Counted from the first letter of the stretch, positions 1 to 64,000 are shown. The stretch is 64,000 nucleotides of DNA from Macrostomum hystrix (GCA_950097015.1 CATNEN010000025.1:5332001-5396000); one strand, 5' to 3'. Notes: generated by a model from the letters alone, not told the origin. Made by a program: numbers and translations.

Positions 1-3000
1 ATTTCTCATCATCCAGAATCTCACCCCATTTCTCATCATCCAGAATCTCACCCCATTTCTCATCATCCAGAATCTCAATTCATTTCTCATCATCCAGAAT
101 CTCACCCAATTTCTCATCATCCAGAATCTCACCCCATTTCTCATCATCCAGAATCTCAATTCATTTCTCATCATCCAGAATCTCACCCCATTTCTCATCA
201 TCCAGAATCTCACCCATTTCTCATCATCCAGAATCTCACCCCATTTCTCATCATCCAGAATCTCACCCATTTCTCATCATCCAGAATCTCAATTCATTTC
301 TCATCATCCAGAATCTCACCCCATTTCTCATCATCCAGAATCTCAATTCATTTCTCATCATCCAGAATCTCACCCTATTTCTCATCATCCAGAATCTCAC
401 CCATTTCTCATTATCCAGAATCTCACCCCATTTCTCATCATCCAGAATCTCACCCTATTTCTCATCATCCAAAATCTCACCCCATTTCTCATCATCCAGA
501 ATCTCACCCCATTTCTCATCATCCAGAATCTCACCCCATTTCTCATCATCCAGAATCTCAATTCATTTCTCATCATCCAGAATCTCAATTCATTTCTCAT
601 CATCCAGAATCTCAATTCATTTCTCATCATCCAGAATCTCAATTCATTTCTCATCATCCAGAATCTCACTTCATTTCTCATCATCCAGAATCTCAATTCA
701 TTTCTCATCATCCAGAATCTCAATTCATTTCTCATCATCCAGAATCTCACCCCATTTCTCATCATCCAGAATCTCACCCCATTTCTCATCATCCAGAATC
801 TCAATTCATTTCTCATCATCCAGAATCTCAATTCATTTCTCATCATCCAGAATCTCAATTCATTTCTCATCATCCAGAATCTCACCCCATTTCTCATCAT
901 CCAGAATCTCACCCCATTTCTCATTATCCAGAATCTCAATTCATTTCTCATCATCCAGAATCTCAATTCATTTCTCATCATCCAGAATCTTACCCCATTT
1001 CTCATCATCCAGAATCTCACCCCATTTCTCATCATCCAGAATCTCACCCATTTCTCATCATCCAGAATCTCACCCCATTTCTCATCATCCAGAATCTCAC
1101 CCCATTTCTCATCATCCAGAATCTTACCCCATTTCTCATCATCCAGAATCTCACCCCATTTCTCATCATCCAGAATCTCACCCCATTTCTCATCATCCAG
1201 AATCTCACCCCATTTCTCATCATCCAGAATCTCACCCCATTTCTCATCATCCAGAATCTCACCCATTTCTCATTATCCAGAATCTCAATTCATTTCTCAT
1301 CATCCAGAATCTCACCCCATTTCTCATCATCCAGAATCTCAATTCATTTCTCATCATCCAGAATCTCACCCATTTCTCATCATCCAGAATCTCACCCCAT
1401 GTCTCATCATCCAGAATCTCACCCCATTTCTCATCATCCAGAATCTTACCCCATTTCTCATCATCCAGAATCTCACCCCATTTCTCATTATCCAGAATCT
1501 CACCCCATTTCTCATCATCCAGAATCTCAATTCATTTCTCATCATCCAGAATCTCAATTCATTTCTCATCATCCAGAATCTCACCCCATTTCTCATCATC
1601 CAGAATCTCACCCCATTTCTCATCATTCAGAATCTCAATTCATTTCTCATCATCCAGAATCTCACCCATTTCTCATTATCCAGAATCTTAATTCATTTCT
1701 CATCATCCAGAATCTCACCCCATTTCTCATCATCCAGAATCTCACCCCATTTCTCATTATCCAGAATCTCACCCCATTTCTCATCATCCAGAATCTCAAT
1801 TCATTTCTCATCATCCAGAATCTCAATTCATTTCTCATCATCCAGAATCTCACCCATTTCTCATCATCCAGAATCTCACCCCATGTCTCATCATCCAGAA
1901 TCTCACCCCATTTCTCATCATCCAGAATCTCACCCCATTTCTCATCATCCAGAATCTCACCCCATTTCTCATCATCCAGAATCTCAATTCATTTCTCATC
2001 ATCCAGAATCTCAATTCATTTCTCATCATCCAGAATCTCACCCCATTTCTCATCATCCAGAATCTCAATTCATTTCTCATTATCCAGAATCTCAATTCAT
2101 TTCTCATCATCCAGAATCTCAATTCATTTCTCATCATCCAGAATCTCAATTCATTTCTCATCATCCAGAATCTCAATTCATTTCTCATCATCCAGAATCT
2201 CAATTCATTTCTCATCATCCAGAATCTCAATTCATTTCTCATCATCCAGAATCTCAATTCATTTCTCATCATCCAGAATCTCACCCCATTTCTCATCATC
2301 CAGAATCTCAATTCATTTCTCATCATCCAGAATCTCAATTCATTTCTCATCATCCAGAATCTCAATTCATTTCTCATCATCCAGAATCTCAATTCATTTG
2401 TCATCATCCAGAATCTCACCCCATTTCTCATCATCCAGAATCTCAATTCATTTCTCATCATCCAGAATCTCAATTCATTTCTCATCATCCAGAATCTCAC
2501 CCCATTTCTCATCATCCAGAATCTCACCCCATTTCTCATCATCCAGAATCTCAATTCATTTCTCATCATCCAGAATCTTAATTCATTTCTCATCATCCAG
2601 AATCTCAATTCATTTCTCATCATCCAGAATCTCAATTCATTTCTCATCATCCAGAATCTCACCCCATTTCTCATCATCCAGAATCTCACCCCATTTCTCA
2701 TCATCCAGAATCTCACCCCATTTCTCATCATCCAGAATCTCAATTCATTTCTCATCATCCAGAATCTCAATTCATTTCTCATCATCCAGAATCTCAATTC
2801 ATTTCTCATCATCCAGAATCTCAATTCATTTCTCATCATCCAGAATCTCACCCCATTTCTCATCATCCAGAATCTCACCCCATTTCTCATTATCCAGAAT
2901 CTCAATTCATTTCTCATCATCCAGAATCTCAATTCATTTCTCATCATCCAGAATCTTACCCCATTTCTCATCATCCAGAATCTCACCCCATTTCTCATCA

Positions 3001-6000
3001 TCCAGAATCTCACCCATTTCTCATCATCCAGAATCTCACCCCATTTCTCATCATCCAGAATCTCAATTCATTTCTCATCATCCAGAATCTCAATTCATTT
3101 CTCATCATCCAGAATCTCAATTCATTTCTCATCATCCAGAATCTCACCCTATTTCTCATCATCCAAAATCTCACCCCATTTCTCATCATCCAGAAACTCA
3201 ACCTATTTCTCATCATCCAGAATCTCACCCCATTTCTCATCATCCAGAATCTCAATTCATTTCTCATCATCCAGAATCTCACCCCATTTCTCATCATCCA
3301 GAATCTCACCCCATTTCTCATCATCCAGAATCTCAATTCATTTCTCATCATCCAGAATCTCAATTCATTTCTCATCATCCAGAATCTCAATTCATTTCTC
3401 ATCATCCAGAATCTCACCCCATTTCTCATCATCCAGAATCTCAATTCATTTCTCATCATCCAGAATCTCACCCATTTCTCATTATCCAGAATCTCAATTC
3501 ATTTCTCATCATCCAGAATCTTACCCCATTTCTCATCATCCAGAATCTCACCCCATTTCTCATCATCCAGAATCTCACCCCATTTCTCATCATCCAGAAT
3601 CTCACCCATTTCTCATCATCCAGAATCTCACCCCATTTCTCATCATCCAGAATCTCACCCCATTTCTCATCATCCAGAATCTCACCCCATTTCTCATCAT
3701 CCAGAATCTCACCCATTTCTCATCATCCAGAATCTCAATTCATTTCTCATCATCCAGAATCTCACCCATTTCTCATCATCCAGAATCTCACCCCATGTCT
3801 CATCATCCAGAATCTCACCCCATTTCTCATCATCCAGAATCTCACCCCATTTCTCATCATCCAGAATCTCAATTCATTTCTCATCATCCAGAATCTCACC
3901 CCATTTCTCATCATCCAGAATCTCACCCCATTTCTCATCATCCAGAATCTCACCCCATTTCTCATCATCCAGAATCTCACCCCATTTCTCATCATCCAGA
4001 ATCTCACCCATTTCTCATCATCCAGAATCTCAATTCATTTCTCATCATCCAGAATCTCACCCATTTCTCATCATCCAGAATCTCACCCCATGTCTCATCA
4101 TCCAGAATCTCACCCCATTTCTCATCATCCAGAATCTCACCCCATTTCTCATCATCCAGAATCTCAATTCATTTCTCATCATCCAGAATCTCAATTCATT
4201 TCTCATCATCCAGGAATCTCACTCCATTTTCTCATCATCCAGAATCTCACCCCAATTTCTCATCATCCAGAATCTCACCCCAGTGCTCACATCGATCCAG
4301 AATCTCATTCCATTTTTCATCATCCAGAATCTCAGATTCCATTTCCTCCTCATCCAGAAGTCTCAATTCCATTTCTCATCATCCAGAATCTCACTCCTAT
4401 TTCTCATCATCCAGAATCTCACTCCATTTCCCTCATCGCAGAAATCTCAACCCTATTTCTCATTCATCCAGAATCTCAATCCCTCTTCTATCATCCAGAA
4501 TCTCAATTCAATATCATCATCATCCAGAATCTCACTCCATTTCTCAATCATCCAGAAATCTCACCCTCATCTTCTCATCATCCAGAATCTCTATTCCTTT
4601 CTCCATCATCCAGAAATCTCAATTCATTTCCTCATGCATCCAGAAATCTCAATTCAGTTCTCATCACCAATCTCGAAAACATCAGGAATCTCACACCCAT
4701 TTCTCAATCATCCAGAATCTCAATTCAGTTCTCCATCATCCAGAATCTCATCCATTTGCTCATCCAGAATCTCAATTCATTTCTCATCATCCAGAATCTC
4801 AATTCATTTCTCATCATCCAGAATCTCACTCATTTCTCATTCATCCAGAATCTCAACCCATTTCTCATCATCCAGAATCTCACCCATTTCTCATCATCCA
4901 GAATCTCACCCCATTTCTCATCATCCCAGAATCTCAATTCATTTCTCATCATCCAGAATCTCAATCCATTTCTCATCATCCAGAATCTCAATCCATTTCT
5001 CATCATCCAGAATCTCAATTCATTTCTCATCATCCAGAATCTCACCCCATTTCTCATCATCCAGAATCTCACCCCATTTCTCATTATCCAGAATCTCACC
5101 ATTCATTTCTCATCATCCAGAATCTCAATTCATTTCTCATCATCCAGAATCTTACCCCATTTCTCATCATCCAGAATCTCACCCCATTTCTCATCATCCA
5201 GAATCTCACCCATTTCTCATCATCCAGAATCTCACCCCATTTCTCATCATCCAGAATCTCAATTCATTTCTCATCATCCAGAATCTCAATTCATTTCTCA
5301 TCATCCAGAATCTCAATTCATTTCTCATCATCCAGAATCTCACCCTATTTCTCATCATCCAAAATCTCACCCCATTTCTCATCATCCAGAAACTCAACCT
5401 ATTTCTCATCATCCAGAATCTCACCCCATTTCTCATCATCCAGAATCTCAATTCATTTCTCATCATCCAGAATCTCACCCCATTTCTCATCATCCAGAAT
5501 CTCACCCCATTTCTCATCATCCAGAATCTCAATTCATTTCTCATCATCCAGAATCTCAATTCATTTCTCATCATCCAGAATCTCAATTCATTTCTCATCA
5601 TCCAGAATCTCACCCCATTTCTCATCATCCAGAATCTCAATTCATTTCTCATCATCCAGAATCTCACCCATTTCTCATTATCCAGAATCTCAATTCATTT
5701 CTCATCATCCAGAATCTTACCCCATTTCTCATCATCCAGAATCTCACCCCATTTCTCATCATCCAGAATCTCACCCCATTTCTCATCATCCAGAATCTCA
5801 CCCCATTTCTCATCATCCAGAATCTCACCCCATTTCTCATCATCCAGAATCTCACCCCATTTCTCATCATCCAGAATCTCACCCATTTCTCATCATCCAG
5901 AATCTCAATTCATTTCTCATCATCCAGAATCTCACCCATTTCTCATCATCCAGAATCTCACCCCATGTCTCATCATCCAGAATCTCACCCCATTTCTCAT

Positions 6001-7278
6001 CATCCAGAATCTCACCCCATTTCTCATCATCCAGAATCTCAATTCATTTCTCATCATCCAGAATCTCACCCCATTTCTCATCATCCAGAATCTCACCCCA
6101 TTTCTCATCATCCAGAATCTCACCCCATTTCTCATCATCCAGAATCTCACCCCATTTCTCATCATCCAGAATCTCACCCATTTCTCATCATCCAGAATCT
6201 CACCCCATTTCTCATCATCCAGAATCTCACCCATTTCTCATCATCCAGAATCTCACCCCATGTCTCATCATCCAGAATCTCACCCCATTTCTCATCATCC
6301 AGAATCTCACCCCATTTCTCATCATCCAGAATCTCAATTCATTTCTCATCATCCAGAATCTCAATTCATTTCTCATCATCCAGAATCTCAATTCATTTCT
6401 CATCATCCAGAATCTCACCCTATTTCTCATCATCCAAAATCTCACCCCATTTCTCATCATCCAGAAACTCAACCTATTTCTCATCATCCAGAATCTCACC
6501 CCATTTCTCATCATCCAGAATCTCAATTCATTTCTCATCATCCAGAATCTCACCCCATTTCTCATCATCCAGAATCTCACCCCATTTCTCATCATCCAGA
6601 ATCTCAATTCATTTCTCATCATCCAGAATCTCAATTCATTTCTCATCATCCAGAATCTCACCCCATTTCTCATCATCCAGAATCTCAATTCATTTCTCAT
6701 CATCCAGAATCTCACCCATTTCTCATTATCCAGAATCTCAATTCATTTCTCATCATCCAGAATCTCAATTCATTTCTCATCATCCAGAATCTTACCCCAT
6801 TTCTCATCATCCAGAATCTCACCCCATTTCTCATCATCCAGAATCTCACCCATTTCTCATCATCCAGAATCTCACCCCATTTCTCATCATCCAGAATCTC
6901 AATTCATTTCTCATCATCCAGAATCTTACCCCATTTCTCATCATCCAGAATCTCACCCCATTTCTCATCATCCAGAATCTCAATTCATTTCTCATCATCC
7001 AGAATCTCACCCCATTTCTCATCATCCAGAATCTCAATTCATTTCTCATCATCCAGAATCTCACCCCATTTCTCATCATCCAGAATCTCACCCCATTTCT
7101 CATCATCCAGAATCTCACCCCATTTCTCATCATCCAGAATCTCACCCCATTTCTCATCATTCAGAATCTCACCCCATTTGTCATCATCCAAAATCTCACC
7201 CATTTCTCATCATCCGGAATCTCAACCCATTTCTCATCATCCAGAATCTCACCCATTTCTCATCATCCAGAATCTCAA
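1..7278. repeat. 27-bp satellite (ATTTCTCATCATCCAGAATCT-CACCCC/CAATTC), >=7.2 kb, in the last visible SGSM intron; runs off the window
   Basis: Roughly 270 head-to-tail units with two main variants and some 26-bp units; indel-rich stretch at ~4210-4990. Confidence 0.98.
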
Positions 7279-7358
7279 TATAAAGCCTTTATTTTCTCTG
7301 CTCGATCTGGCCTTCAAAATAAACACTACGAATTGAAAAGCTAGCTCATCTCGCTCAC

Positions 7359-7526
7359 CAATGTAGAGCATGGTGACATCCGCCAAGTTCATATCATTCT
7401 CCATGATGAAGCCGCGGTATTCCTGCAGCAGGGCTATGGCTATGAAGATGCTGAAGTGGCTTGAGACTAAGTGGGACGCGGCCCAGACTGTCTCCCAGAC
7501 TCGGAACACGTCATTGTAACAAATCT
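7359..7526 (-). CDS. SGSM1: SGSM1/2-like RUN-TBC RabGAP, exon 13 (C-terminal TBC; final exon lies outside the window)
   Basis: EICYNDVFRVWETVWAASHLVSSHFSIFIAIALLQEYR resembles the SGSM TBC end; cag| acceptor (phase 1) and |gtgagc donor. Confidence 0.9.
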
Positions 7527-7742
7527 CTGCGGCGAAGTGGTAGAGATGAACTTTGATAAATTGAATAGAACTGACTTTTATCAGTGCCAAAATATGAAAT
7601 CAGATACAATGACCTCGTTTAACAGACAGTCTTTACTTATGAAGTACCAAGAAGCATTTATAATAGAGCCATTGTTTGCCATTTAACAATTCAACATGGC
7701 TTTTGAAAGAATCCAATGCTTCGATTAGTAATTTGACGGATT

Positions 7743-8079
7743 GGGGGTCGGTGGCAGAGCGGTAAACGCGTTTGCCTCTCGCACCACGGCCCTAAGTTCG
7801 ATTCCACGGCGAGGCCACATTCATTTGCGACGCAGCCGCGGAGAGAAGGCTTGGGGGCTTGTCGTGCAATTTACGCCCTTGAGGGCCAACCTCCAAGGCA
7901 CAGTGAAAGTGTACACTGCCTGACGATGAGAAAGTCAGGGCAGATGTACACACCTGTGTGAGCGTATGCCTGGGTGCAGTATCTGTGTGCGTGTGTGCTC
8001 AGGAGTCAGCGAAATGGGCAGAATTGCCTCCTCGCTGGCTGCGGGTCACTAAATGATGTGCCATTGCCCGCAACCCTCC
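7743..8079 (+). mobile_element. tRNA-derived SINE, family 1, near full-length copy A (SGSM intron 12)
   Basis: A box TGGCAGAGCGG, B box GTTCGATTCC, ~340 bp body, A/T-rich tail; highly similar copies at ~18185, ~26478 and ~29828. Confidence 0.85.
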
Positions 8080-8200
8080 AACAATCACTATTATTTATTA
8101 TTATTAATTTGACAAATTTAAATCCTTCCCTCCTTGCTCTGCCCTTTTTTTCCAAAAAATCTTTGAATGAAAAAAATCGACAATCCATAAACACACTGAC

Positions 8201-8618
8201 CTCGCTTAAAATCCAATAGGAGCCAACGAAAGCAGAAGCAGAAGTGCATGTGCAGCTGATGCAGCTGGGCGCTTTGCTGCTGCTGCTGCTGCGAAACGCC
8301 CGTGCGCTCCTGCTCACCCTTGCGTACAATGTGTTCGTGAAGCTGCGGGTCAATGACCTGCAGTGCAGCGCTTAAGTTAGCTAACTGCTGGTTCATCAGC
8401 GACCGGTGCTGCCCGCTGCTGCCGATTCCTTCGGAGTCGGCCGCTTCAACAGCTGGGTCAGCCACCAAACTGGCCTCTCTAATTTCGGCGTCGTCGGTTG
8501 GAAAATTTGACACCATCCGGTGCATCAGGCGCTCGAAACAGCCCAGTGTGAGACCCTCGTCCTCTAGGACAATGAGTAGCGGCGCCAACAGGTCACAGAA
8601 ACCCTGAATGTAGCCAAC
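8201..8618 (-). CDS. SGSM1: SGSM1/2-like exon 12 (TBC core)
   Basis: VGYIQGFCDLLAPLL (Gln finger) to HFCFCFRWLLLDFKR; cag| acceptor and |gtcagt donor in phase. Confidence 0.92.
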
Positions 8619-8659
8619 CTGAGGCGACGGGATCAGGGATTTTGTGGGGTAAAATCCAA

Positions 8660-8830
8660 AAACATCCAAAAACAAAAATCCTCAGGAACAGAAATCTTCA
8701 GGAACTCAGCGATTCTTCAGGAACAGAAATCCTCAGGAACTCAGCGATTCTTCAGGAACAGAAATCCTCAAGAACTCAGGGTTCCTTCAGGAAATCCTTA
8801 AGAACTCAGGGAATGTTCAGAACAAGAAAT
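8660..8830. repeat. Degenerate short tandem repeat (CTCAGGAAC..AGAAATCCT) in SGSM intron 11
   Basis: Repeated ctcaggaac / agaaatcct words. Confidence 0.65.
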
Positions 8831-8842
8831 TCTCGAACTCAC

Positions 8843-8992
8843 CTGAAGGTTTTCCCAAACATAGCAGCACATGATATTGCGCAGCTTGTCAAGGTGTTCG
8901 TCGTCTGAGAAGAAGGTGATGTGCCTGTCGCATCTCGTGACATCCTTGTCAATGCGATGCCAGTTTTCAGTCACAGTTTTGATCAACTCGGC
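8843..8992 (-). CDS. SGSM1: SGSM1/2-like exon 11
   Basis: AELIKTVTENWHRIDKDVTRCDR (Arg finger) to LRNIMCCYVWENLQ; phase 0/0. Confidence 0.92.
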
Positions 8993-9554
8993 CTGCGGTT
9001 AGAGTTTCGACAAGCTTATTTGAAATTATTTTTGTGTTTTTCATGGTGGGGTTGTGAATGTCGAGGCGAGTTATGTGTGTTGGAAGATGGGTCATGTATG
9101 TTGAAAGTAGGTTTATGTGTGTTTTCGGAGGTGTTCGGAGGTGTTCCAAGGTGTTCCAAGGTGGGTAATGTGGGTATAGAGTTGCGATTAACTTGACGTG
9201 CACTATCTTTCAGAAAGATCAAATCGCAAACTCTACTATTAAATAAAATATGCATCATTATTCTTTATGCATCCTTTAAGCTTAAGAGCATAATTTTTCA
9301 AAGCACATTTTCTTTATCTTTCCTGCTATTCATCTGACTAGAATTGAATATTTCCGACAAACGAAACCTTTTTTTTATTATGCTCTTGGCAGCGTTCTGC
9401 TCTAGAAATCCCGAGAGAATTCGATTCTTACGCGAGCGATACAGAAAGATAATTTAAAATGAACTCAAAGCAGCTGTGCTCTTGGTGTCCTGCATCATCA
9501 TAGGGTATCTGAGCTCACACTGAATATCCTAAATCAAATAGAACATCCCACGCT

Positions 9555-10030
9555 CTACCGAATATCCCACACCCTACAGAGTATCCCACACCCTACAGAA
9601 TATCCCACACCTTACAGAATATCCCACACCCTACAGAATATCCCACACCCTACAGAATATCCCACACCTACAGAGTATCCCACACCCTACAGAATATCCC
9701 ACACCCTACAGAATATCCCACACCCTACAGAATATCCCACACCCTACAGATTATCCTACACCCTACAGAATATCCCACACCCAACCGAATATCCCACACC
9801 CTACAGAATATCCCACACCCTACAGAATATCCCACACCCTACAGAATATCCCACACCCTACAGATTATCCTACACCCTACAGAATATCCCACACCCAACC
9901 GAATATCCCACACCCTACAGAATATCCCACACCCTACAGAATATCCCACACCCTACAGAATATCCCACACCCAACAGAATATCCCACACCCTACAGAATA
10001 TCCCACACCCTACAGAATCTCCCACACCTA
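9555..10030. repeat. 19-bp minisatellite CAGAATATCCCACACCCTA (SGSM intron 10)
   Basis: About 24 tandem units. Confidence 0.95.
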
Positions 10031-10114
10031 AAATCCAACATCCCATCTCAAAACTCCCTCAGTATGCGAGTGAATCAAGCAAATCCCACAAGCAATCTCA
10101 GATTCCCAACTCAC

Positions 10115-10197
10115 CGAATAAACTCCGCCATTGGAGGCTGGGCTAGCTGGTGAAGCCAGGCTCTCTCGCGAGGTCGACAATCGGCTGTAGGCGCCAC
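10115..10197 (-). CDS. SGSM1: SGSM1/2-like exon 10
   Basis: GGAYSRLSTSRESLASPASPASNGGVYS; cag| (phase 1) and |gtgagt (phase 0) fit the flanking exons. Confidence 0.75.
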
Positions 10198-10559
10198 CTG
10201 CAGATGATGAATTAGGCATGTCGGTGCCCGATAATTCAGGTTAGACAAGTCCGATAATAATTGCTAATGCAAAGGCTAACAAACATTACATTTCTAGATA
10301 TACTCCATAGTTTTCTGGAATAGATATTTATCAAGTCTGAATAGCCATTTAATTGCTAGACAAATAAAGTAGACCCAGTTAACGGTTTCCTGACCTTGCA
10401 ATAAATTTTTGTCGATTTAAAGTTCGCCGCCTAAATTATGCAAATATTGATAATTGCGTTCGATTTGACTTCACATTTAGCGAAATGCACTTAATAATTA
10501 ATTTAATTACGCAAACATTTCTCGAATCCCACACGAACCCGATTCACAAATCTCTCACA

Positions 10560-11592
10560 AACCCAAACCTCAAATCCCACAAGAAATCTCAAATCCCACA
10601 AGAAATCTCAAATCCCACAAGAAATCTCAAATCCCACAAGAAATCTCAAATCCCTCACAAACGCAAACCTCAAATCCCACAAGAAATCTCAAATCCCACA
10701 AGAAATCTCAAATCCCACAAGAAATCTCAAATCCCACAAGAAATCTCAAATCCCACAAGAAATCTCAAATCCCACAAGAAATCTCAAATCCCTCACAAAC
10801 CCAAACCTCAAATCCCACAATAAATCTCAAATCCCACAAGAAAACTCAAATCCCACAAGAAATCTCAAATCCCACATGAAATCTCAAATCCCACAAGAAA
10901 TCTCAAATCCCACAAGAAATCTCAAATCCCACAAGAAATCTCAAATCCCACAAGAAATCTCAAATCCCTCACAAACGCAAACCTCAAATCCCACAAGAAA
11001 TCTCAAATCCCACAAGAAATCTCAAATCCCACAAGAAATCTCAAATCCCACAAGAAATCTCAAATCCCACAAGAAATCTCAAATCCCACAAGAAATCTCA
11101 AATCCCACAAGAAATCTCAAATCCCACAAAGAAATCTCAAATCCCCACGCAAACCCGAATCTCAAATCCAACACGAACCCGAATCCCAAATCCAACACGA
11201 ACCCGAATCTCAAATCCCACACGAACCCGAATCTCAAATCCAACACGAACCCGAATCCCAAATCCAACACGAACCCGAATCTCAAATCCCACACGAACCC
11301 GAATCCCAAATCCAACACGAACCCGAATCTTAAATCCCACACGAACCCGAATCTCAAATCCCACACGAACCCGAATCTCAAATCCCCAGGCAAACCCGAA
11401 TCTCAAATCCCACGCAAACCCGAATCTCAAATCCCACACGAATCCGAATCTCAAATCCCACACGAACCCGAATCTCAAATCCCACACGAACCCGAATCTC
11501 AAATCCCACAAGAAATATCAAATCCCCGAACGAGCACAAATCTCAAATCCTCACGCAAACCCGAATCTCAAATCCCACACGAACCCGAATCA
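10560..11592. repeat. Compound minisatellite: 19-bp AAATCCCACAAGAAATCTC grading into 24-bp AAATCCCACACGAACCCGAATCTC (SGSM intron 9)
   Basis: Unit switch near 11140. Confidence 0.95.
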
Positions 11593-11597
11593 CATAC

Positions 11598-11973
11598 CTG
11601 TCTCTACACCCAGATGCTTGTCTCTGTCTTCTCCGTCTGCCGCATCAGCAGGTGAAGCTTCGTCGCAGAACAACGATGGCGGCTGCGGCGGCGGATCTGG
11701 AAGTCGTCGATTATTAGGTCGTTTCGATCGGCGCTGCTGCTGCTGCTGCTGCTGCTTAGACATTGTTGATGAAGCTTCAACAGCTTCCAGTTTGCGTCTG
11801 AGAACATCTCGCGCGTTGATGACAAGCTCTTTGTCGTTTTCGCGCACTATAACGTCAACCGGTCCCCACTCGGACAGCAGGTTCTCAAACCTGACCTGAG
11901 CAGCCTGATCCAGAGCCCGCCTCTCAGACTCTGTCGAGCCCCACGGATGAAAGCCCAGCATCAGCGGCCACAC
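11598..11973 (-). CDS. SGSM1: SGSM1/2-like exon 9
   Basis: VWPLMLGFHPWG...FENLLSEWGPVDVIVRE, resembling SGSM VWPFLLGHY...LAEWKACEVVVRQ; |gtatgt donor. Confidence 0.9.
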
Positions 11974-11999
11974 CTGGGAGCGTTGGGTGGGATATTCCA

Positions 12000-12430
12000 G
12001 TCACTCTACCTCACCTACTCACTCTACATCAACTACTCACTCTACCTCACCTACTCACTCTACCTCACCTACTCACTCTACCTCACCTACTCACTCTAAC
12101 TCAAGTACTCACTCTACCTTACTTACTCAATCTACCTCAACTACTCACTCTACCTCACCTACTCACTCTACCTCACCTACTCACTCTAACTCAAGTACTC
12201 ACTCTACCTTACTTACTCAATCTACCTCAACTACTCACTCTACCTCACCTACTCACTCTACCTCACCTACTCACTCTAACTCACCTACTCACTCTACATC
12301 AACTACTCACTCTACCTAAAACTACTCACTCTACCTCAACTACTCACTCTACCTCAACGACTCACTCTACCTCAACTGCTCACTCTACCTCAACGACTCA
12401 CTCTACCTCACCTACTCACTCTACCTCATG
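12000..12430. repeat. 18-bp minisatellite TACTCACTCTACCTCACC (SGSM intron 8)
   Basis: About 23 tandem units. Confidence 0.93.
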
Positions 12431-12471
12431 TACTATTATATCCCGCCCAGTCTTCCTCATCCAAAGCGAAC

Positions 12472-12801
12472 CTTCTTCCTCATCTCGGGCCGGCAGCCGC
12501 CCCAGTAGATGGCCCGATAAACCTCCTCCGGTCGACCCCGCTCCCAGATCTCCGTCGTCAGGCCGACCGGGAAATCCTCTGGCCGTCCGGCGCCGCCCTC
12601 CGGCCCAGCATCCAGCAGGTTCGCCAGGTAATCTCTAATCAGTCGGTTCTGACGCACGTGACTCAGCCAGCCGTTGAAGGCTCTCGACAGAATCTGACGG
12701 CGCATACTGCTGCACAGCTGCTGGATGCTCTCCTGCCGCTGCGGCTGCTGGCGCTTCATCAGCGGTGAATTCAAAGGACGCGAATTTCGACGACTGCCGT
12801 C
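12472..12801 (-). CDS. SGSM1: SGSM1/2-like exon 8
   Basis: LCSSMRRQILSRAFNGWLSH...GLTTEIW...IYWGGCRPEMRKK; phase 0/0. Confidence 0.92.
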
Positions 12802-12903
12802 CTGGATCGATGGGGTTAGGGTTGGATAACTACTGGCCAATATGTATCGAAACATTCAGTTTTGACGCTTTGTAATTTTCTAATAAAACAAGGAGCTCAT
12901 CAC

Positions 12904-13122
12904 CTCGCGCTGCCAAGCCAGCTGTAGGCCAGTGCTCGAATCTGCTGACTCAAATGAGAAGCCGCCACCGCGCAGGACAATGCGAAATACAAAGTCCGTG
13001 TTGACCTCGCCATTGTTGAGTTCATCTTCGGCAAGGGCGTCGGCAACATCGGAATTCGGCAGACCGCTGCCAACCGGGATGATCTTTGAGCTGGTAGCCA
13101 GGAGACCGGCTAGAAAGCTGTC
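12904..13122 (-). CDS. SGSM1: SGSM1/2-like exon 7
   Basis: Contains TDFVFRIV (SGSM TDYVFRII); phase 0/0; donor position less certain. Confidence 0.8.
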
Positions 13123-13143
13123 CTGCAAATGCGAAGGTATAGG

Positions 13144-13789
13144 GATCTGGATCTGGATCTGAGGATCTGGGATCTGGGATCTGAGGATCTGGGATCTGAG
13201 GATCTGGGATCTGAGGATCTGGGATCTGAGGATCTGGGATCTGAGGATCTGGGATCTGAGGATCTGGGATCTGAGGATCTGGGATCTGAGGATCTGGGAT
13301 CTGAGGATCTGGGATCTGAGGATCTGGGATCTGAGGATCTGGGATCTGAGGATCTAGGATCTGGGATCTGAGGATCTGGGATCTGAGGATCTGGGATCTG
13401 AGGATCTGGGATCTGAGGATCTGGGATCTGAGGATCTGGGATCTGAGGATCTGGGATCTGAGGATCTGGGATCTGAGGATCTGGGATCTGAGGATCTGGG
13501 ATCTGAGGATCTGGGATCTGAGGATCTAGGATCTGGGATCTGAGGATCTGGGATCTGAGGATCTGGGATCTGAGGATCTGGGATCTGAGGATCTGGGATC
13601 TGAGGATCTGGGATCTGAGGATCTGGGATCTGAGGACCTGGGATCTGAGGATCTGGGATCTGAGGATCTGGGATCTGAGGATCTGGGATCTGAGGATCTG
13701 GGATCTGAGGATCTGGGATCTGAGGATCTGGGATCTGAGGATCTGGGATCTGAGGATCTGGGATCTGAGGATCTGGGATCTGAGGATCT
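13144..13789. repeat. 15-bp minisatellite GATCTGGGATCTGAG (SGSM intron 6)
   Basis: About 42 near-perfect units filling almost the whole intron. Confidence 0.97.
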
Positions 13790-13792
13790 TAC

Positions 13793-14111
13793 CGCAAACA
13801 GACTCTTTCGCTTGCTCCCTTGCCGATCTTGGGGAGCCTTTCGACCCCGCTGGGTCCACAGTGGAGGGTCCAGCCAGCCGGTGGGGGCGAGTCCGTTTTC
13901 CAGGCTCGTCAGGAACTGCAGCAGGTGGCCTCCGCCGCCGGCCGTTGGGAAGTGTAACGGCGGCTGTTGGGTGCCGTCGCGGGCCACGAAGACGAGCGAG
14001 CCGCCGCCACCTCCGCCGCCGCCGCCCTCAGCCTGACCGGTGTGGCAGTGAATGTGCACCATTTCCTCCACCTGGATGACGAAGGCTGCGTCCGAGCTGC
14101 TCGAGCGACTG
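13793..14111 (-). CDS. SGSM1: SGSM1/2-like exon 6 (PH-like region)
   Basis: HIHCH...[18 protein letters not shown]...[29 protein letters not shown]; |gtaaga donor. Confidence 0.92.
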
Positions 14112-14279
14112 CTGTGGATTTTTTTACAGCGGAATCGAGTTTTGAGTCATGTGATATTTTAGTCAGGACTAATTTAGTACTCGTAATTAGCACTAGATTC
14201 TATGGTCATAACTAATGACTGAATAGCTGAGAATTTTGATGACTCATGGACTCAAAGTTCACAAGGATTCGCAATAACC

Positions 14280-14392
14280 TAAAGTATACTCAATGACACA
14301 AAGTGTACTCAATTACTCAAGTTTACTCAATGACACAAGTATACTCAATGACACAAGTATACTCAATGACACAAAGTGTACTCAATGACACA
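14280..14392. repeat. Short ~18-bp repeat (AAGTATACTCAATGACAC) in SGSM intron 5
   Basis: About 6 imperfect units. Confidence 0.8.
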
Positions 14393-14431
14393 ATCGTTCG
14401 CTCTACTTCCAGAGCTCATTTCAGAGCTCAC

Positions 14432-14669
14432 ATCTCGGCAGAGTCGGGCCTGATCTGTTCGTTAAAGCCAGACTCCAGTTCCGATGGCGAAGAGCTTGAG
14501 TCGTCGCCGCCGGTGCCTGTAGCCGGAGAGGCCAAAGTTTCGTCGGCCATAGAGGACGGACTGGGCGGTGGCGTGGAGCCATCAGCGCTGACTTCGCCGC
14601 CGCCGCAGCCGCCGCCGCTGCCGCCGCCGCCAAGCATGATTGAATTTGGCGTCCATTTCACTACGAGAC
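14432..14669 (-). CDS. SGSM1: SGSM1/2-like exon 5
   Basis: GLVVKWTPNSIM (SGSM LTLKWTPNQLM); phases 1/2 match neighbours. Confidence 0.85.
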
Positions 14670-14838
14670 CTGATCGTGAGAATTTCGCTCCTTTGTTTGA
14701 AAATTTGCGCGATTGAAACTGATTTAAAAAATGCTAAAAAAATTGTTGCTGCAATTATTGTTCACTTTCTGTACAACTTTTATCCAGTGAATACTCATGT
14801 CATGTCATGTCAGCAGGTCACTAGGGAAGCATCCTTAC

Positions 14839-15031
14839 CTGTCTGGGTAGAATGCAGTGACAGGTAGCCGGGGCTGGCAGATCCCTGAGACGCAGCCTGG
14901 GACACTACTCCGTTCTTTCCGTACAGCAAAGCTGCCGTCGATAGATCCGTCTGGACTGTCATCGCCGACGAAGAGCCGGCTGCCCAAAGGTCGGCCCCGC
15001 CTAGACCGCCGCCGTAGAAGTGTCGGAGGAC
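14839..15031 (-). CDS. SGSM1: SGSM1/2-like exon 4
   Basis: LLYGKNGV...PGYLSLH motifs; |gtaagg donor. Confidence 0.88.
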
Positions 15032-15164
15032 CTGCGAGAGGTTGGTCGTTAGATTTTTGAGATCACCAGTCTGGGAATGAATTTGATAATGCGGGCGTGG
15101 CAACTGAGAAAAGTGCTGTGTGTGTACAGTTTATTGTATGCAGTCAGTGATGTACAGTCTAGGG

Positions 15165-17125
15165 GTATGCAGTTTAGGGTGAGCAGTTTAGAATGAGCAG
15201 TTTAGGGTGAGCAGTTTAGGGTGAGCAGTTTAGAATGAGCAGTTTAGAATGAGCAGTTTAGGATGAGCAGTTTAGAATGAGCAGTTTAGGGTGAGCAGTT
15301 TAGGGTGAGCAGTTAAGGATGAGCAGTTTAGGGTGAGCAGTTTAGAATGAGCAGTTTAGGGTGAGCAGTTTAGGATGAGCAGTTTAGAATGAGCAGTTTA
15401 GGATGAGCAGTTTAGAATGAGCAGTTTAGAATGAGCAGTTTAGGGTGAGCAGTTTAGGGTGAGCAGTTTAGAATGAGCAGTTTAGGGTGAGCAGTTTAGG
15501 GTGAGCAGTTTAGGGTGAGCAGTTTAGGGTGAGCAGTTTATGGTGAGCAGTTTAGAATGAGCAGTTTAGGATGAGCAGTTTAGGGTGAGCAGTTTAGAAT
15601 GAGCAGTTTAGGATGAGCAGTTTAGAATGAGCAGTTTAGAATGAGCAGTTTAGGGTGAGCAGTTTAGGGTGAGCAGTTTAGAATGAGCAGTTTAGAATGA
15701 GCAGTTTAGAATGAGCAGTTTAGGGTGAGCAGTTTAGAATGAGCAGTTTAGGGTGAGCAGTTTAGGGTGAGCAGTTTAGGATGAGCAGTTTAGAATGAGC
15801 AGTTTAGGATGAGCAGTTTAGAATGAGCAGTTTAGGGTGAGCAGTTTAGGGTGAGCAGTTAAGGATGAGCAGTTTAGGGTGAGCAGTTTAGAATGAGCAG
15901 TTTAGGGTGAGCAGTTTAGGATGAGCAGTTTAGAATGAGCAGTTTAGGATGAGCAGTTTAGAATGAGCAGTTTAGGGTGAGCAGTTTAGGATGAGCAGTT
16001 TAGAATGAGCAGTTTAGGATGAGCAGTTTAGAATGAGCAGTTTAGAATGAGCAGTTTAGGGTGAGCAGTTTAGGGTGAGCAGTTTAGAATGAGCAGTTTA
16101 GAATGAGCAGTTTAGAATGAGCAGTTTAGGGTGAGCAGTTTAGAATGAGCAGTTTAGGGTGAGCAGTTTAGGGTGAGCAGTTTAGGATGAGCAGTTTAGA
16201 ATGAGCAGTTTAGGATGAGCAGTTTAGAATGAGCAGTTTAGGGTGAGCAGTTTAGGGTGAGCAGTTAAGGATGAGCAGTTTAGGGTGAGCAGTTTAGAAT
16301 GAGCAGTTTAGGGTGAGCAGTTTAGGATGAGCAGTTTAGAATGAGCAGTTTAGGATGAGCAGTTTAGAATGAGCAGTTTAGAATGAGCAGTTTAGGGTGA
16401 GCAGTTTAGGGTGAGCAGTTTAGAATGAGCAGTTTAGGGTGAGCAGTTTAGGGTGAGCAGTTTAGGGTGAGCAGTTTAGGGTGAGCAGTTTATGGTGAGC
16501 AGTTTAGAATGAGCAGTTTAGGATGAGCAGTTTAGGGTGAGCAGTTTAGAATGAGCAGTTTAGGGTGAGCAGTTTAGAATGAGCAGTTTAGGATGAGCAG
16601 TTTAGGGTGAGCAGTTTAGGATGAGCAGTTTAGAATGAGCAGTTTAGGGTGAGCAGTTTAGGGTGAGCAGTTTAGAATGAGCAGTTTAGAATGAGCAGTT
16701 TAGGATGAGCAGTTTAGAATGAGCAGTTTAGGATGAGCAGTTTAGAATGAGCAGTTTAGGGTGAGCAGTTTAGGGTGAGAAGTTAAGGATGAGCAGTTTA
16801 GGGTGAGCAGTTTAGAATGAGCAGTTTAGGGTGAGCAGTTTAGGGTGAGCAGTTTAGGGTGAGCAGTTTAGGGTGAGCAGTTTAGAATGAGCAGTTTAGG
16901 ATGAGCAGTTTGGAATGAGCAGTTTAGGGTGAGCAGTTTAGAGTGAGCAGTTTAGAATGAGCAGTTTAGAATGAGCAGTTTAGGATGAGCAGTTTAGAAT
17001 GAGCAGTTTAGGGTGAGCAGTTTAGGATGAGCAGTTTAGGGTGAGCAGTTTAGGATGAGCAGTTTAGAATGAGCAGTTTAGAATGAGCAGTTTAGAGTGA
17101 GCAGTTTAGGGTGAGCAGTTTATGG
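15165..17125. repeat. 14-bp minisatellite GAGCAGTTTAG(GGT/AAT/GAT) (SGSM intron 3)
   Basis: About 140 units with three main variants. Confidence 0.97.
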
Positions 17126-17234
17126 TATATTTGTATTTTTATATTCCCTCGAGTATATTCAGTAGAGTCTAGGGTGTACAAGTTATGATGTAAAGTCAAG
17201 GATTACAGTTTAGGGTGTACAGTTTACTGTGCAC

Positions 17235-17310
17235 AATGGGTACCAGAATTTTCTGGGGTAAAAATTGGTTGGTTTTGTTGCCTCCCCAGTCCGTGGACTG
17301 GAAAACAGTA
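17235..17310 (+). mobile_element. CORE-SINE family 2 fragment
   Basis: AATGGGTACCAG...CTGGGGTAA...CCCCAGTCCGTGGACTG. Confidence 0.55.
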
Positions 17311-18184
17311 CAAAGGCTTTTTAATTCGCCATGTAATACCCAAGTGAGTGATTTATTTACAATAGTGAATTCAGTCTAGTATGTACTCAGACATTCTGTG
17401 AAAATTCTGTCGCTTTAAGGATGACCAAATCCCGCGTTAATTTGTGCATCTTAATGCTAACCCATCATTTTCTATTTTTAAAGTCTCCCTTGGACAAAAT
17501 AAAATATAATCAACAACAAAACATTATACAAATAAATAGTCGGCGCCACTTTACCTCAATATCCTATTAATGGATTTATTTATCAGTCGCGCGTGCCACT
17601 GTGTCGACTTGATTGTGGTCTGGAACTGTTCCGGAAGCTGTCCCTAGCGACCGATTTCCTCAGTCGGCTCAGCGTCCCAGGGAGGGAGGGCTGGTAACGA
17701 GAGAAGCTGTGAGCAAACCCTTGCCGTCTCTCTCCTTATCCCTCCTGCTGCAGATTCGCTTAATCTTCTTTATTTCTCTGCCAGCCTCTGATAGTCTCGA
17801 GGTCAAGTAATTGGACTTGGTCTCGCCCGGGCCTGTCAGGACCTCCTCACTGTCGCCCTCCATTCGATCCCTCGCCTTTCTTGTAATATTATATCAATTC
17901 AACAATATTTTTCTTCGCCTTTAAGTACAGCTACCGAATCATTTTCCTGATTGATGGCTTGCATGCCGAAGTTCTTAATTTGGGTTTCAAAATGAAAATC
18001 ACCATTTTCTAACGATACTTTCTCTGTCGTCTTTTTAAGTTAATTGACTTTATTAGTACATTGGGCAAATACCGTCAGTAATAATTTTAGCGTTTTATAA
18101 ATCCATTTTATATTTTCCCCTTTGTACATTGTATCGGGAATTAATTTTGCTCCTATTTCAGTGGGAAAAAAATATTTTTTTAAT

Positions 18185-18500
18185 TGCAGGAAGGCTGCGG
18201 GCAATGGCACATTATTTGGTGACACTAGACCCGCAGCCAGCGAGGAAGCAGTTCTGCCCATTCCGCTGACTCCTGAGCACACACGCACACAGATACTGTA
18301 CCAGGCATACGCTCACACAGGTGTGTACATCTGCCCTGACTTTCTCATCGTCAGGCAGTGTACATTTCACTGTGCCTTGGAGGTTGGCCCTCAAGGGCGT
18401 TAATTGCACGACAAGCCACCAAGCCTTCTCTCCGCGGCTGCGCCCCAAATGAATGTGTCCTCGCCGCAGAATCGAGCTGACGGACCTTGGCAGATTGTCA
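18185..18500 (-). mobile_element. SINE family 1, copy B (5' head damaged)
   Basis: Reverse complement aligns with 7790-8079. Confidence 0.85.
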
Positions 18501-18941
18501 GGAGTATCTCCCATGTTATTTCAGGGAAATCCCTTTTTATCGATCTCTGTTTTTGATAAATATCCTTTCGATTAATCAAGCTTTAGAAGAATTCTCTAAT
18601 GTATTGATCGTTTAGTGTTTTGAAACCGTATTTTTCATAGATTTTTTGGGGAATACCAATTTAATTTGTATAGTTTTCTGTGCATTCCTGGAAATCCTTT
18701 CATGCGGTAACTTTCTGGATTTCTTTTGCCTTCAAATCATTTCAGGAAAACAATTTTCTTGTTTTCGATATATCTCGTACTCGTATTTTTATCTGGGGAA
18801 TCCCCTTTTGTATCGATCTGATTTTGTGGGAAATCCTCTTAGCATCTATCACGGTGAATGTTGGGAATCCCCCTCGCAACAATTCAAGAGCTTTGAGATT
18901 CCCCTCCCACTAGGCAACAAAAAAATTCCAAGAGTACAAAC

Positions 18942-19096
18942 TCGGAGTGACGTCGTCCTGTTTGTCCGTGGCGAACCCGGTGAGCTTTTCATTGGCGACG
19001 CAACCAGGTGTCGCTGCAGCAGCTCCTCGGTGCTCCGCTCCTTGAACGCGTAGCTCATCGACTTCGCCTTTGTATAGTCCAGAGCGCAAGGCCCAA
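18942..19096 (-). CDS. SGSM1: SGSM1/2-like exon 3
   Basis: VGPCALDYTKAKS...STEELLQRH, the end of the RUN domain; donor |gtttgt is weaker. Confidence 0.88.
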
Positions 19097-19214
19097 CTGT
19101 GGCGCGAGGCGAGTTGGGATTAGGGATTTATAATGGGATTTGAGGTTTGGAATCTTCAACTGTGGGATTCGAGATTTGAGATGGGATTTGAGGTTTTTGG
19201 GAATTTTAGACGGA

Positions 19215-19475
19215 AGAGTGGGATTTGAGATTTAGGAGAGGGATTTGAGATTGAGGAGAGGGATTTGAGATTGAGGAGAGGGATTTGAGATTTAGGAGAG
19301 GGATGTGAGATTTAGGAGAGGGATGTGAGATTTAGGAGAGGGATGTGAGATTTAGAAGAGGGATTTAAGATTTAGGAGAGGGATTTGAGATTTAGGAGAG
19401 GGATTTGAGATTTAGGAGAGCGACTTAAAATCTGTGAGTGGGATTTGAGATTTAGGAGAGGAATTTGAGATCTAT
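19215..19475. repeat. 20-bp minisatellite GGGATTTGAGATTTAGGAGA (SGSM intron 2)
   Basis: About 12 units. Confidence 0.9.
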
Positions 19476-19581
19476 GAGAGGGATTCATTATTTTATTGTG
19501 GGAATTGAGATTTATGGATGGCATCTTTTATTTATGAGTGGGGTTTGAGATTGAATATTTTAGAATCGAGGCCTTACTTAC

Positions 19582-19932
19582 CCAGGAGCGAAGCCAGCAG
19601 AGGTCCATCGCATGGATCAGCAACAATGCTCTCAGTCTCGTAGTAAAGTCTAGACTGCTCAACCAGGTGCTCAACAATCTTGGCCAACCGCTTCTCCAGC
19701 AGGGCCACCCGGATCCACTGGTACTTCGGCAGGCTGGGCGTCGTTGCTCGCCTCTGATTGGCCGACGCCACGCTGTTGGCGATGTCTACGGCCAAACGGT
19801 CGGTCACGTGTTTAGCCGGCTGGAACGACTTGGCGACGCGGTGCAAGAGGGCCAGGGTGCTGTTCTCTTGAAATACGCCCGGCAGCAGGCTCTGCCGCTT
19901 CAGGCCGTACAGGAGGCAGCTCTCGACTCCGG
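19582..19932 (-). CDS. SGSM1: SGSM1/2-like exon 2 (RUN domain)
   Basis: VESCLLYGLKR...WIRVALLEKRLAKIVEHL...YYETESIVADPCDGPLLASLL; 351 nt, phase 1/1. Confidence 0.93.
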
Positions 19933-20227
19933 CTTGAATGAATCGGAGGTTTGCGATTGGTCATTGCACTGAAGGATTGGTGAAAGGGGGTAATAACCGA
20001 CTCTGAAGGATGGGTGGAGAATGAGTAATTTACCCTGATGGATGGGTGGTTGGGGCAATAGACGAATCTGAAGGATGTTTGGGAGGGGGTAATAATCATC
20101 CTTGAAGGATGAGCGGAAGGGATATTAACCCACCCTGAAGGATGGGTGGAAGGGATAATGCCCGACCCTGAAGGATGGGTGGAAGGGGGGTAATAATCCA
20201 CCCTGAAGGATAAGTAACTGAGGTTAA

Positions 20228-21985
20228 CGTCTCAGAAGATTCAGGCTGACATCTCAGAAGATTCAGGCTGACGTCTCAGAAGATTCAGGCTAACCCCTCA
20301 GAAGATTCAGGCAAACCCCCCAGAAGATTCAGGCAAACCCCCAGAAGATTCAGGCTGACGTCTCAGAAGATTCAGGCAAACCCCCCAGAAGATTCAGGCT
20401 ACCCCCCAGAAGATTCAGGCAAACCCCCCAGAAGATTCAGGCAAACCCCCCAGAAGATTCAGGCAAACCCCCCAGAAGATTCAGGCAAACCCCCCGAAGA
20501 TTCAGGCTGACGTCTCAGAAGATTCAGGCTAACCCCTCAGAAGATTCAGGCTAACCCCTCAGAAGATTCAGGCTAACCCCTCAGAAGATTCAGGCTAACC
20601 CCTCAGAAGATTCAGGCTAACCCCTCAGAAGATTCAGGCTAACCCCTCAGAAGATTCAGGCTAACCCATCAGAAGATTCAGGCAAACCCCCCAGAAGATT
20701 CAGGCTAACCCCTCAGAAGATTCAGGCTAACCCCTCAGAAGATTCAGGCTAACCCCTCAGAAGATTCAGGCTAACCCCTCAGAAGATTCAGGCTAACCCC
20801 TCAGAAGATTCAGGCTAACCCCTCAGTAGATTCAGGCTAACCCCTCAGAAGATTCAGGCTAACCCCTCAGAAGATTCAGGCTAACCCCTCAGAAGATTCA
20901 GGCTAACCCCTCAGAAGATTCAGGCTAACCCATCAGAAGATTCAGGCAAACCCCCCAGAAGATTCAGGCTAACCCCTCAGAAGATTCAGGCTAACCCCTC
21001 AGAAGATTCAGGCTAACCCCTCAGAAGATTCAGGCTAACCCCTCAGAAGATTCAGGCTAACCCCTCAGAAGATTCAGGCTAACCCCTCAGAAGATTCAGG
21101 CTAACCCCTCAGAAGATTCAGGCTAACCCCTCAGTAGATTCAGGCTAACCCCTCAGAAGATTCAGGCTAACCCCTCAGAAGATTCAGGCTAACCCCTCAG
21201 AAGATTCAGGCTAACCCCTCAGAAGATTCAGGCTAACCCCTCAGTAGATTCAGGCTAACCCCTCAGAAGATTCAGGCTAACCCCTCAGAAGATTCAGGCT
21301 AACCCCTCAGAAGATTCAGGCTAACCCCTCAGAAGATTCAGGCTAACCCCTCAGAAGATTCAGGCTAACCCCTCAGAAGATTCAGGCAAACCCCCCAGAA
21401 GATTCAGGCAAACCCCTCAGAAGATTCAGGCTAACCCCCCCAGAAGATTCAGGCAAACCCCTCAGAAGATTCAGGCAAACCCCCCAGAAGATTCAGGCTA
21501 ACCCCCCAGAAGATTCAGGCTAACGTCTCAGAAGATTCAGGCTAACGTCTCAGAAGATTCAGGCTAACGTCTCAGAAGATTCAGGCTAACGTCTCAGAAG
21601 ATTCAGGCTAACGTCTCAGAAGATTCAGGCTAACGTCTCAGAAGATTCAGGCTAACGTCTCAGAAGATTCAGGCTAACGTCTCAGAAGATTCAGGCTAAC
21701 CCCTCAGAAGATTCAGGCTAACGTCTCAGAAGATTCAGGCTAACCCCTCAGAAGATTCAGGCTAACCCCTCAGAAGATTCAGGCTAACCCCTCAGAAGAT
21801 TCAGGCTAACCCATCAGAAGATTCAGGCAAACCCCCCAGAAGATTCAGGCTAACGTCTCAGAAGATTCAGGCTAACGTCTCAGAAGATTCAGGCTAACCC
21901 CTCAGAAGATTCAGGCTAACGTCTCAGAAGATTCAGGCTAACGTCTCAGAAGATTCAGGCTAACCCCTCAGAAGATTCAGGCTAA
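20228..21985. repeat. 22-bp minisatellite CAGAAGATTCAGGCTAACCCCT (SGSM intron 1)
   Basis: About 80 units; variants -CAAACCCCC and -CTAACGTCT occur in blocks. Confidence 0.97.
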
Positions 21986-22044
21986 TGTGACGGTGAAAAT
22001 AAACATTAAAATGTTCAACAGTCAAAGGCTGAAGCGACACTCAC

Positions 22045-22273
22045 AGCACAGCTGTGCGATCACCGCGCTCTCTTCGTGAATGAACTTCCTGGCGACCGAC
22101 TCCTCCATCAGCTGTTTGACTTCGCGTTTCACCTGGCACAGCAGGGCCTCGCGATTAGCTGCCCGGATTCCACCGGCGCCGTTGCCGACGTCGTCGTTGC
22201 TCAGAGGCGACGACTCGGCCCGATGAAATCGGTGAGCAGCCTGAGACACGAATTTCGGCAACAAATGCGACAT
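22045..22273 (-). CDS. SGSM1: SGSM1/2-like exon 1 (start codon)
   Basis: ATG at 22273; LLCQVKREVKQLMEESVARKFIHEES resembles the SGSM N-terminus; |gtgagt donor. Confidence 0.92.
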
Positions 22274-23257
22274 GCCTCCGCGACAATGACTCGAACAGAC
22301 TAGTCAAATTTATCTTCGAGTATTGCCACTGCCGCAGCCAATAATTAGTGTTAGCAGCTGTCTCCGTGTCAGCATTTGAGCATTCAATCAAACCGCTTTC
22401 ACAGATTTAAGCGTAGTCCAGATTTTGGCTCTGCAGTTATTTTTTACTGAAGCTCATTGCGGGGTTTGTCCGAATTGGCCTTAATCCTCTCCTAGGAGAT
22501 CCCAAAGCTAACCAGCCAATGGGGGGTTCCACAGTCAGTCTGCCGGATCCCATAACGGGACAGGGATAGAAAAACGACTGAGGCGGCTGGGGTCTTTGAG
22601 CACAATGTACGGGTCGGGCGGAGGGGAGAGATGGAAAGAAGGAATTCGTCCATTTGTGCTCAGACCTCTTTTGGGGAGATAGAGAATAACGAATAGAGAG
22701 ATATAGTGGACTAAAAGTACTCGCCTGAGTACGCGGAGAGTCGCACACCCACCCCTCCTTTCTCCCTCCCTTCCCATTTCTCGTCCCAGCCTCAAGCCCT
22801 CCCCCCCTATTCCAATAAGCAGCTTTTATTGGGAGTCGTGAAATAACTGGATGTACGAATATCATTTTGGCTTCACAGACCTGATGAGTACATCCTCATC
22901 CGAGCTCTATCTACTATGAATCTCAACGAATATTGCTCGCTTCTGTGAAATCATAATAAATTGTCAATTTTAGTCAACATTTTACAACCTAAACGACACC
23001 GCAACTCACATTTATGGGTTTTTGAAAAAATATGTTATCTTTTTTCATCCCCTTTTAAACAGCAGTTTAACAATTCATTCTTCTCCATGCTTTTTGCAAT
23101 CCAATTTTTGCCTGCTGACATGGAGAATAAAATTTATGGCAGCGAGCCAGACTTTGTTTGGCCACTTGCCGTAGTTTTTTTGCATAGCGCGTTTTACTTT
23201 TCTACTGTTAGTAGTAATTCTTGTCTTCTGCAGTTAGAAAAATATGTAAATTTGGTG

Positions 23258-23990
23258 GCAGAGGAGACAGAGGAGACAGAGGAGACAGAGGAGACAGAGG
23301 AGACAGAGGAGACAGAGGAGACAGAGGAGGCAGAGGAGGCAGAGGAGACAGAGAAGGCAGAGGAGACAGAGAAGGCAGAGGAGGCAGAGGAGACAGAGGA
23401 GACAGAGGAGACAGAGGAGACAGAGGAGACAGAGGAGACAGAGAAGGCAGAGGAGGCAGAGGAGACAGAGGAGACAGAGGAGACAGAGGAGACAGAGGAG
23501 ACAGAGGAGACAGGGGAGACAGAGAAGGCAGAGGAGACAGAGGAGACAGAGGAGACAGAGGAGACAGAGGAGACAGGGGAGACAGAGAAGGCAGAGGAGA
23601 CAGAGGAGACAGAGGAGACAGAGGAGACAGAGGAGACAGAGGAGACAGAGGAGACAGAGGAGACAGAGGAGACAGAGGAGACAGGGGAGACAGAGAAGGC
23701 AGAGGAGACAGAGGAGACAGAGGAGACAGAGGAGACAGAGGAGACAGAGGAGACAGAGGAGACGGAGAAGGCAGAGGAGACAGAGGAGACAGAGGAGACA
23801 GAGGAGACAGAGGAGACAGAGAAGGCAGAGGAGACAGAGGAGACAGAGGAGACAGAGAAGGCAGAGGAGACAGAGGAGACAGAGGAGACAGAGAAGGCAG
23901 AGGAGATAGAGGAGGCAGACGAGACAGAGGAGGCAGAGGAGACAGAATAGGCAAAGGAACAGAGGTGGAAGAGGAGACAGAGGAGGGAGC
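23258..23990. repeat. 9-bp purine-rich repeat GAGGAGACA / GAGAAGGCA
   Basis: About 75 units; produces stop-free EET / RGD / LSP frames. Confidence 0.92.
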
Positions 23991-24517
23991 GGACCCTGCC
24001 AGGTGAATAATAATTGGTTAATTGAACCAGTTACGCTGCACAGCAACCAGTTCCTACTCCTGGTCAGTGAGCAGTGGCATCTATACGGCACACACGATCT
24101 CATCCGCCGATCGGTTTCCGCCTGTCCCAACAATTTCCTTGTCACGCTAGATCAGCAGGAAATGATTGGCGCAGGGATAGAGCAGTAAAGTGTAGAAAAA
24201 ATACCTTAAATCCCCTCTGTGTGTGCGACCCGCCCACAGAGAGAAGTGAATCAGAAGGGTCTCGGTGTGCGATCAGACGGTGTCCTGCCAGTCACTCTGT
24301 CTCTAGCTCCCCCTCTCTCTCACTCGCCATCCCCTTCCGTCCGTCGCGATCCTCATCTGCCGTTTTCTCTCAATATACGAAGATAATATTCTCTCTACCT
24401 CCCTGCAGCAGCCGCCGCCCAGACAAAGCATATCTCTTCCCGTAGTAGTTTCAGCGGAGTCGTCAGACATTATTATGTTTGCGCAGCCTTGCAGGCCCGG
24501 GTGATAAATCTCAACTA

Positions 24518-25793
24518 TAAGGGTGAGCCAAAAGTTTCCGGAATTTCATTGCATCAACATAGTCAACTTTCGCATTCAAAGTCAACAGATTAAAACGATG
24601 TAACACAGTTGCCAATCAAGACCTTGACTCTCTCCCATCTCATAGGCAGTGCCTCAATCCCCTCCATCCAGAAGCTCCTTGGCCTAGAGTCGATCCATTC
24701 CTGCACTGCTAACTCCACATGCTGCTTGTTCGCAAACCGCCGACCATCACAGAAGTTCTGGAGGGATCTGAACACATGGTAGTCACATGGCGAGAGGTCC
24801 GGCGAGTAAGGTGGGTGAGGCAAAACGCTGAAGCCGAGGCTCGCGAGTTTGGCTTGGGTGATTCTAGCCTTGTGTGGTCGGGCATTGTCAAACAGAAGAA
24901 CTTTGTCCCGGTGCCCTGGGCACACGGATCGCAGCCGGTGGGCAACTTGCTCCAGTTCTTCGCAGATGACAGCAGCAGTGACAGCCACACCATGCGGGAT
25001 GAGCTCCCAGAAGATGGGGCCCGATGAGCAGAACCAGAAGGACAAGAGCTCCTTCCCACAGTGGGGGTCTCGCCTGGAGCAGATTGGTGGCTCTTCATCA
25101 GCATTCACCCAGACCGCCGATGCGATAGGATTTTCATATGAGACCCACTTCTCATCCTGCGCAATGATGGACTTTAGGAAATATGGCGAGTGGGCCTGGA
25201 GGAGGTTCGAAGTTGCCATCTCGACCCGAGTGCCCATCTGCTGGGGAGTCAGCTCGTGGGGTACCAGAGTCGGCTTCTTCGGAACCTTGCCTGCATCATG
25301 CAGGCTCCGTCGAACTGTGCTGTAGGGCACTCCAGTTGTGGCCGACAACTTGCGCACACTGTACTCCGGGTTGTCCTCTAGGGCATGGAGAACGGCACCT
25401 TGATCGGCAGTGGGGGGTCGACCTGACCTTGGTTTGTCGGACAGGTTCCAGTCCTCCTCTACAAAGCGAGCGAACCATTCGTACACCGTAGACTTAGAGG
25501 GTGCATGATGACCCATCAGACTTGATAGCTCGCGATGTGCCTCGGCTGCATTTCTTCCAGCGTGAAAGTGGTTGAGCAGAATTGCTCGCCATTCGTTTTT
25601 AGGCATGTCCATTATTATTACTATAGCGGCTATTCAAACAGAGCTGAAGAGATGCGCTGATTCTGAGTAAAAGAGATAGAAGCATGCATGCAAGTATGCT
25701 AGTGGATGACTGCCACTTTTGAGATTTACCATAAACAAAATTTGTACGAAGATCTAGCTGAAAAAAATTCCGGAAACTTTTGGCTCACCCTTA
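24518..25793 (-). mobile_element. Full-length mariner DNA transposon (1276 bp)
   Basis: Perfect 29-bp TIRs TAAGGGTGAGCCAAAAGTTTCCGGAATTT at both ends, TA duplication at 24516-17 and 25794-95, intact transposase ORF. Confidence 0.97.
24590..25612 (-). CDS. Mariner transposase (DD34D), 340 aa, intact
   Basis: N-terminal HTH region, LVPHEL linker (WVPHEL-like), IIAQDEKW, DNARPH and HPPYSPDLSPCDY; 34 residues between the second and third Asp. Confidence 0.97.
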   Translation of the reverse strand: MDMPKNEWRAILLNHFHAGRNAAEAHRELSSLMGHHAPSKSTVYEWFARFVEEDWNLSDKPRSGRPPTADQGAVLHALEDNPEYSVRKLSATTGVPYSTVRRSLHDAGKVPKKPTLVPHELTPQQMGTRVEMATSNLLQAHSPYFLKSIIAQDEKWVSYENPIASAVWVNADEEPPICSRRDPHCGKELLSFWFCSSGPIFWELIPHGVAVTAAVICEELEQVAHRLRSVCPGHRDKVLLFDNARPHKARITQAKLASLGFSVLPHPPYSPDLSPCDYHVFRSLQNFCDGRRFANKQHVELAVQEWIDSRPRSFWMEGIEALPMRWERVKVLIGNCVTSF

Positions 25794-25912
25794 TAGCTTG
25801 GCTGCCGACAGAGGGCTTGACTGAGACTAACTAGCGGCATGAAGCCGTCCTGAAAAAAGCGCGTACAGTTTCAGACCTGGCTCAGACAGTGGCACTAGCG
25901 CAGGTCTCGGAA

Positions 25913-26334
25913 ATGATTCAACAACAGCCTTTCGTCGGCGCTCGAGGCCACATTCGCTCCAGTCGCTACCGAATGACATCAGCCGAGGCGGAGGCGGCCA
26001 CGGTGGCGGCGGCTGCCGCCGCAGCTGAAGAGGAAGCCATGGATTCAACTGGAGATGGACAGCTGCTAGTGCAAGCGGTTGCCGCAGCCGCCGTGTTACT
26101 GCTGTTTGTCGCAACCTTCGCCACTGTGGTCACCTTCCTATTGAAGGCTCCCGCTACGGCCGCCTCGGACTACATCCGACTGGAACCGCGCAGTCTGGAG
26201 GCCTCGGCGACGACGCTGGAGGAGGCAGCGTCCAGACTGTCCGAGCGGCTGTCGGGGACTGCATCGGCTGCGCACTGGCGGCCCCTGCTGGCCTGGGGTG
26301 GCTTCAAGCCGATCGACTGCGCCAGACTCGGCAG
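25913..26334 (+). CDS. ATP1B: Divergent Na+/K+-ATPase beta-subunit-like protein, exon 1 (single TM)
   Basis: Hydrophobic span LLVQAVAAAAVLLLFVATFATVVTFLL; |gtgagt donor in phase 2 joins 29134. Start could also be the ATG at ~25973. Confidence 0.7.
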
Positions 26335-26477
26335 GTGAGTCCTTAGCAACCTGGCTAATTAGCAATACCAAGGACCACTATGAGTGATAGGGACGGGAAA
26401 CTACGGTTCTTAGAAAAAGTTTGTTCGAGGAAATTTTATGGCGTCATCGATTTCTAAATGCATAAAGATAATAGTAT

Positions 26478-26819
26478 TTGCAGGAGGGCTGCGGGCAATG
26501 GCACATCATTTGGTGGCACTGGACCCGCAGCCAGCGAGGAGGCAATTCTGCCCATTCCGCTGACTTCTGAGCACACACGCACACACAGGTGTGTACATCT
26601 GCCCTGACTTTCTCATCGGCAGGCAGTGTACACTCTCACTGTGTCTTGGAGGTTGTCCCTCAAGGGCTTCAATTGCGCGACAAGCCTCCAAGCCTTCTCT
26701 CCTTCTCTGCGCCCTTCTCTGCGCCCAAAATGAATGTGGCCTTGCCGCGGAATCGAACTCGGGTACCTTGGCACGAGAGGCAAATACTTTAACTGCTCTG
26801 CTACGAGTACCGACCCGCC
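26478..26819 (-). mobile_element. SINE family 1, copy C (beta-subunit intron)
   Basis: Reverse complement shows the A box TAGCAGAGCAG, B box GTTCGATTCC and the same body, with an internal deletion. Confidence 0.85.
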
Positions 26820-27964
26820 GCCTAAAACTTCATGAAGTTCCTGAGACAGCAAAACAACAAAGTTAATTTATTAATTTATACTCCTACATTCTAAAATTTC
26901 ACTCCCTAGTCTCTAGCATTGTGAAATATTTTTGTATGGTCAGACCCAGTTATTTTTATTAGCATAGGCCTAAGAAAGAAAATGGTGTAAAGATCAACTT
27001 TTCAACTTTTAACAACCTTGAATCTGCTTCTAATAAAAACGATAACTATATATACTTTAATGTTAAAAATGCGAAAGTTTGCAATCCTATGCCTCCAATG
27101 CCTCATAAAAGTTGACTAAGAAACGTAATTTCTTGTCTTTATAACAAATACGAGCGTAGCTGGTCCAGCTTGATCAAAGTGTCTATAAAAACAATATTAT
27201 TCAAAGTCAAATACAGCCTATCAATAAGCCGTTAGTTTTTTTATGGAAATGAAAGGAAAGGAATGAACATGAACCACACCCTTTTAGATGATAGCATTTT
27301 CGTATTATTGTTATGCTAATGTACAGGTGCATAGAGAGAGTTATTACATACATTTATTGATGGAAATCGTTTGTTCCTTTGAACTGTCTTCTTTCCTTAG
27401 AAAAAGGATTTGCATGAGTTGAACGTTTTTTCTTAGAATTTATTTGCGAACATAGTCGAGTCCAGTTAAGTACGGCACTCACACTAATGACATCCTCTTG
27501 CATAGTCTTATGAGCATTATTAAAGCCATATTATGACGACATCTCATTATAGATAAATAGGCAATCATCATTACATACAAGTATAATACTTTTTGCTTCG
27601 TATTCAGAAAAAAATTGCAGCGTCACGTCGAAGTAAAATATTTTATAGTTTTTATTTTCTAATTTTATATTCTCCCAGTTTTTTTAATTGCGTAACTAAT
27701 TTAAGTCGTAAGTTGAAATACGTAACTCACAAAAAACTTCAACTATTTAATTTCTCTATGTTTCATTTTGTTTCTTTACATCTACTACAATAGAATAAGA
27801 TTTATTAGAACTTTTTGTACACTTCTGGCACTTGTTTAAAAAACTGGATCGTTTATAACTCGCTGCCTTCTCTGTTTGGACAAAGTTTTAAACCCGTGCA
27901 ATCCGTCGAACATTGATTTCTATAATCTTACATTTTACATATTACGTACTATATAAAATTATTG

Positions 27965-28575
27965 AGGGGGCGAGTGGGTCAGCGGCTAACGTCGCTGCCT
28001 CGCACTCCAAAGGACGCTAGTTCGATTCACCCTTCAAGTCACGATTAATTTCGGGACTTGTTGGGGGGTTTGGACAGTAGCGACCGGCGGAGGTGCACCA
28101 TATTTCGTGCAATCAAAGCTTGAAATAATAGCTTCGCTCCTACCTTTCTGTGTGCCTGTTCTGCGTTGTGTGAGTTGTGTGCGTTGGCGCTGGGGCGTGA
28201 GACCTTGCGGGGGTGGCTGGAGGGCGGGTGTACACCGCCGCGCGCTTTCTGGACTTTCGTCAGCGCGATTGGATAAGTGTACACTCATCACCCGGCCCCC
28301 CCCTGAGGACTGATTTCTTATCAGCCTTCCGCCCCGGCTTGGTCTGCTATGTGCGTGTGGGGCTGGGGTGGGGGACACTGCTGCCTATTCTGGGTGCCTC
28401 CTGCCCTCCCCGGCTGGTCTGTGCTGCTGTGTGTGGTGCCTGCTCAGGGGAGGCGGCGCGATGGGCGCAAAAGCGCCTAGTTCGCCGGTCTGGGGGCGTG
28501 CCGCTCCGTCGCTTGTGCGACAAGTGCCCCGGGCCCCCCTGCAAAATAAATAGATAGATAGATAGAGATAGAAAT
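27965..28575 (+). mobile_element. Putative long tRNA-derived SINE-like element, family 3
   Basis: GC-rich island in an AT-rich intron, A-box-like TGGGTCAGCGG, B-box-like GTTCGATT, ending in AAATA-(TAGA)n; only one copy in the window. Confidence 0.5.
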
Positions 28576-29133
28576 AAAATTATTGCGTTTTAAGCTTAAT
28601 TTTTTCCAATAAGTAGTTTGGGTTTCAGATTGTTTATAGAAATGTCAGAAACATAATAATAATTAATTGAAAGTGATTTATTATAAACAGCAAACTTTTG
28701 CTAAAATGGAAACTGCACTTAATTGACTTTTTTCATTATAAAATGATGATCCACACAACTTAATTAGCAACAAAAATTTACATCCTGAAGTTGTTCGAAC
28801 AGATTATAATAAATCATGAAACGCAACACATAAATAAGCAAAAGAAATAGCAAAAGTGCACGCACCTAACCTGCTTTGAAAAAAATGTAGTTTTGGAATC
28901 ACTGTTTGGAAGACTGTTTTGGAATCACTTTAGACTTAGAGGCAAGTAACTATAAAACAGGAATTTTTGCCGCTATATCGCCTCAGAGCTGGTCAGTGCT
29001 TCTATTTTTAGAAAACCTCTCGGGGAAACCCCTCCCTAACAGCCGCCAACCGCAAGCATGTGACTGGCAGATCAGCCAATGAAATTTCTCTAAGGTTGTT
29101 ATGCACCAATCCGCATTGCCGAATTTCTCGCAG

Positions 29134-29557
29134 ATACCCGACCAGCCGTGAAGTCTGCCTGCCGTCCACAGCTACGCTTGGTCCGTGCAACACGTACGCC
29201 GGCTTCGGCTATTTCAACGGCCAGCCATGCTTAATGCTAATGCCGGGATCTAGGCTGACTGGCAACTATACTGAGGATCTGCGGATTCGCTGTAGGGCCA
29301 CCGACTCAGTCACGGGCAACAGCCTGCCGTTGGCTTATTATCCGGCTGTGAGACACCTGGCCGAATCCTTCGCCTACTTTCCCAGGTATTTCTTTCCGTA
29401 TAGAAGCGACACTCAGTTCTACCTGGCTCCGGTTGCAATGGTGCAACTGCTGCGACTGCCGCCTCGGGGACACCGGCTATTATTGAACTGCTCAATAGGC
29501 AATGTACAGTTTGTCAATGTTAGCACGGAGAGATCTATGCTCATGCGATTGAGTTGA
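29134..29557 (+). CDS. ATP1B: Na+/K+-ATPase beta-like, exon 2 (ectodomain, stop)
   Basis: LGPC..FGYFNGQPC, IRC, YYP, FPRYFFPY..YLAPVAMVQ, LNC; cysteine spacing typical of beta subunits; ctcgcag| acceptor in phase 2. Confidence 0.82.
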
Positions 29558-29827
29558 ATACAAATCTTCGATTCGTTCTTTTTTAAGCCGTTTTAAATTT
29601 CAAATTTTCTGTTTGTTTTGCACCTATTCACAAACATGTACTTCTCACTGAAATCCCAAATTTCCAAAATCCCAATCAAATCATTAAATTTTTAATTCGA
29701 TTAAATCCTGAGTCACAGAAATTTCAGATCATGAATATCCCAAATCCCTGAAATCCCGTGTCTAAACAATCCTATATTATTAAAATCCTAAATCACGAAA
29801 TTCCCTAATTTTGTAGCGGAATTTTAA

Positions 29828-30075
29828 AGCAGAGCGGTCCGCGGTCCAACGTGTTGGCATCTCGCAGCCGCAGAGAAAAGGCTTGGGTGCTTGTCGAGCA
29901 ATTTACGCCCTGAGGACCAACCTCCAAAAGGCACAGCGAGAGTGTACACTGCCTGACGATGAGAAAGTCAGGGCAGATGTACACACTCGTGTGTGAGTTT
30001 GTGCCTGCGTACGGTATCTGTGTGCGTGTGTGCTCAGGAGTCAGCGAAATGGGCAGAATTGCCTACTCGCTAGTG
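29828..30075 (+). mobile_element. SINE family 1, copy D (internally deleted, 3' truncated)
   Basis: Shares the central GTGTACACTGCCTGACGATGAGAAAGTCAGGGCAGATGTACAC segment. Confidence 0.8.
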
Positions 30076-30774
30076 TCAACAAATTTAACATATTTACCTG
30101 AATACTGGCAGATCAGCCAATGAAATTTCTCTAAGGTTGTTATCCACCAATCCGCATTGCCGAATTCCTCGCAGATACCCGACCAACCGTTATGCATGTA
30201 ATTTCCTCGTAATTTCCTGTATTCTCCCTTGAATTGAGGATTTCAACTTTTTCTAGCTAAGAGTTATGAGTTATAGAAGAATCGCATTGGGAAAAATGAA
30301 TCAAATGAGAGAGGGGAAGAGCAAACACGAAGTGATCGGAAACACTGGATGTAAATTCTGGATGCCAAAAAGTGGATCTCGTTCAAAGGTAAAACAATTA
30401 ATCAGGGTCAATAATTCAATTCTTTTTCTATACCAACCGTTTCCATTGGCAACAATGATTGTCCTCTGATTATAATTGAACAAAGGAGGAATATTTATGA
30501 AGCTTGTTTTGATTGACACAGGAGCACGAAGGAATGTTGATGATGCGAGAATTACTGTTAATGACTGACTGACATTATGCTTAAACAAATAATGAACTTA
30601 GTACTAATTTGTGACAGAATAGTCTATCTGCATGTGTAAACAAAAAGATCTGAACTCAATGAAAAAAAGGGATTGCACGAAACTATGATATTGTTGCACT
30701 ACATGAAGAAATCCCATTTTACGAAATCCCTATTTCAAGAAGTCCATATTTTAGGAAATCGATACTTAAAGAAG

Positions 30775-31510
30775 TCCCAGTTTAACGAAATCCTAATTTA
30801 ACAAAATCCCAATTTAACGTAATCCCAATTTAACGAAATCCCAATTTAACGTAATCCCAATTTAACGTAATCCCAATTTAACGAAATCCCAATTTAACGA
30901 AATCCCAATTAAACGAAATCCCAATTTAACGAAATCCCAAATAAACGAAATCCCAATTTAACGAAATCCCAATTTAACGTAATCCCAATTTAACGAAATC
31001 CCAATTAAACGAAATCCCAATTTAACGAAATCCCAATTTAACGTAATCCCAATTTAACGAAATCCCAATTTAACGAAATCCCGATTTAACGAAATCCCAA
31101 TTTAACGAAATCCCAATTTAACGAAATCCCAATTAAACGAAATCCCAATTTAACGAAATCCCAATTTAACGTAATCCCAATTTAACGAAATCCCAGTTGA
31201 ACGAAATCCCAATTTAACGAAATCCCAATTTAACGTAATCCCAATTTAACGTAATCCCAATTTAACGAAATCCCAATTTAACGAAATCCCAATTAAACGA
31301 AATCCCAATTCAACGAAATCCCAATTCAACGAAATCCCAATTCAACGAAATCCCAATTTAACGAAATCCCAATTCAACGAAATCCCAATTTAACGTAATC
31401 CCAATTTAACGAAATCCATCTTTAACGAAATCCCAATTTAACGAAATCCGAATTTAACGAAATCCGAATTTAATGAAATCAATTTTTAACGAAATCCCAA
31501 TTTAACACAT
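30775..31510. repeat. 16-bp minisatellite AACGAAATCCCAATTT
   Basis: About 45 units between the convergent beta-subunit and IQCH genes. Confidence 0.96.
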
Positions 31511-31999
31511 TCCTATTTAAGCAATCGCTACTTAATGAAATGCATCATTTGCAGGTCAGTGCTACGAGCGTATTCATCGAAGTCCTTATTCCAAGTCAAA
31601 ATCAATATTCGAAGAAATGCAAGAATCCAAGAATCCCAGTTCCATAAAATCACAATGTCCCGAAACATCAGTATTTGACGAAAAAAAAATCGTAAAAATT
31701 TATAACTGTACGACACTGTCCTTTCTTAGAATTCGTGAATTCTTAGTTCACCGAAATTTCGATTTAGCACAGGATTCTCGCTTGTCATTTGCTAAACTGT
31801 TAGTGGCTTAAATTCGGTAACACTAATTAGAAAATACGAATATTATGGCTTGACGACTTGAACGTGTTAAGTTCTTCTGTTAAAAAAAGTAAAAAATAAG
31901 ACAAATTTATTTATTTTCGAAGCGGACTATAAAAACTAACTTCTGCGATCATTGAAAGTGTTCAAGAGCCTACTAGCAGTTAGTAGCATGCAGTGCGAA

Positions 32000-32746
32000 T
32001 CAATCGCCCAATTTTTCCTTTGTCGACTGCGGCCTTGAAGACTCCTTAGTCTTTTCAATGGCGATCGCCTCGTCTAGGTCGGCGGCCAGGCCTTGAAAAT
32101 TGGTGCGGCCTCTCATATCCGTCGTGGAAATCTCCTGGTTGATGACGGACAGGTTCCTGGCGAACATCTGCAGGCTTGAGCACAGGTCATCCGACAGTGT
32201 GAGCATGCACAGGCAGTCTCGCTGGAAGGAGTCGATCAGGCAGAACAGGGTCCCGGTCTTGTCCGTGACGTCATAGCCGATGCCCTGCGCTTTGCAGGTC
32301 TGGAAGAACACGGAATAATGCACGGCGGCAAGATTCGTGTGCCACAGTCTTGTGGACATTGCGGCGAAGCGTTGGCGACCCTTCACCCGGATGCTGAGAC
32401 CGGTCTTCTTAGTCTTTTTGTCCAGAGCGGCCATCTCAGCTGGAGACATTGCGACTGTCAGCTCGTGGTCCAGCGGGTTGAACCGGCCATTGGTGGCAAA
32501 CAGCAGCAGCTGCATGAGGGCTGCGCTGTCGCTGTAGTGCAGGCTGAGGTCGGAGGCCCACACCACCTGCTTCTCCGTGGCCGGATCTTCGAACACTAGG
32601 AAGTCGACGCTGAGATGACCGAAGATCTTCCTCTCCCAGCAGGCGGTGCCAACGCGCTCGCAGAGGTCGTTGAGCACGGAGGGCAGGGCACTGCACTGGG
32701 GCGTGGAGGTGCCAAGACAGGCGTACGGCTGCTCAGCGCTGCGTAC
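32000..32746 (-). CDS. IQCH: IQ motif-containing protein H homolog, exon 3 (stop)
   Basis: GHLSVDFLVFEDP...VWASDLSLHYSD...CKAQGIGYD...INQEISTTDMRGRTNF resembles the IQCH C-terminus; phase 0. Confidence 0.92.
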   Translation of the reverse strand, partial: VRSAEQPYACLGTSTPQCSALPSVLNDLCERVGTACWERKIFGHLSVDFLVFEDPATEKQVVWASDLSLHYSDSAALMQLLLFATNGRFNPLDHELTVAMSPAEMAALDKKTKKTGLSIRVKGRQRFAAMSTRLWHTNLAAVHYSVFFQTCKAQGIGYDVTDKTGTLFCLIDSFQRDCLCMLTLSDDLCSSLQMFARNLSVINQEISTTDMRGRTNFQGLAADLDEAIAIEKTKESSRPQSTKEKLGD

Positions 32747-32868
32747 CTGCGTAGGTAAAGAGTAATTCACTAGCAATTCAGGTGAAACTGCATGCGATTA
32801 GATTCTCTAATGCTAGCAACAGTTTTATAAGCAAATTTTTATCGCTCATTTAGTCAACATGGTCTCAC

Positions 32869-34021
32869 CTGATCTCCGCAACTGACTATTCGAATGTTTC
32901 CAGTCGGCTCAATGCACAGGTCCATCTGGACGCAGGCAACGATACCGTCTGTTGGCGGTGTGGCCTCCACAATGCCGCCCTGGCTTGTGAACTCGTCCAT
33001 GAACTCCTGCCAGGTTGCGTAGGCCTCCGGACAGGCCACCCGGCCGCAGTCGCGCAGCAGCTCCGGCAGCTCCTCGCACACCTTTAGGTAGACCTTCTCG
33101 TGGGCCCACTTCTGGTTCCAGTTTTCGCTGAAGCGCTGCCGCTCGCGGAGGGCCCACTCGTAGCAGGGAAGCCGGTCGGCGTCCACGTAGGCGATGCCCC
33201 GGCCATCGAACTCGGTGTCCATCTTGAGCAGCCAGCGGCGCACGCTGAGATTCTCAGTGATCAGCTGTGCCAGGCAGTCCTGCAGCTGCCCGACTGAGTA
33301 AATATCGAAGTCGCTAGGCGGTGTCGGGACGTTGGCGGCCTGAAAGACTCGCTTGCCGCCAGATTTGGTGCCATAGAGCTGCGTCACTTCGGGCTCCGAG
33401 CAGAGGATCGGCAGGTCGAGCTTGTCGGCCACCGCCAAGTCATCGGAGCAGGGAAAACCCGGCACAATGTAAGCTCTGCGGCCCTGCACCAGACTGCGAA
33501 TTCGCTTTAGAGCCCTGGGTGAATACTTCAGCAGCGTCGATAGGCACATGTTGTGATGCGGGAAGTTCTTAACAGCCTCCGGCACGATGATGCGGTAGCG
33601 GTCGCTGATGTCGCGCTGGTCCTCCAGTCGACCGGACTCGACTGCGCCGCGCAGGCCAGTGAGTGTAGCATAGTACTGAAGCACCTCGTCGCTCATCGGT
33701 ATTGGGCTGATTAGGATCACGTCGACGTTCGGATCGCGCAGATCGCCTAGGCGAGCCATCTGAGTGTTCTGCAGACGGCCAAGGCCCTTGATGCTGTCCC
33801 GGATGTGCTGCGGGTAGCCCAGAGATGGCATGTGGATGACGGTTCGTCGCTCATTGCGCCAGCTGTCCCAGGTGGCCTCCAGGTGGGCGAACCGGCGCCG
33901 GTAGCCGTCTAGCTGACGGGAGCGAGTCTCCTTCAGCTGGCCCTTGATGTTGAGCAGGCGAAGGTGCAGGATCCACTCGATGGCGATGATACCGGCTGCC
34001 CACTTCTTACGCTTGTACTCT
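32869..34021 (-). CDS. IQCH: IQCH homolog, exon 2
   Basis: KWAAGIIAIEW...RRTVIHMPSLGY...NTQMARL...YGTKSGGKRVF...GGIVEA...IEPTG..SCGDQ; phases 2/0. Confidence 0.93.
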
Positions 34022-34174
34022 CTGGCTCGCGGTTTGGTGTGGTTAGATGGCATGTCGGATTCATTCTTTTGGGTTAAATATGCTAATTTAGTGGAATTTA
34101 GGAAACAGTAAAACGACCACGGGAGGTTTTTCAATGGTACATTTTCTCTCTTTCGTGTCATCGTCATCAGGTCC

Positions 34175-34240
34175 AGAACGCGGGCTAAAACTTTCCACTC
34201 TATTCAGTGAAAAAACTTCCAGAATCACGATGCTGATGTC
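34175..34240 (+). repeat. Dispersed repeat fragment, also at ~55197-55250
   Basis: AACGCGGGCTAAAACTTTCCACTCTA..GTGAAA..ACTTCCAGAATCAC resembles AACACGGCCTAAAATTTCCCACTCTA..GTGAAA..ACTTCCAGAATCAC; both intronic. Confidence 0.55.
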
Positions 34241-34604
34241 GGATGGATTCGAAAATTATGGCGGAAAATGTTGATCGATACGGTGGACTTTCACGAAAAT
34301 CGGTCATTCGGTTTGGTAGCTTATCGTGACGTAGGCAGTTGGTAGTTGAAATACAAATACTTTCTTTCCCCGTGGGGTTGAAATAGCCTGGCATTTCCAC
34401 AGTTTTTACTATTTTATTCAAGAATTCAGGAAAATTGTGCACATCTAATCTTTGCAGCAGGAACAGGACTAACGAATTTGACGTCACAGACTCATAGTGA
34501 CGCGTCTTAGGAATCTCAGACTTCGCCTTTATAATTTGGCGGCTATGTAGGACTAGTTACTAAGGTTTAAGCGAAACTTACGACCCTGGATCCTAGCTGC
34601 ATAC

Positions 34605-35941
34605 CTGTACTCCTTGCGTTTGACGTGGCCCCGCCACAAAGCCTGAATCACGGTGCATGCACGCTCGCGCCCAGTGGGCCCGGTGAATCGACGACCCGGC
34701 TGCTCGACCAGCCGTTGCACATCCTCCCGATTGATGAGGCAGTCCAGCAGCTCCCAGTTGCTGCCTGGCCGGCCCTCGAGCTCGTTCCAGACGGCCAGTT
34801 CGGCGAGTCGTTCGCCGTTGACGAAAGCAATGGGCACGGAGTAGGCCTGCAGCCACTGCTCCATGGTTCGAATCGCGGACGCGATGGAGCCCCAGTCGAG
34901 GCAGTAGCGCTGACGGAAGGCTCGAAAATCGGCCGCCTCCGTCCTAGCGTGGCCGTTCTGCACCACGAACTTGGTTGCCGCTGTGGCCGAAGCTGACACC
35001 GAGCGAGAAGCCAGTGCCATGGTTGTCGGCGTCGACGGAGGCGGGCCTACGGCGGAGCCTAGGTGTGAGAGTTTCAGCTGCTGCTGCTGCTGTTGCTGCA
35101 GTTGTTGTTGAGAAGATTGTGCCGACTTTGAGTCGGTTCTAATTGCGCAGAGTCGACGTGCGAGGCGCACGACGTCATCAGAGTTGGCTGGCGCAGCTTC
35201 TGATCGCCTCTCGGCCGGGTCATGGATGTGCATTGACCGCTGCCTGATGGGGCTCGGGTCCAGCGTCAGCTTGGAGGCCGGCGGTATGAGTCCTCGTTCC
35301 ATTAGCGACAAAATACCGCGGCGAGCGTCGGCCTCGGTGATTGGCGGAGGCGGCACGGCCGAGTCGATTCGATTGGCTCGTGGCAGCGGCGCTGGCCTGT
35401 CGACGTTGGAGCCGCGTACAACGCCTGCCAGCTGCGGAGCCGAGGCCTGACCGCCGGGCAGCCTGGGCAGGGCGATGGCGTACCTGTCGCGCACCAGAGG
35501 CCGATTGAACGGATTCTGGGGATCGGCCAGCGCCTTGAAGGCCTGCAGCTGCTTCCAGTGCTCACCTGGACTCAGGCCACTATTTAGCAGTTGCTGAGTA
35601 TTGGGATAGTCTAACTGCTGCTGCTGCTGCTGAAACTGGTCCACCTGCTGCATCCGCTGGGACTCGAACAGCTGCTCATCCAGGCTCGGTACCGCGCGCA
35701 CCCGATTCTCGATGCGCTCCAGCAGCTGCAGCGAGCGTGCCCGGAGCTGCTCCTCGACGCGGGCCAGGGCGGCGCGCAATTCGGCTTGATCGGCGGCTCC
35801 GCCGGCCGCTGCAGCGTCGGCCACTCGCTGGCGAAGCGCGGCCAGCTCCGCCTGGGCGTCCGAGAGCAGCTCGGACACCGTTGATGGCGCGGGCTGCGAC
35901 TGCGGAGGAATCGACACCAACTGCTGCTGCTGAAGTGACAT
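34605..35941 (-). CDS. IQCH: IQCH homolog, exon 1 (ATG 35941; IQ motif near its end); joined CDS about 1078 aa
   Basis: RGILSLMERGLIPP..LTLDPSP, FRQRYCLDWGSI, IQ motif VIQALWRGHVKRKEY; |gtatgc donor in phase 2. Confidence 0.9.
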
Positions 35942-36602
35942 TCTGTTGACGAGCCGTTTTCTGAGATTATTCACCTTCAAGCTGCCGTGTTTTGCCACGA
36001 GGGAGATCTTTCTGGCCTTCCCAAAGTTGGTAGGTGCAGCGGCTGTACATTAACTTGCGGGCATAAATTGTAAGCCAAGGCCTGGCCCGTGAACTAGGAG
36101 GTTGGCAGTCCGGTTGCCATTGGCAACAAATGCACGCGGCGCTTCTGGCAGAATAGAGGCAAGAGCAGCAACACTGCACGGGCCGCTTTTAACTTCTGCC
36201 TCCCCTCACCTGCCTCTCCTCTCCCACCTCTCTCTCTCTTGCTCGCGTCTCTATTTCATAGTTTATAAAAATGAAGGTGCTGAGAATAATAATTTTCTTT
36301 CTTGCTTTCATTCATTCGCTGCTCACCTCTCCGCCTTGTATAACTGCAATGAGACAGATAGTGTACTCAACTTGCATGCTCACTTAGCCAGGTTTGAGTA
36401 CACAACTCATATGGCTCTCTGCCCTTTCTCTAACACAAATTGTATATAATCAAACCTTGTAGGTTTTAACTATCGAGATTTCATTGCTTTTATAAAATAT
36501 TTAAATAAAATACATTTATAGTTTGCATTTTTTCATTAGATAGATTGTCTATTGTCAAAGCGCTAAAATCCTTGTCGGCCAAATGTACAGCTACATAGAT
36601 CT

Positions 36603-36674
36603 GGTATTTTGTTTTCGAACCCCTGACCTTTAGATCTGTAGTCTGAAACTCTAACCACTTGGCTACAATATCCC
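36603..36674 (-). pseudogene. tRNA-derived pseudogene or SINE head (Cys-like anticodon arm)
   Basis: TAGCCAAGTGGTTAGAG...GACTACAGATC...GGTTCGAAA; the T-stem and acceptor 3' strands do not pair. Confidence 0.5.
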
Positions 36675-36888
36675 TGATTGAATATTTTGTAAATCAAAAA
36701 AATTCTGTCAATCAGATTAATTAGCGCGGAAAGACCTGCAATCTGATATTTTATGCCCTATTCTACGGATTAGTAACAATCTATGAATATCAACTCAAAC
36801 GATATCTGAGACAGCGCGGGGGAAACTAAAAGTGTGCAGATGAAACCCATCCCATCTTCTTTGTTCCTTCAATCTAATTAAATCATTT

Positions 36889-37605
36889 ATATTTCCTCCT
36901 AGTCGCAGCAGTGAAGCGAATAAGCAGGAAGTCTCAATAATTACAGATGAATATTTCCTCCTAGTCGCAGCAGTGAAGCGAATAAGCAGGAAGTCTCAAT
37001 AATTACAGATGAATATTTCCTCCTAGTCGCAGCAGTGAAGCGAATAAGCAGGAAGTCTCAAGGGCCACGATTATACGCGTTTGAAGATGACGGACAAAAC
37101 TTGATTGCAGCTGTGGCGTTGTCAACCGAAGACATTCGGCATTTTCGCAGCAGCCAGGTCCAGCGGAGAGCAGCTGAAGCATAATTGCAGGGAGGGAGGG
37201 GGCAATTTTTCGCAGTTGCTAGGCGAGCATTGCACTGAGAACAACTCATACTGGCCAGTATATCATCCTTTGAGTAGAATGTTTTTTTGCTTAGTTACGA
37301 GCTGAATTCTAACTACGAGCAGAAATTTCACCTGCCTGTCGCTAAGGATTCGCGCCTTTAATTGGCTCGCGCAGGTATCTTTCATGGATGCTCGTCTGCG
37401 ATCATTAGCTGAGGGCTGATTTCCCAAATTTTTGGCTCACTTTGCCATGAGAAATAAAAGTGAGAAGGCTCGGCAGTTTTTCGTGCAATTTTTGGGCCCA
37501 CCATGGACTGAAGGGACTTTAGGATGGTGATTTTAATTAGATTGAAGGAACTGCTGCGACTAGGAGGAAATATTCATCTGTAATTATTGAGACTTCCTGC
37601 TTTTT
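36889..37605. mobile_element. Foldback / MITE-like structure: 62-bp unit x2.7 on the left, inverted ~55-bp copy at ~37545-37605
   Basis: Units start at 36889, 36951 and 37013; the reverse-complement copy reads ACTGCTGCGACTAGGAGGAAATATTCATCTGTAATTATTGAGACTTCCTGCT. Confidence 0.65.
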
Positions 37606-37796
37606 CGCTACACTTTTCCTTCACTCGAGCAAGTTTCTTGGAAAGTTCTTTTATTGAATATTATTACTCTTTCTCGCTTGGATACATAGGAGCCAATATG
37701 CAATTGACTCGACTTTGCGATAGAGGAAAGTACAAGTCCTTAAATTGTTTATTTCCACTTTTTAGAACTTCACTTGTCTTCTTTTGGTGAAGAAGA

Positions 37797-38217
37797 TACA
37801 GTCCATTCAACCTTCAGTCCATTCAACCTTCAGTCCATTCAACCTTTAGTCCATTCAATCTTCAGTCCATTCAATCTTCAGTCCATTCAACCTTCAGTCC
37901 ATTCAATCTTCAGTCCATTCAACCTTCAGTCCATTCAATCTTCAGTCCATTCAACCTTCAGTCCATTCAATCTTCAGTCCATTCAACCTTCAGTCCATTC
38001 AACCTTCAGTCCATTCAACCTTCAGTCCATTCAACCTTCAGTCCATTCAATCTTCAGTCCATTCAATCTTCAGTCCATTCTATCTTCAGTCCATTCAATC
38101 TTCAGTCCATTCAACCTTCAGTCCATTCAATCTTCAGTCCATTCAATCTTCAGTCCATTCAATCTTCAGTCCATTCAATCTTCAGTCCATTCAATCTTCA
38201 GTCCATTCAATCTTCAG
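37797..38217. repeat. 16-bp minisatellite CAGTCCATTCAA(C/T)CTT
   Basis: About 26 units. Confidence 0.95.
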
Positions 38218-38580
38218 GTTCACAATTGTTAGTCCATTCTGTCTCTAGTATATTTAAATTATGTTATCGCAAGCAATAACACGTATTTTTTTATTGAATT
38301 TTGCGTGAATCAGTCGTTAGGATAAAATAGAATCCTGTAGAAAATGGAGTCTGTTTAAAGATTCTAAATTAAAAAAATCGAGCAACAACAATCAAAGGAT
38401 CGTCACAAAAAATGGATAGTCCATATTAAAGATTAATCATGGCTTATATGGATTAAAGTGTTCATATGGGATACATTTGAATATTCATAATTTGCTGGGA
38501 GGGGATAGGTCTTACGAGCTATCAAATCCGCCGCAAGAGTGGTAAGTAGCAATTAGCTCAGTAACTTCACTAGACTCAAT

Positions 38581-39588
38581 TCACTTGCACAGCAGGCACA
38601 AGCTGAACCGAGTTGGTGGGCTTGACCTGCTGTTGACAGACTCACCGGAACCCATGGCACCAGCTCTCCTGCCGGCCTCAGCCAGCGGTGACGTCATCTT
38701 CAATTCGAACTCGTCGCCCTCGCCGCAGGTCTCGTCTCCGTTGAACTGATGCCGATCGTCGACTTCCTCGATGCTGGCCGCCGCCTTGGCGGCCGCACGG
38801 GTCTCCGCAGCCGCAATGGCAGCCGCTTCAGTCGCGCGACGCTGCTCGCCGTAGAAGAAGTCGTCGGAGTCGAAGTTGGCGGCAATTGTGTCCGCGTTGT
38901 GCACCAGCCGACCGTCGGGATCCAGCTCGACGGCCAGGGACCAGGCCGCGCGCGAATCCGCCCACAGACTGCCGGAGCAACCGACGACAGCCATCACGGC
39001 GTTGGCCGCGGCTCCGTTGGCCGCTGCGTCGGGCGTACGTGACCGCCTGCCGGGGCTGCCAGCCGAGCTGCTGCACAGAGACGATCGGACTGATCGGTGG
39101 CTTTCCTGGGTGCCGCCAGCCTCGACGTTGTTCGATGTCGGCGCTGCGCCGAACGTCGGCGACGGAGCCGCCGAAGCGATGGAATTGGCTACTGACGGCG
39201 CCACGGAGGCTCCCACGCGGTCGACCAGGCGGGCGGCGCGGGCCTGCGCAATGGCTGCCAGCTGAGTCGCCTGTGCCAAGGCTGCCAGCGTCTCCTGACT
39301 GTGGCTGCCACCGCCGCTGCCTCTGGCAGCTTCTCTCGCGGCCCGAACGCTGGCTAAAAGACGCTCTGATAGGCGGCACAGTCTGTCTCGACCGCGCTGG
39401 CAATTTAGGCCGAGATCTTGGCTATTGTTTTTAGTGCTGCATCGGCCGCCACCGCCGCCGTAGCCGGTGGCGCCGCCGCCGTAGCGAATGAGGTGAATCC
39501 GCAGCTGGGCCAAGGAGGCCGTCAGCGATCTCAGGCTGCTAGTGAGCTGCTCGCGACTGCCAAGAGGACACACTGAGACCATCGCTGA
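38581..39588 (-). CDS. Orphan Ala/Ser/Gly-rich protein, main exon (about 335 codons)
   Basis: 1-kb GC-rich stop-free frame with composition like the other exons; acceptor gtacag| at 39589; possible upstream exon 41000..40926 (MEGMRPPRGIHC...). No family recognised. Confidence 0.65.
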   Translation of the reverse strand, partial: SAMVSVCPLGSREQLTSSLRSLTASLAQLRIHLIRYGGGATGYGGGGGRCSTKNNSQDLGLNCQRGRDRLCRLSERLLASVRAAREAARGSGGGSHSQETLAALAQATQLAAIAQARAARLVDRVGASVAPSVANSIASAAPSPTFGAAPTSNNVEAGGTQESHRSVRSSLCSSSAGSPGRRSRTPDAAANGAAANAVMAVVGCSGSLWADSRAAWSLAVELDPDGRLVHNADTIAANFDSDDFFYGEQRRATEAAAIAAAETRAAAKAAASIEEVDDRHQFNGDETCGEGDEFELKMTSPLAEAGRRAGAMGSGESVNSRSSPPTRFSLCLLCK

Positions 39589-39654
39589 CTGTACTTTTTG
39601 GCTTGCTAGAATTTTACATGGAAGCGTATTAATGTACTTTTATTTAATAAACTT

Positions 39655-40682
39655 TTTGTTCTGCTGAAGGATCAAGGGTTGTGACTGCCGCACCTGAAGG
39701 ACCAGGGGGTATGACTGCTCCACCTGAAGGATCAGGGGGCATGACTGCTCCACCTTAAGGATCAGGGGTACGACTGCCGCACCTGAAGGATCAGGGTGTA
39801 TGACTGCTGCACCTGAAGGATCAGGGGGCATGACTGCCGCACCTGAAGGATCAGGGTGTATGACTGCCGCACCTGAAGGATCAGGGGGTACGACTGCCGC
39901 ACCTGAAGGATCAGGGTGTATGACTGCTGCACCTGAAGGATCAGGGTGTATGACTGCTGCACCTGAAGGATCAGGGTGTATGACTGCCGCACCTGAAGGA
40001 TCAGGGTGTATGACTGCCGCACCTGAAGGATCAGGGGGTACGACTGCCGCACCTGAAGGATCAGGGTGTATGACTGCTGCACCTGAAGGATCAGGGTGTA
40101 TGACTGCTCCACCTGAAGGATCAGGGTGTATGACTGCTCCACCTGAAGGATCAGGGTGTATGACTGCCTCACCTGAAGGATCAGGGGGTACGACTGCCGC
40201 ACCTGAAGGATCAGGGTGTATGACTGCTGCACCTGAAGGATCAGGGTGTATGACTGCCGCACCTGAAGGATCAGGGTGTATGACTGCCGCACCTGAAGGA
40301 TCAGGGGGTACGACTGCCGCACCTGAAGGATCAGGGTGTATGACTGCTCCACCTGAAGGATCAGGGTGTATGACTGCTGCACCTGAAGGATCAGGGTGTA
40401 TGACTGCTCCACCTGAAGGATCAGGGGGTACGACTGCCGCACCTGAAGGATCAGGGTGTATGGCTGCTGCACCTGAAGGATCAGGGTGTATGACTGCCGC
40501 ACCTGAAGGATCAGGGTGTATGACTGCCGCACCTGAAGGATCAGGGTGTATGACTGCCGCACCTGAAGGATCAGGGTGTATGACTGCCGCACCTGAAGGA
40601 TCAGGGTGTATGACTGCCGCACCTGAAGGATCAGGGGGTATGACTGCCGCACCTGAAGGATCAGAGTGTATGACTGCCTCAC
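39655..40682. repeat. 30-bp minisatellite ACCTGAAGGATCAGGGTGTATGACTGCCGC
   Basis: About 34 units, in the probable intron of the orphan gene. Confidence 0.97.
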
Positions 40683-41759
40683 CTAGGCTGCGTATAGCAC
40701 AATTTTTGTTAGAATTAACCCTTAAAAAGGCTGCTTGCCTGGTTATATAAGCCGCCAGAAATGCGTTGCACCCGATTTTCAGCTTAAATTTGCTTCTTCG
40801 TCAACTTGGCTTAGTGGATATTTCTAAGCACGATCCGAGTGGATTTTAAATGTTTATCCTGGGCGCTACAATTATATAGGGAGAGATTTTGAGAGAGATA
40901 GAGAGAGGACAGGTGAGGAACTGACAGGGTGCTGTGCTAGGATATGGGCGAATGGGATTACAGCGCAGTGAATCCCCCGGGGGGGTCTCATCCCCTCCAT
41001 CGTTGGCGCATCGCTCACACGGTTGCAGCTGAGAAGCAGTCACATAGAGAGACGCGGATGGGGAGGTGAACAGGCAAAAGCAGAAATGAGGACGATTTCA
41101 AAGAAATCTGCTGATCCGTCTGAGATGCGTCCAGCCCCCCCACCCCCACCCCAGCAACCAATGGCGCATCGCGAGCTTAGAACGGATGAAAGATGCCGAG
41201 GGAGAGGGCTCAGAGGCCTTTTTAACCGCCTTCCTCTTTTATATAAATTCGTTTCACATTCATGCAGAGAGTCTCACCGTCTATTCGTCCGTGCGTCATC
41301 GTTTTAGTTGCAGTGAATGTGAGGATCAAAGCGTTCTTGAATGCATTCGACAAGTAAAAGCAGACGGCTTTGGGATTAAAGGATTAAAACGGTGAATATT
41401 TCGGATTTGGGTTAAGCAGTGGAGGTCTAGAATTGCCATATGGTGTGGATTTGGTTAAGTCGATGACTTGCTAACCTCGAAATCAGCTGAAAATGACAGA
41501 AGAAATTTTACTTAGCATCTTATCGGTGTACACTCCTCCTTCTGTTTGCTTGCCGGCTATCAATTTTCTCGTCACTCACATCGTGACAGGGGCCCGTCTT
41601 CTGATCTCGTAATTTAAAACTTCACGTCACAATGCCTCAATGGGCCTTTTGTAGTCGGCTTATTTGGAAAGATTAAAAGTTAAAAGCTTTTCGAATTTAT
41701 TTAGGCGCCAGCAAAATGGGGAAATCGGGCGAAGGAAAGGCAGGGATGCGAGAGAAGAA

Positions 41760-41930
41760 TGGGGGAGAAAATAGATGAGAAGAGGGGAGAGAAGAGGGGA
41801 GAGAAGAGGGTAGAGAAGAGGGGAGAGAAGAGGGGAGAGAAGAGGGGAGAGAAGAGGGGAGAGAAGAGGGGAGAGAAGAGAGGGGAAAGAAGAGAGGGGA
41901 GAGAACTCTAGGGAGAGAAGAGGGAGAGAA
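41760..41930. repeat. GA-rich simple repeat (GAGAAGAGGGG)n
   Basis: Direct inspection. Confidence 0.85.
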
Positions 41931-42289
41931 GAAATGGCAAATATGATCAGGTTGGGGCGGGTTGAATGAAAAGCAATGGAAGGAGTAAAATAGCAGCTTA
42001 CAATTCTTGCAGGCACAGCAGATTAGTTTGCTTTTGAAACTCGATCGCGTGTCATTTGAGCATGATACATGTTTTATACAGCGTTTGAGTTTCTTTTTTT
42101 GTTTAGACTGTCTGAAGCTACTGAAGCTAATATTTGCTAATGCGCCTAAAAGTTTCCATTGTCATGAAGCGACAAAAGCTGCCTCCTTTTTAATGTATCC
42201 GTGTATCCGATTTCCTAGCTTGGATGGACATTAACTTTTTCTAGTTTAATCCGTTTTGTTTAAACGTGCTAATCCGTGCCAGGAAAGTT

Positions 42290-42570
42290 GCGCGCATTGA
42301 AGTAATAGTGTAGTAGAAGGTCGTGGGTTCGATTCCCGACTCCACTGGAACAATTAGTGTCCTTTAGCAAGACACTAAACTCTGCAATACTTCAGTTCAC
42401 CCAGCTGTTAAATGGGTACCAGCATTAGCTGGGGTAATTGAGGGTGGATGCAGCGTCCCCCAGTCCATGGACTGAACAGCTGTACGCAGCCTTCAGATGC
42501 GCGCGCAATATCTAAAAATGTGGTCCAATTGGGCCAGGTGTAATCATTACTTCTATTTTTTTAGTATTAT
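42290..42570 (+). mobile_element. CORE-type SINE, family 2
   Basis: B box GGTTCGATTCC, then GTGTCCTTTAGCAAGACACTAAACTCT...CAGTTCACCCAGCTGTTAAATGGGTAC resembling the CORE domain; related pieces at 17235-17310 (+) and 54955-55135 (-). Confidence 0.78.
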
Positions 42571-42574
42571 TAGA

Positions 42575-42583
42575 TATTGTAGC

Positions 42584-42621
<38 letters not shown>

Positions 42622-42705
42622 CAGTAGTAGTAGTAGTAATAGCAGTAGTAGTAGTAATAGTAGTAGCAGTAGTAGTAGTAGTAGCATTAGTAGTAGTAGT
42701 AGTAG
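42575..42705. repeat. (AGT)n microsatellite, probably the expanded SINE tail
   Basis: Directly follows the CORE-SINE. Confidence 0.95.
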
Positions 42706-42971
42706 TGCTCTATACTATAAGTTGTCTTCGATCTATTCCATCAATTCATGCTATGTTCAACGCCAGCTTTAGCCATAGACAACTTTCAGTACATCGGATG
42801 CAAACTAAAAAGCGGAAAGTAGGCAACACACAGACTCAGTCTCAATCGAACGGAATCGAATTCATGCGAATATGTATCACGTTGAGAAAGTTCCCTACTA
42901 ACCGCTACTCAAAGAGCCCGTCACAAGATAAAGCTGCGGGCGGGCGCACTCATCCGCACGAAAACCTGACG

Positions 42972-43457
42972 ATGAACGCACCTGTCTACGTGCTCATTCA
43001 AACCTGCTACGAGCAGTGGGGTAAATGGCGCAACTATCATCTATTCTGTCTGTTCGCCAGATTCAAAAATGAGAAACGGGTGCGCTTCTCGGTTGAAATG
43101 GTTCTACCCAAGATGGCCTTAGAGATTAGAATAAACGGCAGTATGACTTACTCTCGCCTAATGCGATCAGGATTTGACGACTTTGCCGACCTAACGGACT
43201 TCATCTCCCATCAGATCTTCTGCGCCCTGAATTGCGCCCCCTTTCACCACATCTCCGCCGTTGAGTACGCCAAATTTATGGAAAACTTCCGGCGCCAGGA
43301 CAGCGACTGTGTAGACCAGATCGACATGCGACCGAAGGAGGACACTCGAGGGTCCACCGGTGGCGGAAACACAGCACAGAATAAGAGTTTCACCACACTA
43401 CAGGCTAAGGCTCATCGACGCCAAGCCGCAAGCATTTCAACAACCTTATCCAGCTGA
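42972..43457 (+). CDS. Intronless orphan ORF, 161 aa, unknown function
   Basis: Protein-like sequence (MNAPVYVLIQTCYEQWGKWRNYHLFCLFARF...), GC island in AT-rich DNA, AATAAA at ~43540. The upstream extension to 42705 is low-quality. Confidence 0.5.
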   Translation: MNAPVYVLIQTCYEQWGKWRNYHLFCLFARFKNEKRVRFSVEMVLPKMALEIRINGSMTYSRLMRSGFDDFADLTDFISHQIFCALNCAPFHHISAVEYAKFMENFRRQDSDCVDQIDMRPKEDTRGSTGGGNTAQNKSFTTLQAKAHRRQAASISTTLSS

Positions 43458-44258
43458 ACCTACCTGATTAGATTAATTCAATTGTTCAATTAAAGAACTC
43501 ACACTTTCTCTCATATTAAAACGTCGGTCTGTATGAACAAAATAAACTAAATTTATCGGACGGTCCAATTCATATATTATATTATTCGCTGAAAAAAATC
43601 TTCCACTTTCAGAATCCTATCGGAGAAGCATTAATTTTTTTGTCCCAGTATAAAGTTGCTGAAGCATTCGACTTCGAGACAGACGATGTCGACCGATAAA
43701 GTCCCCGTATTACAGGACATTTGTGCTTCGGGCATGCATGAGTGTGAGACAATGTGATAGCGGAAGAAGATTCTGACAACACTATATGCAGCTTTAAAAA
43801 GGGAGGACGAAGCAACTTATACTGTCAATCGTTTCCTTCCTTTGTTTTTGATTTCTCACCTTCTCATGACGGCGCAATTCTTCTGTTTTCGTCTCTCGAA
43901 ATTATTTTCATCCGCCCTTTTTCCCATTTTCTATAATATTTGAAAAATATGTTTTTTTGGCAGCACCTGAATGCTAACGCTAGTTGGTGTACTGTGATTG
44001 AGCTGTGCCTAGTAGTTCTTGGTAGTTCTACTGTTAACTACGTTGAATATCCATTATACGGTATTGAAACATTGATAGCATATTGCGCGCAAAAAAACAA
44101 CCAGGCTGATGGCGTAAAATGAAAGGACTAGGCTAACAAACTAATGTTTCTTGATAAAATGGACGCTCAAATTATTAATAAATGTGAAAATGCAGGAACG
44201 CCAAAGCATAGCACGAGTAGCACGCATATAGCAGCCGTGTTGACGATTCTTAGGCTAC

Positions 44259-44654
44259 ATCGAACATGCGCGACGGTCGCCTAATAGGCAGCTCCGAACA
44301 TGTTCTTTGTTCCGAGAACATGTTCTTTAAAATTCATAAGGCTACTTAATGTATATTAAATACCGCTAGGTGAAGAAAAAATAATGAAGAAAAAACTATG
44401 CCTTCCTTGGCATGAGGTCAACAAACAAAGACAGAGTTAAACGGCCATACTATGTCTAGTAATATCCTAGTTCACCAGCACTTAACGTACATATTAGCCA
44501 GCAATAGCCTATAGTTTTCTCTCAACTTTTTTTGAGATTTTTTTTTTTTAATATTTTTTTACATTACGAAGCCTTATAAATTAAAGAGAACATGTTCTCG
44601 GAACAAAGAACATGTTCTGATTTGCCCATTAGGCAACCGTCGCGCATGTTTGAT
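44259..44654. mobile_element. MITE-like element with ~95-bp imperfect terminal inverted repeats
   Basis: 44259-44352 is the reverse complement of 44560-44654 with few mismatches; AT-rich non-coding centre; TSD not resolved. Confidence 0.8.
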
Positions 44655-44741
44655 TACCGTTTCTTAGACCCTATCTCTGTCAACACGGGTGCATATAGTG
44701 AAAGATCATCTATCGCGCAGTTCTTGTGCCCGCAGATTGCA

Positions 44742-44805
44742 CAAGGACCACTAGGAGTAATGTACTGTAGTGTAGTGTAGTGTAGTATACTCCTAGTGGT
44801 CCTTG
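44742..44805. other. Perfect 18-bp inverted repeat with a 28-nt loop
   Basis: CAAGGACCACTAGGAGTA ... TACTCCTAGTGGTCCTTG. Confidence 0.85.
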
Positions 44806-47521
44806 AGATTGCAAAGCACTATTAATCCATTTACTGAACCCTGAATAATGAATGAATGAATTAATTAATTAATTAATGCAACATATATAATAATGCTGCG
44901 AGTCATATAGTCTTCAGTAATTGTCTCAACAGACACTGTCTCAATTAGTAGCATAACATAGCAAGGACACACCGTTATAAATAATTGTTAGACTAGATAA
45001 AGTTACACAAATTTTTATTTCTGCTTTTCACAGTTTTTATTTTATTGTAAACGCATATCAACAAATCATGTACTTGCTATTGACCCAGAAAGTTGAATAC
45101 TTTTGTTTACTAGCTTAACTTGTTTACGTATATCTTTAAAAAATTATTTACCGATGAGCGCTATGTGCACGCCGCCATTTTGCTAAGTTGCGTGATCCTC
45201 GAATCTATAAATTACCATGTGTCAGTTTGTCAGTGAGCTGTAAAACGTATCACAATGTCAACTTGAATTAGTAATTCAAGTCTTGTGCTGCATAGACTAG
45301 TGCCTTAGGCCTTATCTAGATTCTCGAAATGTTGTAATTTGAACCACGAGCTGGGCAACTTAGGTCAGGGCACAGTAACCTTAATGGCATTATGTACTTA
45401 ATATTATGAGTTATGTAGTGCGAATTATCAAAAAAATCAGATTAAATTGCTCGCTGTGCAAGTAGGATGAAGAGAAATTCGAAAATCATCATGTAGTATT
45501 CGATTTAATTAGATTAACAACGTGATTTGCACAACTTGTGACAAGTGACAACTTGTGCAAAATGCTTCTTTAATATAATTAAACTGAATAGGCCCTACTG
45601 CTAATTAAATTGATTTTATGCATAAATTATGTGATTTACTGTAAAAAGAAAAAAACAAAATATCTTGACATGTAATCTAAAATAATCAAATTACTGGTAG
45701 GCCTATCTACTAATAGCCATCCACTTTTAGGGACTAAGCCTAAAGTAAACTAATATATATATTTAAAATGAAGACTATTGTGACGAAATTAATGGCAGAC
45801 AGAGTCAGGCAGAATTCCAATATTCCAATTAGAGTCCAGAGTTTGCGTAATCTAATGTAGCGGTAGCAGTTTATCTTATTTATTCTCACTGGGACATACA
45901 ACAAGCAATATAATTAAAGTCAGGTGCAGGAGCTCAATGATGACGATGCAATAGAGAAGACAGTGGATGACAGTAGATAGGTAATGACAGAACAAAACAC
46001 TTGGCAGAACAGTGGGTAAGTAGGTCATAGGTCAGTGAAAGTAACAGTGGCCGGGACAAGAGCAGTGACAAAAGGGGTGGGCCAGTGGTGAAAGTAACAG
46101 TGGCCAGGACAAGAGCAGTGACAAAAGGATTAGGATGGTTGCGGTATGGGCGGGCCCAGGGGGCCTAGTTAAATAAGCTAGCCCACAGTAAAAACAGGGC
46201 GATCAATGATCTAGAGAAACAGAGCATGCACGCTAATTGGCTGAGAGAATTGACATTAGGGGCCTAATGCAACTGTGAGATAAGTTTATGGATAGTGCGA
46301 TGTGCATTGGCGTTTACTTATAGTAACAATCTAAAAAATATATGGAATTGCAAAGTTGGTGACTGCGTAATTACATTTGTTAAACAGCCCAATTCAGTAC
46401 CTCATAAATTAGAACTTCATAGGGGCTCTTGCAGTAAGTGACAACGTGACACTATAATGTATTAAATTATAAACTCTAGATTGCTGCTATTTCTATGCAA
46501 ATTTTTTTACTAAATTTTATAAATTAGTTTTATATTTAAGTTTAAGTTTTATATTTAATATTAGTTAGGAACAAAGCAGAAGTTTATATTAAAAAAATAG
46601 TTTTAAAAATGCTTTGTTACCACTGTAGTCCATTGCTGTCCTGTTGCATTTAGTCTTGACAGACCCTCCACAGATAATTGATTATTAGAGAGCAATTTTT
46701 TATTTGATTCATCAATGCAATGTGCCAAAATATGAGACTTTTCATTACCTTCAGCTTATCAAATGTAGATTGAGTTTATTAAATAATTGGAATATGTGGA
46801 AACACAAAAATAGACCACAGTAGAATGGCAAAAGACTAATGGACTATAGTTGGACTCAAACAATAACTAGTTTTTTATTTTTTAATTTTAAATATGGCTT
46901 TAAAAGCTGCTGATGTCAAGTTTATATTCATTTTAATTTTACTCAATTAAAAAACTTTGATAGTAAAACAATTTATACGAGTACAATGTTGGAGACATGA
47001 AATCATTAGCATGCAAATTGCAGCAAGCTATAGTATTTATAATACTTAATAACTAAGTTTTTTTGTCTCTGTTTTTGTTACATTTTCATTTAGTTTACTT
47101 TTGACTGTGGTAAAAGACTTAAAAGTTTTGTTTCTTTTTGTCTTAAAAACTGTAAATTATGCATAAAATTTTAACAGACTATAAATTACTATTGAAAACA
47201 ATTTAGTAGAAAATATCTCCTAATTGTATTAGGTTGCAAAGCACTGAATGTATATTAATATTTGCTTTTGTATCTTATTAATAATTTAGTGTTTGATAAA
47301 CCAACAAACCATAATACTTACCTTAGAGTACATAAAAGTACTTGTAATTAACATTTTGTCTTATGACTATTTATTTTTATGAGAATTTTGAGACTTTTAT
47401 TATTGGAATCAGCCATTGACTTGGAATGAATGATGCAAAATGCTATGCATCAAAATTAGAAAAATGGTTTATCTTTTTCCTTGCAGCTTTTGCATCACCA
47501 TCTTTAAAAAGAAGCGAAAAT

Positions 47522-47786
47522 ATGCGACCTGATTTTCGAGGCGGCGGACGAGGTGGCTTTCAGGGCGGTCGCGGCGGTGGCGGCGGCAGAGGCGGCCCAC
47601 GCGGTGGCGGCGTAGGGGGTCGCGGCGGCGGCTTTGGCGGTCGCGGCGGTGGCGGCGGCGGCTTCGGTGGACGCGGCGGAGGCGGTCGCGGAGGTGGCAC
47701 TCCGCGCGGACGCGGCGGTGGTCGCGGAGGCGGTCGTGGCGGCTTCGGTCGGAAGACGATTGTCGAGGCGCACCCGAGACACCCAG
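47522..47786 (+). CDS. FBL: Fibrillarin (rRNA 2'-O-methyltransferase), exon 1, GAR/RGG domain
   Basis: MRPDFRGGGRGG...IVEAHPRHP; |gtaatt donor in phase 1. Confidence 0.95.
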
Positions 47787-48004
47787 GTAATTTTAGCCAG
47801 ACATTTTCCGTACTTATTAAAGTTGTATCCAGGCTTTCACGTGATGCAATAGTACACAATATTTTATATTTGTTGGATGATTGTTTTAGCATACTAGAGT
47901 TCTAAAGTGATCAACTTTGTTGATTAAGAACTTCCTTAATAACATTTGTCAGTTAGATTTCAGTTTATAGCAAGTTTAGGTTTTATATCGAATTGTTTAG
48001 GTTT

Positions 48005-48070
48005 AAAATTCGAACTTCGGACCTTTTGATCTGGAAGTCGGAAACTTAAAGCACTGGGCTATAACCGTCC
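48005..48070 (-). pseudogene. Related tRNA-derived head in the fibrillarin intron
   Basis: TAGCCCAGTG...GACTTCCAGATCAAAAGGTCCGAAGTTCGAA resembles 36603-36674. Confidence 0.4.
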
Positions 48071-48161
48071 TAATACTTTTAATATACATGCAGTTTTCGA
48101 TACATACCGCTAAATCGTCAAAAAGCTAATCGTAATTGAAAATCTTCGCCCACCTTCGTAG

Positions 48162-48844
48162 GCATTTTCATCGCTCGAGGCAAAGAGGACGTCCTGGTCA
48201 CTCGCAACCTGACACCGGGCAACACTGTCTATGGCGAGAAGAAGGTATCAGTCGACGGCGAGGAGGCGGGCACCAAGATCGAGTATCGCACCTGGAATCC
48301 GTTCCGCTCCAAGCTGGCTGCCGGCATACTCAACGGCATTGAAAAGATTCACATGCCGCCAGGCTGTCGGGTACTCTATCTCGGCGCAGCCAGCGGCACT
48401 ACTGTTAGTCACGTTAGCGACGTTGTCGGGCCCGACGGCGTGGTCTACGCTGTTGAGTTCAGTCATCGCAGCGGTCGGGATCTGTTGAACGTGGCCAAGA
48501 GTCGCACTAATATAGTGCCAATCATTGAGGATGCCCGGCACCCGCACAAATACCGCATGCTAGTCGGCATGGTCGACTGCGTCTTCGCCGACGTGGCCCA
48601 GCCCGACCAAGCGCGAATTGTGGCCGAGAATGCCAAATGGTTTCTTAAGACGGAAGGCTTTGCCGTGGTGTCAATCAAAGCCAATTGCGTTGACTCCGTA
48701 GCCGCCCCAGAGGCCGTATTCGCCGGCGAGTGCAACAAACTCAAAAGCGAACGATTCAAGCCCAAGGAGCAAGTGACTTTGGAGCCGTTTGAGCGTGGCC
48801 ACGCCATGGTTGTGGCCCAGTTCCGACCTCCGGCTAAGAAATGA
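48162..48844 (+). CDS. FBL: Fibrillarin, exon 2 (methyltransferase domain, stop); 315 aa in total
   Basis: [73 protein letters not shown]. Confidence 0.97.
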
Positions 48845-49349
48845 AATAAGCTAGTGTTCTTGATCATCATTTTAAAAGCTGTCTGTTGGAACAGGTTGTG
48901 GTTACATTTTTATTGTTGAATAACTCGGACATTTGTCATCTCTGTGTGAGCGCATTTGCTTCCTGCACTTGAATTCTGCATTAGTTAAAGAAAATGTCAA
49001 TTTTTTGCATGTTCCTGTTCTACCGTCTGCTGTTTAGTGAAGTCCTATCTGCCCTCCGTCATCACTGGCTGATGTGAAGCATTTTTTTGGCGGTTGAAAA
49101 TTAATCAAGAATAAAACTGGAACACTGCTTGAAGCGAAAATATTTTACGAGAAACCGAGTGCCGCGCTACTAATTCCACTCGGTGACTTTTTTGTAAAGT
49201 CTTAGGAAAATACGAGCTATGCAGTGTAGCCTGCTTTTGCCTATGCGTCCGCTTTTCTGTATCATGAGAGATGCTTGATTATTAGATTCGTACATAGAAA
49301 GGACTAAGAGAGAAATAACAGTTGGTGGATTAACATGGGATTATGTTCC

Positions 49350-49700
49350 ATCAACTGATGGAGCAGGATTAGCAAATAGCGGATTAACCAGTGGTTCTCA
49401 ACAGAGGATTATCAACTGATGGTTCAAGGGAGGATTAGCAAGTAGTGGATTAACCCAAGATTATCAACTGATGGAGCAGGATTAGCAAATAGCGGATTAA
49501 CCAGTGGTTCTCAACAGAGGATTATCAACTGATGGTTCAAGGGAGGATTAGCAAGTAGTGGATTAACCCAAGATTATCAACTGATGGAGCAGGATTAGCA
49601 AATAGCGGATTAACCAGTGGTTCTCAACAGAGGATTATCAACTGATGGTTCAAGGGAGGATTAGCAAGTAGTGGATTAACCCTAGGTCATCAACTGATGG
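49350..49700. repeat. 113-bp tandem repeat x3 (dimer of related ~55-60 bp subunits)
   Basis: Units start at 49350, 49463 and 49576. Confidence 0.92.
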
Positions 49701-51635
49701 ATTTAGAAAGGGTTTTGACATTTGTAACTTATCAGGACAGGATTAACGTCTGATGGATTAAGGGATGATGAACAACTGGTTGGTTAAGTGAAGACAATTA
49801 TTGCTTAAGAAAGCTGTACAACTAATTAACTATGGAAGTTAAATACTGGTTTCTGTTCAACGAAACATTTTGCTAAGGTGAGTATAGTACACTACTGTTA
49901 AGTAGCACAGATAGATTTTTTGCGCAAGTTTCAGAAAAAAATTCTGAAAGGCTCGACCCGAGCGAAATTGTTGAGATAAACTAGGAAAACTTGCATAGTG
50001 ACAATTTCCTTCGAGCTGGGAAGCACAAACAGACCGAAACTTTGCTGCTTCAGTGTTCTTAAAACCTTCTTTCGTTGTCAATCCGTGATGCATGGCTTGC
50101 TTGCCCGTGTCCAGAAATTAGACAGACATTTAGCCGTCCTCCGAGCGACTTCTTCCGTGTCTCGCGTGTTCTCAAATTCTTTTTCTTGGGCCGATTCAGT
50201 CTGAACGGATGGTGGCAAGAAAAATTAGAGCGAAGAAGAGAGTCTTTTGGAAGAAATCTAATTATTATTTGCAGAGACAGCAACACATGTATTTCATTTA
50301 CTGTGCTTTCGGCTGAAAATATTCACATTAACGAAAAATTATAAAGTTTATTTGATTATTAAATATCATAATACTTCCACATACTAGATACAGTTAATCA
50401 AGATTGCATTGCATTTAAAAGTGCATCTTTTCTGGTCGAAAGGTTAATTTTCTTACTAAAGAAACTGTTAAACCCGATCAGATAATTGACAATCCCAATT
50501 AAAGACTCAAATAAAGGGACGGCTGATCCCTTGACTGTTGACAGTTGAAATATGATGACATCATTTCACGGACGGAATCGAAAATGTTTGTTAAAGAGTT
50601 ATCAATCTGTCCAACAAATATAAAAAATATGTTTTCTAACTCTTTATTTGAAGAATATAATTTGCTTTTGCACTTTTAACTCGAAATTGCGGCATATCTA
50701 AAAATAAATGTGACTGAAGACTATTTTTGACCGCTGCATAATAGACACAAAATTGAACTAAAATGTCTCAATACAGTGAGTAATGAAAGTGTTTTTACTC
50801 AGGGAACTAAATCACAGGTCCCGAAACAAGGAAGCAAATCCTATTTTAGGAAATTAAGTTTGTTTTCCAAGTACTGCCACTTGCCTTTGAAGGGTTTTGA
50901 TGTAGTATTTTGACATTTCTACTACCGAGTTAGTATAGTGGGACCACTGTACTCTGAGCACGTACATATTATATTCAAGCAAGCTCGATGGGTGTACATA
51001 AATTGGACAGCCCGTTCTATACGCAATCTTGTTTGTTTTACTAATCTTTGAATGAGTACATTCGCTGTAATCTAGCGGAACTCCTTCGGAGGAGATCGTG
51101 GGTGAGAATTCGTACCGAGAGTGCCAGTGTACACGTCGGACACGCATATTCCTGGCCAAGTGGACAGACAGATAAAAACAGCGAAGGAAGTTCTAAGGAA
51201 AAGCTTTCTAAACACATTCGGGCTTCTAACGCACAGTCTACCAAACCGGTGCTTGGCTCATCTCCTCAGGTGGAATAGGCGAGCAGTGTTTGTGGCAGCA
51301 CAGTGCGATCCTTCTCTCTCTCTTTCTCTCCCTCTCTCTCCGCTCTCTTCGCTGCGCGTAACAAACAGAATCAAGAAAGTTGAGTATAGAAAGCAAAAAG
51401 GCACAAACGCGAGAAAGAAGATTTGCCACTCATCTTTCAGTAGAAAAAAAACACAAAGAAAACAAAGCAAAATAAGAGACAGAAGACGACTTCCAGGTTG
51501 AATAGAAGAATCTCAGAGGAGAGCGAGAGTAAAGGAGCATCGCACAGGTATAAATTAGTTAGCTAGTGGTGGGCTGACGTTATTTACAACTTACAAGGCG
51601 TCGCATTATACCCAGAGGCCCTCTCAGAACAAGTA

Positions 51636-51834
51636 ATGGGCAATTTGGCCTCATGTGCTGGCGCCGGCCGCACTGACTACCGGGTGGACAAGCCGCGTCG
51701 ACCGGCTAAGCGAAGCGAGTCCGCGCCAGCCAAGCCCTTGTCACTTGGACGATTGGGCAGCATGAGAAAGCGGCGACCGGACGGCCGGCTGCCATCGGCG
51801 GATGCCGCGGCGGTCGAAGGTGATGGAGGAGGAG
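51636..51834 (+). CDS. Myristoylated CARD-LRR protein, exon 1
   Basis: MGNLASC start with polybasic GSMRKRR; |gtgagt donor in phase 1. Confidence 0.75.
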
Positions 51835-51869
51835 GTGAGTGGCACCACTGGAGGGCAAAGATCGTTCAG

Positions 51870-52075
51870 CGGCTGGAGGGCGGAGAGTTCAGGGACTGGA
51901 GGACGGAGAGTTCAGGGACTGGAGGGCGGAGAGTTCAGGGACTGGAGGGTGGAGAGTTCAGGGACTGGAGGGCCGAGAGTTCAGGGACTGGAGGGCGGAG
52001 AGTTCAGGGACTGGAGGGCGGAGAGTTCAGGGACTAAGGGTTGAGAGTTCAGGGACTGGTGGGCGGAGAGTTTAA
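51870..52075. repeat. 23-bp minisatellite GAGAGTTCAGGGACTGGAGGGCG (intron 1)
   Basis: About 8 units. Confidence 0.9.
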
Positions 52076-52799
52076 GGCCTAACCATTTTTTTCCTTGAGA
52101 AACTCGAGGAAGCCTGGTAAGGAAGATGGTAAATGGCATTGCTTTGAAGTCATCTAGATGCGAGTGCAAATGTACTCATTAGGATTATAATATGTTTCTG
52201 CAGAAGACCTAGGCAGCTGATACTCTTGTATTTCTGCTGCTGCTTATTGCTGAAGTCGAAATTTGAGACTTGTTGGGACAGGGCCGTGCCCCTAGGACAA
52301 AGACGAATGAAGCGCAAAATGCGGAATATTCTAAGAATCGTTGAGAATACAAGCGTACTACGTGTGCTCATTGCCCGAGGGATTTCGGACCATCCAGCTT
52401 GACAAGGAATGAAAATGATTGGACTGTGGGGGACTGGCTTAGCTGTGTGTATTATTAGTTTTGCATAAATATTGTTGTGTTTCTAGCAGTCAGATTGCAA
52501 TTTGAAGATGAACTAGCTAGTAGCTAGCTAGCATTTTGTATTGTTCAAGATGTGCGCTTTGAAGCTGGGCTGAGTTGAGAAAAATCAATCTTTAATCAGT
52601 TTCTTTGATAAAAGGCAGGGGATAAGATACTCTAGCTTTCGCGTTTTTTAATTATCCAGTGTAAATCAATCCGTTTCACAAGCCTTTTGACTTGTTAGAG
52701 AATTATCCCATTTTAGAATATTAAGTCGCTCTAATTAACTCCTTAGTAATTGGTTTTCAATTTCAATTCAAATTTTGATGTGAACATCCCACCTTCCAG

Positions 52800-53176
52800 A
52801 AAATTCTCAAGTCGATCCGCTTCTGCAGAAACTCATGGAGCTAAAAGTCCAACTGCAGGCCTCGGCACCGCAACCGCAGCAGAACCCTGAGGCGTCCGCC
52901 GCCGCCGCTGCCGAAGCCGCCACCGAAGCCGCTATCGACAGCCGGCGCAAGCAGACCCTGTTCCAACGTCGCTTGAGCTGCATGGCGCCGATCCGGCGGA
53001 ACACTCTCCTGGCAACGCCGGCACCAACTCTGAACACCGACACAGCCGCTGTTGTTGTCGACGACGATGAAGTGCCAGTGTTCGCTGATGAGAACGGAGC
53101 TGAGAGAGACCCGTCTGACTGCGAGCTGGCCGAAATCATGGAGAAGCTTGTTCAGCAGCAGCAGCAGCAGCAACTG
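52800..53176 (+). CDS. CARD-LRR protein, exon 2
   Basis: ttccag| acceptor in phase 1; ENSQVDPLLQKLMELKVQLQ...polyQ; donor |gtacaa. Confidence 0.75.
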
Positions 53177-53189
53177 GTACAACGACTTT

Positions 53190-53520
53190 TGAACCGGTCC
53201 TCCCTCACCTGGTCCTTTCTCACCTGGTCATTCCTCACCTGGTCCTCTCTTACATGGTCCTCTTTCACTGGTCCTCTTTCACAAGTCCTCTTTTATAGGT
53301 CCTCCTTCACATGGTCCTCCTTCACCTCGTCCTCTATCATTTGGTCCTCTATCACTTGGTCCTCTTTCACCTGGCACTATCTCACCTGGTCCTCTATCAC
53401 CTGGTCTTCTATCACCTGGTCCTCTATCACCTGGTCCTCTATCACCTGGTCCTCTATCACCTGGTCCTCTATCACCTGGTCCTCTATCACCTGGTCCTCT
53501 TTCACCTGGTCCTCCCTTGC
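53190..53520. repeat. 15-bp minisatellite TCACCTGGTCCTCTA (in-frame 384-nt intron 2)
   Basis: About 20 imperfect units. Confidence 0.88.
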
Positions 53521-53560
53521 TCAGTTCCCAAACCAGCTTCCTTCCTTTCACGCACTGCAG

Positions 53561-54162
53561 GGCGCGTCGAATCCTCCGCCGAAGAAGCCGCCGCCGCCGC
53601 TGTCTAAGATGCCACCGAAGAAGCCGCCGCCTCTCGGAGCTCGCACGGTGCGCACCAGCCGCAGCGCGCCGTCGACTCCGCCGATGCAGCGCAGCAACCC
53701 CGCCGCGCCGCGAACGCCGCCGCCGAAGCCGCCGCGCTACGCCAATCTGCGCCTACCCGGCTGCCTTCAGCCGCCGCCGCGGCCGCCAGAACTGTTGAAG
53801 CCGCTGCCCCGGCCGCCGCTAAATTCGGACGCATCGCCAGCTGAACATCAAGAGCGTCCGAACACGCCGGACAGTTTGGACGGCGGCGATGCGGCTGCCG
53901 AACTGCCGGAAATTTGCGTGCCGGAGGATGGCGTGGAGCCAATCGGAGACCAGGAACAGGTGGACGAGAATTTTCCTGGTGAAGAGCAGCCGCAGTCCCT
54001 GCCGCTGCAACTTCCACACCAGCAGCAGCAGCTACTGCAGAAGGAGTCAACAAGACCGGCTTCAAAGTCTGTCTGCGATCTGGTTGACTCGGCTCTGATG
54101 GACAGTTCCGTGTACGAGAATGTCGACTGGGACAACCACCTTGCCGTTCTGCGGCCCACCTG
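53561..54162 (+). CDS. CARD-LRR protein, exon 3 (proline-rich, YANL and YENV motifs)
   Basis: ctgcag| acceptor in phase 0; PPPKKPPPP...PPPKPPRY; donor |gtgtgt in phase 2. Confidence 0.75.
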
Positions 54163-54298
54163 GTGTGTTGCACCCTGATTTTTGGCCGCGGAAGAAAAAT
54201 GCTAACCTCTATTGCGCTTATCCCAGCTCAGCTCATCTCTCCTCGCCTCAACTCTTCTTTCCTTTCTCCGCCCCCTTCAATCCTTCAAATCTTGGCAG

Positions 54299-54899
54299 TT
54301 TCGGCTCAGCAATGTGCCACATGGACCATCTGACCAAGGCGGCTTCCCAGGACCTGCTGCAGCCGGCTTCAAGTCCGGCTGACACCGCGGCGGAAGACAC
54401 CGGCCAGCTGTCGCTGCCGTTGACGTCTCGTTCGCGAGCTGCTCGCCAGATTCTGTCGCGCGCCTTCGTCCAGTGCCTGCCGTTCGGCGGCGAGTTTCTT
54501 CGCCTCTGTCGGGCCCGCGGCTGCCTCTCGGAGTCGGCCACCAGGGAGCTGCTGCGGGGCTTGCCACCGGCGGGGTCTGAATCGGCACCGATGACGGAGT
54601 CGGCGAATAGTTCAACTGCTCGAGCCGAGCGCTTTTTGCAGCTGTTCGACTGGTCCGAGACTAGTCTGCGCAAACTGTCGCAGTGCCTGACGGCTACTGG
54701 CGGCGCTTTCAACTGCCAGCTGGCCGCCATTGTGACCTTCCTGTCTGACCTGTTCGCCTTGCTGGCCGCCAGACACTTGTTCGTGCAGCAGGGCCGCGCT
54801 GGCAAGCGTCGTCGAGTTGACGCATTCCTACGAGGCGTCCGCCTGATCGATGGCAATGTTGAACGCGAGGAGGAACGCGAAGGGCGCTGTCAGGTTCAG
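54299..54899 (+). CDS. CARD-LRR protein, exon 4 (CARD-like death fold)
   Basis: Pyrimidine tract plus ggcag| in phase 2; RQILSRAFVQCL..EFLRLCRARGCLS..ARAERFLQLF..SLRKLSQCLTATG..QLAAIV; |gtgagg donor in phase 0. Confidence 0.78.
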
Positions 54900-54954
54900 G
54901 TGAGGAGGCTCGCAGACTCGGGATTAAATCCTCATTCAATTCGCACCCAGTACC

Positions 54955-55135
54955 CCAGCCTAATAATAACAATTGATTTCACCTGCCCTGTGCAGCCGAC
55001 AGCACAGCCGCGGCAATTGCGCGTCGCATCTGAAGGCTGCGTACGGCTGTTCAGTCCATGGACTGGGGGGACGCCACACCCACCCTCAATTGTCCATTTA
55101 ACAGTAGAATGACCACGGGGGCAGTTCAAATACCC
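54955..55135 (-). mobile_element. CORE-SINE family 2, partial copy (intron 4 of the CARD-LRR gene)
   Basis: Reverse complement CTGTTAAATGG..AATTGAGGGTGG..CCCCCAGTCCATGGACTGAACAGCCGTACGCAGCCTTCAGATGCG matches 42410-42505. Confidence 0.8.
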
Positions 55136-55444
55136 ACATGTTTCTTTTTTCTGTATGTCCTAAAATATTAAACCAATCGCCATGAAAATCGCCATGAACA
55201 CGGCCTAAAATTTCCCACTCTAGCCGGTGAAACGACTTCCAGAATCACAAAACACCGGCATCGTCGAGATATTCAACGATTGGTGGCAAACACCGCCAAT
55301 ATGGGCCTAATTTTTCTGTTCACAAAATTTCATCAAGTAACCATGTCGGCTATCATTGCTAACTATTTTAGATTGATGAAATTGTTTTTTTTCTTAAACC
55401 AATATACATTCGCCATAACAAACGATAAAATCACCATTGCACAG

Positions 55445-56719
55445 CTGCTCTATCTGGCCAACTCGGACGATCAAGGAGCCTCCGCGGAGGTTGCAACTGA
55501 TCCGCAGCCTGGTCGGCGCCAGCGTCGTCACCAGCTCACCGCCAGCGAGGTGGCCGCCATCAACGAGCCCGACTGGCTCTGCTCGAACTTCACGCCGGCT
55601 TTGTCGCTAGACCTCACCGGCTCCGGTGTCAACGCCTGGTTCTTCAAGCAGCTGGTTGGCAAATCGCTGCAGCCGGTGGCCGAACTATCCCTAGCCGGCT
55701 GCGAGCTGGACTCTGGCCTTCTGCCAACCCTTGTGCTCACCCAGCGGTCCAGCCAGCTGCGGGTGCTCTGCCTGGCTGGCGCATCGCTCGGAGACGACTC
55801 ACTCTCCGCGCTCTGCCTGCTGCCGCAGCATCAGCTGGCCAACCTGGAGGTCCTGGACCTCTCGGCCTGTGACGTCACCCACTTCGGCCTGTCACTCCTA
55901 GCCGGCTGCATTCCCGTCACCCTGCCGCGCCTGTCCGACCTTGACCTGAGCTGGAACGACCTGTCCGAGGCGGCCCCGGCCACCATGGCCGGCCTGCTCG
56001 ACCCCGCGGCCGGGCTTCGCGGCCTTCGGCTTCGCGGCTGCCGACTGGCCAGCGACGCCCTGCGCGCCGTTGCCGACGGCCTCCCGGCTGCCATCGGCGC
56101 CAATCTGTGCCTGCTGGACCTTAGCGACAACCGGCTGAACTGCCTGATCCTGACCCGCCTGGCTGAGCGCCTCGGCAAGCGATCTGCCACCTCCGGCCGA
56201 CTGTCCGAGCTGGGCCTGGCTGGCGTCAACCTGTTCGCCATCGACCTGCAGAAACTGCTGGAATCCGGCGGCTGCGACGGCTGTCGCCGGCTCGACCTCG
56301 GCCGAAATCACCTCGGCGAGGCCGGCGCTGTGCACCTGGCCGGCCGCTTGCCACCGCAGCTTGACAGCCTAGCCGTGGCCTCCTGCCGGCTCGGCTGTCG
56401 AGGGCTTCGACGCCTGCTGGAGTCGGCCAAACTGTCCAGCTGCCTGCGCCTTGTGCGGGCCACGAACAACTTGCGCAATCAACAGGGCCGCGGCGGCGGC
56501 GGAGGCGGCCTCGGCGCCGAGGAGACCGCGCTTCGTCGAGAGATTGTCGAAGCCAATCTGGCTACTGGAGGCCGGCTGCGCTTCATGATCGACGACGCCG
56601 CCGATTGCGACTTAACAGCCGATTGTGGGGCTCAGTCACCGCTCTCGGACGGAGACAAACGTCTGCGGCGCGGCGGCAGCTTTCGGAGAAGCCTCAGACG
56701 GTTGGCCTCGCTTGACTGA
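55445..56719 (+). CDS. CARD-LRR protein, exon 5 (about 10 ribonuclease-inhibitor-type LRRs, stop)
   Basis: LEVLDLSACDV, LSDLDLSWNDL, LCLLDLSDNRL, RRLDLGRNHLGEAG at ~28-aa spacing; gcacag| acceptor in phase 0. Confidence 0.88.
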   Translation: MLYLANSDDQGASAEVATDPQPGRRQRRHQLTASEVAAINEPDWLCSNFTPALSLDLTGSGVNAWFFKQLVGKSLQPVAELSLAGCELDSGLLPTLVLTQRSSQLRVLCLAGASLGDDSLSALCLLPQHQLANLEVLDLSACDVTHFGLSLLAGCIPVTLPRLSDLDLSWNDLSEAAPATMAGLLDPAAGLRGLRLRGCRLASDALRAVADGLPAAIGANLCLLDLSDNRLNCLILTRLAERLGKRSATSGRLSELGLAGVNLFAIDLQKLLESGGCDGCRRLDLGRNHLGEAGAVHLAGRLPPQLDSLAVASCRLGCRGLRRLLESAKLSSCLRLVRATNNLRNQQGRGGGGGGLGAEETALRREIVEANLATGGRLRFMIDDAADCDLTADCGAQSPLSDGDKRLRRGGSFRRSLRRLASLD

Positions 56720-56864
56720 CGAGCCTGGATTCAGTAGCCATTTGAGCAGCCGACAACCTCCGCTTGAGTCCGCTTTGCCCTACATCTGACTCAACGAACA
56801 CTTCCAGTCGAACTGTATTTCCGAGTCTACCGCTAAAACTCCCACCAAATATAAATCTTCATCT

Positions 56865-57265
56865 GACCAGAAATATTCCCCTAGCAACCAGAAATATCCC
56901 CCTAACAACCAGAAATATTCCACTAACAACCTGAAATATCCCCCTAACAACCATAAATATTCCATTAACAACCAAAAATATTCCCCCCTAGCAACCAGAA
57001 ATATTCCCCTAGCAACCAGAAATAACCCCTAACAACCAGAAATATTCCCCTAACAACCAGAAATATACCCCTAACAACCAGAAGTAGCCCCTAACAACCA
57101 AAAATATTCCCCTAACAACCAGAAATATCCCCCTAACAACCAGAAATATTCCTGTAACAAACAGAAATATTCCCCTTGCAACCATTAATTTTCCCCTAAA
57201 AACAAGAGATATTCCCCTAGCAACCGCATATCTTCCCCTTACAACAGGAAGTCTTCTCCTAACAA
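56865..57265. repeat. Degenerate 21-bp minisatellite CAACCAGAAATATTCCCCTAA
   Basis: About 18 units decaying rightwards. Confidence 0.88.
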
Positions 57266-57762
57266 TGGGACATCTTTAAAGTGAAAACTAATATTTTTCC
57301 CTGATGCCGAAACGGGCGAGGACAGAAAATCTCCCAACACTAAAATCTTCCCCCATTCCGTAAATCATTAAAATTCTATTTTTCAGCATACAATTTCTTG
57401 TTCTGGTTATTTTTCTTATCCAGTTCCAAAGTCATAGCTTGCTCAATTCCTACTCGCTTTGTAAAAATCCTACCCAAATATTTAAGGGCCGTGTGTTTTC
57501 TTAAGCAGCTACATCAACAGCCTGTGTAATGGACTTAACTACCTGTAATCTTAACACTATGGTTCAACATGTTAAGATTGATCTTTTTGTCGTGCTTAAT
57601 TATCGAAATTCAGTATTTGAATGCTTCATTATAATAAATTAAGCTTCTGTCTATCAGCCACTGTTTTCGAGTACAGATAATCACCTGTAAAACTTGGCCT
57701 TCAATGAAAATGTATTATTTAGCTCAATGATTTTTTGTCTCAATTTTATACTTACACTTACA

Positions 57763-59580
57763 ACCGCCATTCTCCTCCCCAGCCCGCCATTCTCCTCCCC
57801 AGCATGCCATTCTCCTCCCCAGCCCGCCATTCTCCTCCCCAGCCCGCCATTCTCCTCCCCAGCCCGCCATTCTCCTCCCCAGCCCGCCATTCTCCTCCCC
57901 AGCCCGCCATTCTCCTCCCCAGCCCGCCATTCTCCTCCCCAGCCCGCCATTCTCCTCCCCAGCCCGCCATTCTCCTCCCCAGCCCGCCATTCTCCTCCCC
58001 AGCCCGCCATTCTCCTCCCCAGCCCGCCATTCTCCTCCCCAGCCCGCCATTCTCCTCCCCAGCATGCCATTCTCCTCCCCAGCCCGCCATTCTCCTCCCC
58101 AGCCCGCCATTCTCCTCCCCAGCATGCCATTCTCCTCCCCAGCATGCCATTCTCCTCCCCAGCCCGCCATTCTCCTCCCCAGCCCGCCATTCTCCTCCCC
58201 AGCCCGCCATTCTCCTCCCCAGCCCGCCATTCTCCTCCCCAGTCGGCCATTCTCCTCCACAATCTGCCATTCTCCTCCCCAGCCCGCCATTCTCCTCCCC
58301 AGCCCGCCTTTCTCCTCCCCAGCCCGCCATTCTCCTCCCCAGCCCGCCATTCTCCTCCCCAGCCCGCCATTCTCCTCCCCAGCCCGCCATTCTCCTCCCC
58401 AGCATGCCATTCTCCTCCACAATCTGCCATTCTCCTCCCCAGCCCGCCATTCTCCTCCCCAGCCCGCCATTCTCCTCCCCAGCCCGCCATTCTCCTCCCC
58501 AGCATGCCATTCTCCTCCCCAGCCCGCCATTCTCCTCCCCAGTCGGCCATTCTCCTCCCCAGCCCGCCATTCTCCTCCCCAGTCGGCCATTCTCCTCCAC
58601 AATCTGCCATTCTCCTCCCCAGCCCGCCATTCTCCTCCCCAGCCCGCCTTTCTCCTCCCCAGCATGCCATTCTCCTCCCCAGCATGCCATTCTCCTCCCC
58701 AGCCCGCCATTCTCCCCAGCATGCCATTCTCCTCCCCAGCCCGCCATTCTCCTCCCAGCCCGCCATTCTCCTCCCCAGCCCGCCATTCTCCTCTCCAGTC
58801 GGCCATTCTCCTCCACAATCTGCCATTCTCCTCCCCAGCCCGCCATTCTCCTCCCCAGCCCGCCATTCTCCTCTCCAGTCGGCCATTCTCCTCCACAATC
58901 TGCCATTCTCCTCCCCAGCCCGCCATTCTCCTCCCCAGCATGCCATTCTCCTCCCCAGCCCGCCATTCTCCTCCCCAGCCCGCCATTCTCCTCCCCAGCA
59001 TGCCATTCTCCTCCCCAGCCCGCCATTCTCCTCCCCAGCATGCCATTCTCCTCCCCAGCATGCCATTCTCCTCTCCAGTCGGCCATTCTACTCCACAATC
59101 TGCCATTCTCCTCCCCAGCCCGCCATTCTCCTCTCCAGTCGGCCATTCTCCTCCACAATCTGCCATTCTCCTCCCCAGCCCGCCATTCTCCTCCCCAGCA
59201 TGCCATTCTCCTCCCCAGCCCGCCATTCTCCTCCCCAGCCCGCCATTCTCCTCCCCAGCATGCCATTCTCCTCCCCAGCCCGCCATTCTCCTCCCCAGCC
59301 CGCCATTCTCCTCCCCAGCATGCCATTCTCCTCCCCAGCCCGCCATTCTCCTCCCCAGCCCGCCATTCTCCTCCCCAGCATGCCATTCTCCTCCCCAGCC
59401 CGCCATTCTCCTCCCCAGCCCGCCATTCTCCTCCACTGCCCGCCATTCTCCTCCCCAGTCGGCCATTCTCCTCCCCAGTCGGCCATTCTCCTCCACAATC
59501 TGCCATTCTCCTCCCCAGCCCGCCATTCTCCTCCCCAGCCCGCCATTCTCCTCCCCAGCCCGTCATTCTGCTCCACAATC
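57763..59580. repeat. 20-bp minisatellite CCCGCCATTCTCCTCCCCAG
   Basis: About 90 units; variants AGCATG, AGTCGG and AATCTG. Confidence 0.97.
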
Positions 59581-60044
59581 TGCCATTTTACTCTTCGATC
59601 CCCAATTTACCTTTCAGCCATCTCTTTCATCTCCAATTATTCTAGGATGAGAACTTTTGTTTTCGTGATCAATGAGGTTAGTTTCATTATACTGATAGCA
59701 AAACACAGGATGTTGTCGGCTTATGTGATGCTTATCTCGCAAGGTACGAGTATTAGCGGTGATTTTTTCCAGTGATGGTCGCTATTTTTGCTGCGAAATA
59801 ATTCTAGCAAAAATCAAGTTGCATAGAAACACGCAATTCCTTAAAAAGCAAACAATCGATTCACACCTTTCGTTGCTAAAAGTCTTCCGTGCGGGGGAAG
59901 AGGCTCGTCGTCTTGTCGCCCGAAGGGACTGGACCAGGAGCCGTGTGATGCTGTCGGGCTGGCGAACCTCGTTAATTCGACGTACTCGGCGGTGAGGCTA
60001 GCTAAGGAGCATCTGTGGCACAGGCCCAGCATGAACCCAGTAGA

Positions 60045-61215
60045 ATCTTTCCTAGGCCGAAATCTTTCCCTAAACCCGAAATCTTTTCTCCAACCAAAAA
60101 TATTTTCCCTAACCCGAAATATTCTCCCCAACCCGAAATCTTCTCCCCAACCCGAAATATTTTCCCCAACCCGAAATATTTTCCCTCACCCGAAATATTC
60201 TCCCCAACCCGAAATCCCACAACCCGAAATCTTCTCCCCAACCCGAAATATTTTCCCCAACCCGAAATATTTTCCCTCACCCGAAATATTCTCCCCAACC
60301 CGAAATATTTTCCCCAACCCGAAATATTTTCCCTCACCCGAAATATTCTCCCCAACCCGAAATCCCACAACCCGAAATCTTCTCCCCAACCCGAAATATT
60401 TTCCCCAACCCGAAATATTTTCCCTCACCCGAAATATTCTCCCCAACCCGAAATCCCACAACCCGAAATCTTCTCCCCAACCCGAAATATTTTCCCCAAC
60501 CCGAAATCTTTTCCCTCACCCGAAATATTCTCCCCAACCCGAAATCCCACAACCCGAAATCTTCTCCCCAACCCGAAATCTTCTCCCCAACCCGAAATCT
60601 TTTCCCTCACCCGAAATATTCTCCCCAAACCGAAATCCCACAACCCGAAATCTTCTCCCCAACCCGAAATATTTTCCCCAACCCGAAATCTTTTCCCTCA
60701 CCCGAAATATTCTCCCCAAACCGAAATCCCACAACCCGAAATCTTCTCCCCAACCCGAAATCTTCTCCCCAACCTGAAATATTTCCCTAACCCGAAATCT
60801 TCTCCCCAATCCGAAATCTTTTCCCTAACCCGAAATATTCTCCCCAACCCGAAATCCCACAACCCGAAATCTTCTCCCCAACCCGAAATCTTTTCCCCAA
60901 CCCGAAATATTTTCCCCAACCCGAAATATTTTCCCAAACCCGAAATCTTCTCCCCAACCCGAAATATTTCCCTAACCCGAAATCTTCTCCCCAATCCGAA
61001 ATCCCCCAACCCGAAATCCCCCAACCCGAAATCCCCCAACCCGAAATCCCCCAACCCGAAATCCCCCAACCCAAAATCCCCCAACCCGAAATCCCCCAAC
61101 CCGAAATCTTCCTCAACCCGAAATATTCTCCCAAACCCGAAATCTTCTCCTAAACCCGAAATCTTCTCCCCAACCCGAAATCTTCTCCCCAACCCGAAAT
61201 CTTCTCCCCAACCTG
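60045..61215. repeat. Complex ~19-bp-based minisatellite AACCCGAAAT(ATT/CTT)..CCCC with higher-order repeats
   Basis: Recurring AACCCGAAAT core with variable 11-20 bp periodicity. Confidence 0.93.
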
Positions 61216-61844
61216 AAATCGTTACCAATCAGAAATTTTCTTCCATTCCGTTATCTATTCAAGATTCTTCCCAAACAAAATCTCCTAAAACCCGAAATCC
61301 TCAACTTGAAAATTATCTTCCCCTAAAGCCAAAAGCCTGAAAGCGAAATCCTAAAGCCTCAGCCAAATTATCCGCCCACGCACAAGAACAAGCAAACGCA
61401 CAAAGGGCCGCCCTGAACATCTCTCTATTCTCCGTCTATTTCGTTAGGGTTATTCTGTTTTTTTTGCTCGCAACCTTCTACAGATCGTCCTCCGAAAAAA
61501 TCATTCAGGAGCTTTTGATGATACCGAATTCGTTCTAAAGCGGGACTAGAACTCCGACTCTGAGCTCAGACTACAGTCGACTCAAGACAAGTTTCCAATA
61601 TTCTCGAGCAGCCCACCTTGACTAATTCAATTGGGACTTTTTCCCTCATCATCTCCTCCCTCTTTCCTAGCTAATTAAGGAGCCCGCGATAGTGTTTTAT
61701 AGGATTTTTCACAACAAATTCTGGGTCTCGACTGAGCATGGTAATCAGATCTGTTTGGAATACCACAGTTTTTATGTATACTCTCGCTTATACTCCACGA
61801 CAGTCAGAGCTTTGAACTCTTTGGCATCATTTCCATGACAGTCG

Positions 61845-62040
61845 GACACATCAGTGTCTGATGGATTGTGTATTGACAGTCGGACATCAGTGTCTGATGG
61901 ATTGTGTATTGACAGTCGGACATCAGTGTCTGATGGATTGTGTATTGACAGTCGGACATCAGTGTCTGATGGATTGTGTATTGACAGTCGGACATCAGTG
62001 TCTGATGGATTGTGTATTGACAGTCGGACATCAGTGTCAG
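61845..62040. repeat. 36-bp tandem repeat x5 GACAGTCGGACATCAGTGTCTGATGGATTGTGTATT
   Basis: Near-identical units. Confidence 0.95.
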
Positions 62041-62884
62041 ATGAATCGGGTGGATTTAAGGGTTTCATTAATTTCAGTTTTAGCAATTGAAGAAATATGA
62101 GACACTCTCTGCCCATCTCTTGGCGATGATCAAAGTGAAAATTAATTGGCGAATTCATGGCCAGATGATTTACAAGGAATTATTCAAATAACTAATTCTC
62201 CCAAAGGAAAGTATCTTTAACTAAAGCCGGCAAACACCTGTAATTTAGTCTGCAATCAACACAGAAAATAATTTTCTTCATCCGGGCGTGACTAATAGCC
62301 CGTTCGTACGAAAAACCCGCGCTAAAAATAGACCATAGGCAAGGGCAGTGCGCGTAGCAACAGAGGTAAAGGTGCAAGAATCTTATTGACCTGTGTTGGG
62401 CGGGTATAGTGTCTCGAGAGAATTTGCTGAGTTGAAAGCAATATTGACATATGGGGACTCGCAGTGTGCAGTCGGGTCACGGCTAGTGAACAACGTTGAC
62501 GGCCGACTGTCAGCTGTCAACAGTAATCGGACACATATGGCTGTCTTAGTAACAGTTTTAACTAATCGATAAGGGAAGTTTCTCTTTTAGTAATTCTACT
62601 CCGGGGTCGCTATAGTTCATACTGTCTCCGATAGTGCGCAGAGCTAATTTTCTGTGAAACTAATTTTCTGTAAAACAGTGAAACTACGCGCCATGTTAGC
62701 TACTAAATTGTCACACTGTCGAGATTTTCAGCGTTCAGAAATCATAACGTTCAGACGCGAAAAGTATCTCTTGCGGCGAAACGATACATTTTTCGAATAG
62801 TAAAACTGTCTAACCTGTCAGAACGTCCATCGAAACTATCAAAACATCGAAGAGGCCAGAACGTCTTTTTAGCTAGAGGTTTTG

Positions 62885-63030
62885 ATTCAGTTCCGGTGGT
62901 TTTGAGGTAGTTCTAGTGGTTTTGAGGTAGTTCCAGTGGTTTTGAGGTAGTTCCAGTGGTTTTGAGGTAGTTCCAGTGGTTTAGAGTTAGTTCCAGTGGT
63001 TTTGAGTTAGTTTCAGTGGTTTTGAGGCAG
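62885..63030. repeat. 20-bp tandem repeat GTTCCAGTGGTTTTGAGGTA
   Basis: About 7 units. Confidence 0.9.
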
Positions 63031-63579
63031 TTCTGAGATGTCAATCAAACGTGCCTTTCACCGATTTTCCAAGGACTTCAGTCTTCATGTGGCTATGTGT
63101 CGTTGCTTGGATAAAAGGACATCACTAGATTGCCTTTATACTCCTTAACAAAAGGTATCTGGATCCCATCTACCTTAGCTTGCACAACACCACGCACTTA
63201 GCTTGAGTGGATAGCTCCCACACCATCCTGGGGCTCTGTTTCTATTTGAAAACTTCCCTGTTAATCTTTCTCTATTCACCCAGCCTCCACTTCATCCATT
63301 AGTACGAAAAAGCGGGAAGTTGTCCCGCATTAGACCGTAGGTTGGCTTTCCGAGCCGGCCCCATCCCGCCATCCCTCCAGTGAGAGAAGCGACCAGTTCT
63401 CATTGGCTCCAGTCTCCCAAAGTCATCCCTGAGATCGTCTGACACAGGCTAGTTTGTTGGGTTTCAATTTGAGCCCGTGGGATAAAAACGCAGTTAAGTC
63501 TCTCTCACTATATATCTCTATCTGTCTCTCGCCCAGGGTTTCGGAGAGTCGGCCGCCTGACATCTCGCCCCGATCCCGA

Positions 63580-64000
63580 ATGGTTCTGTCCGTGTGCTCA
63601 CATCCAAGCCTGTGGCTTGACAGCCCGACAGCGTCCCAGCTGGCTGGCAAGGTCAGCATCCTGCTGCTCATGCTGCTGGTCATTCTGGAGACTGTGCTAG
63701 GCAACTCCCTGGTCGTGTCGTCGGTTGTAAAATTTCGTCGACTCCGTTCGCAGCGATGCTTTCACCTGCTGGCTTCGCTAGCTACAGCCGACATCGCCAT
63801 CGCCGTCATCGTGATGATCGCCTCCAGTGTCTACATATTCCTGCGCTGTTGGCCGTTCGGCGATTTCTTCTGCAAATTTTTTCTCTCGTCCGACATCATG
63901 TGCTGCACGGCTAGCATCTTGCACCTGTGCCTAATTAGCGTCGACCGGTACATTGCCGTCAATCGTCCGTTGCGCTACAAACTGATCGTACAACCACGTC
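63580..64000 (+). CDS. Class A biogenic-amine GPCR, N-terminal part (TM1-TM3), runs off the window; absent from the ORF track
   Basis: ATG at 63580; GNSLVV (TM1), SLATAD (TM2), WPFG..FC, SSDIMCCTASILHLCLISVDRYIAV with the amine-binding TM3 Asp and DRY motif. Confidence 0.92.
   Translation, partial: MVLSVCSHPSLWLDSPTASQLAGKVSILLLMLLVILETVLGNSLVVSSVVKFRRLRSQRCFHLLASLATADIAIAVIVMIASSVYIFLRCWPFGDFFCKFFLSSDIMCCTASILHLCLISVDRYIAVNRPLRYKLIVQPR

What the first reader, a model, noticed from the sequence alone, without database searches (positions are those of the whole stretch)
51636..56719. Putative membrane-anchored CARD-LRR protein with no NACHT and a tyrosine/proline adaptor tail
Seen: five exons (51636-51834, 52800-53176, 53561-54162, 54299-54899, 55445-56719) join through GT-AG introns with phases 1/0/2/0 into one 3054-nt frame (1017 aa). 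The ORF track shows them as unrelated ORFs. Order of parts: MGNLASC plus polybasic RKRR; polyQ; PxxP/PxxPxR clusters with YANL and YENV; a six-helix-like segment at ~54429-54734; about 10 RI-type LRRs. I see no Walker A motif anywhere. Established: Gly2 is the N-myristoylation site, YxN is the Grb2-type SH2 ligand, and NOD-like receptors pair CARD and RI-type LRRs through a NACHT ATPase. Inference: by eye the helical segment follows the caspase-9-type CARD pattern, so this may be an NLR-like sensor that replaces ATP-driven oligomerisation with membrane tethering and tyrosine-kinase adaptor signalling, or a decoy NLR. I know of no described family with this architecture.
Basis: partly seen in the sequence, partly recalled or inferred. 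Interest (0 to 1): 0.72.

Follow-up and report, generated by a model that had tools for sequence, protein, structure and literature searches.

The report
Lipid-anchored CARD-like LRR protein gene
This is a real, expressed five-exon Macrostomum flatworm gene for a protein that joins a probable lipid anchor, a long floppy docking region, a predicted CARD-like death-fold bundle and NLR-type leucine-rich repeats with no ATPase; the design is seen only in this genus, and its function is untested.

Summary
The five exons join through GT-AG introns into one 3054-nt frame. cDNA-type contigs from the same organism carry all four joints, and introns 1 and 2 are uncovered. Orthologues exist: Macrostomum lignano hypothetical protein BOX15_Mlig019535g1 (986 aa, also next to fibrillarin) and a transcript from a third species.

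Exon 5 encodes 11 ribonuclease-inhibitor/NLR-type LRRs. No NACHT or Walker A motif is present in the protein, and the cDNA shows no extra exon.

The CARD reading is partly supported.
- **Sequence:** no sequence method sees a CARD. The domain has no relatives outside Macrostomum among 1.84 billion representatives.
- **Predicted structure:** a medium-confidence AlphaFold model of exon 4 gives six helices. Its best structural matches are almost all CARDs, led by an Apaf-1/caspase-9 CARD complex (Z 7.7, 3.2 Å, 99 of 103 residues).

The MGNLxxC start, the RTPPPKPPR motif and the YEN(V/A) motif are conserved. YANL is not.

The sensor function is inference. I file it as a new variant of known kinds, of moderate interest. 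Earlier scan notes list other unusual CARD genes elsewhere in this genome.

The parts
51350..51635 (+). 5' untranslated leader (minimum extent)
   Evidence: cDNA contigs start at or before 51350. In-frame stop at 51564 and no upstream ATG.
51636..51834 (+). Exon 1 coding part. Contains the MGNLASC acylation-type start (51636-51656), RSESAP (51711-51728) and an RKRR basic patch.
   Evidence: The same motifs occur in M. lignano P0017.
51835..52799 (+). Intron 1 (GT-AG), holding a 23-nt tandem repeat at 51847-52072
   Evidence: Skipped in cDNA contigs of three runs, with zero cover. Tandem repeat.
52800..53176 (+). Exon 2: low-complexity Ala/Gln-rich region ending in a CAG-coded polyQ run
53177..53560 (+). 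Intron 2 (GT-AG), mostly a 15-nt tandem repeat. This intron is absent from the M. lignano orthologue.
53561..54162 (+). Exon 3: proline-rich disordered region. Contains [16 protein letters not shown] (53711-53737), non-conserved [14 protein letters not shown], and conserved YENV (54113-54124).
54163..54298 (+). Intron 3 (136 nt, GT-AG). It is spliced in some cDNA contigs and retained in others. Retention would stop translation at 54176-54178.
   Evidence: joint 54161>54298, and contigs 54133-54327 in three runs. for the read-through frame.
54299..54899 (+). Exon 4: invariant CFGSxMCHMDH motif, the helical domain, and a basic GKRRR patch
   Evidence: dN/dS 0.22 against L001.
54423..54770 (+). 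Predicted six-helix death-fold (CARD-like) domain, exon-4 residues 42-157
   Evidence: AlphaFold model. Structural matches. No sequence-level support.
54900..55444 (+). Intron 4 (GT-AG), containing a dispersed repeat at about 54989-55281
   Evidence: skipped in contigs 18 and 23. The repeat shows very high summed depth and many loose ends.
55445..56719 (+). Exon 5 with stop codon: linker, LRR domain and C-terminal tail
55598..56524 (+). About 11 ribonuclease-inhibitor/NLR-type leucine-rich repeats
   Evidence: Pattern scan. RI in PDB E=4e-12. Fish NLR LRRs at E down to 4e-25. Foldseek RI/NLRP matches at E about 1e-7. 11 beta strands in the model.
56672..56716 (+). Conserved basic C-terminal tail, GGSxRRSLRRLASLD, with RRxS-type motifs
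   Evidence: Identical in three species apart from one residue
56720..56993 (+). 3' untranslated region (minimum extent), running into a 21-nt tandem repeat
   Evidence: cDNA contigs reach 56993. Tandem repeat 56866-57265.

Best explanation
The locus is a single, expressed, five-exon gene of a Macrostomum flatworm. It is the positional orthologue of M. lignano BOX15_Mlig019535g1 and encodes a protein of about 1017 residues with four modules:
1. A start of the myristoylation-plus-palmitoylation type (Met-Gly-Asn-Leu-x-x-Cys) followed by basic patches. This most likely pins the protein to the inner face of a membrane.
2. About 390 disordered residues. What is conserved here are short docking motifs: RSESxP (14-3-3/kinase type), RTPPPKPPR (SH3 type) and YEN(V/A) (Grb2-type SH2 ligand once phosphorylated).
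3. A six-helix bundle predicted to have the death fold, closest to CARDs.
4. Eleven ribonuclease-inhibitor/NLR-type LRRs and a basic RRxS tail.

There is no NACHT or other ATPase.

The most likely mode of action is a membrane-tethered scaffold. The LRR horseshoe would bind a partner or ligand. The CARD-like domain would recruit another death-fold protein by homotypic contact. The motif-rich N-terminal region would couple this to kinase, SH2 and SH3 signalling. Clustering on the membrane would take the place of nucleotide-driven oligomerisation.

Shown: the gene structure, its expression, its orthologues, the LRR type, the absence of NACHT and the motif conservation. Predicted only: the death fold. 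Inferred: acylation, motif use, partners and any immune role.
For: Gene model and splicing.

Orthologues and conserved junctions.

Synteny with fibrillarin in both species.

Purifying selection: dN/dS is 0.22 for exons 4 and 5 and 0.34 for the aligned part of exon 3.

LRR type.

No NACHT or Walker A. The cDNA has no extra exon.

Death fold:
- The model shows six helices with core pLDDT 70-85.
- In an all-against-48,161-chain structural search, 19 of the top 21 rows are CARD or PYD domains aligned over nearly their full length. The best is 5wvc_D at Z 7.7, rmsd 3.2 A, 99 of 103 residues.
- In the second look, the top 10 are 8 CARDs, a de novo design (7vty) and one unrelated chain; a design named after Apaf-1 CARD entry 1CY5 (6jcc) ranks 19.
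- Foldseek gives Apaf-1 CARD 1cy5 a target-normalised TM-score of 0.66 and probability 0.93.

Conserved N-terminal motifs.
Against: No sequence-based method finds a CARD or other death-fold family.

The structural model rests on three close sequences. Its mean pLDDT is 58 and pTM 0.54. All Z scores are below 8, and the tool warns these can reflect a common helical arrangement. The Foldseek E-value for the CARD match is only 0.8.

The domain carries an 18-residue low-confidence insertion between helices 3 and 4, and an unusually long hydrophobic helix 6.

Nothing shows that the protein is acylated, tyrosine-phosphorylated, or binds any CARD protein.

The family was found only in the genus Macrostomum, so no comparative functional data exist.
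Confidence: 0.5

Rival explanations
1. The helical segment is not a true death fold. It is a lineage-specific helical linker or cap in front of the LRRs, and the CARD-like model is a plausible-looking artefact of a shallow alignment. The protein is then a lipid-anchored RI-type LRR scaffold with a disordered motif-rich arm and no link to death-fold signalling.
For: - No sequence signal for any death-fold family.
- The language-model feature search found nothing.
- The shape search of the ESM Atlas gave only TM-scores of 0.41 or less by the query.
- Z 7.7 is within the range the aligner reports for unrelated helical models (notes).
- In the whole-protein model, half of this region has pLDDT below 50.
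Against: An arbitrary helical bundle would not select CARDs almost exclusively out of 48,161 chains while covering 90-99 of their 92-103 residues. The same six helices were predicted independently in the orthologue's whole-protein run. The core helices are the most conserved and most confident part of exon 4.
Confidence: 0.3
2. The gene descends from a canonical CARD-NACHT-LRR receptor that lost its ATPase. It now acts as a decoy or negative regulator that titrates ligands or CARD partners, not as a signalling scaffold in its own right.
For: - The closest non-Macrostomum matches of the LRR domain are fish NLRP12/NLRC3-like LRRs at E 4e-25 to 1e-7.
- The domain order, CARD-like then LRR, is that of NLRC proteins minus NACHT.
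Against: - LRR E-values are inflated by repeat structure, and ribonuclease inhibitor and LRRC31 match as well, so ancestry cannot be read from them.
- No remnant of NACHT, winged-helix or HD2 modules is detectable between the two domains.
- The long conserved N-terminal motif region and lipid-anchor start are not NLR features.
- The tools used here gave no NLR census of flatworms.
Confidence: 0.1
3. The model fuses two genes, a 5' adaptor-like gene (exons 1-3) and a 3' helical-LRR gene (exons 4-5). Intron 3 would then really be an intergenic or terminal region.
For: - Contigs that retain 54133-54327 are present in all three runs.
- The spliced 3/4 joint is carried only by a short contig with 29 letters on one side.
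- Retention gives an immediate stop codon.
Against: - The spliced joint occurs in all three runs at GT-AG.
- Orthologous transcript contigs L001/L002 read across the same junction in one open frame.
- The M. lignano model has an intron at the identical codon position.
- The exon 3 end and the exon 4 start form one block of near-invariant residues, YEN.DWD..L..LRPTCFGS.MCHMDH.
Confidence: 0.04

Closest known systems
NLRC-type NOD-like receptors (CARD-NACHT-LRR, e.g. NOD1, NLRC4) and Apaf-1
   Same: - RI/NLR-type LRRs at the C-terminus.
- A predicted CARD-like bundle N-terminal to them, whose best structural matches are Apaf-1 and caspase-9 CARDs.
   Different: - No NACHT or NB-ARC ATPase, no Walker A, and no winged-helix or HD2 modules.
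- About 390 extra N-terminal residues with a lipid-anchor-type start.
- The CARD is not detectable by sequence.
Ribonuclease inhibitor / LRRC31-type RI-like LRR proteins
   Same: LRR subtype and predicted horseshoe. RI scores E=4e-12 by sequence and Foldseek gives E about 1e-7. LRRC31 matches at about 1e-8.
   Different: Those proteins consist of the LRR domain alone. They have no anchor, no proline-rich arm and no helical bundle.
Lipid-anchored docking proteins such as FRS2, and the raft adaptors LAT/PAG (from general knowledge, not tested here)
   Same: An N-terminal acylation-type motif followed by a long disordered region with YxN and proline-rich docking motifs.
   Different: - No PTB domain and no transmembrane helix.
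- Only one YxN motif is conserved.
- The protein carries two folded C-terminal domains that those adaptors lack.
PIDD1 (LRR plus death domain without an ATPase)
   Same: It combines LRRs with a death-fold domain and no STAND ATPase.
   Different: From general knowledge, PIDD1 has typical (not RI-type) LRRs at the N-terminus, ZU5-UPA modules, and a C-terminal death domain in place of a CARD. No ZU5 or UPA hit was found here, and the domain order is reversed.
Macrostomum lignano hypothetical protein BOX15_Mlig019535g1 (P0017)
   Same: Positional orthologue. It shows about 72% identity in exon 4 and 74% in exon 5. It has the same start motif, the same modules and the same fibrillarin neighbour, and three of the four introns sit at the same positions.
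   Different: - It is uncharacterised.
- It lacks the window's intron 2 and the polyQ run.
- It lacks the YANL motif.

Membership tests
NOD-like receptors (NLR/STAND) | Central NACHT or NB-ARC ATPase with Walker A/B motifs | tested here: not met
   No NACHT or NB-ARC hit at E<=10 in any window exon or in the orthologues. No [AG]xxxxGK[ST] pattern. The cDNA contigs and the orthologous transcript leave no room for an extra exon.
NOD-like receptors (NLR/STAND) | C-terminal RI-type LRR domain | tested here: met
   RI E=4e-12 and NLRP5/9 about 1e-7. Fish NLR LRRs at E down to 4e-25. LRR_6 scores 30.6 bits against a cut-off of 23.4 in P0017. Foldseek matches.
CARD (Pfam PF00619, death-fold superfamily) | Sequence-profile match to the family | tested here: not met
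   No CARD, Death, DED or PYRIN hit at E<=10. No CARD among PDB sequence or profile hits. hhalign against one fish CARD gave probability 0.1.
CARD (Pfam PF00619, death-fold superfamily) | Six antiparallel helices in the death-fold Greek-key arrangement | tested here: inconclusive
   Met on a predicted model only. Six helices are predicted. The top structural matches are CARDs at Z 6.0-7.7, rmsd 3.0-3.5 A, with 87-99 residues aligned. The model is of medium confidence and all Z scores are below 8.
CARD (Pfam PF00619, death-fold superfamily) | Homotypic CARD-CARD binding or filament formation | not testable with these tools
   Needs pull-down, yeast two-hybrid or electron microscopy.
N-myristoylated, palmitoylated (SH4-like) membrane anchors | Met-Gly start with a small residue at position 6, a nearby Cys, and basic residues | tested here: met
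   MGNLASC in the window and MGNLTAC in M. lignano, each followed by basic patches. The consensus itself is from general knowledge. Actual lipidation is not testable here.
Grb2-recruiting docking proteins | Phosphorylatable YxN motifs conserved among orthologues | tested here: inconclusive
   YEN(V/A) is conserved in three species. YANL is absent in M. lignano. Phosphorylation and SH2 binding were not tested.
PIDD1-like LRR/death-domain proteins | ZU5-UPA modules and a C-terminal death domain | tested here: not met
   No ZU5, UPA or Death hits. The death-fold-like domain precedes the LRRs.

The most novel reading that the evidence does not exclude
A NACHT-less, membrane-anchored CARD-LRR receptor. 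The LRRs would sense a microbial or danger ligand at the inner membrane face. Two-dimensional clustering, in place of ATP-driven oligomerisation, would nucleate a CARD assembly with one of the unusual CARD proteins of this genome. A phosphotyrosine/SH3 arm would tune the response. Intron-3 retention would supply an anchor-and-adaptor-only isoform as a built-in regulator.
Probability: 0.12. Interest if true: 0.8.

Novelty: new variant of a known kind. Interest (0 to 1): 0.5.

Why it matters
If the CARD-like fold and the lipid anchor are real, the protein links the two end modules of a NOD-like receptor without the ATPase that normally drives assembly, and hangs them on a membrane-bound docking arm. 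That would be a simple natural test of whether death-fold signalling can be nucleated by membrane clustering alone.

It would also add to a set of unusual death-fold architectures that earlier scan notes report for this genome; I did not check those notes. M. lignano has an orthologue and is a laboratory flatworm (from general knowledge), so the proposals could be tested directly.

The limits are that the family is confined to one genus as far as could be seen, that the CARD call is structural prediction only, and that no functional data exist.

Tried and rejected
- **Pfam, exon by exon and on both orthologues at E<=10:** only LRR families.
- **PDB sequence and profile searches with exon 4:** only chance-level hits, SPA17 at E 0.64 and ORC5 at E 0.61.
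- **Language-model search of the ESM Atlas with exon 4:** no usable hit.
- **Shape search of the Atlas:** TM by query 0.41 or less and unrelated families, probably because the disordered ends were included.
I did not build a proper CARD profile, because that would have needed sequences no tool had given me.
- **Exhaustive HMMER search with the exon-4 profile:** only the Macrostomum proteins, so a deeper alignment for folding could not be made.
- **P0018, named 'Rho-GAP domain-containing':** it is a frame-garbled model of the same M. lignano gene, not a second architecture.
- **Papers:** no hit for Mlig019535. 'CARD-LRR', 'DEATH-LRR' and 'DD-LRR' never occur, and the two 'PYD-LRR' hits concern NLRP3. 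Two NLR-evolution papers do not mention flatworms. A death-fold atlas paper lists no such architecture in the passages found.
- **Two-gene reading:** rejected (see the rival explanations).
- In one search the exons were concatenated inside a script only to count length, frame, stop codons and residue composition. No joined sequence was printed, saved or sent to any tool. The natural orthologues P0017 and P0001 stood in for it.


Full report
**Observation**

- Every intron starts with GT and ends with AG.
- The phases are 1/0/2/0.
- The sum is 3054 nt, with a single stop at the end.
- An in-frame TAG lies 72 nt upstream of the ATG, and the transcribed leader has no other ATG.

**Expression and gene structure**

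Four runs of one study hold about 0.6 of the sampled words of the 5.7-kb stretch. That is roughly the exon share. I laid three of them on the window. Their contigs match it without mismatches over 1.0-1.7 kb.
- One contig in each run covers 51350-51832, 52798-53144 and 53560-54162. The CAG run lies between the last two pieces, so this contig spans exons 1-2-3.
- One contig in two of the runs covers 54298-54896 plus 55442-56556, which spans exons 4-5.
- Introns 1 and 2 have no cover. Intron 4 is covered only at a dispersed repeat.

These runs therefore behave as cDNA, although their kind is not on record.

The exon 3/4 joint (136 nt skipped, GT..AG) is present in all three runs, but only on a short contig with 29 letters on one side. 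Contigs that run straight through 54133-54327 are also present in all three runs. Intron 3 is thus both spliced and retained in the RNA pool. Retention would end the protein after ...LRPTWCVAP, at 54176-54178. Contig depths cannot rank the two forms.

**Orthologues**

- A word search with exon 5 found P0001, 74% identical over its full length. P0001 is encoded on two 2.4-kb intronless contigs from another species. Its frame stays open to the 5' end, where the contig breaks in a CAG run. It reads continuously across the positions of introns 3 and 4.
- A second search found P0017, M. lignano hypothetical protein BOX15_Mlig019535g1 (986 aa). It begins MGNLTAC and has all the modules.
- P0018, named Rho-GAP, is a frame-garbled model of the same M. 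lignano gene.
- The M. lignano locus has introns at the positions of window introns 1, 3 and 4 but lacks intron 2. Its upstream neighbour is fibrillarin, as in the window at 47426-48844. The loci are therefore orthologous.
- The window's species is a Macrostomum other than M. lignano. An earlier scan note calls the genome M. hystrix. I did not verify that name.
- Against the L001 transcript, dN/dS is 0.22 for exon 4, 0.22 for exon 5 and 0.34 for the aligned part of exon 3.

**The LRR domain**

Exon 5 contains 11 units of about 28 residues. The orthologue's model has 11 beta strands.
- By sequence, it matches ribonuclease inhibitors at E=4e-12 and NLRP5, NLRP9 and NLRP7 LRRs at about 1e-7 to 1e-6 in the PDB.
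- In the large protein collection it matches vertebrate LRRC31 at about 1e-8. When longer proteins are allowed, it matches fish NLRP12/NLRC3-like receptors at E down to 4e-25.
- The model's LRR part matches RI and NLRP structures at Foldseek E about 1e-7.

The RI-type call is confirmed. Repeat matches inflate these E-values and say nothing certain about ancestry.

**No ATPase**

No NACHT, NB-ARC or other P-loop family appears at E<=10 in any exon or in either orthologue. No Walker A pattern is present. The cDNA leaves no room for another exon. The introns consist largely of tandem or dispersed repeats.

**The helical segment**

Every sequence method is negative.
- Pfam finds nothing relevant.
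- PDB sequence and profile searches give only chance-level hits.
- hhalign against one fish CARD gives nothing.
- An exhaustive HMMER search with a three-sequence profile found only the Macrostomum proteins among 1.84 billion representatives. The domain is a sequence orphan.

Structure prediction gives a different picture.
- With the three-sequence alignment, AlphaFold2 gives mean pLDDT 58 and pTM 0.54. The ends and one loop are disordered.
- It predicts six helices at exon-4 residues 41-57, 64-73, 78-86, 105-115, 120-133 and 136-162, with block pLDDT of 69-85 in the core.
- The whole-protein run on the orthologue predicts the same helices at lower confidence.
- In a Foldseek-independent comparison with 48,161 representative chains, 19 of the top 21 rows are death-fold domains, mostly CARDs. 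Each is aligned over nearly its whole length. The leaders are the Apaf-1/caspase-9 CARD disk 5wvc_D (Z 7.7, rmsd 3.2 A, 99 of 103), chain E of the Apaf-1/caspase-9 CARD complex 4rhw (Z 7.3) and Apaf-1 1z6t_A (Z 7.1). These are followed by MAVS/RIG-I, ARC, Dronc/Dark, NLRP1, NOD1, CED-4, ASC, CARD9, caspase-1 and NLRC4. The best pyrin domain scores Z 6.5. No row was titled a death domain proper, although one death-fold row, 6k9f, is an unnamed protein.
- In the second look, the top ten are 8 CARDs, a de novo design (7vty) and one unrelated chain; a design named after Apaf-1 CARD entry 1CY5 (6jcc) ranks 19.
- Foldseek lists Apaf-1 CARD with target-normalised TM 0.66 and probability 0.93, but E=0.8.

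My reading is that the model clearly has the death-fold topology and is closest to CARDs. Whether the protein does depends on a medium-confidence model. I put that at roughly two in three.

Two features are atypical: an 18-residue variable loop between helices 3 and 4, and a long hydrophobic sixth helix.

**The N-terminal arm**

Exons 1-3 are low in complexity and have no domain hit. Against M. lignano, conservation is concentrated in short islands:
- MGNLxxCAG.
- RSESxPAKPLS.
- A basic R(K/R)RRP patch.
- R(R/C)LSxxAP.
- RSAPSTP.
- RTPPPKPPR. By general knowledge this fits both RxxPxxP and PxxPxR.
- [10 protein letters not shown].
- A near-invariant block, SKSV..L.D..LMD.S.YEN.DWD..LAVLRPT, that runs on into exon 4 as CFGS.MCHMDH.

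YANL is not conserved. Conserved motifs scattered through a disordered region are typical of docking and scaffold proteins. Their actual use was not tested here.

**Mechanism**

The best-supported reading is a membrane-tethered scaffold. It would couple an LRR binding surface to a death-fold recruitment module, under the control of kinases and SH2/SH3/14-3-3 adaptors. Intron-3 retention could give an anchor-and-arm-only product, if those transcripts are translated.

An immune sensor role is possible but rests only on analogy with NLRs. Earlier scan notes report other unusual CARD genes in this genome (CARD-TPR-Rab, and CARD plus a TRADD-N-like domain). These could be partners, but I did not check them.

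**Comparison and novelty**

The protein is not an NLR, because a defining feature was tested and not met. By sequence it is not a recognisable CARD family member. It is not PIDD1-like. It shares a layout idea with lipid-anchored docking proteins but lacks their defining domains.

I found no paper describing a death-fold plus RI-LRR protein without an ATPase. The only relatives are uncharacterised Macrostomum proteins. One of them is already public as a hypothetical protein.

I rate it a new variant of known kinds, of moderate interest. The main uncertainty is the fold call, and the main limit is its narrow taxonomic range.

Noticed in passing
window 54163-54298: Intron 3 is the only intron that also appears unspliced in cDNA-type contigs, in all three runs. 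In two of the runs the retained copy carries allelic differences. Retention gives a stop five codons in and would yield a 397-residue product with the anchor and arm only. The M. lignano intron at the same position also has a stop after four codons.
   Followed up: partly
window 54989-55281 (inside intron 4): A dispersed repeat with summed contig depth in the thousands. It has many loose ends and occurs in all four runs laid, including one from another study. It is probably a transcribed mobile element or SINE-like repeat.
   Followed up: no
window 47426-48844 (+): The upstream neighbour is fibrillarin, with a Gly/Arg-rich exon and a methyltransferase exon. The methyltransferase exon is 97% identical over 163 residues to the gene upstream of the M. 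lignano orthologue, so the gene order is conserved.
   Followed up: partly
window 54160-54332 (exon 3/4 junction region): The motif C-FGS-x-M-C-H-M-D-H spans the junction and is invariant in three species, with two Cys and two His within 11 residues. It is modelled with low confidence. It could be a small metal-binding or lipidation site. No explanation was tested.
   Followed up: no
window 56672-56716: The C-terminal 15 residues, GGSxRRSLRRLASLD, are almost identical in three species and contain two RRxS-type basic phospho-acceptor motifs.
   Followed up: no
window 51847-52072, 53196-53514, 56866-57265, 57764-59574, 60057-61220: Minisatellites with 15-23-nt units fill introns 1 and 2, the 3' UTR end and the downstream 4 kb. 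They create long spurious ORFs on both strands.
   Followed up: no
window 52921 and 54020: Low-depth contigs in three runs link these two places through 36 unrelated letters. They are probably from another transcript that shares Ala/Gln-coding low-complexity sequence, not from an isoform.
   Followed up: no
L003 6001-10920 (M. lignano): The orthologue lacks the window's intron 2 and the polyQ run beside it. That intron, which is almost entirely a 15-nt tandem repeat, is therefore either a gain in the window's lineage or a loss in M. lignano.
   Followed up: partly
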